The notes under the pieces were generated by a model that did no database searches, was not told the origin of the DNA, and was given only the letters and a program-made list of their open reading frames with translations. Both the position numbers and the translations under genes were made by a program. From Anolis carolinensis (Eukaryota): a stretch of DNA of 64,000 nucleotides. Shown in pieces: positions 1-64,000 of this stretch (positions are counted from its first letter, which is position 1; the number at the start of each line of letters is the position of its first letter). The DNA lies in the NCBI RefSeq assembly GCF_035594765.1, contig NC_085844.1, positions 195,316,107-195,380,106 on the forward strand, in the 5' to 3' direction.

Positions 1-206
1 ACTTGTAAGTCAAGGTATCACTATACTCTTTTGCACAAAAACCCTATTTTCCTTACATTTTCTTTATAGAAAACAGACTTTTGTGAAAATGACCATTTGT
101 TTTCTCAGCAAAAAATAACTGCTAAACTTTGGGACATTGCACACAAGAAAATGCTTTGCAAGATTCTCACTGGTTTATTATTTTTTCTGGCTGAGTTCCC
201 TGATTA

Positions 207-542
207 CAGTGTTCCCTCACTACTTCGCGGTTCACTTTTTGCGAATTCGCTATTTTGTGGTTTTTCAATAAACTCTAAAAGACTATTATAAATCATAAAA
301 AATTACAATTTACAGCCTAAGGAAGAGAGGAAGGAGAAGCTGAAGGGAGAGAAAAGGAGCCCAAGCGGCAACTGGAGGAGAAGGAGGTGATTTATCAACA
401 CACGATTGGTTAATAAAGACATAAAATAGTGTGTAAAATAATGTACAAATATTAAAATAAATATAGTGTCCCTATTTCGCGGATTTTCACTTATTGCGCG
501 TGGTCCTGGAACCTAACCCCTACGATGAGTGAGGAAACACTG
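207..542. mobile_element. Tc1/mariner (Tigger/pogo-like) MITE
   Basis: TA-flanked TIRs cagtgttccctcact / agtgaggaaacactg. Confidence 0.8.
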
Positions 543-1025
543 TATTCCCAATTTTAAAAAATAATTAAAATAAATAATTAAGAGTATTTTTTCCTTCCCC
601 AGTGGAGAGTTTAGGATTAGTGCAGTTCCTTCCTGAGCATATATTTGATGGCGCACATGGTTTCACTTTATGTTACGTATGCCTTAGTGATCTCTCTTAT
701 TTGGATGACTTAACAATAGCTGTTGTATTAGAGCTACCGGAAGAGAGATACACTCCCACCTCAAACCTTTTGGGAATTTAGCTTGGCCATCTCTGAAAAA
801 GACTGGGATTGGCAAATAGTAGTTTCCCTTCTTTCATATTCTGCAAGATGAATTCACCGAAGGATGTTCCACCACCCTTAATGTAGGCTTCTTTCCAGCC
901 ACACACGTGCGTGACTTCCTGAGTCTCCTAAACAGTGAGGCAGGAGCCCCTGAGTGTGCAACGTCACTATTTAATTAGTCCTCCCTGATTAACAAAACTT
1001 GGCGTTCAGCTTCCTTCTGCCCTCA

Positions 1026-1213
1026 NNNNNNNNNNNNNNNNNNNNNNNNNNNNNNNNNNNNNNNNNNNNNNNNNNNNNNNNNNNNNNNNNNNNNNNNNNN
1101 NNNNNNNNNNNNNNNNNNNNNNNNNNNNNNNNNNNNNNNNNNNNNNNNNNNNNNNNNNNNNNNNNNNNNNNNNNNNNNNNNNNNNNNNNNNNNNNNNNNN
1201 NNNNNNNNNNNNN
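1026..1213. other. Assembly gap (188 N)
   Basis: Run of N. Confidence 1.
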
Positions 1214-2891
1214 CTTAATGAGATAGAGTGGGGCTCTTTTAAAAAAAATCTTTTCAAGAGCTCAACAGAAAGCAAGCAGTGGGTGAAACCAGAATGCCAG
1301 TGCCTGGCACCTTTTCAGTTGCTGTAGGCAGCAAAAGCAGGCCAATTGCTTCACCCAGGCATTCCTTTCTTCTGGAGGGAGGGAGGCTTTGGGTTTGAAC
1401 CTGGCTGGATACAGTTCAGCCCTGGCTAAAGACACTGTAGCTGCAGAATTATTTAAGACTTATCTGATTTCTTCCAGATTGAAGGAAAGTAGGAAGATGC
1501 ATTGTACCAGTTTGGATCATTGGCCTTTTTAGTGCAATACTGTCTACAGTGATTAAAATTGGCCTCCTGTGGCTTCAAACATCCCCGGTCTTGCTTGAGT
1601 ATATTACAGATACAGCATAGGATGCTTGCACATACTCTGCCACCGTGCAATGGCCATTTCCAGAAGGCCTAGCAAATGTATTGGGGAGTCTGGTCTTTGC
1701 TAACTTGATATCCCTTGATGCACAATAATTTTGCTTCATATTTTATAGATGGTGGGACAGTTCTAATGGGTTGAATTAATATATTGACCCTTTCCAAATC
1801 TGCATTCAGTTTTACCTGTTGAACATTTTCTGTAAAAGTCTCCAGTTATTTCTAAATACTTTGCCAACTGTGTATTGTTTGGGCTAGTTCAGTTTTTAGA
1901 TGGTATTTCTTCAGTCATAAATAGGAATCCCATATGTACAGGGAAACCCGTTATTTCGGTGATATGGGTGGAAAGAGACAACATGAAATGTTAAGTCCAG
2001 GTAACCACTGTTGATCACTTCTTTCTTCTTTAGAAATACTAACATGGGATTTCCCAGGAACTTTGCAAATTCAAGGATTTGTTAAAATACATAGGAAAGG
2101 AATGAACACACACACACACATTGTTTTTCTTGTGCTGTGTTCCAATTTTTTTCATTAAAATGAATATGGGACATAGCCAGCACAAGATCGGCAAAGGAAA
2201 AAGTGTAGAAGCATGAGACTTGCAATGGAACTTGTGATACTCTTTTAAGTGCTGTATTAATACATGAGGAAGGCTCAAAGGTGACTTCTTCCAAAATAAA
2301 AAAGTTGCAGTCAGATGAAAGTAGTAGATGAAAGCATTCATAGGTGTGATCCCATTAAAGGGGGTGCCTGGACTAAGCCAATCCTTGCTTCCTTAAATCT
2401 CTTCTAATTTACTGTAATGCTTTAAATTCATTTTAGCTCTTGCAGATTTTATTTTCTAATCCTTTCCCACATTTCCATGTGTTTGTGCATTAATTAAAGG
2501 GTAAAAAGCCACTCCGAGCAATCCCAGGTTGTTCTTCTCCTCCTGAACCCAAAGCCTTTTAAGATTAAGGAGCTGTTTTCTGAAGTCTTAGTAGTGCCTA
2601 GACCTGAGGAAGAATACTGAGGAAGAATACATATGCTGAAGCAGAGACTGGAAGTAAAGTGTTTGGGAGAAAATAATAGCACTATTGTGATGACACTTAT
2701 CTTCCAGATATCTGTGATTTTGGGTCTGCTTACTGTAAAAAAAATTCTTACAGTCTGAAGTGCTTCCATGAGTAGGGGAGGCATATTTCTTCTACATTTG
2801 ATATTAGTCTAGAGTGAGTTTGGAGACAGTATCAAGGTAGCCAATGTTTTGAAATCTTCTGTGAAATAGGAACTACTATGATGCATCAGTG

Positions 2892-3326
2892 CAGGGGTCC
2901 CCAAACTAAGGCCTGGGGGCCGGATGCGGCCCTCCGAGGTCATTTACCTGGCCCCCGCCCTCAGTTTTATAATATAATATATTGCATATACATATAATAT
3001 TGATAATAATATTATAATGTAATACAATATAACACTGATAATAATACCATATAATAATATTAATTATATATTCTATATTACATATGATATTACTAATAAT
3101 ATTACAGTATAGTGGTATAGTTCAATATAGTAATATATAATGCAAATATTGTGCTATGCTAATAATATAATATATTGTATGTGCATATAATTTGTAAGCC
3201 ACTCTGAATCCCCTTTGGGGTGAGAAGGGTGTGATACAAATGTAGTAAATAAATGCAGTAAATAAATAAATAATAAATAAATTTTAGACTTAGGCTCACC
3301 CAAAGTCTGAAATGACTTGAAGGCAC

Positions 3327-3364
<38 letters not shown>

Positions 3365-3633
3365 CTTAATTAACTTGACTATCTCATTGGCCAGAAGCAG
3401 GACCACATTTCCCATTGAAATCCTGATAAATGTATGTTGGTTAAAATTGTTTTTATTTTTAAATATTGTATTGTTATTTCATTGTTCTTGTTGTTGTTGT
3501 TTTTGCACCACAAATAAGACATGTGCAATGTGCATCGGAATTTGTTTGTATTTTTTTAAAATGATAATCCAGCCCCTCAACAGTCTGAAGGATTGTGGAC
3601 CGGCCCTCGGCTTAAAAAGTTTGAGGACCCCTG
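2892..3633 (+). mobile_element. Non-autonomous hAT transposon, 8-bp TSD CATCAGTG
   Basis: TIR caggggtccccaaact / agtttgaggacccctg; TSD at 2884-2891 and 3634-3641. Confidence 0.93.
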
Positions 3634-3901
3634 CATCAGTGTATAGATTTTTGGATTTAGACTTGAAGAACTTGAGTCCTGATGTTACAGTTTTGGACAT
3701 GACATTTTGCCTTGGTCCTTGGCCCATTGCGGTAAACCTTTGGCTGGTTCCTCATCTCATGCATTTAAGAACCACTGCTTTAATATTATCTTTCTATCTA
3801 TTCAAGGAACTTCTCAGTTCCTCAGTTAAAGAGGTTTAGATGTTTCTCTCGGCCATTTTCTGAGATGTGTTAATAAAATTTGGACAACAAAAATCTAAAT
3901 G

Positions 3902-4245
3902 CAGCAGAGTCTCGCTTATCCAACATAAACAGGCCAGCAAAACGTTGGATAAGCAGAAATGTTGGATAATAATGAGGGATTAAGGAAAAGCCTATTAAAC
4001 GTCAAATTACATTATGATTTTACAAATTAAGTACCAAAACATCATGTTTTACAATAAATCAACAGAAAAAGCAGTTCAATACATGATAACGTTATGTAGT
4101 AATTACTGTATTTATGAATTTAACACCGAAATATTGCAATGTATTGAAAATATTGACTACAAAAACATTGACTACTAAAAGGCTTACTGTGTTGGATAAT
4201 CCAGAACATTGGATAGGCGAAGGTTGGATAAGCGAGATTCTACTG
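3902..4245 (+). mobile_element. Tc1/mariner MITE, CAGTAGAGTCTC-TIR family
   Basis: TIR ...ttatccaac; homologous to 5094-5417 and 59978-60300. Confidence 0.88.
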
Positions 4246-5093
4246 TACATGAAAATACTGTATCAGCTGGAAACAACTCAGTTCCTTGTTTACTTTTATT
4301 TTGTTTGTATAATCTTGCCAAGAAAACCCAATTATAGGTTTGCCTTAGGGACTATCTTCATGGCATCTTAAAACATTATTTTCCCTTTTGTTGTAAAGTT
4401 TAAGTGCCCAATTAAGGGCAAGATTAACTGGTCTTGTTGTATAACTTGCTGTGGTAGTTTGGGACTTTGTTCCTTTTCACAGCAGGCAATTCAAGTACCC
4501 TTTAGGTGTTTCAGATTATATGTATAATCCCTGACTATTGACTTTGCTGGATATGGATGCTGTACAACAAAACTTCTTGAGGGTGCCTAGCAAAACTGTT
4601 GTTTCACCACTTTCACGTGATGGTGTACCAGCTAACTCTGCAGCTAACTTTGTTAACCCTTGTCATTGGGTATTGAAGCAGTTGCTTAGCTCCAGGTTGA
4701 TGTGTTTCTTTTCTGAGTGAAGACCTTTTGTATTCACTTCTGAGTGAAGACCTTTTGTATTTTGCTGGGGTTGATAAATACAGTGTTGTTCCTGGGCTCC
4801 AGTTTTTCCTTTCTCTGTGCATCCAGAGTCTGAAAGAATGTATTGGGCAAACCAATTTGATTGAAATGTCGGGGAGGGGCTGAAATTGCAGAATTAGTTA
4901 CTGAGTATGAATTGTCTTACAGCTGTGTGAATTTCGATCTCTAAAATTATGTTTACCAAGAGTATGTTCCAGCAGCTAACCAGACCTCAGACCGAATTCT
5001 GCAGCAATATTCAAAATAGTTTTATGCTAAGGTATGATAGAAAATTGGTCTGTTTCCTAAATTTTCCAATGGGGGGTAAGCTTCAAATGTATA

Positions 5094-5417
5094 CAGTAGA
5101 GTCTCACTTATCCAACATTCGCTTATCCAATGTTCTGGATTATCCAACACATTTTTGTAGTCCATGTTTTCAATACATCGTGATATTTTGGTGCTAAATT
5201 CGTAAATACGGTAATTACTACATAGCATTACTGCATATTGAACTACTTTTTCTGTCAAATTTGTTGTATAACATGATGTTTTTGGTGCTTATTTTGTAAA
5301 ATCATAACCTAATTTGATGTTTAATAGGCTTCTCCTTAATCTCTCCTTATTATCCAACATACTCGATTATCTAACGTTCTGCCGGCCCACTTATGTTGGA
5401 TAAGTGAGACTCTACTG
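5094..5417 (-). mobile_element. Tc1/mariner MITE, same family
   Basis: TA|cagtagagtctcacttatccaac ... gttggataagtgagactctactg|TA. Confidence 0.92.
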
Positions 5418-8137
5418 TACTGTAGTATTTAAAAAAAAAGTGTAGTCCTGTAAATTTGAGCTTCATAATTACTTTTCAGACTAATTTGGTTTGTTTTTGA
5501 TGGCTCAGACTATCCATGGATTTGGATATAGGAACATGTATTTCTACACCTACGCGATTTTGTGTGTAACCCTATCTGGGATGTGTTTGGTTTGGCTTCC
5601 ATCATTGAGTAATCAGGAATAGTTTGCTCCATAGACACTATAGTTGTGATGTACCATCTCCTCTCTTGCTTGTAATGTTGCATATTCGGTATTCTCTAAA
5701 TTCAGTGAGAGACAAAGTGGAAGGCAAGTGCATGAATGGTGTTGATTTTGACCATTTGGGTCTGGAGCACAAGAATGCTTTCTGACAGTTAACACATATG
5801 CTGTTCACAAAATCAAGATAGAGATGAATTTTCTCTCTTGCTTGTCCCTATTTTTCTTGCTAGATGAAGCACAGCACCGTTAACATACAGTATTATACAT
5901 TCTTAGGTATTTAGCTATCTCAACATTTTGCAAAGAAAGATTAAAGGACATTCTTACAACTGCTTTCCATGTTTTTCTACTGCTGAGTATAAAAGATTGT
6001 GTCAGATGGTCTTTGAGCTTTGTTTTTGCAAGGGACATTTATTAAGTAGAAGACATGAGTCTTTATAATGTATACAGGTGTCTGTTGTGTTTTGTATAGG
6101 GAATCCATTGGGTAGGGAAGGCAACAGCAGAACCTTTGATGGAAGAAGGTTCTGTGGCAGTTGGCTTCACCATTGGGAAAGATGTGAACTCATGGAGTTT
6201 CTTGTTGCTCTCCGTAACAAATACATTCTTGGCAAGAGAAGTTATTTATTCTGTGTTTGTAAGAGCAAAGCACAGGGCTATGAGGTGATTAATTTATGAT
6301 TGAAGCAGGAATCTGTTGCAAAATATGTGCAGAGTTGGAATATCAGTTACAGATGCTCTAAAAAGGAGGGGAACCTTTGACCTATTCAGCTTTGTTGGGT
6401 GTCCAACCCCTTAAGCCTTGGCATGACTGGAGCTTGGAGTCTATAAATACTCCGATGGGTACAGGATCCTCATCTTTCCTTGTAACTCTTGCTGCAAGCA
6501 TCTTAGGTTGCCTTTCCTATTTTGGAATATATGAAGGTAGGGTCTTAAAAGTGAAGTGGGATAGAGAGCATGTGGTGTTAGCCTTATATTTAGTAGCAAG
6601 AAAAGAGAAATAATATGGTAAAGACTCAGGTTCAGTGGGTGGCATTCCTCTAAATATTGCAGTTGAGGTGATGTAAGGGAAGTATGTTCTCTGTAGTCAA
6701 AGGAATAAGTTGTGAAAGGGGAAGCATGAAGAGTATATTGAGGGTCCAGGCAGTTTTTGTGTATGATAGCACTATCATTAATGTGAAAAATTCAGAGTGC
6801 TTCCAAAATATGAATGGCTGCTGAAAAAATGCATGTTGATGCTGAATGCTTTCATCAATATTCTTATTTTGGGGGTTTATTATTACACATCTAAGGTTTT
6901 ATTCTATGTATATGTGCAATTATATGTACACATCTGCAAATACTCGTTTTTAAAATTTGAAAGAATAACATGTATGCATTGTTCTGTGTCCTTAGTCTCT
7001 GTGGGAGATCTGTGTCCACATAGCAAAACCAGCTGATCTCTGTGCTCTCCCTTCCAGGGAAACCCCAGGCATCCATCAGTCTGTTAATTGCACTAATTAG
7101 AGAGTGTGGAGGTGTTAATTGGAAAACCGTAGTTTTGTGCCTGTTTAGGGGAAGCAAACGTCAATAAAAATTAATTGATGACTTGGCATGGCATATGCAC
7201 TTCACAGGTTAGCGGAGAGTCAAAAGATGTCAAGGCAAATGTTACTGCTCAGATTAAGCAATTGTTAATTAAAAAGCAGCTGTAATTAATATGACTTTCT
7301 GCCATATGGTATTAGGTCGTTCTCTTTCTACGCTTGTAGCTTCTTTCTTTCTTTCTTTCTTTCTTTCTTTTCAAGTAAGAGGTATACTTGAAGCAAACAT
7401 AGAAAGTGAGATAAAATTAGGTAATATTGTTTTTGAAACACTTTTTCAAATTTCCTGCTGAGATGGTCAATAATGAGCAATCCATTTGCAAATCTTCAGT
7501 CCATAATTGAAGGATGGCTAGTACCCCCCTTCCCATAGCTCTTTTGTATGTTTTACTTCGATATGTGATTATTGTTCCCAGAGAGACTGGAAAAAGTAGT
7601 ATTGCTTCTTTGATGTTTTACTTCTCTTTTTAATTTTTTGAAAGATGCTTTGCATGAAACAAGGTTTTTTCAGTAAACAAAGCCTGTCAGGGTTGTCAAA
7701 ATCTTCCAGTTGTCAATTCTCATTGACTGCCATTGTGATATATCTTACCAACCATGTCTGTGTTTCAAGAACGCAGAGACACACCTGTACAATGTGGGCA
7801 GACAGTCTGCCCACATTGATGGGATGTCATTTAGAGGAAAGTGGAATGTTCTTGGGTGTCACCTGGCTATATACTGCATTCTTGTTCTGGTTTGTGCTCA
7901 CATGGCTCTGAACCAAAACAACATGATGTACCCTGCCATAGTTGTTGATGGGAATCTATTTAGTTACGCTATAGGAACAGGCTGTAGTTATATCAACAGC
8001 TCCTTTACATTTCCTGTCTACTGTATTGATAACCAGTGATAGGAACGTGGTAATTAAGATGAATTAAGTGATGAATTAAGTTGGAAATCTGCTAACTTAC
8101 GTTAAAAATATTTTTCAACGAAAGGCATTGACTTACA

Positions 8138-8361
8138 GAGCCAGCATGCTGAAGAAGTTTGAGTTTTGGACCCTTGTTCAGCCACGGAAGCGCACTGGGT
8201 AAGCAACACTCTCAGTCTCAGAGGAGGGCAAAGATAACCCCCCTCTGACCTTCTGACACAATCCTCTGACATAATACCTTGCCAAGAAAACCCCGTGATA
8301 GGGTCACCTTAGGACCATCATAATCAGAAGTGATTTGAAGATTCAAAACAACAACAACAAC
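8138..8361 (+). mobile_element. Anolis SINE2-like tRNA-derived SINE
   Basis: gagccagcat head, ttgccaagaaaacccc.tgatagggt core, (CAA)n tail; homologous copies elsewhere in the window. Confidence 0.7.
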
Positions 8362-8654
8362 TTCTATTTGCATTTCAGCATAAATATTTCTGCACAATTA
8401 CAATTAAATGAGCCAGTGCTAAAGTGTCCACAAATATTACATTACTCAGTTCATAGCATTGTTCTCTTGAATTATTGCAATACTACTACTTTCTTTTCAT
8501 TAGTCCCCCAAGGTTTGGATATGCCAGGTTCCTTACTAAAGAGTAGTTCCAATGGGATAAACTGGTGTAATAAGCTTTGGAAGTTAGCAACATTTTTCCC
8601 CACTCCATTTCAAAAAATAAAGGGTGCAATCAAATGCACATTTATTCAGAAGTA

Positions 8655-9017
8655 CAGTTGTTCCTCCACATTTGCTGTTTTGACTTATGGATTTGATTTT
8701 TCATGGTTTTGATTAAAATGATATCTCTGGGAATCTCTAGGTCCTTCGTGTGACTATGTGGTCAACTTCCTCTAGTCATACCGGAGGACCTATAAATTTA
8801 TAAAGAAAACATCTCCCTAGGAATTTCTAGATTCCTCCCAATGTGATTCTGTGATCAGCTTCCAGCATGTTGACCATAGAGTTGAGCTGGAACAGCTAGA
8901 AATTCTTAGATAAGTGTTCCCTCAAGGAAATAACCCCTAGCAATTTATTTGTGGATGTTCACCTTCATGGGCATCCTGTGTCCCTGTTCCCAGTGCATGT
9001 GGATGGAGGACTGACTG
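8655..9017. mobile_element. Older Tigger-like MITE
   Basis: TA|cagttgttcctccacat ... atggaggactgactg|TA, with internal ctag-containing repeats. Confidence 0.6.
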
Positions 9018-9059
9018 TAGATCACATTAAGTTCAGGGAAGAAACTCCTAAGTGCACCT

Positions 9060-9710
9060 ATTATTTATTTATTTATTTATTTATTTGCTGTATTATACCT
9101 TGCCCTTATCACCCGGAAGGGGGACTCAGAGCGGCCTTACAATGGGTAATAATTCAATGCCATGTAAAACAACATATAATTAAATAAACATAGATTAAAG
9201 CATAGAAGTAAAAACATAATCATTAAAACCAATTATTAAAACAACACAATCTGAAATCATATTGTAGGAGCCGTTCCTGTCATTATTGCACATATCCCAA
9301 CTTCACTTATTGTACTGAATTACCAAAGACTTGGTCCCATAGCCACATTTTTAATTTCTTCCTAAAAGTCAGGAGGGAGGGAGCCGACCTGATTTTGCTA
9401 GGGAAGGAGTTCCATGGCCGAGGGGCCACCACTGAGAAGGCCCTGTCTCTCGTCCCCACCAACTGCATCTGTGAAGGAGGCGGGACTGAGAGCAGGGCCT
9501 CCCCAGACAATCCTAACCTCCGAGATGGTTCATAGAGAAGATATGTTCAGACAGGTAAGCTGGGCCAGAACCGTTTAGGGCTTTATAGGCTAAAGCCAGC
9601 CCTTTGAATTGTGCTCGGTAGCAGACTGGCAGCCAGTGGAACTGACGTAACAGGGGAGTTGTATGCTCCCTGTACACTGCTCCAGTGAGACATTTGGCTG
9701 CCTACTGTTG
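9060..9710 (-). mobile_element. L2 LINE 3' fragment
   Basis: Minus strand encodes ...HWLPVCYRAQFK...RAFSVVAPRPWNSFP..IRSAPSLLTFRKKLK, then a 3' stem-loop and (TAAA)n tail. Confidence 0.85.
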
Positions 9711-10033
9711 CCAAGTCTAAAATAGCAGTCTAAATCTACGCTTCTTTGTAGTCTGCTTCAGACATCACATTCCAATCCATAGTCTATGTTTTGGAAGTTA
9801 GGGATGTGCCATGGGTTCACCCCTCCCACCCTATGCATTGATACCATCCTCTGTGTCTTGCCTCCTCTCGTGATAGTCCTATTGTAGACTCTAAAACAGG
9901 GAGTCTAGGCTTTATGTTAAATATGCTAACAATTCCTTCCAAAATGTAGTTCAGAGGAAATCTTGGTTAGTGTCAACCACCATTTGTTAGTTGGAGGTCT
10001 AGACTAATCAAAAGAAGAAAGGAGGAGCAAATT

Positions 10034-10249
10034 TGTTGAAGGCTTTCACAGCCGGAATCACTGGAGTGTTGTGTGGTTTCTGGGCTGTATAGCTGTGTTC
10101 TAGCAGCATTTTCTCCTGATGTTTCTCCTTCATCTGTGACTGGCATCTTCAGAGGATCCTCCGAAGATCCCAACCACCAAAGCAGGTGAAACGTTAGGAG
10201 AAAATGCTGCTAGAACACGGCAATACAGCCCAGAAACCAAACAACACCT
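10034..10249. mobile_element. Penelope-like element remnant: two inverted pLTR fragments within a 12-bp TSD GAGGAGCAAATT
   Basis: Minus copy 10034-~10155 and plus copy ~10157-10249; TSD at 10022-10033 and 10250-10261. Confidence 0.8.
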
Positions 10250-12029
10250 GAGGAGCAAATTGTGTGCAAGAGGGACACTTTACTGAGGTTACTGCTTTTG
10301 AGGCTGAGGCTAAGACTATGGTTAGAAGCAGGCAGTTGAGTAAGCTTGTTGAACTTAAGTAGGTGTAGGTCTCTTTGGTATATAGAGGAAGGACTATGTG
10401 GGAACTATAATATGGGCCATTTTGAACTCCATGGAACAAGATGCACATAAATTGTACGTGAATTGTTTGTGAACTGTAGCTGACTTTTGCCATGCAAATG
10501 TGTGCATCTGTTAAAATGTTGTAGTTTGAACTATGATACGTACACTCAGACTGCACCATGTGAAGTAGACCTAAGGCTTATTAGAGAAGGAATCATATAT
10601 GCATATTTTGAATTAGCTTCTGGTGAACTCAGCCTTCAGGGTGAACATTTGATGTGTTATAAAAGTCATGATTTAAAACTATGTCCAGATCATGGTGTTT
10701 TAAAAAGCAATAACCTAAGGGTTTTGTTACCACTTTCTTGAGTTTAGAACCACTTTTAGGGCTCTATGTCATGTTTTTCTTGGCAAGCCTCAGATGCAGG
10801 GATAAACTTGCTTTTTCTTCTGCTTCCCTTGGCTATAAAAGGGAAGCGGGAAATTATATGTTGCTGGCATTTATCAATAGAGGGTTAAATATCTGACAAA
10901 TATGTCTAAAACACTCTCACTTGTCTTGGGACTCTTTCCCTTTACAAGAAAATTGATTTTTCTCAGAAAATACATGTGTTTGAAAAAAATTGCCAAACAC
11001 GTGGAAGTCTGACAATTGAAATTAACAGCTGGAAAAATTATAAATGGAATGGAGAAAACTGGTCTGCATTATAGTAAATAAAAACTGACAAATATGTAGG
11101 TTAGGTTATTAAAACTGCAATCAAAAAGTCCGATTTCACTAAAATTTTATCACTTGCCTCCTACACTTTGCTCAAATGTTATGTAAGCTGCACGGCAGAG
11201 AAGTATGCAGAAAATATTTATTTTGTCTGATTTGTTCTTGGTATTTCTGTTTTCTAGATCAGATAAACATTTTGCCATGAGCAGTATTAAGGCTAAAGGC
11301 ACAATTAGTAATATTTGTTTCATTATAATGTTATGTATAGAATGCTTAGCCTATTGGTTTTTAAAGTATTGCCATGTGGACAGTAAGTGGGATTTTTGAA
11401 TGCCAATGTGTATCCTGTATGTAACGGAATCATCAGGATATATGTCTCTATCAATTTGGAAAAATATAGTATTTTTCATTTTGAAATTTTCAGGATTTTT
11501 GTGATACAGTTTTTAGGGACAACAAAGAAATACATGTTTGAAATCCTTGGATGCCTACATGCAATCCTTTCATTTGAACATTTAGCATTTCAGGAAGTGG
11601 AAATTATTTGGAACACGAGTTTGCTTACCTTTAAAACAGTTTTTTCTAGTGAAAAATCTCACATCACAGGTGCCAAGGATTTTACCTGGAATCTTTTGTA
11701 CTCTAGGTATATAATCCATCCTTTATATCTACAGCTGAACAGTACAATGTCCAATGTCATAATTGATATATTTGGTTTATACTACTTTTGTTTCCCATCA
11801 CAGAAGTCTTTTTGACAGGCTGATACAGAATTAAGTGAGTGCTGGGGTGGGGAGTGGAAATGTTTCAAGCATGATAGGAAAAGCCTTTGCAATAGGACAC
11901 AATGCTCTTGTTTTTCTAATATTTTTTACAACAGAATTGTGGTTATTTCTTAGGGAGGACATTACCAATATCTTTCCAGATTCTCTAAATCTAGCTATAA
12001 CTGTTCTTTTAATCAAGGATTTTCATATA

Positions 12030-12143
12030 TGAGGAAGGCAATAGTAAGCCCTCTCTGATCAAATCTTTACAGAAACCCCTGTGATAGGTTTGCCTTAGAG
12101 TTGCCATAAGTTAGAAATAACTTGAAAGCACAGAACAATAACA
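12030..12143 (+). mobile_element. Anolis SINE2-like 3' fragment
   Basis: gaggaaggcaa...gaaacccctgtgataggtttgccttag...cttgaaagcacagaacaataac. Confidence 0.65.
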
Positions 12144-13529
12144 GCTAGATCAGGAAAAATAATAATTATGAAAGCAAAGGTTCTTTTTCTTTGTTGCCTG
12201 GTTTTAAACAACTTATTTCGAGAGAAAAGTGTGTGTCATTAGAACTTCATGAAATAGAAGGGCGCACTATTGGAAAGCAGCTTTTTACAATTAGCTTGCA
12301 GCCATAAGAGCTGAATGAGATCCCTATTTTGTTTACCATGGTAACTTCATAACTTCTACATCTTGAGCCCAGTAATCTTTGGCGCAGAAAGTTGTTCTTC
12401 CAATGTCCTCTCACCCTATGCCTTGGCATCACTATCCCAAATGTATATTTTCAATAAAGACAAAAATGCAGTAATCTCTGTGCCCTTGAATTCTCCCGAA
12501 GCTACAAGTATATGTGTGTGTGTGTGTGTGTTTGATAGTGTGAGGGACTTCAGGAGGGAGTCGACAACTCCACATGGGAATTAATGTCATTCATACACCC
12601 TGCGGAAATGACTTTTGAAATGCATATAATCTCAAACATGCAAATGAGAGGCTTGCTTCACCCTGTTTAATATGAATGATCAGCTTCTGAATAGCTATTA
12701 TTACACGCCACATTTCAGCAATTATGTTGTTCCCAGTTTGTCGATCTATCGTGCCAAAAAAAGAAGGGGGAAGCCTATACGGGGAAAGAAATGGTAGGAA
12801 AAAGAAATATCTCTCTTCGACCCTCTTCTCTTTTCAAACTTGCTGACTGCTTCGCTGCTCAGGCCCATTTGAGGGTTTTCTGCTTCAGTTCTTTGCTCCA
12901 GGAAGACGCTGCCTTCAAAGAGGCATTACTTTTGTTGTTTTCTTTGTCAAGAGACAAAATTAAAATGAGACACCCCAGTGTGTTGGGTGCGTGTTCCAGT
13001 TTTGTTTTACTGTTTGATTGTTGATAGCTTTATTAAGGAGAAATGGTATAGAATCAGGGTAGAAAAACATTTCCCATTGATCTTTAAAGAATTGGTGTTA
13101 TCCATTTTAAGATAATCAGTGTTTTGTCCTTTAAATTCATATAATCATTCGTAATGTTGCTAAAGATAATATGACAATATATTAGAAACTGTTTTCAGTT
13201 TCATATATAAAGCAAACTGCTAGCAGCTGTAGTTAAAGTGAAGGCCTTGAGAATGGGGCTATAGTGCTTTTTCAGAGATCTCAAACAAGAGACTAAAATT
13301 ATATCAAATTAAAAGGATTCTGAAAGAATCTTTCCTTGAGGGCATTTTGCACCTGATCCAAAATCTAGCTTTTGTAATTAAATTATGTCAAGCACATACC
13401 ACTTGTTGGGGCTATCTGGTGACAAATCTAGCTTTAGGTTTTCCCAGCAATTGTGCCAGATTCTATACCATGCCTCATTGTATTGGGATTTGAGCTGAGG
13501 AAGCATTGACTTCAAATAAGTTTATTTAG

Positions 13530-13851
13530 AGCCTCCGGTGGCTCAGTGTGTTAAAGCACTGAGCTGCTGAACTTGCAGACCGAAAGGTCCCAGGTTCAAA
13601 CCCAGAGTGAGCGCCCACTGTTAGCTCCAGCTTCTGCCAACCTAGCAGTTCGAAAACATGTAAATGTGAGTAGATCAATAGGTACCACTCTGGCAGGAAG
13701 GTAACGGCGTTCCATGCAGTCATGCTGGCCACATGACCTTGGAGGTGTCTACGGACAACGCCTGCTCTTCGGCTTAGAAATGGAGATGAGCACCAACCCC
13801 CAGAGTCAGACATGACTGGACTTAACGTCAGGGGAAACCTTTACCTTTTAC
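13530..13851 (+). mobile_element. Sauria SINE, full length, 13-bp TSD TAAGTTTATTTAG
   Basis: tRNA-like head (ggtggctcagtg, ggttcaaacc) and ACCTTT tail; TSD at 13517-13529 and 13852-13864. Confidence 0.92.
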
Positions 13852-14235
13852 TAAGTTTATTTAGGAGTTACAATTTTCAGTGTTTGAGCAAAGCAAAATT
13901 GAAATTCTCTTTTGTTTTTTAAAGCCGCCACCCCCCCCCCCCCCCAAATTGGACACGTAGATAAAATGGTCAACCCTTTCTTCAGCTTTTTTTTTTTTTT
14001 GCATGAGGATTGTCTTTCTGATAACTTATTATAAAAGTAAAGTAGGCAGCCCCATGCCAAATACAACAGAACATTCTGGTATGATTTTTCCTTTAATCCG
14101 TTTTCACTGATTTTTTTCTTTAATCAGTTTTCACTGATTTCAAGGTCTGTGCTTTATTGACATGCTGTGGGTACCTCCTGAGATGGCTGATTTTTTTCTG
14201 TTTCTTTTTGTTTTGCTGTTCACACATGCTCAGTA

Positions 14236-15094
14236 TTATTTATTTCGTGTCAAAAGCATTGCATAACAAATACATTTTAAAATGATGGGAAAAAAAGGAA
14301 ATCACAAGCAACTAAATAGTTTTAGACCAAAAACGGGCAGCAGCAACCGCATTGTCCGTAGCTTTAAACAACTCCTCCGTGCATGAGGCAGGACATTGTG
14401 GGCAAGCATACATATGCGGAGTTGTTTGTTCTGCTCCACAGTCACACAAGGTGGAGGATTCCTCCAGGTAGTGCCACCTTGCCAAGTTGTCTTTAGATCT
14501 GCCCACTCCACTTCTGAGTCTGTTCAGGGACTTCCAAGTTGCCCATTCTTGGTTTGCCCCTGGAGGAAGACCCTCATGGGGGGCCATCCAGTTAGATTTG
14601 CCTGGTTTAGCTGCCCAGAGGGACACCCTTGCTGTTGCTGGAGGAACATCAAGAGGAGTGGTGGTTCTCATGAAGCCCTTCCTTGATTTGAGTCTGGTGG
14701 GAGGAGGCTGATAGTCATGCAGTGGATGGCTTTCACAGTGTTCAACCTTATTTCTCTCACCGTTAGCAGCAACTTCCCGTCGCGCTTCAGCGCTTCAGGA
14801 GGGGCAATGCCAGCTAATTTGTAGAGTTTATCAACAGGTGTAGGTTTAAGGCATCCTGTGATTATTCTGCATGTTTCTTTTAGTGCTATGTCCACTTGCT
14901 TCGCATGGGCAGACTTTTGCCAGACAGGACAGGCATACTTAGCAGTTGAGAAAGACAAGGCCAGGGCTGATGTTCTTATCACTTGTGGGTCTGCACCGCA
15001 TGAGCTGCCAGTCAGTTTCCACAGGATGTTGTTGCGTGCAGCTGCTTTGTGCTTGGTGTTCATGCAGTGTTTCCTATATGTTAATGTTCGATCT
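14236..15094 (-). mobile_element. 5'-truncated Vingi (Ingi-related) LINE, 12-bp TSD ACATGCTCAGTA
   Basis: Frameshifted ORF ...RNNILWKL...CRIITGCLKPTP...WKSLNRLRSGVGR...CDCG..QT..H..C, with (TAAA) tail. TSD at 14224-14235 and 15095-15106. Confidence 0.85.
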
Positions 15095-16364
15095 ACATGC
15101 TCAGTAAGGAATTCTGGAGACAGCTGCTATTTATTTTGTCTGTTGTGGACAGGGCAAATGAAGCTAAAATAGGATTTGCCAGAACATAATCTCATTCTTT
15201 TCCTGTGCTATCTTTATGGCATTGATTATTGTGGACATGCAGTTGACATCCGAAACTGAAAGTCTGTTTGTCCAGCCCTTCATCATCATCCTTCTGAAGT
15301 TGATGCTGCTAAAAAACCTACAGCTCGATAGAGAAGCAGGATATAAAGAGACTTCGTATCAGAGGCTTTGTTGATGGTGGTACTCCTGTAGAGTACTTCA
15401 TTATGTCTCTGGCAGCTTCTGTGAGATTAAAGTCTGTCTTCTAAACATATCTAGTCTTGATTTGCTTAGTTCCTTGAACAATGTAAATTAAGAATGCACC
15501 ACAGGTTCCTTCCTTGTTGCAGTTATTGCTGGATGAGTTCTTGCTTCTCTGTGCTTCACATTTGACTGCAATTTCAGTTGTTGCAGTCAGGATGGTTGGA
15601 AATAGTGTTACCCATATCCACGTGCCTCTGAATTAATCTTTCTTTGTATTAAATTGTTAATATTGGGAAGGTTTATTTGAACACCCCCAATCCCCCTTCC
15701 CCAGTATCCTGTGCCATGAGTTTACTGAATGTGTTTATCTAGTTCTTATTTTAATTCCTATTCATTCTAGAGTAAGCTTGTTTCCTTTAATGGTATGTCC
15801 TATGGCTGGTGACATCCATATAAAGTTTTAACTGAGTTTTTTTATTATCCTCTTATTTCTTGATCATGTATATAAATCTTTAATTCTTTGCAAATTGTTT
15901 TTTTCTTTACTGTTGAATTAGGACTGTTGAAAGATAAGTTAGACCATTTTCACGCTGGGGGAAAATGGCATTAAAGGCACTTCAACCTGTTGTGAAGGAA
16001 GAGAAGAAACCACTGGTTTTCCTTCCAAGGGGTTTCCTTTCTGTTTCTGCTCTAAAAGCGAAAGGGCATCCTCTTTAGAGAAAATCCCTCGAGGATCTGA
16101 GGGCTCACAACTGCTTGCATCAAGTCCAAAGGACTCCAAACTTAAGGACTTAAGCAAAACTGCAGTTCTTCAGGATGCTGCTCTGCTTTATGTAGCGAGG
16201 CTACCGAAGGTGATGGGGTGGGGACAGGAGTTGTTGCCAGTGGTCCAGACAATGAGGGTGCCTCACCAATGACATTTGGTATTTCTACCCATTTCCAGTC
16301 CTGTCCCTCCTCTACCAGCAAGCCAGTTGGTGTACCCAAACTCATGTTGGGGTATGAGGCAGGG

Positions 16365-16566
16365 TGGGGTAGTGATTTGAGCATTACACTATGATTCTAA
16401 GAGACCAAGGTTTGAGTTCCCACTAGGCCATGGAAACCCACTGAGTGACCATGATCAAGTTATACTCTCAGCTTTAGAGGAAGGATATGAGAAACCCTCT
16501 CTGAAATATCTTGCCAAGAAAATCCCATCATAGGTTTACCTTACGGTCAACATATTTGAAGCCACA
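16365..16566 (+). mobile_element. Anolis SINE2-like SINE
   Basis: B-box-like ggtttgagttcc, then ggccatggaaacccactg, then cttgccaagaaaatccc. Confidence 0.7.
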
Positions 16567-16796
16567 ACCCAACCAAATTGGAGTATGTTTAAAAATGTGT
16601 AAATCATGAGGGGGGGGGGGGGGGCTGGTAAAAATTAAAAGCCTGTTATAGAAAGAAATACCTACCTATTCTGCTTATGTTGTGGCAGTAGATTTCACTG
16701 CCTGCTGATAACTTAATATAGCTCAGATGCTATAGCTCAAATCTTTGCTAGAAATCTTGCTCCCTTTGTTTTTTATTCAGGTGCTGCTAGCAAGTC

Positions 16797-16997
16797 ATGA
16801 TGGTTGAATCTGCCTCGGAGACAATACGTTCCACTCCCTCCAACCAGAATGGCGTCAGCAGCCTAAACAATCCAAATGATGGAGGAGGAGGTGGAGGTGG
16901 TGGAGGCGGTGGCGGGTGTGGAAGAGAAGGAGGAGCCAGTGGAGAAGCCAATGGAGAGATGAGCCCAGTGGAACTCCTGCATTTTCAGCAGCAACAG
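16797..16997 (+). CDS. FOXP4: FOXP4 first coding exon (exon 16781-16997 with 16 nt of 5'UTR), 67 codons, phase 0
   Basis: Translation [20 protein letters not shown]...[16 protein letters not shown] matches the FOXP4 N-terminus as recalled. Acceptor ttttattcag|G at 16780/16781; donor CAG|gtactg at 16997/16998. Confidence 0.96.
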
Positions 16998-17059
16998 GTA
17001 CTGACAACTTTGTTCTGTCATAGTCTCTGTTTCATACAGATAGATTACCCACTCCATGT

Positions 17060-17192
17060 TTTTTTCTTTTACATTTTAATAATATTTTTATTAATAGTTC
17101 TTTTGAATACAATAAATTAATACAATAAAATTGCAAATCTTATTTTGAAAAGAAGTGGAAAAAATATTGAAAAGAGAAAAACTAGAAAAGGA

Positions 17193-17233
<41 letters not shown>

Positions 17234-17690
17234 AAGAAATTGACTCCTTTTGGTGGCTATAGATATACATATGCTATATTCATACCCCTCTCTTTAAAAC
17301 TGTTTTTGTAATTTATATCCCACCTTTCTCGCTGTATGGGATACAAGGTAACATATATTAAACTATATATCAAATATTTCCTTCATTAACTAAATGTCAC
17401 CAATGATTTTTCTCTAATTAAAATCAATCGTTTTTACATTTTGGCAAAATCAGTCAATTTCAACAACCGTTCCTCTCTAGTAGGTAGTGTTGAGAACTCT
17501 TTCATCTGTGTGCCTACAGCAGTCTTGGTGTTGTTGTCATATATTGCACTAATATTCCATGGATCTTTTCCAAATATTCATCCATGAGTCCCAAGATGAA
17601 AAGTATTGTTTTTAATTGAATGTTAACCTTTAAGATCCTCTTGATCAAACTATGGTTTTGAACCTATTTTTTCTTGAAGATATTCTTTCT
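17060..17690 (-). mobile_element. Degenerate L1-like 3' fragment
   Basis: Minus strand gives decayed ...LPTREERLLKLTDFAK (L1 ORF2 C-terminal-like), followed by an A-rich tail. Confidence 0.5.
17195..17229. repeat. (AT)n microsatellite
   Basis: Directly visible. Confidence 0.95.
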
Positions 17691-18120
17691 GTAGTTCAGA
17701 ATAAAATATTGGTGCTTAGCTGAAGGAGAACATTTAAAATAGCTGCTACTTCAGAAAATCAGTAATATGTCACTCATATCATTTACAGCATTAGATAACA
17801 TTAGCATTCACGAATCATAATGTAATGCACCTTATTGGGTCCCTGTCGTTTATGCACTTTAACTATCATTCTGTTTTGCATTGCTGTCTTAGTCTCCCCT
17901 CTCATGAAGACAATACAAATTGTGCCTGGTGGTTGGTTGATATAATAAACTACTGTTACACTATTCCGTTTTATATTGTACTGCTGTTTTTATCAATGTT
18001 ATACTGTGAATTGTGCATAATGTTTTTGTGTACTCTATTTTAATTGTGTTGTCATGCTTGGCCCCACGTAAGCCGTCCCGAGTCCCCACGGGAAGATGGT
18101 GACAGAATACCAAAAAAAAG

Positions 18121-18164
<44 letters not shown>

Positions 18165-18165
18165 G
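18121..18165. repeat. (TTG)15 microsatellite at the tail of an L2-like 3' fragment
   Basis: Directly visible. Confidence 0.95.
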
Positions 18166-19263
18166 CTATTATTATTAATAATGCTCTATAATTTTGTCCA
18201 AGGCTTGAATCGACAAGAGCAGTTCTTAAGCTGTAATGGATGCATGTGTTTTGTTTTCTTTAAAGTTCACATTTTTTTTGTATTGCAAGCTTCATTTTCT
18301 CTCATTTTTAGTACTTCTTGAATGCTTTTTTAAAGTCCACAGAAAATTTGTATTCATTTTCATGTAAATGAAAAGTTATACACTAGTCTACAGAAATTTC
18401 CCTAATGTATCTGTACAATTTTTCATCAGATCGCTGCATCACAAAATATGTAGAAATGCAAAAATCAAAGCCTGGTAGTGTTGCAAATTGTGTATTCAAA
18501 AATGTGAACTAAATTCAAAATAAGCAAGATCATTTCCCATATCTAAGGATAAATGTAAAAATCGTGGTTTTGCACTGTTTGTCTAAAATAGCAGCTCAAC
18601 AATGATTTCAGGCAAATTTTAGATAGAAACCAATATTATAGAGAACGAATTACTGTAATTTGAGCCAGTAAAGAGCTTAGTAAGAACTCTACATGTGAAT
18701 TTATTTACTTAGTCAATACATATTTGAACAGTTGCTATTCAGTACATGCAAAGGTGCGCAAAGTTATTAATCTGTGATATTTTTCATGCCAGAAAAGGTA
18801 GCAATACTAGACATTTGATAGTGAAAGCAGAATACCATATGTTACCCACGATGCTTGTAAAGCAATGCAGACCTAGACAGCATGTATCCAGTGGTGTCAT
18901 ACATTTGAGTGATGTTCATTTTTTCATCTGATGTGTGTCTATCACCATCTGATTCTTGTACCTGTATGCGTAATTCTCATTTGTTTTCTTCAGACCATAT
19001 ATATCAGTAGTTGCCATTATCACAGTTTGTATTTACTGAGTTTTATGCAGCTCTGATCTTCTTAGAGAAATATATCTCTGGCAGTTAAACAGTCATAGAA
19101 CTCAGGGCTTTTCATCGTTTTTGGTAAAAAAAAAATGGCTTGGTGGGGACAGGGGGTATCTCCCATATTTAACAATGCCTCCAAGAGATGGAACCCTTTG
19201 ATGGTTAACTTGTATCATTTAATCAACAAAAATAAATCTAACATAGTAGTGTGGTAATGTAAT

Positions 19264-19385
19264 GTTGAAGGCTTTCACGGCCGGAATCACTGGGGTGTTA
19301 GTTGTTTTCTGAGCTTTATGGTTGTGTTCTAGCAGCATTTTCTCCTAACGTTTTGCCTGCATCTGTGGTTGGCATCTTCAGTGGC
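19264..19385 (-). mobile_element. Penelope-like pLTR fragment
   Basis: Homologous to 10034-10155 and to 46765-46887. Confidence 0.78.
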
Positions 19386-20936
19386 ATTTGGTGTTGCATC
19401 CAGTCTCGCACCAACAATACATTTAAAATGTTTGTTTTTGTTGGGGTTTTTTTGTTTCCTGACTGGTGGCAGGTATTTCAACAAGGAAGTTTTCCTTTAC
19501 TAGTGTAATACTAGTAGTATCACAAGTAACAAAGGCATGAAAACCTAGTGCATCTTTCTTATCTGATCCTAAAGCATGAGTGGGCAAAATCAGGTCATCT
19601 AGATGTTGTTGGACTTAAACTTCCATCTATCCTAGCCAGGATGGTCAATAGTGACAGGTGCAAGAATTTGCAGTCCAATAACACTGGGAGAATTACACTT
19701 TGCCCATCACACCCTAGAGCATCATAAACAGACTCATGTCCTTAGGCATATCTCTAGACCAGTGTCAACAGGATGTTGATTGGTATAACATAAGGTGTTT
19801 TTGAAGTGTTGGTATCAGTAGAGCTTTGTCAGATGAGTGAATGTGTACACCAACTTCCTGAAAGTGTTTTTTTAATGTCAGCTGCTTTTTGCTGATTCCT
19901 ACGTGGCTGGCTAACAGTGAGTGGCAGCTGCTGTTTTTCTTCGTAATGCATGCACACACTATTGTATTTGCCAGATTTGTTAATGATTTTGTGTGCCAAG
20001 TATTCTATTCGTTTGGATTTTGTCTATACCATTGACAGAAACATTTTCAGTTGAAATATCTAATGCTAATGCTGTCTGTAATATGGTATACATTTACCAT
20101 TCTGCACACAGGGCTTTCAGAATAAGTAATACTTTTCAGTGCTAGTGAAATATCTTACCGTTGAAGCACAACTTGTGCTTTGTCACAGGAATCTAAGCAG
20201 GACTTTTAATCAGTGAATGAAATAGTTGACAAAGCCATCACATGTGTAGATGAAGGGTGATGTATTGAGTTCTGCAGTAGTGCTGTACCTCCAAAGATAG
20301 TAATAGGTTGTTGTATGTGTGTAATAGTGTCTGATAGTCTGCCCATATGAAACATGCGGATTTTAAGAATATTGCTTTTCTTTGTTGCTGTGAGAAGGCT
20401 GCTTTCAGTTTTGACCAGTGTATGGAGTTTCATGTTGCATGTTGTCAGTTGTATCTTTCCAGTCTTTATTTTATGTAGATATGACATCTAGCAGTAGTTT
20501 CGTATGATGTTGCTAACAGAGACCACACTCTTCTTTGCCATTCAAAAATTGTTAGTGTAGCCTATGTCTAATCTAGACAGCCACTCTCCAGAGGCAGGTT
20601 ATGGATAGAAGTTATAAGATAGCAGTTCTATGCCCAAGATAGCTTTGACCGTAGTATCTTAGCAAATGTTATTAATACAAACCCAGATCAAAGTTATAAT
20701 CATAACATTATGGATAATTTGACCCAGGAATGGCAGTTGTGAAATATAGAATGGTTGGCAGTGCCTGTCTTGCCTCTGCCATAGCACGTGGCATCATGTA
20801 GCTTTTGTTCATGGGGGACATCTTCGTCACTAAATCAAAAAACCCCATGAAAATTAGTTGCTCCCTACCATGAGCATTTGCCATTTATTATGAGAAATCC
20901 TAGTTTAGTGATTGTGTCCTGCTCTTTTGTCTATCC

Positions 20937-21072
20937 CAGGTATCTTCAAACTGCTGCCCTCCAGCTGTTTTGATCTCTAACTCCCAGAAGCCCTACTCAG
21001 CTTGTTCAATGGTCAGGAATTCTGGGAGTTGGAGGCCCAAACAGTCAGAGGGCCACAGTTTAAGGATGCCTG
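20937..21072. mobile_element. Short fold-back hAT-type MITE
   Basis: cagg...cctg termini, internal aactcccagaa/ttctgggagtt arms, near-perfect 8-bp TSD gtctatcc/gtctatct. Confidence 0.75.
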
Positions 21073-21330
21073 GTCTATCTCCATCTCTGCATATGGTGGC
21101 AGGTAATCATGCTTTGAATCTTTTGAATGGGTTGGTTCATGCCTATAATGCTGTCTTCAAGTTTACAAGTTGAAGTTGCCTTGAATCCTTTGAAAGGTAC
21201 TTTTCTTTATTAAAAATTATTTTTAGTAATGATATAATTCAGAGCAAAAATATACAAAGGAAAGAATCTACATACTACCTGAAAGCACTATAGTTATGTC
21301 CATTATCAATAATGGACAAACAAATCTCAA

Positions 21331-21409
21331 TGAAAACATTGACTACAAAAATGGCTTGGATTATCCAGAGGCTTGGATAAGCGAGGCTTGGATAAGTGAG
21401 ACTCTACTG
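21331..21409 (+). mobile_element. One-ended fragment of the same MITE family
   Basis: Right TIR ggataagtgagactctactg|ta with subterminal repeats. Confidence 0.75.
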
Positions 21410-22055
21410 TATATGCAAATAAAGGTATTTCAAAACCTGAAAAAAGGAAAACCAAAACACTTCTGGTCCCAAGCAATTTGGACAAGAGATACTCAACCTG
21501 TATATGAAAGGGCTTGCAAGTTGCAGTTCAAAACAAACTTTGTCTTCTTTGTCAAATGAATGCTAAATAAAGCAGGGAGCCCAAACTCATATGGAGATCA
21601 CTTCTCTAAACCATAAATTCCAGCGTGAATGCTATAAAAATTGCTGTGTCTGATACTTGAGTAGCTAGCACTGTAAATTCATTACCCGAATAACAGCCAT
21701 TTCTCATGCAGTTAAGCCACTGTTCCCCTAATCTGAAGGGTAATCATGCGTGTCATGCTTCTAGAAGTCACCCTTGTTGAAAGAGACACAGTTCTCTCTT
21801 TCTTCAGCGGTATGCATGTGTGACTATAGTTAAGTTTGCCTTCATACAGCCTTGGAATTTGTCACTGCCATTCATTTATAGCATTATGGGCTCTAGTGTG
21901 TGTTCCCTTGCGGTACAGATTAAGTATACTGGCATGTTCCATGAGCACAAACTCCCCTGTTACGACTTGTAATGTTTGTACAGAGTCACTGTGAGAGCAT
22001 GAACAAGTTGTTGGCCCTTACTTGATTTTCTTAGGCTATTGTGAGATACTAAGTA

Positions 22056-22275
22056 CAGTTGCCCCTTTGTATCCAAAGATTTTGGCTACATGGTTTCAAC
22101 CATCCATGACTTGAAAATCCCCCCCCCCCCCCAAAAAAAAAAAGAAAGAAGCAAACCTTGATTTTGCCATTGTATATAATGGGACTTGGGCATCCATGGA
22201 TTTAGGTATCTACAGGTGTGTGTTTGTGTGTCCGTGTTCTGGAATCAAACCCCAGGAGGAACCAAGGGCCCACTG
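22056..22275. mobile_element. Older Tigger-like MITE
   Basis: ta|cagttgccccttt...aagggcccactg; subterminal atccatgg repeats. Confidence 0.5.
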
Positions 22276-22699
22276 TTTGTGGAATCCATAAAGAGAATTC
22301 TCATATAATGCCTCCCTCCACCAATGTTGAGGAATACTACGAATATTTCCAAGCAGGATTTGTAAAGACCCTATGGTTTGGCCTGATGGGATTGAATGTT
22401 TGACAAGTATGGAGATCGCTTCATGCCCCTGATAGGCAGCACATCCCATGCTTACATATCCTTCTTACTTACTTGCACAAGGTCACATACAGTACCATGT
22501 CTTAATTTCACACACAGACATTAAGATGAGCATGTGAAGAATAGTCCAGCTGTGTGAATATTTCTGGGATGCTTTTGAGCAGGAACTTTCAGGAATCCAG
22601 TGAAGCCTTTTAAATATGTCACAAAGGTGATAATTTCTCATGCACTCACTACTCAAAGGTAGACACACTTTTTGGGACTAATTTTTCCTTTCAAAGTTA

Positions 22700-23477
22700 C
22701 GAGGGTTGAATGAAAAGTAATGTCTCCAGCTTTGTGACTCCTCAAAAGATGGCAGTACTGGTATGCGGCAGGTACTGGCTAGTTCAGTAGACTCTCCTCT
22801 ACAGTTCCATTTGGTGGGAAGCCTTAGCATTGAACGGTTGTGTTGTTAAAATGTGAAGTATGGAACCCTGACCAGACGGTTGGTCAGTGCAACTTAAGCA
22901 ATGTGCAGTCACTGAATTTTTGACAGCAGAAGGTGTCACCCCAAAGGAGATTCATCAGAGAATGCAAGCTGTTTATGGTGAATGTGTTGATGTGAGTACT
23001 CTGCGTCGTTGGGCAAGTAAGTTTAAAGATATTGAGGTGGGAACATCTGACTTGTGTGACAAACAAAGAGTTGGACGTCCTGTGACAGCAACCACCAAGT
23101 TTCACAAGCAAAACGTTGACAGGTTGATTCAGGATGATCGCCGTATCACTCAAAGAAAAATTTCAAGCATAATCAGCATTTCACAAGAACGTGTGGGTCA
23201 CATTATTGTTTTGCTTGGCTATCAGAAGATCTGTGCACGATGGGTACTGTGAGATGCTGGTTGCAGAAACAGAGTGTTGACTTCTTCCATGACGGCTTCA
23301 GAAAACTTGTTCATCGTTTGCAGAAATGTATCCAATTGTCTGGTGATTATGTGGAAAAGTGAATAATGGTAGTTAAAGAGCACATTCTAAGGATTATTTC
23401 TGTGTTTGATTTATTAAAATATTCCCATCTAAACCCAAGTAACGAAGGTGGAGGCATTACTTTTCATTCAACCCTCT
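22700..23477 (+). mobile_element. Internally deleted mariner transposon
   Basis: TA-flanked TIRs gagggttgaatgaaaagtaatg / cattacttttcattcaaccctc. Transposase HTH N-terminus (22887-23246, ending CARWV) is joined to the C-terminus DFFHDGFRKLVHRLQKCIQLSGDYVEK*. Confidence 0.92.
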
Positions 23478-26400
23478 TAGGAATGAAAATAAACACTCAA
23501 ATCATCAGCCTCGTTTCTAACATCAAAACTGTTCATCTACCATTTCATACATCAGTCTGAAAGTGGTTGCTTTCTCTTTCTACCTGTCTTTGTTGCATAT
23601 TTAATGCCTGTTGATTCATTCTACTATGCCTAGTGGCTGTCCTACCCCTATTAGAAAGGGTCCAAGAAGTGAGGAAGAATTACTTTAAATTGCTATCAAC
23701 TGTGTGCACATGTGACATACTAGTTGCCCCCTGGGAGACTTGAAATGGTTGGGTCACTTGTACTTGTATTTTTATATGTTTTCCACACATATAATGCATA
23801 TACACTACCAGGTACATATCCCGATGAATATTTGGGCGTACTTAACTTGTTTCAGAACAATACATCTGACCAGAACAATACATCTGCATGTTAGCATTGT
23901 AATTTGAATAAACTCTTCCAGACTTGCCTCAGTACTTCCTGCTGAAAATGAGGTACTATCTCTATATCATGAGTGTTAGTAGTAGATAAGTGAGAAAAGA
24001 GTTTGTGTCCTCTTTCTTGAGAAAGATAGCAATAGAAATAATAATCTTCTGCAACTATCTCTTCTGTCATGTACCTTAACTCTCTGAAAGAAGGTAATTT
24101 TGAGAAGGGGAGCATCATTATCCCAAATAATGTTTGCCTTCACTTGAATGCCTTGCCTGACGCTGCATATAATTAACCTGTGGAACTCACCAGTGCGAGA
24201 CAATACTTAAAGGCAAAGGAAACTTCTGAACACAGATGGCATCTGCAGTGACAATAGCTCGGATGAGAACCATTGGTGTCATCAATCTTCATGCTTCAGG
24301 AAACAAGCTGAGCAGCAGCTGGGGTCAGTAATAAATGTCCCCATATATAGAGTTTTGCACAATTAGGTGCTTCATGAAGGATTTACACCTTCTCCAGTAG
24401 TATCCCATGTCTGCCCTTGTTTAAAGAGGCTACTGAGCCATTGGCTTGTTCCTGTCTGCCAATTCCTGCCTCTACCTTATGCTTTAGACCTCAAATGCAC
24501 TGGTGCTAAGAAAGCAAATCCAAAATGCAGTACTAATACACAGAAGGATGAGTAAAAAAGGAATTAAATGGATTATAAAGGAGAGTCTAGAAAGGAAATA
24601 ATGATTTGCATATTTGTGATCAGTTGGTGAAACTCCCTGCCACATAAAATGCCAGGAAAAATATTTTCAATTAATATTTCCAGACTAATGATAACAAATG
24701 CTACCAAATACGGGGAGACAAGACAAAACATCTTCCTTCAGGATTAACCAGGGCTGGGACAACTTTTTACTTTTGTATATTTTGAGGTGGCTTAGTGCTT
24801 GTATGTAGGGGAAATAAAGCCCAGCCACTGCAGTTGGTGCATTTTGATTTTCTGCCAATTTTTCACCAGGATTTTTTTTTAATGGCCATGTTGGTTATCG
24901 TGGTGGTTGGAAGTGGGGTGACTGGGAATTTGGGACCTCATATAGCTACAGGGAAACATACTTCACTCTACTCAACCTCTGGTTTATTCAGTACATATTT
25001 CTTGGATCTTTTTCCAAAATGGTCTATAGCCATAGATCATCTTATGATCCCTGGATGTTTTGGGGGCAGCTGTATTGACCCTTTGCCATTGACTGTGATG
25101 ACCTGGTCAATTGTAATTGCAATTCAGAAATATTTGGTCTGTTGGAAACGTACATTTGCATCTGTGATCTTGCTGTTCTGTGTACCTGATAGGTTGATTG
25201 ACCTCCTTTTCTCTCTCTGGGAGTGTTGTAGTGGAAGTGCTCTTTTCTTTCTCAGGAATACTTCTGGTTATGTATAGCAGTGTTTGGCCAGGAGCATGAG
25301 AAATTCGAGCAAAACTCTGTCTTAGATCTTTATCTTATGGCTTGCATAGTGAGTTGTCTTTTTTGAGGCAGCTACCGAAAAATGCATTTTGCTATTTCAA
25401 CTTAAGATGAAATGGTCTCAAATCTTGTGTAGGTTCCATTGTGAAAACCAAAATAAACTAACACTTACAACATGAGAATCCTTTGATGATTCTATACTAT
25501 CTTGGAATGCTGTGCCTGTACCATAGTAAGACTTGGAGCAAGGTTTTAAACTGACACAGCTTGGCTTCCATGCTTCTGATACTCAGCTAGAAAAAAAATC
25601 TTGATCTCTTAGTGATTCTTTATTTAGAAAAAAGGCTTCAGCCAGGATCCTGCTGATGAGTATAATTACTTCATTGAAGAGAGCACACATTTCAAGACCA
25701 CATTTTTTAAGATCACAGTAGAGGATTTTGTTGTGGTTATTCCAGCTGTTGTGCAGGTATAATATGTTCTCTCCACTTCTTCTCAGGCAGTCAAAATGCC
25801 CAGCTTCTGCGCTTTTGGTAAACAAGGCCTGAAAAACGTGAGCTGGGCTGTGGAGTAATGAGGTGACAGAAGGAGAGAGAGATAAACAGAGAGAGTCAGA
25901 AGTCAGGCATCTGACAGGAGTTTAGACTGAAACAAACAGCACTGGCAAGAGAGCACACGTCACTTTTGAACAAGACGAAGTGTCTGTTTCCATGCAACGG
26001 GCAGAGCTGAAGAGCTTGTTTAAATAGAGATGAAAGGAACAAGGAGGCTGTGTGACCTGCAGCCAGTGTATGGTCCTGAGGCTAGAAAAGGAGCAGAGGA
26101 TATAAGAGAAGGAAGAGTAGAGTTGCTAAACTTGTATTCAGGAAAGCTGAATGGGCAAGCAGATACCTGGAGGGTTTCATGAAAATGTGTTAGGCTTTTG
26201 GCTATACCTAGGGCTGTTTCATTTAGAAATTGCAGAAGGAGATCAAATTTTAAAAGGCCAAAGCAGAATTTGTGATATATTATTTCATTATCAGGTATCA
26301 AGAATAGCCATTGATTTGACAAGCTCTGTTACTTCTATGGGTCTACAGGAAGACGTTATTAACTTGGGATTTGAACATAAAGATTTTGTTAGGAGGATTG

Positions 26401-29400
26401 TGTTAAACATGCTATGGTCTGCTGCTTAATACATGATATTATGCATTGGGAACTTTTTGCAATTCAGTATAAAATACACTGAAGATACTGGACTCTCTGA
26501 AAAACCCAGCCAAGTATGTTCTGGATGCTGGCCCTTTTAACAAACCTTTTTGTCCCAAGGTTTTGGTGTTTGTGATTATCACATTTTTGCAAGGATTTCC
26601 ATTTCTTTTTCTGCCACCATGTAACCTACCTTCTCTCTTTCAATTTGATACATGGCAGATCCAGAGAAAACACTACACGTTATCAGGAAAATAGTAGAAT
26701 AGCTATGTTTTCCTTTTTTTTCATCTTTTCTATGTCTATTTTTTAGTTCAGCTGAGGACCTGTGGCCAGAATCCTTATTTTATTGAACTGATATTGGATA
26801 CCTAGTAGTTTTAGAATTTTTTTTTATAAATAATAGCAACAGGGTAACATTGACATTTTTCATTTCTGGCCCCCAAAACATAAAAATATTCATTAGAAAT
26901 ATGCATGTTATGGCAGTAGTCTTGTGTTCAATGTCTTGAGGTTATTAGATACTGTCATTTGTTCATGTAGGCATTCAGAATGTAGGCATGGTATGGAAAG
27001 GGCTCTCAACCATGATGCTCGATTTATTTGTTAAATTTGCTAAAATTAATCTAATTAATTTGTGATTGTGAATAGGTCACAGTTGCTGGATATCCTAGAA
27101 TCTATTTTATAGTAGTTTTTTTTAACATGGTAAAGGTGTTTCATGATAATTTCCACATTTTTAGAGGGCTACAGGTCAAGAGTCCTTCTACCCTGTCAAC
27201 CTAAATTTGGACATGTAGTTGCAGCTTCAATTCTGTGATCTCTTCTTGATTCTAAAATGTGTTCAGTATCAAAATAATCTTGGAGTGTCTATTTAGATTC
27301 ACTCTTGGTATCATAGCTCAAAAAGATCTGTCTATCTGTAGTGTGAAGACTGCTTTAGCCTACAGTAAACATGCAGTTACTATATTGTAATTTTGCTGCT
27401 GTGAGTGTGCCTTGGGGAAATGAAGGGAGTTACTCTTACATCTTTCCAAGGAATAGAACATTAGAAACGACTTCCAGTGAAGCTTCCGCAGACCCTTTCT
27501 GAAGAATGGAAAGAATTGAGGGATCACTCCCCAGCTTTCTCTAGCAAATTTGATGGTGTTAGGAGAAAATCCTTAGCTTTCAATGGAGGGGCCCAGCTGA
27601 AAAAAAAAACATTCTGGGATTCAGTAGTGCGTGCTTACATTGTGACAAGGATCATAGGAGGGGAAAGGTCAGCCAGGGTCATGGGAGGGTTGCCTAGCGT
27701 CTGGGAACTCCCACAGTGGTTGCTGTGGGAACATCAAGAGACCTCCAGTGTGCTAACATCCTGTAACGAGATTCAAAAGAGTTCCAGTCTTTGCACATTA
27801 ATGAGTTTTTAACTTGGACTAAATCCTCCTCTCCAGTATCCACTTCCCCAGCATGGATTTTTTTAATGCATAGGAAGAAGGTGCATTTCAGAAGTTAGAA
27901 ATTAGAGACCAAGGCATACACTGTCTCCATTCAGCTGTCCAGGCATGGGGAAGTGAGGAAGAATCATTCAAAATCCAGATGGAATTTTGTTCTTCTCAGA
28001 AATTTAAGATACGAAGTGACATTTCTTGGCTTTATCGAAGCTGGTGTCAAGAACATCTGGTAGAAAGACTTACTCTTCAGGGGCGCTATTACTTTTCTTG
28101 CACTACCTGTCTAATGGTTACAACTTTGACACAAAAGTCCTTTAATCAGTTAAAAGGAGGAGCAGATGGGATTTCTTAAGTTTTACTGTAAAACCTGCAT
28201 TTAAATATTATGTGGAAACTAGATGTTTGTTTTATTCAAAACTGTTACTGTGGTTTTAGGTCCCTCTTAACTAGAAATGTCCAATCAGATCTGTGTCAGC
28301 ATCTTGATCACTTTGTGAACATTTTGTCATTTTTGTTGTAAGTTGTAATAGGTGTAGACTGTATGTTGAAGTTGCATATGAAAACTTAAAATGTGATATG
28401 GTGGCACCATTACTTTATATTAATAATGGTATTACGATATAAGGCAGAGCCTCAATTTTGATTCTGTGAACCTTAGCCTACATTTTCCTGCTATGCAACC
28501 CACTCCCCCTCCCAATTTCATACTCTTGAAAGCATTGGAAAGAAACTGCCTGAAGTAACCAGTTCATATTGAGCCTGGTCCTGGCTGTAAAGTCAGTTGC
28601 TATTGACGAGTTTTTGTTTTTGTTTAAGATTCAGTGGTTGCTGCTTCTATTGGGGCAACTGTGTTAAAGATTATAATCATGAGTTTTGTAAAATTACAAA
28701 ATTATTGAACATAATAGGCAGAAAGGAAGGGTAATTTAAAAACTACATTTATGTCTAATCAGCCTATATGTGTACTGTTGAGTACCAAAGAGGAAATTAT
28801 TGTAAAGTTTTGATGATTGTCTCCAAAGTGGAGCAAGCCAGGAGCAAGCCCAGCTTAGAGGTGTAGGGGAGGAGTAGCAGGAAAGAGATGACTGACATCC
28901 ACATAAAGACCCATCTCACCCATGAGGCAAGCTCAAGGATGTGGCATCATTGTAGGGTGAATGGGTTGCCTTACACCGAGATCTATGCCCTATGGTGCAT
29001 CAAGGTTCTGACAGATGCTATCAATTAAAGCTGTGGCCATGCTTTACTACAATTAATATGCTGATATGTGTTTCTGGTCCATGCGCTTTGAGCCCCTGCT
29101 CCCTTAGGGTCAAACTTGTAAACTCAATATCTCTATCTCTTTTTCTTTTAATTCCTAGAAATTAGCCTTAGGACAAAAGCTCCCATTGGTGGAAACAGAC
29201 AATTCAGCACATGCAAACAAATTACATCCTTTAAATGTTTTGTAAATGTTTCATTTAAATAGTCTACACTCAGTATGTACTGCCTTTCAATTGTGGCTAG
29301 AAGTAAGAGCTTACTGTTAAAATTAGTAAGGGCCAGTCTCAATATAGGTAACACGTTTATAAGATCCATCAGCTTTTATCTCCTTAGCTCATTCATAATC

Positions 29401-29699
29401 GTCATGGCATAAATGACAAAATTAAGCAAAGGTAGGGCTTGCAATATGACGGAAGATATGGACATTTGGGATAATATTGAAAGAAGTTACTTTAATCAGC
29501 TGGTATAAATCACCTCCAGAACAAGTGAAACTTCTAATATAATCATAGAATAATAGAGTTGCCTTTCATGGAACTTAAGCCATTGATTCTTAGTTCTTTA
29601 CTTGGTCTAGGAGTCTTTACTCAGTATTGGTTCTTTACTTAGTATTGGAGTCTTTCCAAATTTTCTTCATGTGAAAAATATGCATTGAAAAATTAATAT

Positions 29700-29879
29700 T
29701 TTTTCTTCGTGTACTCTGTGAATGCACACTAATGGAGAACGCTGCGCCTGCACAGGCTCCAGCGGATACTCTTCCAAGCTAAAGTTTGAAATTTGGCGGT
29801 AACCCCGCCCCTCTCCCCAGAGGGTATAAAGGGCGCCCCCCGCGCTCGCTCTCCAGTTCCTTTTTTTTCCGCCGCAAAG
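29700..29879 (+). repeat. DIRS left ITR
   Basis: Reverse complement of 35291-35463 with a few mismatches and small indels. Confidence 0.95.
29803..29859 (+). promoter_or_regulatory. Putative Pol II promoter in the left ITR (GC box, TATAAA 29825-29830, Inr CCAGTTC with A at 29855)
   Basis: TATA-to-Inr spacing is 30 nt, upstream of the gag ATG at 29903. Confidence 0.65.
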
Positions 29880-29902
29880 CTCACTTCGGACTCTTCGTTC
29901 TT

Positions 29903-31764
29903 ATGTCGACCACGCGTTTTAAGCGGTGCACTCAGTGTGCCGCTAAGATTCCAGATTCCGACGGCCACGCTAAGTGCCTTTTCTGCCTCGGCGAAAGCCA
30001 CGTCGTCGGTACCTGCCGTTTTTGCCTGGCCTTTACAGCTCAGGCCCGAAGAAATAGAGCTGCGAGACTCCGCGCAGCTCTCTACGAAAAAACTCTCGCT
30101 CCTGAGGCTTCTACTTCCACTTCGGCCTCGATGGCGTCCAGGCCTGCTCCGTCGGTATCATCCAAAACCTCGAAAACCTCGAGACCAAAACCGGCCAAAC
30201 CGCCCTGCATGGTGACTACCGCCACGGTTTCCACTCGGTCAAGCAAAATGGGCCCTTCATCGACTTCGAGTTCGGTGGCGTCGGCCATTTCCACTCGATC
30301 CCGCCTGGCTTCGCCGCCATCTTCTTCCGCCATGAAGATTGCCTTCAAGAGGGCTCAGGAGGAATCCAGACGGGCCCAATCTGACTCGGCAGCTGTGTGC
30401 CCGATCCCTCCGACGCCGGGGAAATCGCTGAGGGTCACGTTGAAGCAACCTCCAGCAAAGAAACGAATGATCCAGAGGTCGTCCTCCTCAGCGTCTTCGA
30501 AGAAGGACGTCCCCTCCTCCGTGGCCTCCTCTAGGAGATCCTCTCCTATCCAACCAGCACAACGCCTCCGCTCCTCTTCCTCTCCTCATGGTCAGTCCTC
30601 GGATGCGGACGCTCAAGCCTCCCCCGACCGGTCGGTCAGGACAGTTATTAAGGCTCCCCAGCCAGCACCATCTCGTCTTCCGGCTCGACAAGAACTTTTC
30701 CCCCCGGCTCAAACACCCGAGAGGGGTAGACAAATGACGCGCTTAGCCCGTGCCGCCCAGGCTTCCGCGTCCAAGGGCGTTCGTCCACAGCCGGCTCCCG
30801 CTGCCCTTGAGGTGATACCTTATCAGGACTCTGCGCTTGTGTCTCCTCCCCGGTCCCCTCAAGGGGCCGAGGAGGATGACCCCGATATCGAACACCCCGA
30901 GTCGATCCTCTCCGCCAGCCACCTTGCTGCCTTTTCTTCCATACCTCCTGGACGTAATCCAGGCATCTTGGAAGACTCCATCTTCGATACCTCCAACCTC
31001 TAAGAAAATAGAGGCCTGGTACCGAACCGATGACGAAGCCTTGGAATGGCTCAAGCATCACCCTGACCCAAACTGATTGGGTGGTAAAGGCCTCCCAATC
31101 GTCAGGTTGACAATCCAACTCCCCTGCCGACAGGGAAGGTAAACGATTCGACGCGGTAGGCCGCAAGCTGTACTCCGGCGCTCTCCTCCTTTGCCGCATG
31201 GCGAACTACGGGGCCTGCATGGGCGCTTACCAACAGATCCTCTGGGAAAAAGCCCAACCTTTCTTCGCCAAAATTTCTGACGAAGACCGGTCAGTCCTTT
31301 CGACCCTCCAACAAGAGGCGGACTCCCTCACACACCACCAAATTCAAATGGCTAAACATACCGGCGATACCGCCGGGAAAATGATTGCCCACGCAGTTGC
31401 GATCGGACGGCATGCATGGCTTCGGTCCTCAGGACTCTCTTCCTCCTCTCGACAAGTGATCGAAGACCTTCCTTTCGACACCCAGGGCCTTTTCAATTCT
31501 GGTACTGACGACAAACTGAAGTCCAATCACGACTTCAAGATTCTCGCAACAAAGTGCGGGACCGATCAACCTCAGGCCCAGCGGACCCGATGGTTCCCGC
31601 AACGGTACCGTCGCTACCCTCAGCCTTTTCGTCACCAGCCGTTTCGACGCTCGTCGAGCTCGAGTCACCACAGTCATCAGCAACAACCTCGCCACCAGCA
31701 CCAGGTTCCGAAAGGTCGGGGCAAGGGTGCTGCAGCTATGCCACAACCCCAACGACGGGCCTGA
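29903..31764 (+). pseudogene. DIRS ORF1 (gag-like; Cys/His-rich N-terminus, LAP2alpha-like C-terminal region), disrupted
   Basis: ATG at 29903 (MSTTRFKRCTQC...HAKCLFCLGESH...CRFC). Homology continues across three frames: a shift near 30880-30920, TGA at 31074, a +1 G near 31080 and TGA at 31108. It then reads ...PADREGKRFDAVGRKLY...RHAWLRSS...IEDLPFD to the TGA at 31762-31764. Confidence 0.85.
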
Positions 31765-31813
31765 CGCCCACTCTCTCGGGGACTTTTCTACCTTCACTAC
31801 TACTGCCACTGCC

Positions 31814-33721
31814 ATGCCGTTCCTAGGCCCCGACCAGATCCTTCCTCTCTGCTCTTTCCTCGATCGCCTAGCTCCTTTCTACCACGAATGGGAGTCTATA
31901 ACCTCAGATGCCTGGGTTCTTCGCATTGTCAGAGACGGCTATGCCTTGGAATTCGAAACTTTGCCCCCCACGGGTCACATCCTCCACACCGACCCTTCAC
32001 CGGAAATATGTTCCGAGGTCGACTCCCTTCTGGCGAAGGGCGCAATCCAGCCTTCTCCTTCCGAGCAGGACACTCGAGGTTTCTTCTCGAGATACTTTAC
32101 GGTTCCCAAACGGGGCGGAGGTCTTCGGCTTATCCTCGACCTGCGAGCCCTAAACCTCTTCATTCTGCCTTCAAAATTTCGAATGGTCTCGGTGGCCTCC
32201 ATTCTCCCGATGCTCCGACACGGAGACTACTTTGCCTCTATAGACTTGCGCGATGCGTATTTCCACATCTCAGTACGTCGATCTCACAGATGCTTCCTTT
32301 CCTTCAAACTCCTGGGACAGTCTTACCAGTTCACAGTTCTCCCTTTTGGCCTCGTCACGGCCCCAAGGGTCTTTACGAAGGTGGTCGCCGTGGTGGCAGC
32401 GCACCTAAGAAAACAGGGCATAATGGTCTTTCCTTATCTGGACGATTGGATGATTGTCGCGTCCGACCCCTCATCCCTTCAAAACCACGTCTCTCAAGCT
32501 CTTTCTCTTCTACAACGGCTGGGCCTTCAGTTGAATGTCTCAAAGTCCCAACTCCTCCCGGCCACAGAGATCCGCTTCATCGGAGCTCTCTTCAACTCCA
32601 TCGCGGAAACCGCCTCCCTACCGAAGGACAGGTTCCTAGCCCTTCAACAACATCTCTCTCTTCTCCTCCGCAACCGCAGGATCCGAGCCCACTCTGTCCA
32701 GGTTCTTCTGGGTCACATGGCCTCCATGGTCATGGTTACTCCTTTCGCCAGACTACGTCTCAGACCTCTCCAAAGATGGTTTATAGACTCTTTCAAACCC
32801 CATCGGCATCCGAGCTCAATGTTTCTCACGGTACCGAACCAGGTTCGCCTCTCCCTTCGTTGGTGGCAGGACCCAGCGAACGTTTGTGTGGGACTTCCCT
32901 TCCATCCCTCCCTCCCGTCAGTCACGATCACGACCGACGCCTCCAATTTTGCGTGGGGAGCCCACATGTCAAACCTCACCGTCAGGGACCTTTGGTCCAC
33001 CCAAGAAAAGTCTCACCACATAAACTTTCTAGAACTGTTATCAATCTTCAAAGCCCTCCGGGCGTTTGCTCGCTTTCTTCCCCACAAGACTGTTCTGATC
33101 CAAACGGACAACGTAGTAGCTATGTACTACATCAACAAACAAGGGGGTACGGGCTCGAGAAAACTGATGGCTCTCTCGATGGACATTTGGCTATGGTGCA
33201 TAGCGAGACACATAACCCTGTCGGCAGTTCACCTTCCGGGGGCTCAAAACACGCTAGCAGACTCTTTAAGCAGAATAACAACCTCCCCCCACGAGTGGCG
33301 TCTCGATCCCGAAATCCTGAAATCCGTCTTCGACGATTGGGGCTGGCCAGCTCTGGACCTTTTTGCCTCCCCCTCGAACGCTCAACTTCCTCGCTTCAGA
33401 GCGAGACTACCTCCAAAATCGACTCCGGGCTGTCTCGGAGACGCGTTTCTCCTCGACTGGACTCTCGAACCCGTCTATCTTTTTCCTCCCTTCCCTCTCA
33501 TCTCGAGGGTAATAGAGAGACTCTATCTAACGCCGACATCGGCCATCCTGATCGCCCCTGCATGGCCACGCCAGCCGTGGTACCCAACTCTACTCCGGAT
33601 GTGTGCGGATCCTCCCCGCACTCTCCCAACTCTTCCTCATCTACTATCTTCACAGAAGGGACAGGTCCTCCACCCCGACGTCCCGTCCCTACACCTGACT
33701 GCCTGGAGGATACTTCCTTAA
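31814..33721 (+). CDS. DIRS ORF2: reverse transcriptase, RNase H and adenine-methyltransferase-like domain (frame open from 31520; first ATG 31814)
   Basis: RT motifs IDLRDAYFHI, LPFGL..APRVFTK, YLDD. RNase H motifs TTDAS, HINFLEL, TDN, NTLADSLSR. MT-like motifs LDLFAS, DAF..DW, YLFPPFPLI, LIAPAWPRQPWY. Confidence 0.95.
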   Translation: MPFLGPDQILPLCSFLDRLAPFYHEWESITSDAWVLRIVRDGYALEFETLPPTGHILHTDPSPEICSEVDSLLAKGAIQPSPSEQDTRGFFSRYFTVPKRGGGLRLILDLRALNLFILPSKFRMVSVASILPMLRHGDYFASIDLRDAYFHISVRRSHRCFLSFKLLGQSYQFTVLPFGLVTAPRVFTKVVAVVAAHLRKQGIMVFPYLDDWMIVASDPSSLQNHVSQALSLLQRLGLQLNVSKSQLLPATEIRFIGALFNSIAETASLPKDRFLALQQHLSLLLRNRRIRAHSVQVLLGHMASMVMVTPFARLRLRPLQRWFIDSFKPHRHPSSMFLTVPNQVRLSLRWWQDPANVCVGLPFHPSLPSVTITTDASNFAWGAHMSNLTVRDLWSTQEKSHHINFLELLSIFKALRAFARFLPHKTVLIQTDNVVAMYYINKQGGTGSRKLMALSMDIWLWCIARHITLSAVHLPGAQNTLADSLSRITTSPHEWRLDPEILKSVFDDWGWPALDLFASPSNAQLPRFRARLPPKSTPGCLGDAFLLDWTLEPVYLFPPFPLISRVIERLYLTPTSAILIAPAWPRQPWYPTLLRMCADPPRTLPTLPHLLSSQKGQVLHPDVPSLHLTAWRILP

Positions 33722-34740
33722 ATTCTCTCCACCCAGACCTGCAGGCGATCCTTCGTGCCGCCCATAAGCCGGCCACGTCGAAGGCCTATGCTTACAAGCT
33801 TGCAAAATTCCAAACTTTCCTTCGGGACCGACACGTCGATCCCGCCTCTACTTCGATCCCGCTGGTCCTGGACTTCCTACTTTCTCTTGCGGATCGTCAA
33901 CTCTCTTTGGCCTCGATAAAATCCTATCTCGCTGCTCTCTCCTGGCATTTCCAACGTCAGGGACAACCCTCTCTCTTTTCTAACAACCTCATTAAGACCT
34001 TTCTTCGAGGTTACAACAACTTGCACCCTCCAGTTCAACCTCCGACTCCCGGATGGAGCCTCGAACTCGTCCTTTCTCAACTAGCTTCAGCTCCCTTTGA
34101 ACCTATGGCCTCTGCAGACCTTCACCTTCTCTCTTGGAAGACTGCCTTCCTAATCACTATCACCTCTGCGCGCAGGCCTTCGGAACTGGCTGCTCTCCGG
34201 GTGGACGAACCCTATCTCCGTTTCCACCACGACAGGGCTGTTCTTCGCCCGGACATCACCTTCCTACCTAAGGTGGTCTCGGCTTTTCACCTTAACCTGG
34301 ATATAATACTCCCTGCTTTTTTTCCTAATCCTTCTTCTTCTTTGGAGCGGAGACTCCATCTCCTGGATGTCAGGAGAGCCCTCCTTTTCTACAAGGACAG
34401 GACTAAGGACATACGTAAGTCACCTAGACTGTTTGTGGCTTATGCTACCCATAAGCTGGGCGAACCACTTTCTTCTCAAAGACTCTCACACTGGATTGCT
34501 CAGACTATCGAACTCGCTTACCAGCTGGCTAAACGCCAACCCCCCTCTTCGATCCGCCCTAGATCAACGAGGGGCCTTTCCACTTCTACTGCCTTCCTGA
34601 GGGGCGTCCCTCTCGACTCCATCTGTCGAGCGGCTATCTGGTCCACTCCATCCACCTTTGTTTCACACTACAGGATGGACTCAAAGAACCTCAAGGACTC
34701 GGCCTTTGCCAGGTCTATCCTTTCCTCCTGCCTTGCCTAA
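31888..34740 (+). CDS. DIRS ORF3: tyrosine recombinase (domain about 33720-34740) with a long N-terminal extension overlapping ORF2; true start uncertain
   Basis: 950-codon ORF. Motifs SARRPSEL, LPKV, LDVRRAL..Y, RSTR and W...STFVSHY are typical of DIRS YR. Confidence 0.92.
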   Translation: MGVYNLRCLGSSHCQRRLCLGIRNFAPHGSHPPHRPFTGNMFRGRLPSGEGRNPAFSFRAGHSRFLLEILYGSQTGRRSSAYPRPASPKPLHSAFKISNGLGGLHSPDAPTRRLLCLYRLARCVFPHLSTSISQMLPFLQTPGTVLPVHSSPFWPRHGPKGLYEGGRRGGSAPKKTGHNGLSLSGRLDDCRVRPLIPSKPRLSSSFSSTTAGPSVECLKVPTPPGHRDPLHRSSLQLHRGNRLPTEGQVPSPSTTSLSSPPQPQDPSPLCPGSSGSHGLHGHGYSFRQTTSQTSPKMVYRLFQTPSASELNVSHGTEPGSPLPSLVAGPSERLCGTSLPSLPPVSHDHDRRLQFCVGSPHVKPHRQGPLVHPRKVSPHKLSRTVINLQSPPGVCSLSSPQDCSDPNGQRSSYVLHQQTRGYGLEKTDGSLDGHLAMVHSETHNPVGSSPSGGSKHASRLFKQNNNLPPRVASRSRNPEIRLRRLGLASSGPFCLPLERSTSSLQSETTSKIDSGLSRRRVSPRLDSRTRLSFSSLPSHLEGNRETLSNADIGHPDRPCMATPAVVPNSTPDVCGSSPHSPNSSSSTIFTEGTGPPPRRPVPTPDCLEDTSLNSLHPDLQAILRAAHKPATSKAYAYKLAKFQTFLRDRHVDPASTSIPLVLDFLLSLADRQLSLASIKSYLAALSWHFQRQGQPSLFSNNLIKTFLRGYNNLHPPVQPPTPGWSLELVLSQLASAPFEPMASADLHLLSWKTAFLITITSARRPSELAALRVDEPYLRFHHDRAVLRPDITFLPKVVSAFHLNLDIILPAFFPNPSSSLERRLHLLDVRRALLFYKDRTKDIRKSPRLFVAYATHKLGEPLSSQRLSHWIAQTIELAYQLAKRQPPSSIRPRSTRGLSTSTAFLRGVPLDSICRAAIWSTPSTFVSHYRMDSKNLKDSAFARSILSSCLA

Positions 34741-35147
34741 CTTTGTTTGCCCTACTCAAAACCAGTTTTTTTTGGTTATCCTTCTTACAAGCTGACCGTT
34801 GTCATTCAGCTTTTATGTACATGATATGTTCATGGGTTCATTAACGTAGTGCTTGTGTACTATACTTACTCACTGCACTGAAATGTATTTCATGAATACC
34901 TCTACCTCTGTTTTCAGGAAATGGGTCTATACTTACCTCTGTATTTTCTTACAGACTATCGCTCACATACAATGTTGTGATTGCGTTCTGGGTCCTAATA
35001 ACAAGGATCGGTTTTTTTTGCACTATATGCTGTTGCATCGTTTTCTTTGTTGCTTTTTTTGCACCTTGTGCTCAATAAATGTGTTGTTTGGACACTAGAC
35101 TGGTTATCGGGTTTGCTATCCCACCTACCTACACCTCAGCTTGCTAG

Positions 35148-35242
35148 TCTCCATTAGTGTTCATTCACAGAGTACACGAAGAAAAAGGACAGGTTGCTTA
35201 CCTGTAACAGTGTTTCTTCGAGTGTACTCTGTGAATTCACAC
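35148..35242. repeat. DIRS internal complementary region (ICR)
   Basis: 35148-35186 is the reverse complement of the left terminus (1 mismatch). 35187-35242 is the reverse complement of the right terminus (1 mismatch). Together they give the circle junction ...aacctgtcc-ttttt-cttcgtg... Confidence 0.95.
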
Positions 35243-35290
35243 AATCCCGCCCTTCCTTCCCCACATGCAAACCTCTCCCTTTCTTGCTGC

Positions 35291-35489
35291 CTTTGCGGCG
35301 TAGGAACTGGAGAGCGGGCGCGGAGGGCCCCCTTTATACCCTCTGGGGAGAGGGGCGGGGTTACCGCCAAATTTCAAACTTTAGCTTGGAAGAGTATCCG
35401 TTGGAGCCTGCGCAGGCGCAGCGTTCTCCATTAGTGTGAATTCACAGAGTACACTCGAAGAAACACGGTTACAGGTAAGCAACCTGTCC
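35291..35489 (-). repeat. DIRS right ITR (35291-35463) plus right extension (35464-35489)
   Basis: Inverted copy of the left ITR followed by cacggttacaggtaagcaacctgtcc, which is absent at the left end but complementary to the ICR. Confidence 0.95.
35304..35360 (-). promoter_or_regulatory. Mirror-image (antisense) promoter in the right ITR
   Basis: TATAAA on the - strand at 35338-35333, Inr A at 35308, GC box retained. Confidence 0.55.
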
Positions 35490-36010
35490 ATCTTTATTTT
35501 CAATTTACATATTCATAAAAAGTGAAAAAAATCTATATACATATTCATAAAAACAGTGAAACAATATGCATGAACCAATACAATACTTCCTAACATCTAT
35601 TATTTGGTTACGCTCAGCCGTCCTCCCCCCCTCCCAATTTAGTGACTTCCGTTCCCTTGGGTTAGAGTCATTCATATATAATTCCATTCTTCTTTCCTCT
35701 TACATTGTTTTTCTATTCTTCCTTCTAGCCTGATATTTGTTTTTTATAAATTCCCAACACAGATTCTAACAGGTTAAATTATGAAGATTTTATGAAAACG
35801 TTTCCTTCTTTCTTTTTTTTTACATAGTTTAGAAATAATTCCCATTCCTTGATAACGTTTTTTGGTGCTTTTCTTTGTTCATTATTGCTAAGTTGTCCAT
35901 TTCTGCTATTTTAAAGACTTTAACCATCAATTCTTCTATTGTTGGGAGGTCTGCCTTCTTCCAGAACCGTGCGTATACTATTCTTGCTACTATGTAATAC
36001 TTTATAGTTC
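35490..36010 (-). mobile_element. L1-like 3' fragment abutting the DIRS right end
   Basis: Minus strand reads IVARIVYARFWKKADLPTIEELMVKVFKIAEMD, then a 3'UTR with AATAAA next to the DIRS junction. Confidence 0.65.
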
Positions 36011-36084
36011 AGTGGTTTTGTTTGGTTATTTGATTTTTTTTTGGGGGGGGGGGAATCTCAAAATATGCTTTTTTACCATTTCTA

Positions 36085-36153
36085 CTTCTCCTGCATGGAA
36101 GGGGATTGAACTAGATGGTCCATGTGGTCTCTTCCAACACTATTATTCTATGA
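36085..36153 (+). mobile_element. CR1 3' terminus
   Basis: ggggattgaactagatggtccatgtggtctcttccaac...attctatgatt. Confidence 0.75.
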
Positions 36154-36189
36154 TTTCCCCCAATTTTTTTCATGTATTCTTCCCATCCC

Positions 36190-36880
36190 TATTTATTTAT
36201 TTATTTATTACAATATTTATATCCAGCCCTTCTCACCCAACAGGGGACTCAGGGCGGCTTACAATAAAACACACATATAAAAACTGTACAATACACTATA
36301 AATCATTTAAAAAATTAACTTACATAAGACATTCATAAAACGCATTATAAAATACAGATAGCCATGTTCAAGTTTAAAAGACTGGGTCTGTCAATTGAGT
36401 TCCAGCGTACATAATAGTAATTAATGCTGCTGATTCTTATCCGAAAGCCTGGCCCCACAACCAAGTTTTAACCTTTCTACGGAAGGATAGGAGGGAGGGA
36501 GCCTGCCTGACTTCAATGGGGAGTGCGTTCCATAGGCGGGGAGCCACTACTGAAAAGGCCCTGTCTCTCGTCCCGGCCAGCCGCACCTGTGAGGCTGACG
36601 AGACCGCGAGCAGGGCCTCATCTGATGATCTTAAGCTTCAAGGTGGGTCGTAGCGGGAGACACGTTCAGACAGATAAGCTGGTCTGGAACCGTTTAGAGC
36701 TTTATAGGCTAAAGCCAGCACCTTGAATTGTGCTTGGTAGCTAATCGGCAGCCAGTGGAGCTGGCGTAACAGAGGAGTGGTACGCTCCCTTTACGCTGCT
36801 CCAGTTATTAACCTGGCAGCCTCCCGTTGGACTAATTGAAGCTTCTGAACAGTCTTCAAAGGCAGCCCCATGTAGAATGC
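36190..36880 (-). mobile_element. L2 LINE 3' fragment
   Basis: Homologous to 9060-9710 (gcagccagtggagctgg, aaggccctgtctctcgtccc), with (TAAA)n tail. Confidence 0.85.
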
Positions 36881-37457
36881 AACAGAGCATATGGCTAGTT
36901 CCAAACCATTCTTCCCCAACATGGCCCTTTCTGGATGTTTTGAACTTTAAATCCTTTCAGCCTCAACCAGAAAATGTTGTGGTAGTAGTAAGAGACCTGC
37001 TTGGGAAGGCTGCCACAAACCATGGGAGAACATATGAAAACCATCTTAGATAAGCTTGCTTGCTTGCTTTCTCTTTTCTCTTTTGAAATAATTCTTCTCT
37101 TTGACTTCTATTGGAGTCAGATTAAATTTCAGTTAAATAAATTAAACAATTGCAAAAGCAAAATAAAGCCAGTTTTTTAAATGTAATTGAACTGAGTTGG
37201 CAGTAGGCCAATTGTTTAACCAGTAATAGCATTGTGGTTTCATGGAATATTTGTCTGTGGTCAAATAATAGATTTGGTTGGCTATATTTGATTGGTGTAA
37301 CCCTATACAAAAGAAAGCAAAGCACTGACCCCCCCCCCCCCCAAAAAAAAAACCCACAAAAAGACAAAAACATCTAAAAATTTATTTAAAATGTCAGGAA
37401 TATCAAAGTTGTGTGAACATGTCTGTATCATTGCAATGTTGGCATTATCCCTTAGAC

Positions 37458-37590
37458 TAGTGGTCTCAACCTGGGGTCCCCAGATGTTTTTTGCCTTCAA
37501 CTCCCAGAAATCCTAACAGCTGGTAAATTGGCTGGGATTTCTGGGAGTTGAAGGACTAAAAAATCTGGGATTCCAGGTTGAGAACCACTG
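37458..37590. mobile_element. Short fold-back hAT-type MITE
   Basis: agtggtctcaacctgg / ccaggttgagaaccact arms; TSD ccttagac/ccttaggc. Confidence 0.8.
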
Positions 37591-38261
37591 CCTTAGGCAG
37601 TCCCACAGTCACTTTATCCATAGCAGTTATAAAACATGAAGTGTTAATCTTGGAGGGAAACAACTGAATTAATACATAGGTCTGAAACAGGATTAGTGTG
37701 CTTGGTTCCTCAAAACACGTTCCAACTAGAGTAGATGAGGAAGGGTGACAAATAAAAACATGCTGGTTGTGAGCTAATGAGAATATGTTTTGGCTGTAGT
37801 TTTCAGTTTTTATCAAAATCTAGTATTCTTTGAATGAAAAATTTGCTTTTTTGCCACCCGCTGCTCTGTGCAAACTGTAATAAATCTTCCTCTAAAAGCG
37901 ATTTCTGCAGAAACTTTCATATAATTCAAGAGCTTATGGATGTAGTAGTAGTATTAGTAGCAACACAACGTTATCAGCTCTTGTAACTTATTTGCAGGTT
38001 TTACTATACTTTTCTTGAAAGCTTGGATTTAGCTGTTACAGAATTCTCTGGTTTTTAACTTAAAGAAAGAAGCTGTGTAGCTGCCTTTTTATTATTGAGA
38101 CAAGCTTGAAAATGCAGCTGAAATGTAGCCTAAAGGCTCAACAAATAAATAAATGTTAAAAGCCCCTAAGGGGAGTTTTTGATATATTCCCTTCTATGCA
38201 CAGTCCAAAATACTGTTTGCATACATAAGCGTATGATTTATTGCTTTCAAAATTTAGAACT

Positions 38262-38263
<2 letters not shown>

Positions 38264-38293
<30 letters not shown>
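38264..38293. repeat. (GT)n microsatellite
   Basis: Directly visible. Confidence 0.95.
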
Positions 38294-38296
<3 letters not shown>

Positions 38297-40689
38297 GGGG
38301 GGTGAGATTTGGAAACTCCTTACTTTTCTGGTTATAGCTATAGATCTTTCAAGGAAGTAATTACTTAATGTTCAAAAACCCTGTTGGCATGGGCCAAGCA
38401 CTTTGTAACTCAAAGCACCTAAATAACGCAGTAGGGCATTTTATCTCATTTTCAACAGAAGATCCTTGTCTTTTTGCCCTGTTGATTCTTCATAGCTATC
38501 TTTCCTTATTGTAGTCATATAGTCACACCATCTGGAAAAGTAATTTCATCCACACAGTTCAATATTTGTTTTGTATTTTTGGAACCATTTTTAAAGACAT
38601 AGGTTATATTAATGTTCAAATATTAAATGAAACTTGACCCTTTAAATGGAGCAGTTAGATATTCAAGGATGAGTTAAGGCATGTGTACATGGGCTGGGAA
38701 GTAACTTGAGCATGATAAAAATTTTATTTAGAAAAATCGCGTGATCACATTTCAAATATAATGTGTAATACATGGTTATTAAGGTACATTAAGATAAAAT
38801 GAAAGGCCAGAACACTTAAGTCAACCATCTTTCTATTACTTTGCTTGAATTACAAATCTTATTGGAACAGAAAATAGATTTCTTTTTTATTAACGAAATT
38901 TGTTAGGAAGAGTTATCTGATTCAGGCTGAACCCCTTTATCTGCTATTTGTTATTGGGGGAGATTTTTTTTAAAGTCATGATTCACAAAAAGAACTTCTG
39001 CAGGCTTGTCTAATAAGGTGATGCTAATGAACTTGGAGAAATTTCTTCCAATGACCTAGACACATGCATACACTTGTGCGCACATACACATAAAGAACCT
39101 GGTCATATGATGTAAGGTTTTGTGCCATTTGGTTCTGATCATATAATAACAGACAGGTGAGAGTGGTTTTCAGTATGGTATTGATCCCAAAATATGTCTG
39201 TCAGTGCTTTCATACTTTTAACCTGGAATGTGATAATGTTGTTTTTATGGAGTTATTAAAACGTAATGTATAAACTTTCTCATAGACTCTCTTTGACTGA
39301 TATAAGAAGGGAAATGTAGAATTTTTTTATATCTTATCAACCATCTTTCCTTGAATATATTTTCTATAGTTGTGTTATGGTGATGGCTAAAGCCTACATA
39401 TTTCCAAGATATGTGGAAGTTCTTTTTAAAATCTCCTAAGACAAGGAGTATAATAAATTCTTGGCTTTTTTCCTCCCAGATCTTAGCTGACCTCAAGATT
39501 TTGCCAGAATAAAAGAAAACATTTTGAGCTACTTTAAAAGAAAAGCAACCCAAAACTCCTAGTAGGAAAGTTACTTTGTGAAAAGGACCATTTCGGAAAT
39601 AATATTTAGCATTTAATGGAAATACATTTATTTGAATTCAAACTTTCAGAGTGTCAACATTATAGAGTATCCACACAAATCTCATGGAAGCTGCTTATGG
39701 GTTGTCACCTGCTGTTCTTGTTTGTTTCCATTTAAGAAAACCCAGAACAGTTAGGTAGATATTCTCTTCAGATAATATGCATTGTGGTTCATAAAATATC
39801 CTTAAGAGATTTCTACAAGTCAGGTGTTTAAATAGTGCATTATTGGGGACAGAATTTATTCAGGAGGAATTGGACCAATAGTACAAGTAGCCAATAGTGA
39901 GATCTGGAGCACATTTATACTGGCCATTTAATACAGCTTGAAAGTATGGCAGCTATAAAATGAATGCCATGATATGTGCTGCATCGTGCTTTAAGGACTT
40001 TAGACCGACACAAGCAAAGTCAAGGAATAGTCTGAGATGGAGCCCTTAATGCACATCAGCACACTGTGGTGTAAAGTCTCCTTGCTGGATTGTCACTTTG
40101 TTATGATAATCAGGCTTGTTCATTCTAGTGAATCTGTGAGTGAAGCCGTTGGGAGTCATGGCCCCGAGGTCACAGGGGACGAACCAGACCAATTTAGATC
40201 CCAAGACTGAAGACCTAGGTGGTGGAGCAGGTGGATGATAACATGATACATGTTATAACAGCTGTGAAGGCGGACAAAGGCTGCAACATATAAGAGGCCA
40301 CCAACCATCAGGGTAACCATGGCATTGGATCAGAACCTCTTTCTGTGAAGACTATGTGCTGGTCGCTGTGCACTGATCTGCACACACAAAACAAATTTAT
40401 GCACAGGTGTCTTCCAAGAAAACCAAAACCAAAAAAAGTCCCTTGGTGATCGGCAAATGGCGATGGGGGCAGAATTGAAAAATCTGGCATCCCCTAGCCA
40501 CAGACCAGTACATGAGCAGTGGATATGGATTGAGTTGTTCTAACTCGAGGTTTGAAGCAGTTGAGCATTTTGGCAGCTGTATCTACGACTGAGCAGCCCT
40601 ATTTAGGATCAACTCTGCTCAACCCATATGGGGAGGGGGCTAGAAAAGGTGCCATAAACATAGTTTATGGGTTTAAAGCTAGCATTTTT

Positions 40690-41000
40690 ATGCTCTTAAA
40701 GCTAACATTAAAAAGGTGGCATAAACACAGAGAACTTGCAGTCCCTGGCCTTGAGCATTCTAGGTCAGCTGTTACTGTGCTGTGGACTTTGAAGAGACAC
40801 AAGTAGAGGGTGAAAGGGAGAAATGTGCCAAGAGAAAGGCTCATCAAGCAAACCCTTGTGACTGCCTTCCACCTGGAAACCTATGTCCTCATTATGACAC
40901 ACCATGTGGATCCAGAATCGGTCTCTACAGTCACTTACGGACCCACCACTTGGAAGGCAATCATACTTGGTCACGAGTGATCGCTTATGATGATATGATG
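40690..41000 (+). mobile_element. RTE-clade LINE 3' end
   Basis: Decayed C-terminus ...KRKAHQANP...CPHYDTPCGSRIGLYSHLRTH (degenerate C2H2), then a (TGA)n-like tail. Confidence 0.75.
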
Positions 41001-41397
41001 AGTGTAAACCACATGGCACAATGAAATCTTCTGAATGTGAATTGCTATGCACATGCACTCTGCTGATTCACACATGTGCATCTGGAGTGGGAAGTTGGAA
41101 AGAAAAAAAAACTGCATTCTCCACAGCTATCAAGCCTTGAACCTATGGATCCTAGAGCTGGTTTGAAGCCAGCCTCTGCAGTTTGTGTAATCACCATCTT
41201 GAACCTGAAACTGGTTCCAGGATTAGCAATCTAATCCACACTCCACAACACTTTTTTTCTATGCTGGTTTCAAATTGTCATAAGTGGTCAGAGCAGATGT
41301 ACCCCTGGAATACAGTAAGGAAGTGGTTGGATAGAAAGACCCATTGTCTCAAATATCTCTCCATTAATAAACAAATATATTGTTTATTTTTCTAGAG

Positions 41398-41528
41398 CAG
41401 GGGTCCCCAAACTTTTTAAGCAGAGGGCCGGTCCACAATCCTTCAGACTGTTGAGGGGCCGAATTATCATTTAAAAAAAAAATACAAACAAATTCCTATG
41501 CATACTGCACATGTCTTATTTGTAGTGC

Positions 41529-41572
<44 letters not shown>

Positions 41573-42139
41573 AAGAACAATACAATATTTAAAAATGAAA
41601 ACAATTTTAACCAACATAAACCTATTAGGATTTCAATGGAAAGTGTGGGCCTCCTACTGGCCAATGAGATAGTCAAGTTAATTAGGATTGTTGTTGTTGT
41701 TGTTGTTGTTGTGTGCCTTCAAGTCATGTCAGACTTTGGCCGAGCCTAACTCTAAAATTATTTATTTATTTACTGCATTTATTTACTACATTTATATCCC
41801 ACCTTTCTCACCCCAAAGGGGACTCAGAGCAGCTGTATGTACATACAATATATTATATTATTAGCATAACACAATATTAGCATTATATATTACTGTATTG
41901 AACTATACCACTATACCATTATATAATATGTAATATATAACATACAATTAATATTATTATATGGTATTACTATTGGTATTATATTGTATAACATAAGATT
42001 ATTATCAATATTATATGTATATACAATATATTATTAAAACTGATATAAAAATATTATATTATAAAACTGAGGGTGGGGGCCAGGTAAATGACCTTGGAGG
42101 GCTGCATCCGGCCCCCGGGCCTTAGTTTGGGGACCCCTG
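41398..42139 (-). mobile_element. Second copy of the same hAT MITE family, 8-bp TSD TTCTAGAG
   Basis: Perfect TIRs; TSD at 41390-41397 and 42140-42147; colinear with the reverse complement of 2892-3633. Confidence 0.93.
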
Positions 42140-42147
42140 TTCTAGAG

Positions 42148-42440
42148 CATGGAAAATAAACAAGATAAACTTAAACTCTTAGCACAGGAAGGCAAATATG
42201 AATTAATAGGCATCACTGAAGCCTGGTGGGCTGAATCATATGATTGGAATATAGAGATAAAGGGGTATGCATGCACTATTCCAAAGGAATAGGCCAAACA
42301 AAATCAAAAGTTAAACATATATTTTCAGACAGCTGACTTCAGTTAAGTCTAGAGAAATATTGTATGAGATCGTGTGGTCAGACATACTCAAAGAGAAAGG
42401 AATTCAGTATGGATGGGAGTTTCCTAAAAGCAAGATGGAA
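42148..42440 (+). mobile_element. CR1 ORF2 endonuclease fragments; the 5' part continues left of the hAT insertion (~41310-41370)
   Basis: Decayed (S)MENKQDKLKLLAQEGKYELIGITEAWW.ESYDWNIEIKGY, then a ..ADFS..REIL..I.WSDILKEKG.Q.GWEF segment. Confidence 0.7.
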
Positions 42441-43139
42441 AGGCAAGTGTATTTCCTAAAGCAGAAGAAGTTTTGGTTTATTGTACTACATGAGAAGCCA
42501 CTGATATGTGGGCAGGGGATCTGTCATTGAAGTACTGTCTAAAATTGCCTGAACACTGTTGTTTGGCTTGAAATTTTACAGAGGAAAGTATCCCCTTTGA
42601 GTTTTCTTTTTACAATATTTTGGGTTGGTCATCAGCAGTAGTCCTGAAGATTCTTTGCCCAGAAAAGTGGTGGTTATACCAAAACTTGTAATGTGGGATT
42701 CTTCACAACTGTAGCTCCCCTTTATTCTGATACTAGCCAATTTTCTCAGTGCCCACATACACCTTGAATCAATTCTGGGCTTTTTTGTGGTTGCTTTATG
42801 TATGTGCGCACACAGGATTTTTTTTATCTCACAATAGTTGCAACCAACAAATGTCACATATAGAGAAAACAGGAACATTTCTCATTCCAAATACTTGGAT
42901 CCACATACTACACTGACTTAGAATCCAGAGAAGAAATTGGAACAGGAATGTATTCTAGCCACTTCCAGAAGACTACAAAACTCTAGTTCAGATTGGTGTA
43001 GATTAAAACAATGGGGGAGTAGAGCATTCTTCAAAAATGTTACTAATCTTGGATTTAGACTGTTAAATAGAAACCTTTTAAAAGAAAAAACACACCAACA
43101 CTATTGTTTCAGATCTTAATGTATTTTAATTCTGAATTA

Positions 43140-43750
43140 CCGTATATACTCGAGTATAAGCCGACCCAAATATAAGCCGAGGCACCTAATTTTACCACAA
43201 AAAACCTGGGAAAACATTGACTCCAGTATAAGCCGAGATACCAATAAAATTACATTAATTGAGGCATCAGTAGTTTAAATGTTTTTGAATCTTTACATCA
43301 AACTGTAATTTAAGATATGAGTGTCTAACTCTGATTAAATCATTATTTTCATCTTCAATGTAAATGTGCTTATGTATCCTTTTAATAATAATAGAGTGAA
43401 ATAATAAATGTAATAATAATAATAAATGCAGTAAAATAATAAATGTAATAATAAATAGAGTAAAATAATAAATGTATTATTAATAATAAAAATAGAGTAA
43501 AATAAATGTAAAAGTAACAACAATAATAGAGTAAAATAATAAATGTGATAATAATTGATAGAGTAAAATAATAAATGTAACAATACCAATAATAATAGAG
43601 AAAAATAAAAAAATACTATATATACTTGAGTATAAGCCAATCTGAATATAAGCCCACCAGGACCCTCACCCAAGTATAAGCCGAGGAAGGGTTTTTTTTT
43701 CAGTCCTAAAAAAGAGCTGAAAAACTAGGCTTATACTCGAGTATATACAG
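43140..43750. mobile_element. Tc1/mariner-superfamily MITE with an internal AT-rich minisatellite
   Basis: TA|ccgtatatactcgagtataagcc ... ggcttatactcgagtatatacag|TA; repeated gtataagcc motifs; AATAATAAATGT/TAGAGTAA array at about 43383-43610. Confidence 0.88.
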
Positions 43751-45235
43751 TATATATAATATGTATAGAACTTACAATCTATTATATCCGATAAACTGTT
43801 GGGCAGGATATGGTTTTGAAAAATAAGAGATTTTTAAAAATTACTACAAAAATATATTTAAATCTTTTCTGTCTTTAACATGTCTACCCTTTTCTGTCTT
43901 TTATAAAGGACATCTTAAACTATTAAATAATAGATGTTGTTAGTTACCACCTGAAATTTGATAAGGGGACAACTAAATAGAGTTGCAATGAATTTCTTTC
44001 AAGTTGTATCACATTGATTACATGCATGCTTCAACACAAAATGGAATTTATGCAATACAGCATTAACATAAAGAGAAGAGTAATTGAAGACCTTTCTGTC
44101 AATGCATGTGAGAGAACATTTCACTCTTTGGGTTGAGACATTTAATTCAGACATTGATCCAAACAGAACAGATTATGATGAATATATACAAACAATGCTT
44201 GAAGGTTGACACTGAAGTAACTTATAGAAGATATAGCAATGACTGCAATCTTTATTATGTTCTTTTTCATCTGAAGAGCAGTGGACTATTCACAAAAACT
44301 GCTACTTATTGTAGTGCCATAGACTCTTGCTGCACATCAAAAGTCAAGAAACTGTTGTAGCGAGGAGCTAATTTATCTGTACAGAGCTCTCTTCATTTTG
44401 GAGTTTGTTTTGTAGCTGAATCTTGCAATATTCCTTCAGAATCTGTATGATAATTTTTACAGAGTAGTGTATGTGATTTGACTGGGATATTTCAGAAGTG
44501 AAATAGTTAATAGTACACATAGAAGCTTCTGATGATTGGTTGCCATGTTCACATTTATGAATACTCTAATTTTCTGTAGCTATCTACAACCAGGGTTAGG
44601 AAGCATGAAATCCAACCCTAATGTGGAAAAAATGGTGATGGGAACAGGAGCCCAATAACCATATCTCATATCAGAACTGCTTCACCGAGTTGAAGTCAAG
44701 AGCCAAGGAATCAGGGCTAGGAAGCCAGAAATAAGCCCAAATTGATAGGCAGAGCCAAAAAGTGTCAGGAATTATTTTTCCTAATGCTTAAAAGTAAGGA
44801 TTGAAAGAAACTTTCTTGTGGAACAAACTATTTCCTCCCCACTTTTCTGTCACATCTGCCATTATCTGCTGAATGAACTTCTTGGTGCTGTTGTATTGAT
44901 TAGTGATGCTGGATATGAATGGACAAGGATTTCATGGTTGCTGGCTGCTCTAGATCTCTCTTCTGGAAACTTGATAAAGCCAAAGTCTGGAAGACAAACA
45001 AAATCTTATTTGGGCAAGCATCTTACAGTCAGGGATGTAAAAGACTTCTTTGATAATGTGTATGTTTTAGCATATTTTTCACTGCTAAACCGCTCTTTAC
45101 AATGTTAACAGTAGTTATGTTCTTGGGGACTGAGTGGATTAAACTAAACAAATTATTTGCATGTCAGGCAGAATAGACCATGTAGGAAAATACAAACAGA
45201 CGAATTTCTATTGCCAGCTTCTTTCAAAGTGATGG

Positions 45236-45301
45236 CATAGAATCATTGAGTTGGAAGAGACCACATGGGCCATCTAGTCCAACCCCCCTGCCATGCAGGA
45301 A
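45236..45301 (-). mobile_element. CR1 3' terminus
   Basis: catagaatcattgagttggaagagaccacatgggccatctagtccaacccc. Confidence 0.75.
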
Positions 45302-45819
45302 AAGACTCCTATAGTATCAGTGCCATACAGAGAAACCAAGTTCCTAGTTACAAATACCTTGTTCAGGATTTTGAGGTTATTAATGCAAATCTGTAGTGTT
45401 ATATATAACAGATTTTCTTTCTTCTGTTTTTCCTTATTAAGGACTCCATCTTTCACTGATACAGTCTCAGTCTTGGTTGTTTGGGCATAGGTTGATTACA
45501 GTGAAATAATTGAATCAGAACTCAAGCAATTGAATCTCCTAATGTTTTGGATTTTTCAGAAATCAGGATTTGAATACCCCATATCTCTAGAAACCCATTG
45601 GGTGTGCCTGGGCAAATCAAACAGAGTAAGTTAATAAGAAGCCCATGAATAAATATTGCTGAGAAAATCCTATCAGAGAAAATCCATGTTGGCATTCATT
45701 TTGAAGGTATATTACCTTCAAAACGACATTAAAAAAATCCTTCCTTCTGTTTCTGGATTCTACTTTGTAATTTAAAAACCTATACACCTCTACCCATAGC
45801 TTGACACCATTCTTGCTGT

Positions 45820-46567
45820 CCTCACAAGTACATTTTATGGGAACACAAGAAGGGAACGTTTCAGTAGCTGCTCCTAGGTTTTGGAACTCCCTTCCCTCAC
45901 AGGCTAGACCAATGTTCTTTCATAGGCAACTGAAGACCTTTTTATTTTAGTAAGCCTTCAAGAGCTGGAAAAAAAGGCTTACTAAAATAAAAAGGTCTTT
46001 AGTAAGCCTTCAAGAGCTGGGAGTCCCCAGTGGCGCAGTGGATTAAACTGCTGAGCTGCTGAACTTGCTAACTAAAAGGTCACCGGTTTGAATTCAGGGA
46101 GCGAGGTGAGCTCCCACGGTTAGCCCCAGCTTCTGCCAACCTAGGAGTTCAAAAACATGCAAATGTGAGTAGATCAGTAGGTAGCGCTCCAGTGGGAAAG
46201 TAATGGCACTTCATGCAGTCATGCTGGCCACGTGACCTTGGACGTGTCTATGGACAATGCCAGCTCTTCGGCTTAGAAATGGAGATGAGCACCAACCCCT
46301 TGAGTCAGACACAACTAGACTTAATGTCAGGGAAAAACCTTTACCGTTACCTGCGAGAGCTGACTTCTTAGGGGGAAAGGATCTTTCATGTGCTGTGCTA
46401 TTTATAATTACTGATCTTTTTAATTGTTTGTTATAGCTGCTTTTAATTTTATTAATAGTTTAGTTACATTTTAACTTTTGTGTAGTGCAAAGTTTACCTG
46501 TACCCGTTTTAACATTTGTAAGCCACCTTGAGTCTCAGATTCGGAAAAGGCAGGATATAAATAAAAA
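45820..46567 (+). mobile_element. Degenerate L2 3' end interrupted by a Sauria SINE
   Basis: tttcagtagctgctcctaggttttggaactcccttcc (FS..AP..WNSLP), and tail tgtaagccaccttgagtc...ggatataaataaaa after the SINE. Confidence 0.6.
46021..46352 (+). mobile_element. Sauria SINE
   Basis: Colinear with 13530-13851; tail aacctttaccgttacct. Confidence 0.9.
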
Positions 46568-46664
46568 GCTAATCACACACACCTCCTTTATGGGTTCATT
46601 AATGCAACAGAGCTGACCTTCTTGTTTATGTCCGTTTCCTCTTTTTTTGTGATTATCTGCAACA

Positions 46665-46887
46665 TTTATGCTGGCCTCCAACTGAGAAGAGTTCTTCCCT
46701 CACCCGGGACTTCCCACAGATGTATATATAAACCTTCCTTGCTTAGTTTCTCCATACCTCACAACCTCTGAGGATGCCTGCCATAGATGTGGGCGAAACG
46801 TCAGGAGAGAATACTTCTAGAACATGGCCATACAGCCCGGAAAACATACAACAACCCTGTGATCCCGGCCATGAAAGCCTTCGACAA
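46665..46887 (+). mobile_element. Penelope-like pLTR/3' fragment
   Basis: cctctgaggatgcc...gaaacgtcaggagagaa...ggccatgaaagccttcgacaa, the typical squamate Penelope terminus. Confidence 0.8.
46765..46805 (+). ncRNA. Minimal type I hammerhead ribozyme motif (Penelope type)
   Basis: CCU - CUGAGGA - U - GCCUGC(cauagau)GUGGGC - GAAA - CG - UC^ - AGG. All core nucleotides are present. Confidence 0.75.
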
Positions 46888-47059
46888 GACTTTTTTTTTT
46901 TTTTGCATCTTCTCACTGCCCCCCCCCCCCCCCCACTGAGTTGTCTTCCCATTTGTTTTTCCAGTAATTGGGGGGGGGGGAGAAGTCCAGGGTTTGTGAA
47001 TTTTACACCCCTACTACAATTAATCCTTATCTCACACCATAACTGTCTTTCGTTTTTTC

Positions 47060-47950
47060 AAACTTGGTTCATTTCACCACTAAATATTTATGGTGTGTAT
47101 CCTAAGCATGTGCTTTTTATTTTAAAAATCAGCTTATGTATACATTTTTTGCTCTTTCTTTTTAAAATGTTTTCCTCCCCATTCTTCCTCACTGTTCCCT
47201 TTCACTTGGTAACCCCCTCCACCACCACTCCCTGCCACTTTTATTTTTCACCTTTTAACCAGTTTTTCATGATAAATCAACTGCTGCACATTTTTCTATT
47301 TCTGATATTCATGACCTTTCTTTTTAAATGTTTTTTCTGAATCTTCTCTTCTGTATTCTTTTTTCCTGTTTTCTCACACAATTTAATACATTTTTTACTT
47401 GTATCATCTTTACATTAGCACTTACTATTCAACAGTATTTGCTTTAACTTTTCACTCATTTTTTTTAACTGTCTAACCAGGACAGCCAATATTTAGTTCT
47501 TTATCCTCTGCTTTTAAGATTTCTGAGTATTTTTGTCTTTCTATGATTTTGGTTTTTGTGGTTATGTTGTCTTCATTTTCTTCTTATCTGTCTAACCATA
47601 CTTACCAGATTTCTTTTCCCTCGTTCTCCTCTGGCTCAGTTTATAGGAGTTCTCCAAGGTTCTGTATTAAGGCCGTTGCTTCTTATTCTTTGTCTGTAGT
47701 CAATCTTTTAGAGCAAATTTTCATGTTAGATGACAATATTATTTTATATTACTGATATTTCCTTTTTTGTAAATTTCCTTAAGTTGTCTATTTAATGATA
47801 TCTGCAAAGCTTATTTGTTCACTCTCTGAAGCTAAATATTTCAAAGATAATTTCTTAGTTTAACTCTTGACTCCTTTAAGTTTCTTTGCTACCCTTTTCC
47901 CATCTGTTCAGACTAAAAAAAATCCCCAATTATTTCATCTTGAGTTTTAG
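47060..47950 (-). mobile_element. Degenerate L1-like ORF2 fragment
   Basis: Strong T-rich strand skew with Lys/Glu/Ile-rich decayed coding on the - strand. Confidence 0.4.
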
Positions 47951-49670
47951 GTTTTTATGTACAGGCAAAAAACCTCCCAAAAAACCCCTACTCTGCTTCA
48001 GACCAAACTTTGTTTTGAACTTCAGTTCTCACAATTCCTAACTTCTGGTAATATCTGGAGGTGCAGAGTTTGAGAAAGACTGATCTAGATGATCACTCTG
48101 TTGGTCAATGCTACTTCTATCAAAAGTAAATAAACATAATGTGAACACAGAAGTTACTTGTCTAGGTAATGTCCCACTAAATGTGTGGCTTATATGTTAA
48201 ATCTGCCACCATGGTTTTATTTATTTATTTGCTTTTTGCATTGAATATATTTCTCAAATAATGGAATAAAAATGGGAATTCATTTATACTGCAAAATTTT
48301 GTCAGGTTAACCAGTTGACAAGATGTGAACTTTAGTTTATGTTTTATGCATTTTTTTATTACAAAGAGATTTGTGCTCCAACGAAAGTTGTTTCCTTTCA
48401 ACCATATTGGCACTTAAGATTGCAGTAATTAAAAACAGAAAACCCCAAGAACTGGCAGATTTGTTCTGTCTTCACTGTTTATTTATGTTTTTAATAAATG
48501 TATTTTTATACTGATGACCTTTCTTAATTTCCTATATATGAAAACTAGTGAGTGTTAGACATGAGTTAGGTAAATAATGCTTTATTTGTAGCTGTTAACT
48601 TTTTAAAAAGTTGTGCTTGTATTTTGTATTCCTTTCAATATCAATTGTAATCGGACTGAATATTACACAAATTAATGTTTCACAGTTTCAGTCATATGCA
48701 AAAACCCACTCTGTGGACACAGGTGAGAGCAACAGGAGACCACATTGCCTCTGCTGAGTTCCTGAAAGTAGTCAGCTCTCTGGATGCCAAATCTGGTGGT
48801 AAGTCCATATGCTCAGAACCAATACTCTTCTCTCAACAGAGGAAGAAGACAAACTCTTTTCTTGTTTGAGAGAAGAGACAGAAGCCTGCCTGTGCTTCTC
48901 TTGGAGGAAGGAGATGAACAGAAGTGACAGAAGTCCGATTGTACAGAACCATACTCACTTTTCCAGTGAAGGAATCAGACACCTCTCTTGCTCAAAAGAG
49001 GCGTATGGTTCTGTGCAGTCTGGATTCACGCTAGATGTGGAACCTGGTAGAGGGCTGCTTTCAGGAGCACAGTATGGGCAACCTGTGCCCCAACTTGTGA
49101 GTCTTCGCTTTGGCTACTCTTTCAACTGCATGGAAGCAGGTGAGCAGGGGAATATTTTGAATATAAAGTAATTTCAGCTCTCAATGGCATGCCAGGTAGG
49201 AGAGGGAAGAGCCAATTGGCAAACATTCTCCCCAGAAAAAAGGTTCCCCATTTTATGCAAAAATTGTGTTATACAAAGTATCCTGAAATAGAGCTATAGC
49301 ATCATATGTAGGCCGATTGTCCTGCCATGGTTCCTTGATAAAAGTATAACAACAGGTGGAAAAGAAAAAATGGCCAACACATTGCTGTAGTAGAGACACA
49401 GATTTCTGCGTATTAGACACTTGAGAATGAAAGTGCGAATAAATTGTCACATGCTGATAGCAGTGTGGAGAGAACTATTAAAATGTAAAACCTTTTGAAG
49501 AAGTCTTAACAACATGTATATATTGGAGTATGGGGACTGTGTTTTCTCATCTCCATGACACTTGCACAGCAACATTCCAGACAATATAAAAATAGTGGAG
49601 AAAGAGCTACAAATGGTGGCTAGATTACATTTTTCCCAATAATTTCAAGCTGAAGTTTCATTTCTAAATA

Positions 49671-50473
49671 CAGCCTCCGTGCAATCCGAGCAGGTGAACG
49701 GGGAGGGCCACAAAGGCCCTCCCGTTGAACCGCTTGCTGGCATGCGTGTTGTTAGGTAGATAGCAAGCTACCTAGCAACACGCAGGGGGTGCTCGCCCTT
49801 GGGAGGTGCCCTCTGCGTGTTGTTAGGTAGATAGCAAGCTACCTAGCAACATGCAGGAGGTGCTCGCCCCCTGGGAGGTGCCCTCTGCATGTTACTAGGT
49901 AGATAGCAAGCTACCTAGCAACATGCAGGTGGCACCTCCCAAGGGGCGAGTGCCCCCTGCGTGTTGCTAGGTAGCTTGCTATCTACCTAGCAACCCGCAC
50001 GGCCAGCTCCTTCGCCACACTGGGCGCCAGTGCTGCCGCCCCCCCGGCGTGATGAAGGAGCCGAGGCACAGGCGGGTGGGTGAACGTGGATGGCTTTTGC
50101 GGTCCTCCCCCTTCACCTGCTCAATGGCTGGCCCAAACGCCCGCCAAAGGGAGAAGTGTCCTCTCCGTTCGGCGGATGCTTGGACCCAGAGAAGCGGCAA
50201 GCTCCCCTGGGTCCACACCTCGTCTGAACTGAGAGGCCTCCCCTCCGTTCGGACGCAGCCTGGATTCAAAGGAGTTTGCAGCTCCTCTGGATCCAAACGG
50301 CGTCTGAACAGAGAGGCCTCCCCTCCGTTCGGAAGCAGCCTGGATTCAAAGGAGTTTGCAGCTCCTCTGGATCCAAACCGCATCTGAACGCAGAGGAAGC
50401 CTGGTAATCCGAGTGATCCGTGTTGACCGAGCTGGGGTCCGCCCATTTAACTCGGACTACCGGGGTTCTACTG
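49671..50473. mobile_element. GC-rich, probably Tigger-like non-autonomous element made of hairpin repeat arrays
   Basis: Right end ...ggggttctactg|TA resembles a CAGTAGAACCCC TIR; left TIR unclear. Internal 71-72-bp and 80-bp tandem units. Confidence 0.6.
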
Positions 50474-50623
50474 TATTGATGGTTTCCTCTATATATCTTG
50501 GTCTCTGGAAAATATGCTTGTTTGAGCAATGATTATACAGTATATATCTTTTCTGCATAATATGGTGATTTCTGGAGTAGCATTCTGAGTCCTCTCCCCC
50601 CCCCCCCCCATATGTTCAGTGAG

Positions 50624-50796
50624 AGCCAGTGTGGCCTAGTGGTTTGGGTGCTGAAGTATGATTTGGGAGATCAAGGTTTGAATCCCCGCTTGACCATGAA
50701 AGCCTACTAAATGACACTCGGCAAATCATATATTCTTAGCCTCAAAAACACTTTGGTTGCTGTAAGTGAGAAACAGTTTGAAAGCACATATCAACA
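50624..50796 (+). mobile_element. Anolis SINE2-like SINE (internally deleted)
   Basis: gagccagtgtggcctagtggtttg (A box) and ggtttgaatcccc (B box). Confidence 0.65.
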
Positions 50797-51000
50797 AACT
50801 TAAAGCAAGTTATTCAAGGTACTGATGCAGAAAATGAACACCATGCCTTTTTGAGACCACAAGTTAGCACCATCAGTGAGCTGGTTCTTGCTGAAACCCG
50901 GTTGCTGAATTGAATTAAAGTCGTGTTCTTCTGTTGGATTTGGGGAAAACTTCATTTTTAGAAGGACTGAGAGTGAACAACCATTTTGTTGTTAACAGTT

Positions 51001-51332
51001 AGGTAAAGGTAAAGGTTTTCCCTGACGTTATGTCCGGTCGTGTCCGACTCTGGGGGTTGGTGCTCATCTCAATTTCTAAGCTGAAGAGCCGGCGTTGTTC
51101 GTAGACACCTCCAAGGTCATGTGGCCGGCATGACTGCATGGAACACCGTTACCTTCCCGCCGGAGCTGTACCTATTGATCTACTCACATTTGCTTGTTTT
51201 CGAACTGCTAGGTTGGCAGAAGCTGGAGTTAACAGCGGGCGCTCACTCCGCTTCCGGGGTTTGAACCTGGGACCTTTCGGTCTGCAAGTTCAGCAGCTCA
51301 GCGCTTTAACACACTGAGCCACCGGAGGCTCC
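51001..51332 (-). mobile_element. Sauria SINE (young, CpG-rich)
   Basis: aggtaaaggtaaagg tail ... actgagccaccggaggctcc head. Confidence 0.92.
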
Positions 51333-53364
51333 TTTTTATAGTTACCTGTCAACTTTTTGTTTAAAAAGCGTAAATCTGTTGATTAGGTGTTTGTGTTCTA
51401 TTTACATAGTTATGGGCAAGTGTTGCTGCTATATTGGTACTCAAAACTAATGTGTCTTGGAAAAATACCCGTAACCCCACCCATCCTGGGAAGTGGAGCT
51501 GTCTATAATGTTGTGTCCTAGCAGTGAGAGTTCTAACTTTCATTGCTTGTTTCCTCCCTTCCTCTTCCCTGATAGTAACTGAGAGTTGTTGGAGTCGGGC
51601 AGGGGAGTGTAAAAGCTTCTGTGGGTGAGCTCCAGAGTTGTCACAAGCAGGCCCCAGTATGAGACTGTAAGGTCATGTCATTTTTTCCTGTAAATCTTGT
51701 AATTTCGTGCTTCAGAGCACAACAAAGTGAAAGTCAGCAGGGAGTGAATTAAATTCCCCCATGAGAACTCCTGTAGGGTGGGCCTCTTGCGTTCTGTCTG
51801 TAGTTCCCTTGGCTCTCGTGCATCATGCTGTGCATCCCCTTAATCTAGCAGCAGTCTCATGCCGTCTCCTGCGCACCAGCCTGGCTTGGTGCCCTCTTGA
51901 CATGTTCTGGCACTCGTCACGAGTCGTATTCTTCTTGTACAAGCCATTACCAGTTTAATAAACTCACACAGACTTTACAGGGTTCCCAAAAGCCTATAAA
52001 ACAGAGGGTTGTCCCTACTGTCCCCTTGTGAACAAAGCTCCTGTTGTGTGGCTAATGCAATTAAAATGGGGTCTATTGGAGACTTCATACAGCTGGCTGG
52101 GGCATCACCATTTCCTCTGGCAAGCTGGCCTTCTGATCAGTCTAGCACTTGTGCTGCTAGTTTACCACTTTTCATTCCTGAATATTCTTCAGTCTCCTCT
52201 TGAACTCTGGCAAATTAATTAATTGATTCCAAATAATGAAACTTTCAAAGAAGCGAAAGAGGTTTCAGTTGAAAAGCCCGGCAAAGCTAGGCTCCTGTTT
52301 GTTTGGTGTTCAGCACTTACCCTGCATTATTGGGAAAAGTCACCACCTCTTCCGGATCTCTTGTTTTTTCATTTGTCACATTGTCTGAAGTACTTTACAA
52401 TGATCCTTGAACTTATCTTTGGAGTTGCCTGCTTTTCCTTGTGAGAGTCAGTGATATTGTAAGAGTCCACGGTTTAGTAAATAAGGCCACAGGGCTGAAT
52501 GGATTCAATCCAGGTCACATGGCAGGTCAGTACAACTGTGCCATGAATAAAATCCAGCCCTTTTGAATTGCAATCAGGTCTATCTTTCCTTGAAGAAACT
52601 GTTCTTGAGCAAATGTTACTGCAAAATGTAAGGTGAGAAAGAAAAACAGGCTATTCTGCATACACTGGAAGTGCACAAAAGTGTTTTCTGAGCTATTGCC
52701 ACAGGTATTTAGATGCCAGATGGTGCAACAGAAACTTTAAACCTGTTGAACTTTGAATAGGATTTCTTTTGAATAGGATTTTCATTTTTTTTCCTTTTGT
52801 CTGGTGCTGCTATAATAGACAAATTCAAGGAAATGCTACTTGCATTCCAGAAGAAAGCAGCTTGTGTCTCACCTGATTTATAGAACCACTTATGCACAAA
52901 TGACCGGTTGAGATTTCGTGTGTTGATATGTAGATCCATGAATTTTAAGACTTAGCCTTTGTGCTTTCAATAGTTTGTAAGTTGTATCTTTCACAGTTGT
53001 TGCAGGTTTTTGTAAACCAGCATAACACAGTTTTGGTATTTTCTTTTCTTTCATAAATTTGTTACCGACTTTTGCTTTACTGAGAACACTAAAAGTTGTT
53101 TTATAATTCCAGGGAAAGGGGGAATGGGGAAGAGAGAGAAAGAACTTAATGCTCAAAGCTGTTTGTGACTTTTGCTTTTTAGTTAGACAGCTACTTCTAA
53201 AACCTGTAAATAACAGTAAATATACTTCTATTTTGCATTTAACAAAATAACATATTTAAATAAAATGTTTAATTTCCTCTGAACATCTGTGTTGTGACTT
53301 AATTTAAAGTGACCTGGAAAAGAATGGTGTCTGAAAGAGGCAAACACATACCTATCACCCAGAG

Positions 53365-54267
53365 TGTCACGACCCAGGCTGCAGAGCACCAATAACCATA
53401 CACAGAGGCCAGAATCTATCTAATATCTTTATTGAGGAAATATATAAAGTTAATAAAAGCAAGTGTAGGAAATAGTTCAGAAGTAGATCTTTCAGGAAAG
53501 GTCAAAATTAGTCCAGAGAAACAATGTCCAATATGAGATATTAAGGTCCAAAGTTGTAATCCAATAACCGAAACACTCACTTTGCCAAGCAAAGTGAGGG
53601 GAGAAGACAAGGTCCTTTAGTCCATGAAACTTAGGCAAGGCAAGGAAATAACTTGATTCTTGGATACAAGGCTTAATTCAAGGCAACAAAGAACAAGGAG
53701 CAAAACAGGATCCGTGGTAAATTCGTGGCGAGGTCAAGGAAGGCAAGGCTGGGTCCGAGAAGCAAAACAAGGTCCTGGGAAGCAAGCAAGGCTGGAAACG
53801 GGAGCGTAGTCCACACACAACCTACTCCCGTAGTTGACGAATTGACTCCGCAAGATTCCTACGAGGGCAAAACACCTAAGTAGGGTCTCGGTTTCCCGCC
53901 AAGAGCAGATTCTCTGGGGAACCAGAAGCGAAAGCCATTCTCTGGGTCCAGATGCATGACTCCTTAAAGATTCTCATGGGAAGCAGGCTAATCAACCATT
54001 TGTTTGGCTGCGATTCTCAGGCTTCTGCGATTAGCCTGTTGAGCTCCTCTCTGTTGTTGACAATACTCACGGCGAGAAAAAGGGGGAGATTTTGGCTCAG
54101 GGCTTGTTTGGCAAACTTCTGGAAGGCAAACCTCCTGCAGGTGCAAGGGTTCCAGTTCTGGCTGAGAAAGTTCCAATTCTGACTGAAACGGAGGAAAACC
54201 TAAGTTTTCCTCCTCATCTGTCACAACAGTGTTAGGGACGGGACTACATGGCCCATGAGTCATCACA
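53365..54267 (-). mobile_element. Solo LTR (903 bp, probably Ty3/Gypsy), 5-bp TSD CAGAG
   Basis: TG...CA termini (tgtcacgac / gtcatcaca); TSD at 53360-53364 and 54268-54272; AATAAA on the - strand near 53428-53433. Confidence 0.88.
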
Positions 54268-57109
54268 CAGAGTGATTAAAAGAAATGGAAACCTGTGGGA
54301 GGATCAATCTCCTTCCCTCCAATAACACTGGCTTATAGGGGAGATATCCTGTTGGGATATTATGAAGTTATTCTAACATTTAACTGCACAGTATACATGA
54401 ACTGTATACAGTGTGTAAATCATATTGAATATTACAATATTACAATATTACATACGCATTTTACAAATATTTGTAATGGATATATTGTTGTTTAGAATGT
54501 ATTGTGTTTTACTAATGTGAAGTGAGTGACAGGAATCTAATTTTGTGCTGCTTCATAGGCGGCTTATATGTATATGAAATTCTTGAAGCTGTCACCAGTT
54601 AGAAGAACATTGGTTATATCTTTAGATTATTTACGGATTTATAATATGTACATAAATATGTATGTAAGCAGTGCTGTATTTCACAGAAATATGGTTAAAT
54701 TACAAAACAAGATTGTATACACTTTTAAAGTAATACGCCTATCTTTACAAAGCTTCAACAATACGACTTCTGTCTTGCATTTGCATGCAGTAGTGTATGC
54801 GATTTTTACTGCATACGGATAAGCGTACACATGCTAATCTGATCCATCTGCAGAAAATCAGCTGCTTCTCCAAACAGAGAAAGTACGGTAGAATATGCAA
54901 GGATTAAATGCCTGTCGGAAAGTAACTTTGTTCTTTATAGCTGGAAATGTGGAAAATTAACAAGCAGCTCTTTCTCTAGGACACACCCTGCAAGTGCCTC
55001 TGCCGACTGGGGAGAGCACAGCCGCCCTTTGGAAGCCAGGGTCTTGATTTACGGCCGCAGTGTTGACAGCTCAGTGGAACCCACATGCTGTTTGCAGCAC
55101 CGCCAAGCTGGGCTATGACCTGCTGACCTCTACCCCTGTGCTCCCCCCTCCTGTCTCTGTGCTGTAATAAAAACCTGTCTTGCAGGCAGGGCTACAATGA
55201 CTTTGTTGTTCAGAAATGTACCAATTTTTTTTAAAGGGGGGGGGGGGGAGTTGGAAATTCTCAAAGCAAAAATGAGGAACGTATGAGGAAGTGGGGCTCT
55301 GGGAGCAGCTGCTTTTGGTATCGCAGGATTGTTTGTCTTAGAGGTTATTCTCTGCTTGCAGTCAGCTCCTGGATGAATTGTCTTGCTTCTATAAAAGTAT
55401 ACCCCCCCCCCCCAATGGTGGTATCTTTCTGGACAGACATATTTGGGTTCATTTCTCTTATCTCCATTTCCCTTTTCTGTAGTTTTATAGGATTTGTGCC
55501 TCCATCATGCACACTTCTCTTTTAACATGTCCATTAGGCAATTGTGGTCATGTTTTAGAAAACAAGGAGCAAAAATGAAAATGTATATATTTATGAAATT
55601 AAGGGAGTTGGTCAGTCATCTCACTCAAATGTGGCCAACCTGTGGCCCTCAGAAGTTGCTTAAGAAAATAGGCTCAGTTGCCCAAGTTGCCAGATTCTTG
55701 TCTTGGAATCTCCAACTTCTGCCCCACACTCTGCCATCACAGTTATGCTGCAGAAGATGCCAAGTGGACATAACTCTTTTTGTGTGTCCATTTCTCCATG
55801 CACACTTGGTCTCCTGCCAAAGAACTAGCTGGCTGTCAGACAGCAGCATGATTGTATGGGGAAGAGGGTGTTTGAAAAGGGTTATGTCCTTGTCCCTAGT
55901 TCCTTGGCACAATTACACAGCCACGTTGACAGGTGTTTGATATAAATTGCACTTCTCTCCTGTCAACTGAGTAATGTGTGGCGAAACAGAGAAGTATGAA
56001 CTTCGTGTACCTGGAAAGGTGGTATCTCTGCATCCTTTTATTTTGAGACTGGGTAAAAGAGTGGGAGAAGTGTGCACCCATACAGATGTGACCACACTCA
56101 TTGCCCATGTAACTTTGGGGATCAAAATGATTGCCCATTTTGACAGTCCAGCTCTGTTAAAAAATGTTATCACACTTCTAGTAGCTTTGAGTTAGGCAGG
56201 ATTATAATTTTTTTAGCATATCCGCTTGACTACAAATATAGTAATTTGTTTTTGGAAAGATTTCCTTCTTTATACTATAAAAGTTCTAAAACATTCTGGC
56301 ATGTTGTGAATAAGTCAATGTAATGATTCATACAGCCCTGTTATTTCCATTGCAAGCGGGCATAGTTACACAAACCATGGTTTATGACGTTGTCTTCATA
56401 GGGAAGAGATAAGCCAGAGTGCTAGGCTGGGATGTCATGCTAACAAGCCACAAATGGAAAGCTGCTTCCACATTCAAGAGGATTGCCTTCTAAACAGTAA
56501 AAGAGGGTTCCCTTGGAATTCTGGTTTAGTGTAATGTGAAAACAGAGCCATTGCCTTTCTGTCTCTCAACGCACTATGTTATCTAGGTGTTGCTATGGGA
56601 TCTGACTGGGAAATAGGCCCAAAGAAAGAGAAGAGTATGGAATTCTGGCAGATCAAGAAAATTCATTTTATATCCCTATGTCTTTTCAGTGATTTATTAA
56701 TACCGTGTTTCGGGATGATTGAGGTCTCCCATTCAGATTGCTCTTTCAGGCTCCCTGAGCTTGGTTTCTTTTGGAATTCTCAAACCATTCATTGGAATAA
56801 AAATCTTTCTAGTGTTTCTGTATTTCTTTCTCCTTTACATAAGCAGTAGAGAAATGCTAATGGGAGCACAACACTTCATGGGAATGAGGTGTCTTGCTAT
56901 TTGCATTATTTCAGTGCCAGTATTTCATGGTAAATACTAAGTACTTTGGCAAATCATGCTTGGCCTGCTGTCTTGAGCACATGAGCTGTGATAATTCTTC
57001 AAAGTTGAGGGTGCATAGTGTTGTCAGCGTGTTGCACTGGAAAGTGTCTGAAAAAGAGAGATTGATTAACTTTTTCTTTTCTTCTTGTATTGTATCCCTC
57101 CCCTTCCAG

Positions 57110-57199
57110 GCTCTTCAGGTGGCACGGCAGTTCCTTCTCCAACAGGCAACAGGTCTGACCTCTCCCAGCAGCAATGAAAATAAGCAGCCAGCCGTTCAG
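57110..57199 (+). CDS. FOXP4: FOXP4 second coding exon, 30 codons (ALQVARQFLLQQATGLTSPSSNENKQPAVQ)
   Basis: Polypyrimidine tract then ccttccag|GCT; donor CAG|gtgagg at 57199/57200. Joins the previous exon in frame to give the FoxP signature QQQQ-ALQVARQ(F/L)LLQQ. Confidence 0.96.
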
Positions 57200-58266
57200 G
57201 TGAGGGGCAGCAAAAACGTGCATATTTCCTTTGAAACATTTGTAGGAAGTATAATGATAAGAACGTTCCTAAAAGAATGCCTTTGAAAAATTATGCTTCC
57301 TTTATGTGCTTTTAAGAAAGACTTTGTACCATATGGATCAACAACTTAACATTTAATTGGCACAGTAAGCAGACAGACTAGTCTCAGTGTCATGACTATT
57401 AATGTAGCATCCTTTTGAGGTAGTCCACTGCTGTTGTTCCTACTACACAAAACACAGACATCATGGAGCTGGAGGTTGCTGCTTTGTGCAAGATATTTGA
57501 GATTGTAAAATACTGAGGATTTACCCTCCATGTTGTCAGTTTCTCATTTGGTCTTCTCTGTTGTGAGTGATTGAGGAGTTTTCATTCTTGAATGTCTTCT
57601 TGGTGGATTTTTTTTTCTTTTTCTGAAAAAGCAATAGTATGATACCCACACTAGATTTCTTATTGCAAAAAAAGTCATTTAAATTGATGTTTAAATACAG
57701 GTGACAAAATGACAGTTTCTAGATTTCAACACTTGTTGAATACTTATGTAGAATTACATTGAAATAATTTAATTGGATTTACATTGGGGGAAAGACAGAA
57801 AAACCTACCTCTGTATCTAGAACCAGCAGGCCATGTGTCTATTTGGTTTCCAGTACTGATGTAATATTTTTCAAATAACTCAGAATATTTGATTTTTGTA
57901 CTTTCTCCCAAAAACTGAATTAATTTGCACAATCATTAAACTGTGGGCTACATGTAGTCCTTTCTGAGGTGAGACTATACTGTTTCATGACAGATGGGTG
58001 CTTGCAGAAGTGATCATAGGCACATACTACACTTTTGTTGCCACTGCTTTCCTTGCTCTGGTCAAGCAAGAAACCTGTCTGAAATAACTGAGTATTTTCT
58101 AGATAAGGATAAAAAAAAAGAATCAATAGCCACCTCATCATAATAATGGGCTTTCGATTTGCATTTAATAGTTGATATTGTAATTTTGCTATTTATTTAT
58201 GTTGATAATATCTAATATAGATGGAAATCTTGCTATGAAGATGTGCTATAGCTTGCCTTCCACATA

Positions 58267-58686
58267 CCGTGTTTCCCCAAAAATAAGACAGTGTCTTATA
58301 TTAATTTTTGCTCCCAAAGATGCTCTAGGTCTTATTTTCAGGGGATGTCTTATTTTTCCATGAAGAAGAATTCACATTAATTGTTGAACAAAAAAATGAA
58401 CATTTATTGTATACTGTACATTAGTTGTCATCACAAACCAGCATAACCAGACAAACTGTGAATCCTATCAAGAATTTCTTGTTACTACCATTAATTCCAT
58501 GTCCAACACTCTACGGTACGCATATTTACCGATCCTGCATGCTCTGGTGTTCTGTTCGGCGGGCATGCTTCCAAAACAGAAACTTTGCTAGGTCTTACTT
58601 TCGTGGGAGGCCTTATATTTAGCATTTCAGTAAAACCTCTACTAGGTCTTATTTTCTGGGGATGTCTTATTTTAGGGGAAACAGGG
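58267..58686. mobile_element. Tc1/mariner-superfamily MITE
   Basis: TA|ccgtgtttcccc.aaaataagaca ... tgtcttatttt.ggggaaacaggg|TA; repeated taggtcttatttt. Confidence 0.85.
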
Positions 58687-58994
58687 TAGTACCCTCAAGT
58701 TCTTTCCTTTGTTACCAGCTTCTTCATTGTCATTGTAGTAATGTATGGTTCAGATCCATGTCATTTTTACTTAAATTCATTGATAATTCAATTTCATCAT
58801 ATTTCCAGATTAATTTTTTAAAATGTGCATGAATATGTATATACTTTTATCCTAAAATATATCACAGTTTTCAGAGAAATATGGAGAAAGATAGATTTCT
58901 AAAATAATTTTGCAGATCAGAAGGAAGTGCAAACCAAATGCAGAATGAATGATGTCCTCAAAAATCCCCACTCTCTCCATGCTTTGCCCCTTTT

Positions 58995-59220
58995 CTATTT
59001 ATTTATTAATTATTTCCAGAATTTATACCCCGCCCTTCTCACCCGGGGGGACTCAGGGCGGCTTACACAGTTGGCAACATTTAATGCCAAGAACATAATA
59101 ATAAAACAAAAACAGTACACATAATCAATTAAAACTATAAAAATACATCATTAAAATACATTATAAAAATTAAAACATATGTAAATTAGATCCATTTGTC
59201 TAAAAACCTCATGCTTCAGC
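58995..59220 (-). mobile_element. L2-type 3' tail fragment
   Basis: ccccgcccttctcacccgggggactcagggcggcttaca motif shared with 36190-36265. Similar tails near 18060-18120 (+) and 60750-60903 (+). Confidence 0.65.
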
Positions 59221-59977
59221 CTTCAGCCTTTTCTATTCCTCTGCCTGAAACCGCATTTCGGTCCTGAACTACTTGCCTTTCCTCCTTTAGTCATACTTGT
59301 TAGAGAAGTCTGCATAGCTTGTGTTCTGAGAACTCAGTGTTCCTTATCTCAAGCTAAATGTTCTTGGATGGCAGAAGATCTCTGCTTGTGTCCATTGATG
59401 GTAATCAGAGTTAGAGCAGACAATACTAGGCTGATGTGGGTCATAAATGTCTTAAGTATAAAGCAGTTCCATATATATTTATCAGGGTAGTATCCATTAT
59501 GGTCTCCACATTGTGCATGTTCCTTTATTATTTACAGTAAAGAGGATGAGCACTGTTGGAATGACTAAATTGATATGTGTGCAAATAGAACTGTTTGAGA
59601 TGTGAGTCTACTGGCACCATCAGTTCTGCCATTCACTTGTAAAGCACTTGGTTTTTATTGGATTGGGAATTGAGGGAGCAATCTATCTGAGGTGAAGGAT
59701 CACAGGGTCACAAAATTCAGTAGATCCTTAGAAATCATAACTGCCAGCATTATTCCATTCCTTGACTGTCTAGGATGTTAATAATGGAAACTGACACTTT
59801 GGCTGACCTTTTTTCATGCTGGTAGGATGAGTAACACCAGATTAGAGTAATTTAAACGGTTGTTGTTATTGTTGTTGTTATTCATGGTGAGCAGCTATGC
59901 AATGTTTTTATTAAAATATTTTAAAATCACACACTTTTCTAAAGATCTCAGGACAGTGTATAAAACTAACCTGACTA

Positions 59978-60300
59978 CAGTAGAGTCTCACTTATCCAAC
60001 ACTCGCTTATCCAACGTTCTGGATTATCCAACGCATTTTTGTAGTCAATGTTTTCAATTTATCATAATATTTTGGTGCTAAATTCGTAAATACAGTAATT
60101 ACAACATAACATTACTGCATATTGAACTACTTTTTCTGTCAAATTTGTTGTCTAACATGATGTTTTGGTGCTTAATTTGCAAAATCATAACCTAATTTGA
60201 TGTTTAATAGGCTTTTTCTTAATCTCTCCTTATTATCCAACATATTCGCTTATCCAACGTTCTGCCGGCCCGTTTATGTTGGATAAGTGAGACTCTACTG
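59978..60300 (-). mobile_element. Tc1/mariner MITE, same family
   Basis: Perfect TIRs with TA TSD. Confidence 0.92.
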
Positions 60301-60956
60301 TATTTTAAAACAGTGTAATATTATAAACGGCATTATTTGAAAAATCTAAAAATATTGCTATCAATTTATCTAGTCAAGGTTAACAATTTAACAATTTTAT
60401 AAATTGCATGAAAACTGGTGGAAATAGTTTAAAATTGTTTTAGATCATGTGTATGTACAGACTGGTGCAAAATCAATTAGGCTGGAAAAGCTTTAGTAAA
60501 CAAGCACATTTTACTTGATGCCAGAATGACAGCAAAGTTGGCATCAACTGGGCTTCCAAGAAGAAAGTATTGTATAAATAGAGTACTGGTATAGAGAATG
60601 CTTACTGTCTTGTCCTCCGATGAGCATTTTGCTCTTGCTAATGGGACACATAGGAGAGCCCCCTCCAGAAGATCTGAAACCTTAGGCAGGCATAGATATG
60701 GAGAGGCTTGCTTTGAAGCATTGAAGTTTCAAGCCATTTAGGACTCATCATCATAATGTATTTTAATAATTTTAACTGTTTTATGTGCTGTTTTATATTG
60801 GTTTGTATGGGCATCTAATTGTTGCCAATGTTGTAAGCCCTGAGTCCCTTCGGGTGAGAAGGGCGGGATATAAATGTGATAAATAAATAAATAAATAAAT
60901 AATACCACCTTAAATCCAGACCCGAAGTACACTTAGCAGCTAGATTAATTTTTTAA

Positions 60957-61178
60957 TGTTTGTTGTTGTTTTGTGCCTTCAGGTTGTTCCCAACCTATAG
61001 TGACCCTAAGGCAAGGCAATAATGTGGTTTCATAGCAAAATTTATTCAGCAGCGGGTTGCCTATCCATTCCTCTGAGGCTGAGCATGTGAGTTGCCCAAG
61101 GTCACCCAGTGAGTTTCCATGACTGAATGGATATTTGAACCCTGGTTTCCAGAGTCCTAGTCCAACACTCAAACCATT
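60957..61178 (-). mobile_element. Anolis SINE2-like SINE
   Basis: (TTG)n tail, gtgccttcag, gcccaaggtcacccagtgagtttccatg, tttgaaccctgg. Confidence 0.72.
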
Positions 61179-64000
61179 AAACTATTTCTGTTTGGATTTA
61201 TAATGATCCAGTCAGCAGTCTAGCTACTAACTGGCAGTTTCAGAGTAATATTCAAAGGCTGGAGTCCAGGTGAATCTGGGAAATATACGTTATAACCTTT
61301 CTATCCTTTCAAAAAGCCATTAAAGTCACCATCATGCTGGTGGAATGTTCAGAAAGCATATCAGAACAATCAGTATTCTGGTTCTTGTGATCATTCAAAA
61401 TTGCTTTGAACATCTAGGAGGACATATGCTGATCAAACATGGGCTAGTCTTCTGGAAAAGCCCCTATTAAGACACAGATTATTCAATGTGCAGAAGTCTT
61501 GATTCCATTCACCAGAAGTGGCCAGAAGATCTTAGAAGTTAAATGTTTATTTGCTATCTACAGATGGCAGGGGGGGGAAACATAGGCAGAACTAACCATT
61601 GAAAGGTGTGAAAGTGAGAATTCTACCATGTGTTTTAAATTGTATCCTTAAAAAACTGTACGAGAGTTCCATAAGTAGATCTATTTACTTGCTATCATGG
61701 CAAGTTAGCATAAGGGTCCCCTGAATAAGAGAGATGGCAAGTTGTCAAGTTTTCAAATGGATTATTTGTGACTGAATTCATTAGTCATGTTTAGACAGAA
61801 CAACAAGCCAGAATTGTTGAAAAATCTATTTTTTTTCTTGAGGAATGTGCTGGCACACACTGTCCAGTAATACTGAGATCTGCTGAATTATAAAGGAACT
61901 AACACGGGAAAAAGTCCTTCCCTTTATGTGTAAATTTGTTGCTCTGTAGGTTGTTAGACTCTGATATTGGAGTTCGAAGCTAGTATCCCATTTTGGGAAA
62001 TGGAGCTGGGAATACAAGGAACCTGAAAACTGAGCAAGCAAAGAGGAGGAAGGAAACTTCTTAAGGGCCAGTATTCATTGCAAAAGCAATTGTGGCTTCC
62101 ATGTTGGGCTGATCCTCTTCTTGTTTTTAGCAGGTGTAGTGGGCAAAGTATGGTTATAGCATATAAAGCACCAACCCCCCCCCCAAAAAAAAATCACCTT
62201 GCTTTCTCTTTTGTTTCCTCGAATGAAATCTCTTTGCCACTAGTCAGAAATTGATGAATCGAGTTGATTGACTGACTGACTGAGAGGAGATATGAATTGT
62301 CATGTATTTCATTCCATCACACAGAAGAATTTTAAAAGTTTTAAAGTGGAGGTTGATTACATAATGTGGTCCAGTTTTTCCCCAATTCCTTTTTGAATTT
62401 TGGGATTTCTTTTATGACAATTAAAAATGGCATTAAAACATGGTATTGGCAAAAAGATTCTCAAATGTGAAAAATCTCAGTCATTTGCCATTTTCTTTGC
62501 TGGGGTGTTTTCACTCCCTCAAGCTTCTCCTTCTTGCTGAAGAGAAGGAAACCTTCCTACTGCTGAGTGAGGAACCAGAATTTTCAACATCTCTTGAATC
62601 CAGTAGGTACTTTGAATTTATTTTGAAGGTCTTGAGGACTTCAAAATAACAAGGAAAAATTAATCCATTGGTCTTGAAGCTGATGAGGGGTTTGAAGAAT
62701 GCAGAAGAAGATTTAGATTATTTAGTGAATTGGATACAAAGCTGGAACAGAAGTCCCTGATACTGAAGCACTAGAAAGACAAATAGGCCCAAAGTGTTTT
62801 CCAGAGATAATACAGGAGGAATCAATTAGAGAAGGCTATATGGAACCAAGCTTGCATAGTTCATAAAGAACTCAATGGAAAGAAGACAGAAAAAATCTTC
62901 CTGGCTTTGTGTAGTCTATTTCTCCAATACCTTAATCACATTGCACCCATGACCCTTTTTCTCCAGCCACCAGAGCCTACATCCATCATAGTTACACTGG
63001 CGTAGCACACCAACAAGTGAATACTACTGCATATGGCAATGGGAATCAACACTTACTGTCTTCAAGAACTTTTTTGAAGGTTTGCTCATCCTCTGACTTT
63101 TACATGTGCTATATATTGCTCTAAATGCAGTTACAAATAAGCAGCTCTCCTGCTAATGCTGTTGAAGAAAGTAGAGAAGTGGACAAATTTGGGCATGAAA
63201 TATTCTCATACAAACTTAACAGCCACTAGAGGGCTCAAAGACTCATACACAAATTATGATTCACCTCTATATGTAAAGGTTGGAATATGGGTTTCCACCT
63301 ATAAACTCTTTGTTGGCATTGAATCTGATATTGAAGTGTTAAAAGGCCATTAGAGTAGACCATATCTGGTGTTATATGAGTACCAAATGCATATAGTTAT
63401 TAAGTAGGGTACAAGTGGTTTGTTGCCTCATGGTACCCTAAAATGTGTAGGGTGAATGGGAAAAAGCCAGTAGAGGTCCCTGTACTATTCATTAATTATA
63501 TCAATTTATTTAACACAGCTTTTGTTGAGGGATATAAATCAACTGAATAATATATTATCAACGGAATTGTTTTTAATTGAAATGACCACTTCATTTTAGG
63601 AAGTGGTACTTTCTAACCACTGTAGACTTTTTTCCTACTAGAAACTTTCAGCCAAACTCATTTCCCACTTGCTGTCCAAAATAATGCTCAGAACCAGATG
63701 TAAGAAGCATTCCTGGTTCTGTATAATTAAGAAAGAAGATGGATGCACCCCTGCCTACTTATCCTATACTCTGATTACAGACTTCAGTGTTAACAGAATA
63801 TCAGAGCTATTATTTTTGTATCTTCCACTCTTCCTCAGGATTTCTAATATATGTGATATGTCACACAGCACACTGTCCCTCCTTCAGTAGAACTAGCCAA
63901 TGAATAATGTTGGTGATGTTGGCACTGAATAGAATGATTGTGACATCACAGCTTGTATTATTTTGATCTAGATATCACAAGGAAGAGTGTGAAATGGAAA

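What the first reader, a model, noticed from the sequence alone, without database searches (positions are those of the whole stretch)
31762..34740. DIRS gag and tyrosine recombinase share one frame, separated by a single TGA: candidate Gag-YR readthrough polyprotein spanning the RT gene
Seen: the gag C-terminal frame ends at CGG GCC TGA (31762-31764). The next 41 codons (31765-31887) contain no stop and run into the 950-codon YR ORF. So one UGA followed by C is the only barrier, and about 650 stop-free codons overlap the RT/RH/MT ORF before the YR domain starts near 33720. A stop in this frame would appear whenever a T-ending RT codon precedes GAN, AAN or AGN, so 650 open codons implies selection. 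Known: long RT/YR overlaps are a DIRS1 hallmark, and UGA-C is the leakiest stop context. Inference: YR is made by readthrough as Gag-linker-YR, which would tether it to particles and explain the overlap. I cannot verify whether this has already been reported for DIRS.
Basis: partly seen in the sequence, partly recalled or inferred. Interest (0 to 1): 0.85.

Follow-up and report, generated by a model that had tools for sequence, protein, structure and literature searches.

The report
DIRS gag–recombinase frame, one leaky stop
In this lizard DIRS1-type retrotransposon and 17 of 20 other informative elements examined, the gag gene and the tyrosine-recombinase gene form one reading frame broken by a single leaky-type stop and kept open across the whole reverse-transcriptase gene, which points to an untested way of making the recombinase as a Gag fusion.

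Summary
Frame 1 has a single stop (TGA 31762, then C) between the gag C-terminus and the recombinase (YR) stop at 34738. About 651 codons of that frame overlap the RT ORF without a stop; synonymous shuffles expect about 21-26.

The layout recurs. In 18 of 21 informative DIRS1-like elements (squamates, a frog, unidentified hosts), gag and the long YR frame are separated by exactly one stop: TGA 15 times (followed by C 11 times), TAG-G 3 times, TAA never. In nine of them the first ATG lies 107 to 621 codons downstream, and no Met is conserved before the YR domain.

The overlapped ~615 residues are predicted fully disordered and show no amino-acid-level constraint, so they look like a translated conduit.

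Three exceptions solve the same problem differently. One has a canonical A_AAA_AAC slippery site. Two have annotated GT..AG introns, and there the frame opens only at the acceptor.

Best reading (about 0.55): intact elements make Gag-linker-YR by stop-codon readthrough. This is not shown experimentally, and splicing is not excluded.

This window's copy has a gag broken in at least two places.

The long overlap is already published; I found no paper that proposes readthrough. First readers noted the same pattern at two other copies in this genome.

The parts
29700..29861 (+). left inverted terminal repeat of the DIRS1-like element
   Evidence: 153-nt arms 29709-29861 and 35302-35454 are 96% complementary; 29700-29738 pairs with 35148-35186
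29903..31003 (+). gag N-terminal segment, frame 2, out of frame with the rest of gag in this copy
   Evidence: ORF 29786-31003; 48-53% identical to the N-termini of intact gags over 29900-30106
30819..31073 (+). gag middle segment, frame 0, between two frame breaks
   Evidence: tblastn of intact gags L011 and L010; contigs of 4 runs all lack one base at 31079
31111..31761 (+). gag C-terminal segment, frame 1, the same frame as YR
   Evidence: open stretch; 32-42% identical to the C-terminal parts of intact gags
31762..31765 (+). gag stop TGA plus the following C; candidate readthrough site
   Evidence: homologous single stop in 17 other elements
31765..33720 (+). 'X': about 651 stop-free codons in the gag/YR frame laid over the RT ORF; predicted disordered linker
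   Evidence: 0 stops against 21.2 expected; pLDDT about 30 and no secondary structure for residues 1-626 of the 950-aa ORF
31520..33721 (+). RT/RNase H(/MT) ORF, frame 2 (+1 relative to gag), open 81 codons upstream of the gag stop; first ATG 31814
   Evidence: Pfam RVT_1 and RT_RNaseH
31888..31890 (+). first ATG of the X-YR frame; falls on the RT Glu-Trp codons; not conserved in relatives
33733..34740 (+). tyrosine recombinase domain (Cre-like fold) and its stop TAA 34738
   Evidence: folded from about residue 616-627; Foldseek Cre E 1.7e-10, TM 0.65-0.70; profile hit to Cre
35148..35242 (+). internal complementary region
   Evidence: 35148-35186 pairs with 29700-29738; 35182-35242 pairs with 35434-35494
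35302..35494 (+). right inverted terminal repeat

Best explanation
The locus is a DIRS1-like retrotransposon (about 29700-35494). In intact members of this type, ribosomes that translate gag mostly stop at a single leaky stop (here UGA-C). A fraction read through it (inferred). They continue in the gag frame for about 650 codons that are double-coded over the RT gene and reach the C-terminal tyrosine recombinase, giving Gag - disordered linker - YR. The overlapped frame is kept free of stops but is otherwise unconstrained, so it acts as a translated conduit rather than a folded domain. RT lies in the +1 frame and is probably entered within a conserved gag/RT overlap of about 80 codons (inferred). 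Shown here: the frame layout, the stop depletion, its recurrence in diverged elements, the lack of conserved start codons, and the predicted disorder. Inferred: that readthrough is the entry mechanism and that a fusion protein is made. The window's own copy cannot make full-length Gag, because its gag is broken upstream.
For: (1) In the window there is one stop between gag-C and the YR stop, and 0 stops against 21-26 expected over the RT ORF.
(2) The same holds in 9 elements fetched through long YR ORFs (expected 10-26, observed 0). It also holds in 8 of 9 informative loci found with the YR domain alone, a search that is not biased by ORF length.
(3) Fourfold sites of RT are as saturated between families as those of the non-overlapped YR domain. 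The open frame is therefore maintained, not merely inherited.
(4) The first ATG in the frame lies 107-621 codons after the gag stop in 9 elements. In total about 3,500 stop-free codons lie upstream of any ATG. No Met is conserved before the YR domain.
(5) Stop choice: TGA 15 (next base C 11), TAG-G 3, TAA 0. One element reads TGA CAA TTA, which matches the tobamovirus-type readthrough context (the motif is from my own knowledge).
(6) Stable hairpins start 4-13 nt after the stop in several lineages (z -3.0 to -4.8).
(7) Natural controls. Where annotated GT..AG introns join gag to YR (L010, L011), the frame is full of stops up to 34-76 nt before the acceptor and open after it. The window lacks AG at both homologous places. 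In L028 the YR frame opens 4 nt before a canonical A_AAA_AAC slippery heptamer inside gag.
Against: There is no direct evidence of readthrough, of X-frame translation or of a fusion protein. The public runs that could be laid were contigs of unknown library type and showed nothing usable about splicing. The window's junction has no stable downstream structure (z +0.6), and UGA-C alone usually gives only low readthrough (own knowledge). The gag = YR frame relation is partly a by-product: RT is fixed at +1 to gag by a conserved overlap (median 82 codons open, against 15 in the third frame) and YR is fixed at -1 to RT. The C after TGA is also the third base of an RT-frame GAC codon, in C-rich sequence. 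In the L012-L015 family YR is fused in frame to RT, yet the gag frame is still open for 762 codons, although that family is young (median 97.7% identity). In Candida Tca2 an in-frame gag-UGA-pol junction did not direct readthrough in reporters (PMC2194720). In the window, a weak donor-like GT at 31716 and a pyrimidine tract ending in AG at 31825-31826 could define a 111-nt in-frame intron over the stop; I read this and did not score it.
Confidence: 0.55

Rival explanations
1. YR is made from a spliced or subgenomic mRNA. A donor in gag, or an internal promoter, joins or starts just downstream of the gag stop, so the stop is removed rather than read through. The product may still be a Gag-linker-YR fusion.
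For: Two related squamate families carry annotated canonical GT..AG introns of 632 and 753 nt that join gag to the YR frame, and the frame opens right at the acceptor. Several fish and frog gene models also pair gag with YR in short proteins. Tca2 has a junction promoter. The window has a GT at the place homologous to the L011 donor and AG-ending pyrimidine tracts soon after the stop.
Against: The window lacks AG at both homologous acceptors. Splicing gives no reason for the stop to be TGA-C or TAG-G and never TAA. It gives no reason for hairpins just after the stop, or for the frame to be stop-free right back to the gag stop in 18 elements. In the spliced families the skipped part decays to neutral stop density (9 stops in 225 codons). 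No GT..AG joint was seen in the laid contigs, but those may be DNA.
Confidence: 0.2
2. The 950-aa ORF is translated on its own from ATG 31888, by leaky scanning past ATG 31814 or by reinitiation after gag. The long overlap exists only because the start must lie near the 5' side.
For: ATG 31888 exists 74 nt after the first RT-frame ATG. Nine of the 18 readthrough-type elements have an ATG 14-50 codons into the frame. NCBI models such as P0001 start there.
Against: Nine elements have no ATG for 107-621 codons, yet the frame is open from the gag stop. The 31888 ATG falls on the RT Glu-Trp codons; the Trp is conserved in RT. It sits behind a complete gag ORF on the full-length RNA.
Confidence: 0.1
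3. The open frame is entered from the RT frame by -1 frameshifting (giving RT-X-YR), or it serves a purpose unrelated to YR, such as a Gag-X extension with its own role.
For: The YR frame is -1 relative to RT. L028 shows that -1 slippage signals occur in this group. In L012-L015 the frame stays open although YR is fused to RT.
Against: A frameshift near the RT end would need only a short overlap, not 650 codons that start exactly at the gag stop. X shows no amino-acid-level constraint and no predicted fold. The L012-L015 family is very young.
Confidence: 0.07

Closest known systems
DIRS1-like retrotransposons with a 'long ORF overlap' (e.g. AcDIRS2 of Anolis carolinensis; Piednoel et al. 2011, PMC3266345)
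   Same: [quoted passage not shown]
   Different: That paper records the overlap as present or absent and offers no mechanism. It does not mention that the YR ORF continues the gag frame across a single stop or lacks a conserved start. No paper in the searchable library links DIRS with readthrough. The older papers of Goodwin and Poulter are not held.
Gammaretrovirus (MLV) gag-UAG-pol readthrough; alphavirus nsP3-UGA-C-nsP4 (own knowledge)
   Same: A single in-frame leaky stop between a structural or upstream protein and a downstream enzyme; UAG-G or UGA-C contexts; 3' hairpins or pseudoknots in some cases.
   Different: Here the sequence downstream of the stop is not the enzyme. It is about 650 codons of a second frame laid over another gene before the enzyme begins. 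No protease is encoded to release it. The window's junction has no predicted stimulatory structure.
Candida albicans Tca2 gag-UGA-pol (PMC2194720)
   Same: A retrotransposon with gag and the downstream ORF in frame across UGA, and a potential 3' structure.
   Different: In Tca2 the junction did not drive readthrough in reporters, and a cryptic promoter was found. It is a warning that this layout alone does not prove readthrough.
Retroviral -1 frameshift sites (A_AAA_AAC type; own knowledge)
   Same: The relative L028 has this heptamer in gag exactly where its YR frame opens.
   Different: The window's family has gag and YR in the same frame, so no frameshift is needed or possible for YR. RT would need a +1 shift.

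Membership tests
DIRS1-like retrotransposon (DIRS order) | inverted terminal repeats | tested here: met
   153-nt arms, 96% complementary, 29709-29861 / 35302-35454
DIRS1-like retrotransposon (DIRS order) | internal complementary region matching both termini | tested here: met
   35148-35186 pairs with 29700-29738; 35182-35242 pairs with 35434-35494
DIRS1-like retrotransposon (DIRS order) | RT and RNase H domains | tested here: met
   RVT_1 E 4e-24; RT_RNaseH E 1.7e-4, below Pfam's cut-off
DIRS1-like retrotransposon (DIRS order) | methyltransferase-like domain after RNase H | not tested
   no Pfam hit in the C-terminal third of the 664-aa ORF; no dedicated model was run
DIRS1-like retrotransposon (DIRS order) | tyrosine recombinase fold | tested here: met
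   AF2 pLDDT 75-93 for residues 627-930; Foldseek to Cre E 1.7e-10, TM 0.65-0.70; profile to Cre E 6e-5
DIRS1-like retrotransposon (DIRS order) | full catalytic set R-K-H-R-(H/W)-Y | tested here: inconclusive
   R763, K795, R895, W918 and Y928 are present. The His of HxxR is Arg (R892) in the window and in the other A. carolinensis copy, but His in all 14 other sequences
DIRS1-like retrotransposon (DIRS order) | gag-like first ORF (LAP2alpha-type in vertebrates) | tested here: inconclusive
   The window's pieces have no Pfam hit. They are homologous to intact gags. Gags of relatives carry LAP2alpha hits. The window's gag is split over three frames.
Programmed stop-codon readthrough | downstream coding sequence in frame, separated by a single stop | tested here: met
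Programmed stop-codon readthrough | downstream ORF has no start codon of its own | tested here: inconclusive
   The window has ATG 31888. Nine relatives have none for 107-621 codons, and no Met is conserved before the YR domain
Programmed stop-codon readthrough | leaky stop and favourable 3' context | tested here: met
   UGA-C in the window. Across the type: TGA 15 (C 11), TAG-G 3, TAA 0
Programmed stop-codon readthrough | stimulatory RNA structure shortly after the stop | tested here: not met
   Window z +0.61. Present in some relatives: L001 -3.1, L005 -3.0, L020 -4.8, L021 -3.6
Programmed stop-codon readthrough | measured readthrough product | not testable with these tools
   needs a reporter assay, ribosome profiling or mass spectrometry
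Overprinted (double-coding) gene | stop depletion in the second frame beyond synonymous-shuffle expectation | tested here: met
Overprinted (double-coding) gene | amino-acid-level constraint on the second frame (reduced synonymous change in the first) | tested here: not met
   Fourfold-site identity is 0.25-0.55 in RT and 0.30-0.45 in the non-overlapped YR domain. X is predicted disordered

The most novel reading that the evidence does not exclude
The end of gag in vertebrate DIRS1-like elements is a multi-way recoding hub on one unspliced RNA. Termination gives Gag. A +1 shift within a conserved overlap of about 80 codons gives Gag-RT/RH/MT. Readthrough of one leaky stop gives Gag joined to the recombinase through a disordered conduit of about 650 residues that is double-coded over RT. 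Lineages have swapped the signals: L028 and L010 have gag-stop-RT in frame, with a -1 slippery site or an intron leading to YR. In an element with no protease, both enzymes would thus be delivered into particles as Gag fusions.
Probability: 0.35. Interest if true: 0.85.

Novelty: new variant of a known kind. Interest (0 to 1): 0.7.

Why it matters
How DIRS elements express and package their recombinase is unknown, and the long pol/YR overlap has been recorded without an explanation. If the reading holds, it explains that overlap as a translational conduit. It would add one of the longest stretches known to be kept open only so that ribosomes can pass. It would also show one family solving the same expression problem by readthrough, by splicing, by -1 slippage and by direct fusion. 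The idea can be tested directly with a junction reporter, ribosome profiling or proteomics in species where these elements are abundant. It also bears on genome annotation, where these 950-aa 'uncharacterized proteins' and spliced gag-YR models are now filed as host genes.

Tried and rejected
(1) RNA evidence. The only runs offered were Logan contigs of unknown library type. Laid on 29650-35550, they gave short fragments, joints only in the ITR/ICR area and no GT..AG joint in gag or RT. This says nothing either way about splicing.

(2) The NCBI proteins P0009, P0010 and P0002 (1430-1527 aa, gag + X + YR) first looked like uninterrupted fusions. Their loci show that they are spliced gene models that skip the gag stop.

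(3) I took the in-frame relation as independent evidence in each lineage, then rejected that. It is largely fixed by the conserved +1 gag/RT overlap.

(4) A universal RNA structure after the stop was not found. The squamate junctions are unstructured.

(5) Amino-acid-level selection on X was not found.

(6) A scan of viral contigs for relatives found none. An alignment of whole ORFs was too diverged to search with.

(7) The papers of Goodwin and Poulter (2001) and Poulter and Butler (2015) are not held, so prior mention there cannot be excluded.

(8) Selenocysteine at UGA was considered and dropped, because three elements use TAG.
Full report
**What is at the locus.** The window holds one DIRS1-like retrotransposon, and no second copy was found.
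- The terminal inverted repeats are 29709-29861 and 35302-35454, 96% complementary. An internal complementary region at about 35148-35242 pairs with both termini.
- The G+C content rises to 0.51-0.61 inside the element, with a strong C-over-G skew.
- The 664-codon ORF 31727-33721 (frame 2) carries RVT_1 (E 4e-24) and a weak RNase H match.
- The 950-codon ORF 31888-34740 (frame 1) has only weak SAM-like integrase matches near residues 623-689.
- An AlphaFold model built on 16 homologues folds residues about 627-930 with confidence, and Foldseek places that part on Cre recombinase (E 1.7e-10, TM 0.65-0.70).

**Check of the observation.**
- Frame 1 has stops at 31108, 31762 (TGA, next base C) and then only at 34738.
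- The 41 codons 31765-31887 are open and lead into ATG 31888.
- The RT ORF ends at 33719-33721, so about 651 codons of frame 1 lie over RT.
- Permuting synonymous codons within the RT ORF gives 25.6 +/- 3.9 stops in that frame (minimum 13 of 5000). Observed: 1, the gag stop itself. Counting only codons after the gag stop, the expectation is 21.2 and the observation 0.
- Of 119 junctions where a T-ending RT codon would create a stop, one has T. T would be synonymous at 98 of them and makes up 25% of third bases elsewhere.
- The third frame has 28 stops against 22 expected, so this is not a general feature of composition.

**A correction: gag is broken in this copy.**
- Homology to intact gags from relatives runs in frame 2 (29903-30106), frame 0 (30819-31073) and frame 1 (31123-31644).
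- Every contig from four sequencing runs that covers 31079 lacks one base that the window has there.
- So only the last 217 codons of gag are in the YR frame here. This copy cannot make full-length Gag. Its RT and YR frames are intact.

**Is the layout conserved?**
- A search with the YR domain returned many ORFs of 913-974 aa with no Pfam domain in their first about 600 residues. They come from Anolis, Pogona, a tortoise, frogs, a caecilian and unidentified samples.
- I fetched DNA for nine of them.
- I then fetched 31 more loci from metagenome contigs using only the YR domain as query. That search cannot favour long ORFs.
- Twenty-one elements (the window's plus 20 relatives) show the gag end, RT and YR. 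In 18 of them the gag frame continues, across exactly one stop, into a frame that stays open for 762-1013 codons. In 17 of the 18 that frame runs on to the end of YR; in L015 it ends about 60 codons past the RT/YR junction.
- In nine of them synonymous shuffles expect 10-26 stops over RT, and none is seen.
- RT identity between these families is 42-74%. Fourfold sites in RT are about as saturated (0.25-0.55 identical) as those of the non-overlapped YR domain (0.30-0.45). The open frame is therefore actively kept, not merely inherited.
- By the same measure, the amino-acid sequence of the overlapped part is not constrained.
- The model gives residues 1-626 a pLDDT near 30 and no secondary structure at all.
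- I call this part X. It behaves as a sequence that must be translatable but need not be anything in particular.

**Where does translation of X begin?**
- Not at a conserved ATG. The prokaryote-style gene calls on several contigs had used GTG or TTG.
- The first real ATG lies 366 (L001), 621 (L004), 341 (L005), 107 (L007), 306 (L015), 493 (L020), 197 (L023), 153 (L027) and 405 (L041) codons after the gag stop.
- Over all elements about 3,500 stop-free codons lie upstream of any ATG.
- The window's ATG 31888 falls on the RT Glu-Trp codons; the Trp is conserved in RT.
- No Met is conserved in the 120 alignment columns before the YR domain, which argues against ATG 33562 as well.
- So the frame is entered at or near the gag stop.

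**The stop itself.**
- Among the 18 elements the stop is TGA 15 times (next base C 11, A 2, T 1, G 1), TAG 3 times (always followed by G) and TAA never.
- From established knowledge, UGA-C and UAG-G are the contexts of alphavirus-type and gammaretrovirus-type readthrough, and UAA is the tightest stop.
- L027 reads TGA CAA TTA, which matches the tobamovirus-type context.
- Stable hairpins begin 4-13 nt after the stop in L001, L005, L020 and L021 (z -3.0 to -4.8). Similar C-tract/G-tract stems occur in L007, L019 and L023. In these a C-rich spacer pairs with the G-run that encodes the conserved Gly-Gly-Arg-Leu motif of RT.
- The squamate junctions, including the window's, are unstructured (z +0.6).

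**The exceptions are informative.**
- L011 (Anolis sagrei) keeps gag-TGA-C in frame with YR, but has 9 further stops in the next 225 codons, close to neutral density. The frame opens at 4291.
- In L010 (Sceloporus) gag is in frame with RT across TGA-G, and the YR frame opens at 4128.
- For both, NCBI gene models (P0002, P0009) join gag to YR through introns with canonical GT..AG sites (753 and 632 nt). The acceptors lie 34 and 76 nt after the point where the frame opens.
- This is what the YR frame looks like when its 5' part is not translated. The window has no AG at either homologous acceptor.
- In L028 gag is in frame with RT across TAG-G. The YR frame, at -1, opens 4 nt upstream of an A_AAA_AAC heptamer placed in the correct gag phase. 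That is the classical retroviral slippery site.
- In L012-L015, a young family (median 97.7% identity), YR is fused in frame to RT in one 1007-aa ORF. The gag frame is still open for 762 codons and fills with stops only where YR has left it.
- The common theme is that the recombinase has no start of its own and is reached from gag. Readthrough is the simplest entry for the majority layout.

**Limits.**
- Nothing here measures translation.
- The in-frame relation is not independent evidence in each lineage. The RT frame is open for a median of 82 codons before the gag stop in 19 of 20 elements, against 15 in the third frame. This points to a constrained +1 gag/RT overlap, which, together with YR at -1 to RT, puts YR in the gag frame automatically.
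- The C after TGA is also the third base of an RT-frame GAC codon, in C-rich sequence.
- A short in-frame intron over the stop cannot be excluded for the window. There is a GT at 31716, at the place of the L011 donor, and an AG-ending pyrimidine tract at 31825-31826. I read these and did not score them.
- Tca2 of Candida shows that an in-frame gag-UGA-pol junction can fail to direct readthrough in reporters (PMC2194720).
- The public runs available were contigs of uncertain type and do not settle splicing.

**What is known already.**
- The long pol/YR overlap, and the fact that the catalytic domain lies in the non-overlapping 3' end, are published. An Anolis family, AcDIRS2, is listed as having the overlap (PMC3266345). 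Later surveys repeat this (PMC9210276, PMC6681497).
- No paper in the searchable library combines DIRS with readthrough, or says that the gag and YR frames are continuous.
- The founding papers are not held, so earlier mention there cannot be excluded.
- Two first-reader notes of this scan report the same single UGA-C pattern at other copies in this genome. They are unchecked and were not used as evidence.

**Verdict.** Splicing is the main rival. I rate it a new variant of known kinds: readthrough fusions and DIRS overlaps.

Noticed in passing
window 34561-34563 (residue 892 of the 950-aa ORF): The His of the recombinase HxxR box is Arg in the window and in the other A. carolinensis copy (P0001). 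It is His in all 14 other homologues aligned. It looks like a family-level change at a catalytic position.
   Followed up: partly
window 31079; also 30106-30819: gag is broken here. One extra base at 31079 relative to every contig of four runs shifts frame 0 to frame 1. At least one further shift (frame 2 to frame 0) lies between 30106 and 30819.
   Followed up: partly
window 31520-31762, and the same region in 19 of 20 elements: The RT frame (+1 to gag) is open for a median of 82 codons before the gag stop, against 15 in the third frame, and has no conserved ATG. This suggests RT is made as a Gag fusion by a +1 shift. I did not identify a shift site.
   Followed up: partly
L028:2164-2272: A variant element. 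Gag is in frame with RT across TAG-G. The YR frame opens at 2167, and a canonical A_AAA_AAC slippery heptamer sits at 2170-2176 in gag phase.
   Followed up: partly
L010:3569-4200 and L011:3569-4321: The annotated introns with canonical GT..AG sites join gag to the YR frame in Sceloporus and Anolis sagrei elements. The YR frame opens 34-76 nt before each acceptor.
   Followed up: partly
L012-L015:3665-7022: A young family in an unidentified genome in which RT/RH/MT and YR are fused in one 1007-aa ORF. The gag frame is still open for 762 codons after a single TGA-C.
   Followed up: partly
L001, L007, L019, L021, L023 (first about 80 nt after the gag stop): There is a recurrent hairpin in which a C-rich spacer pairs with the G-run that encodes the conserved Gly-Gly-Arg-Leu of RT. 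L021 and L023 share the outer stem, with different inner pairs.
   Followed up: no
window 35487 joined back to 29716 (contigs of runs X1 and X4): Contigs join the right end to the left end with the same 17 extra letters between. These could be tandem copies or circular forms. The library type is unknown.
   Followed up: no
proteins (e.g. P0003, P0028, P0093): Host-gene names such as inositol hexakisphosphate kinase 3, CTP synthase 1-B and Sec1 family domain containing 1 are attached to models that contain DIRS YR sequence. These are likely annotation chimeras.
   Followed up: no
I did not examine it.
   Followed up: no
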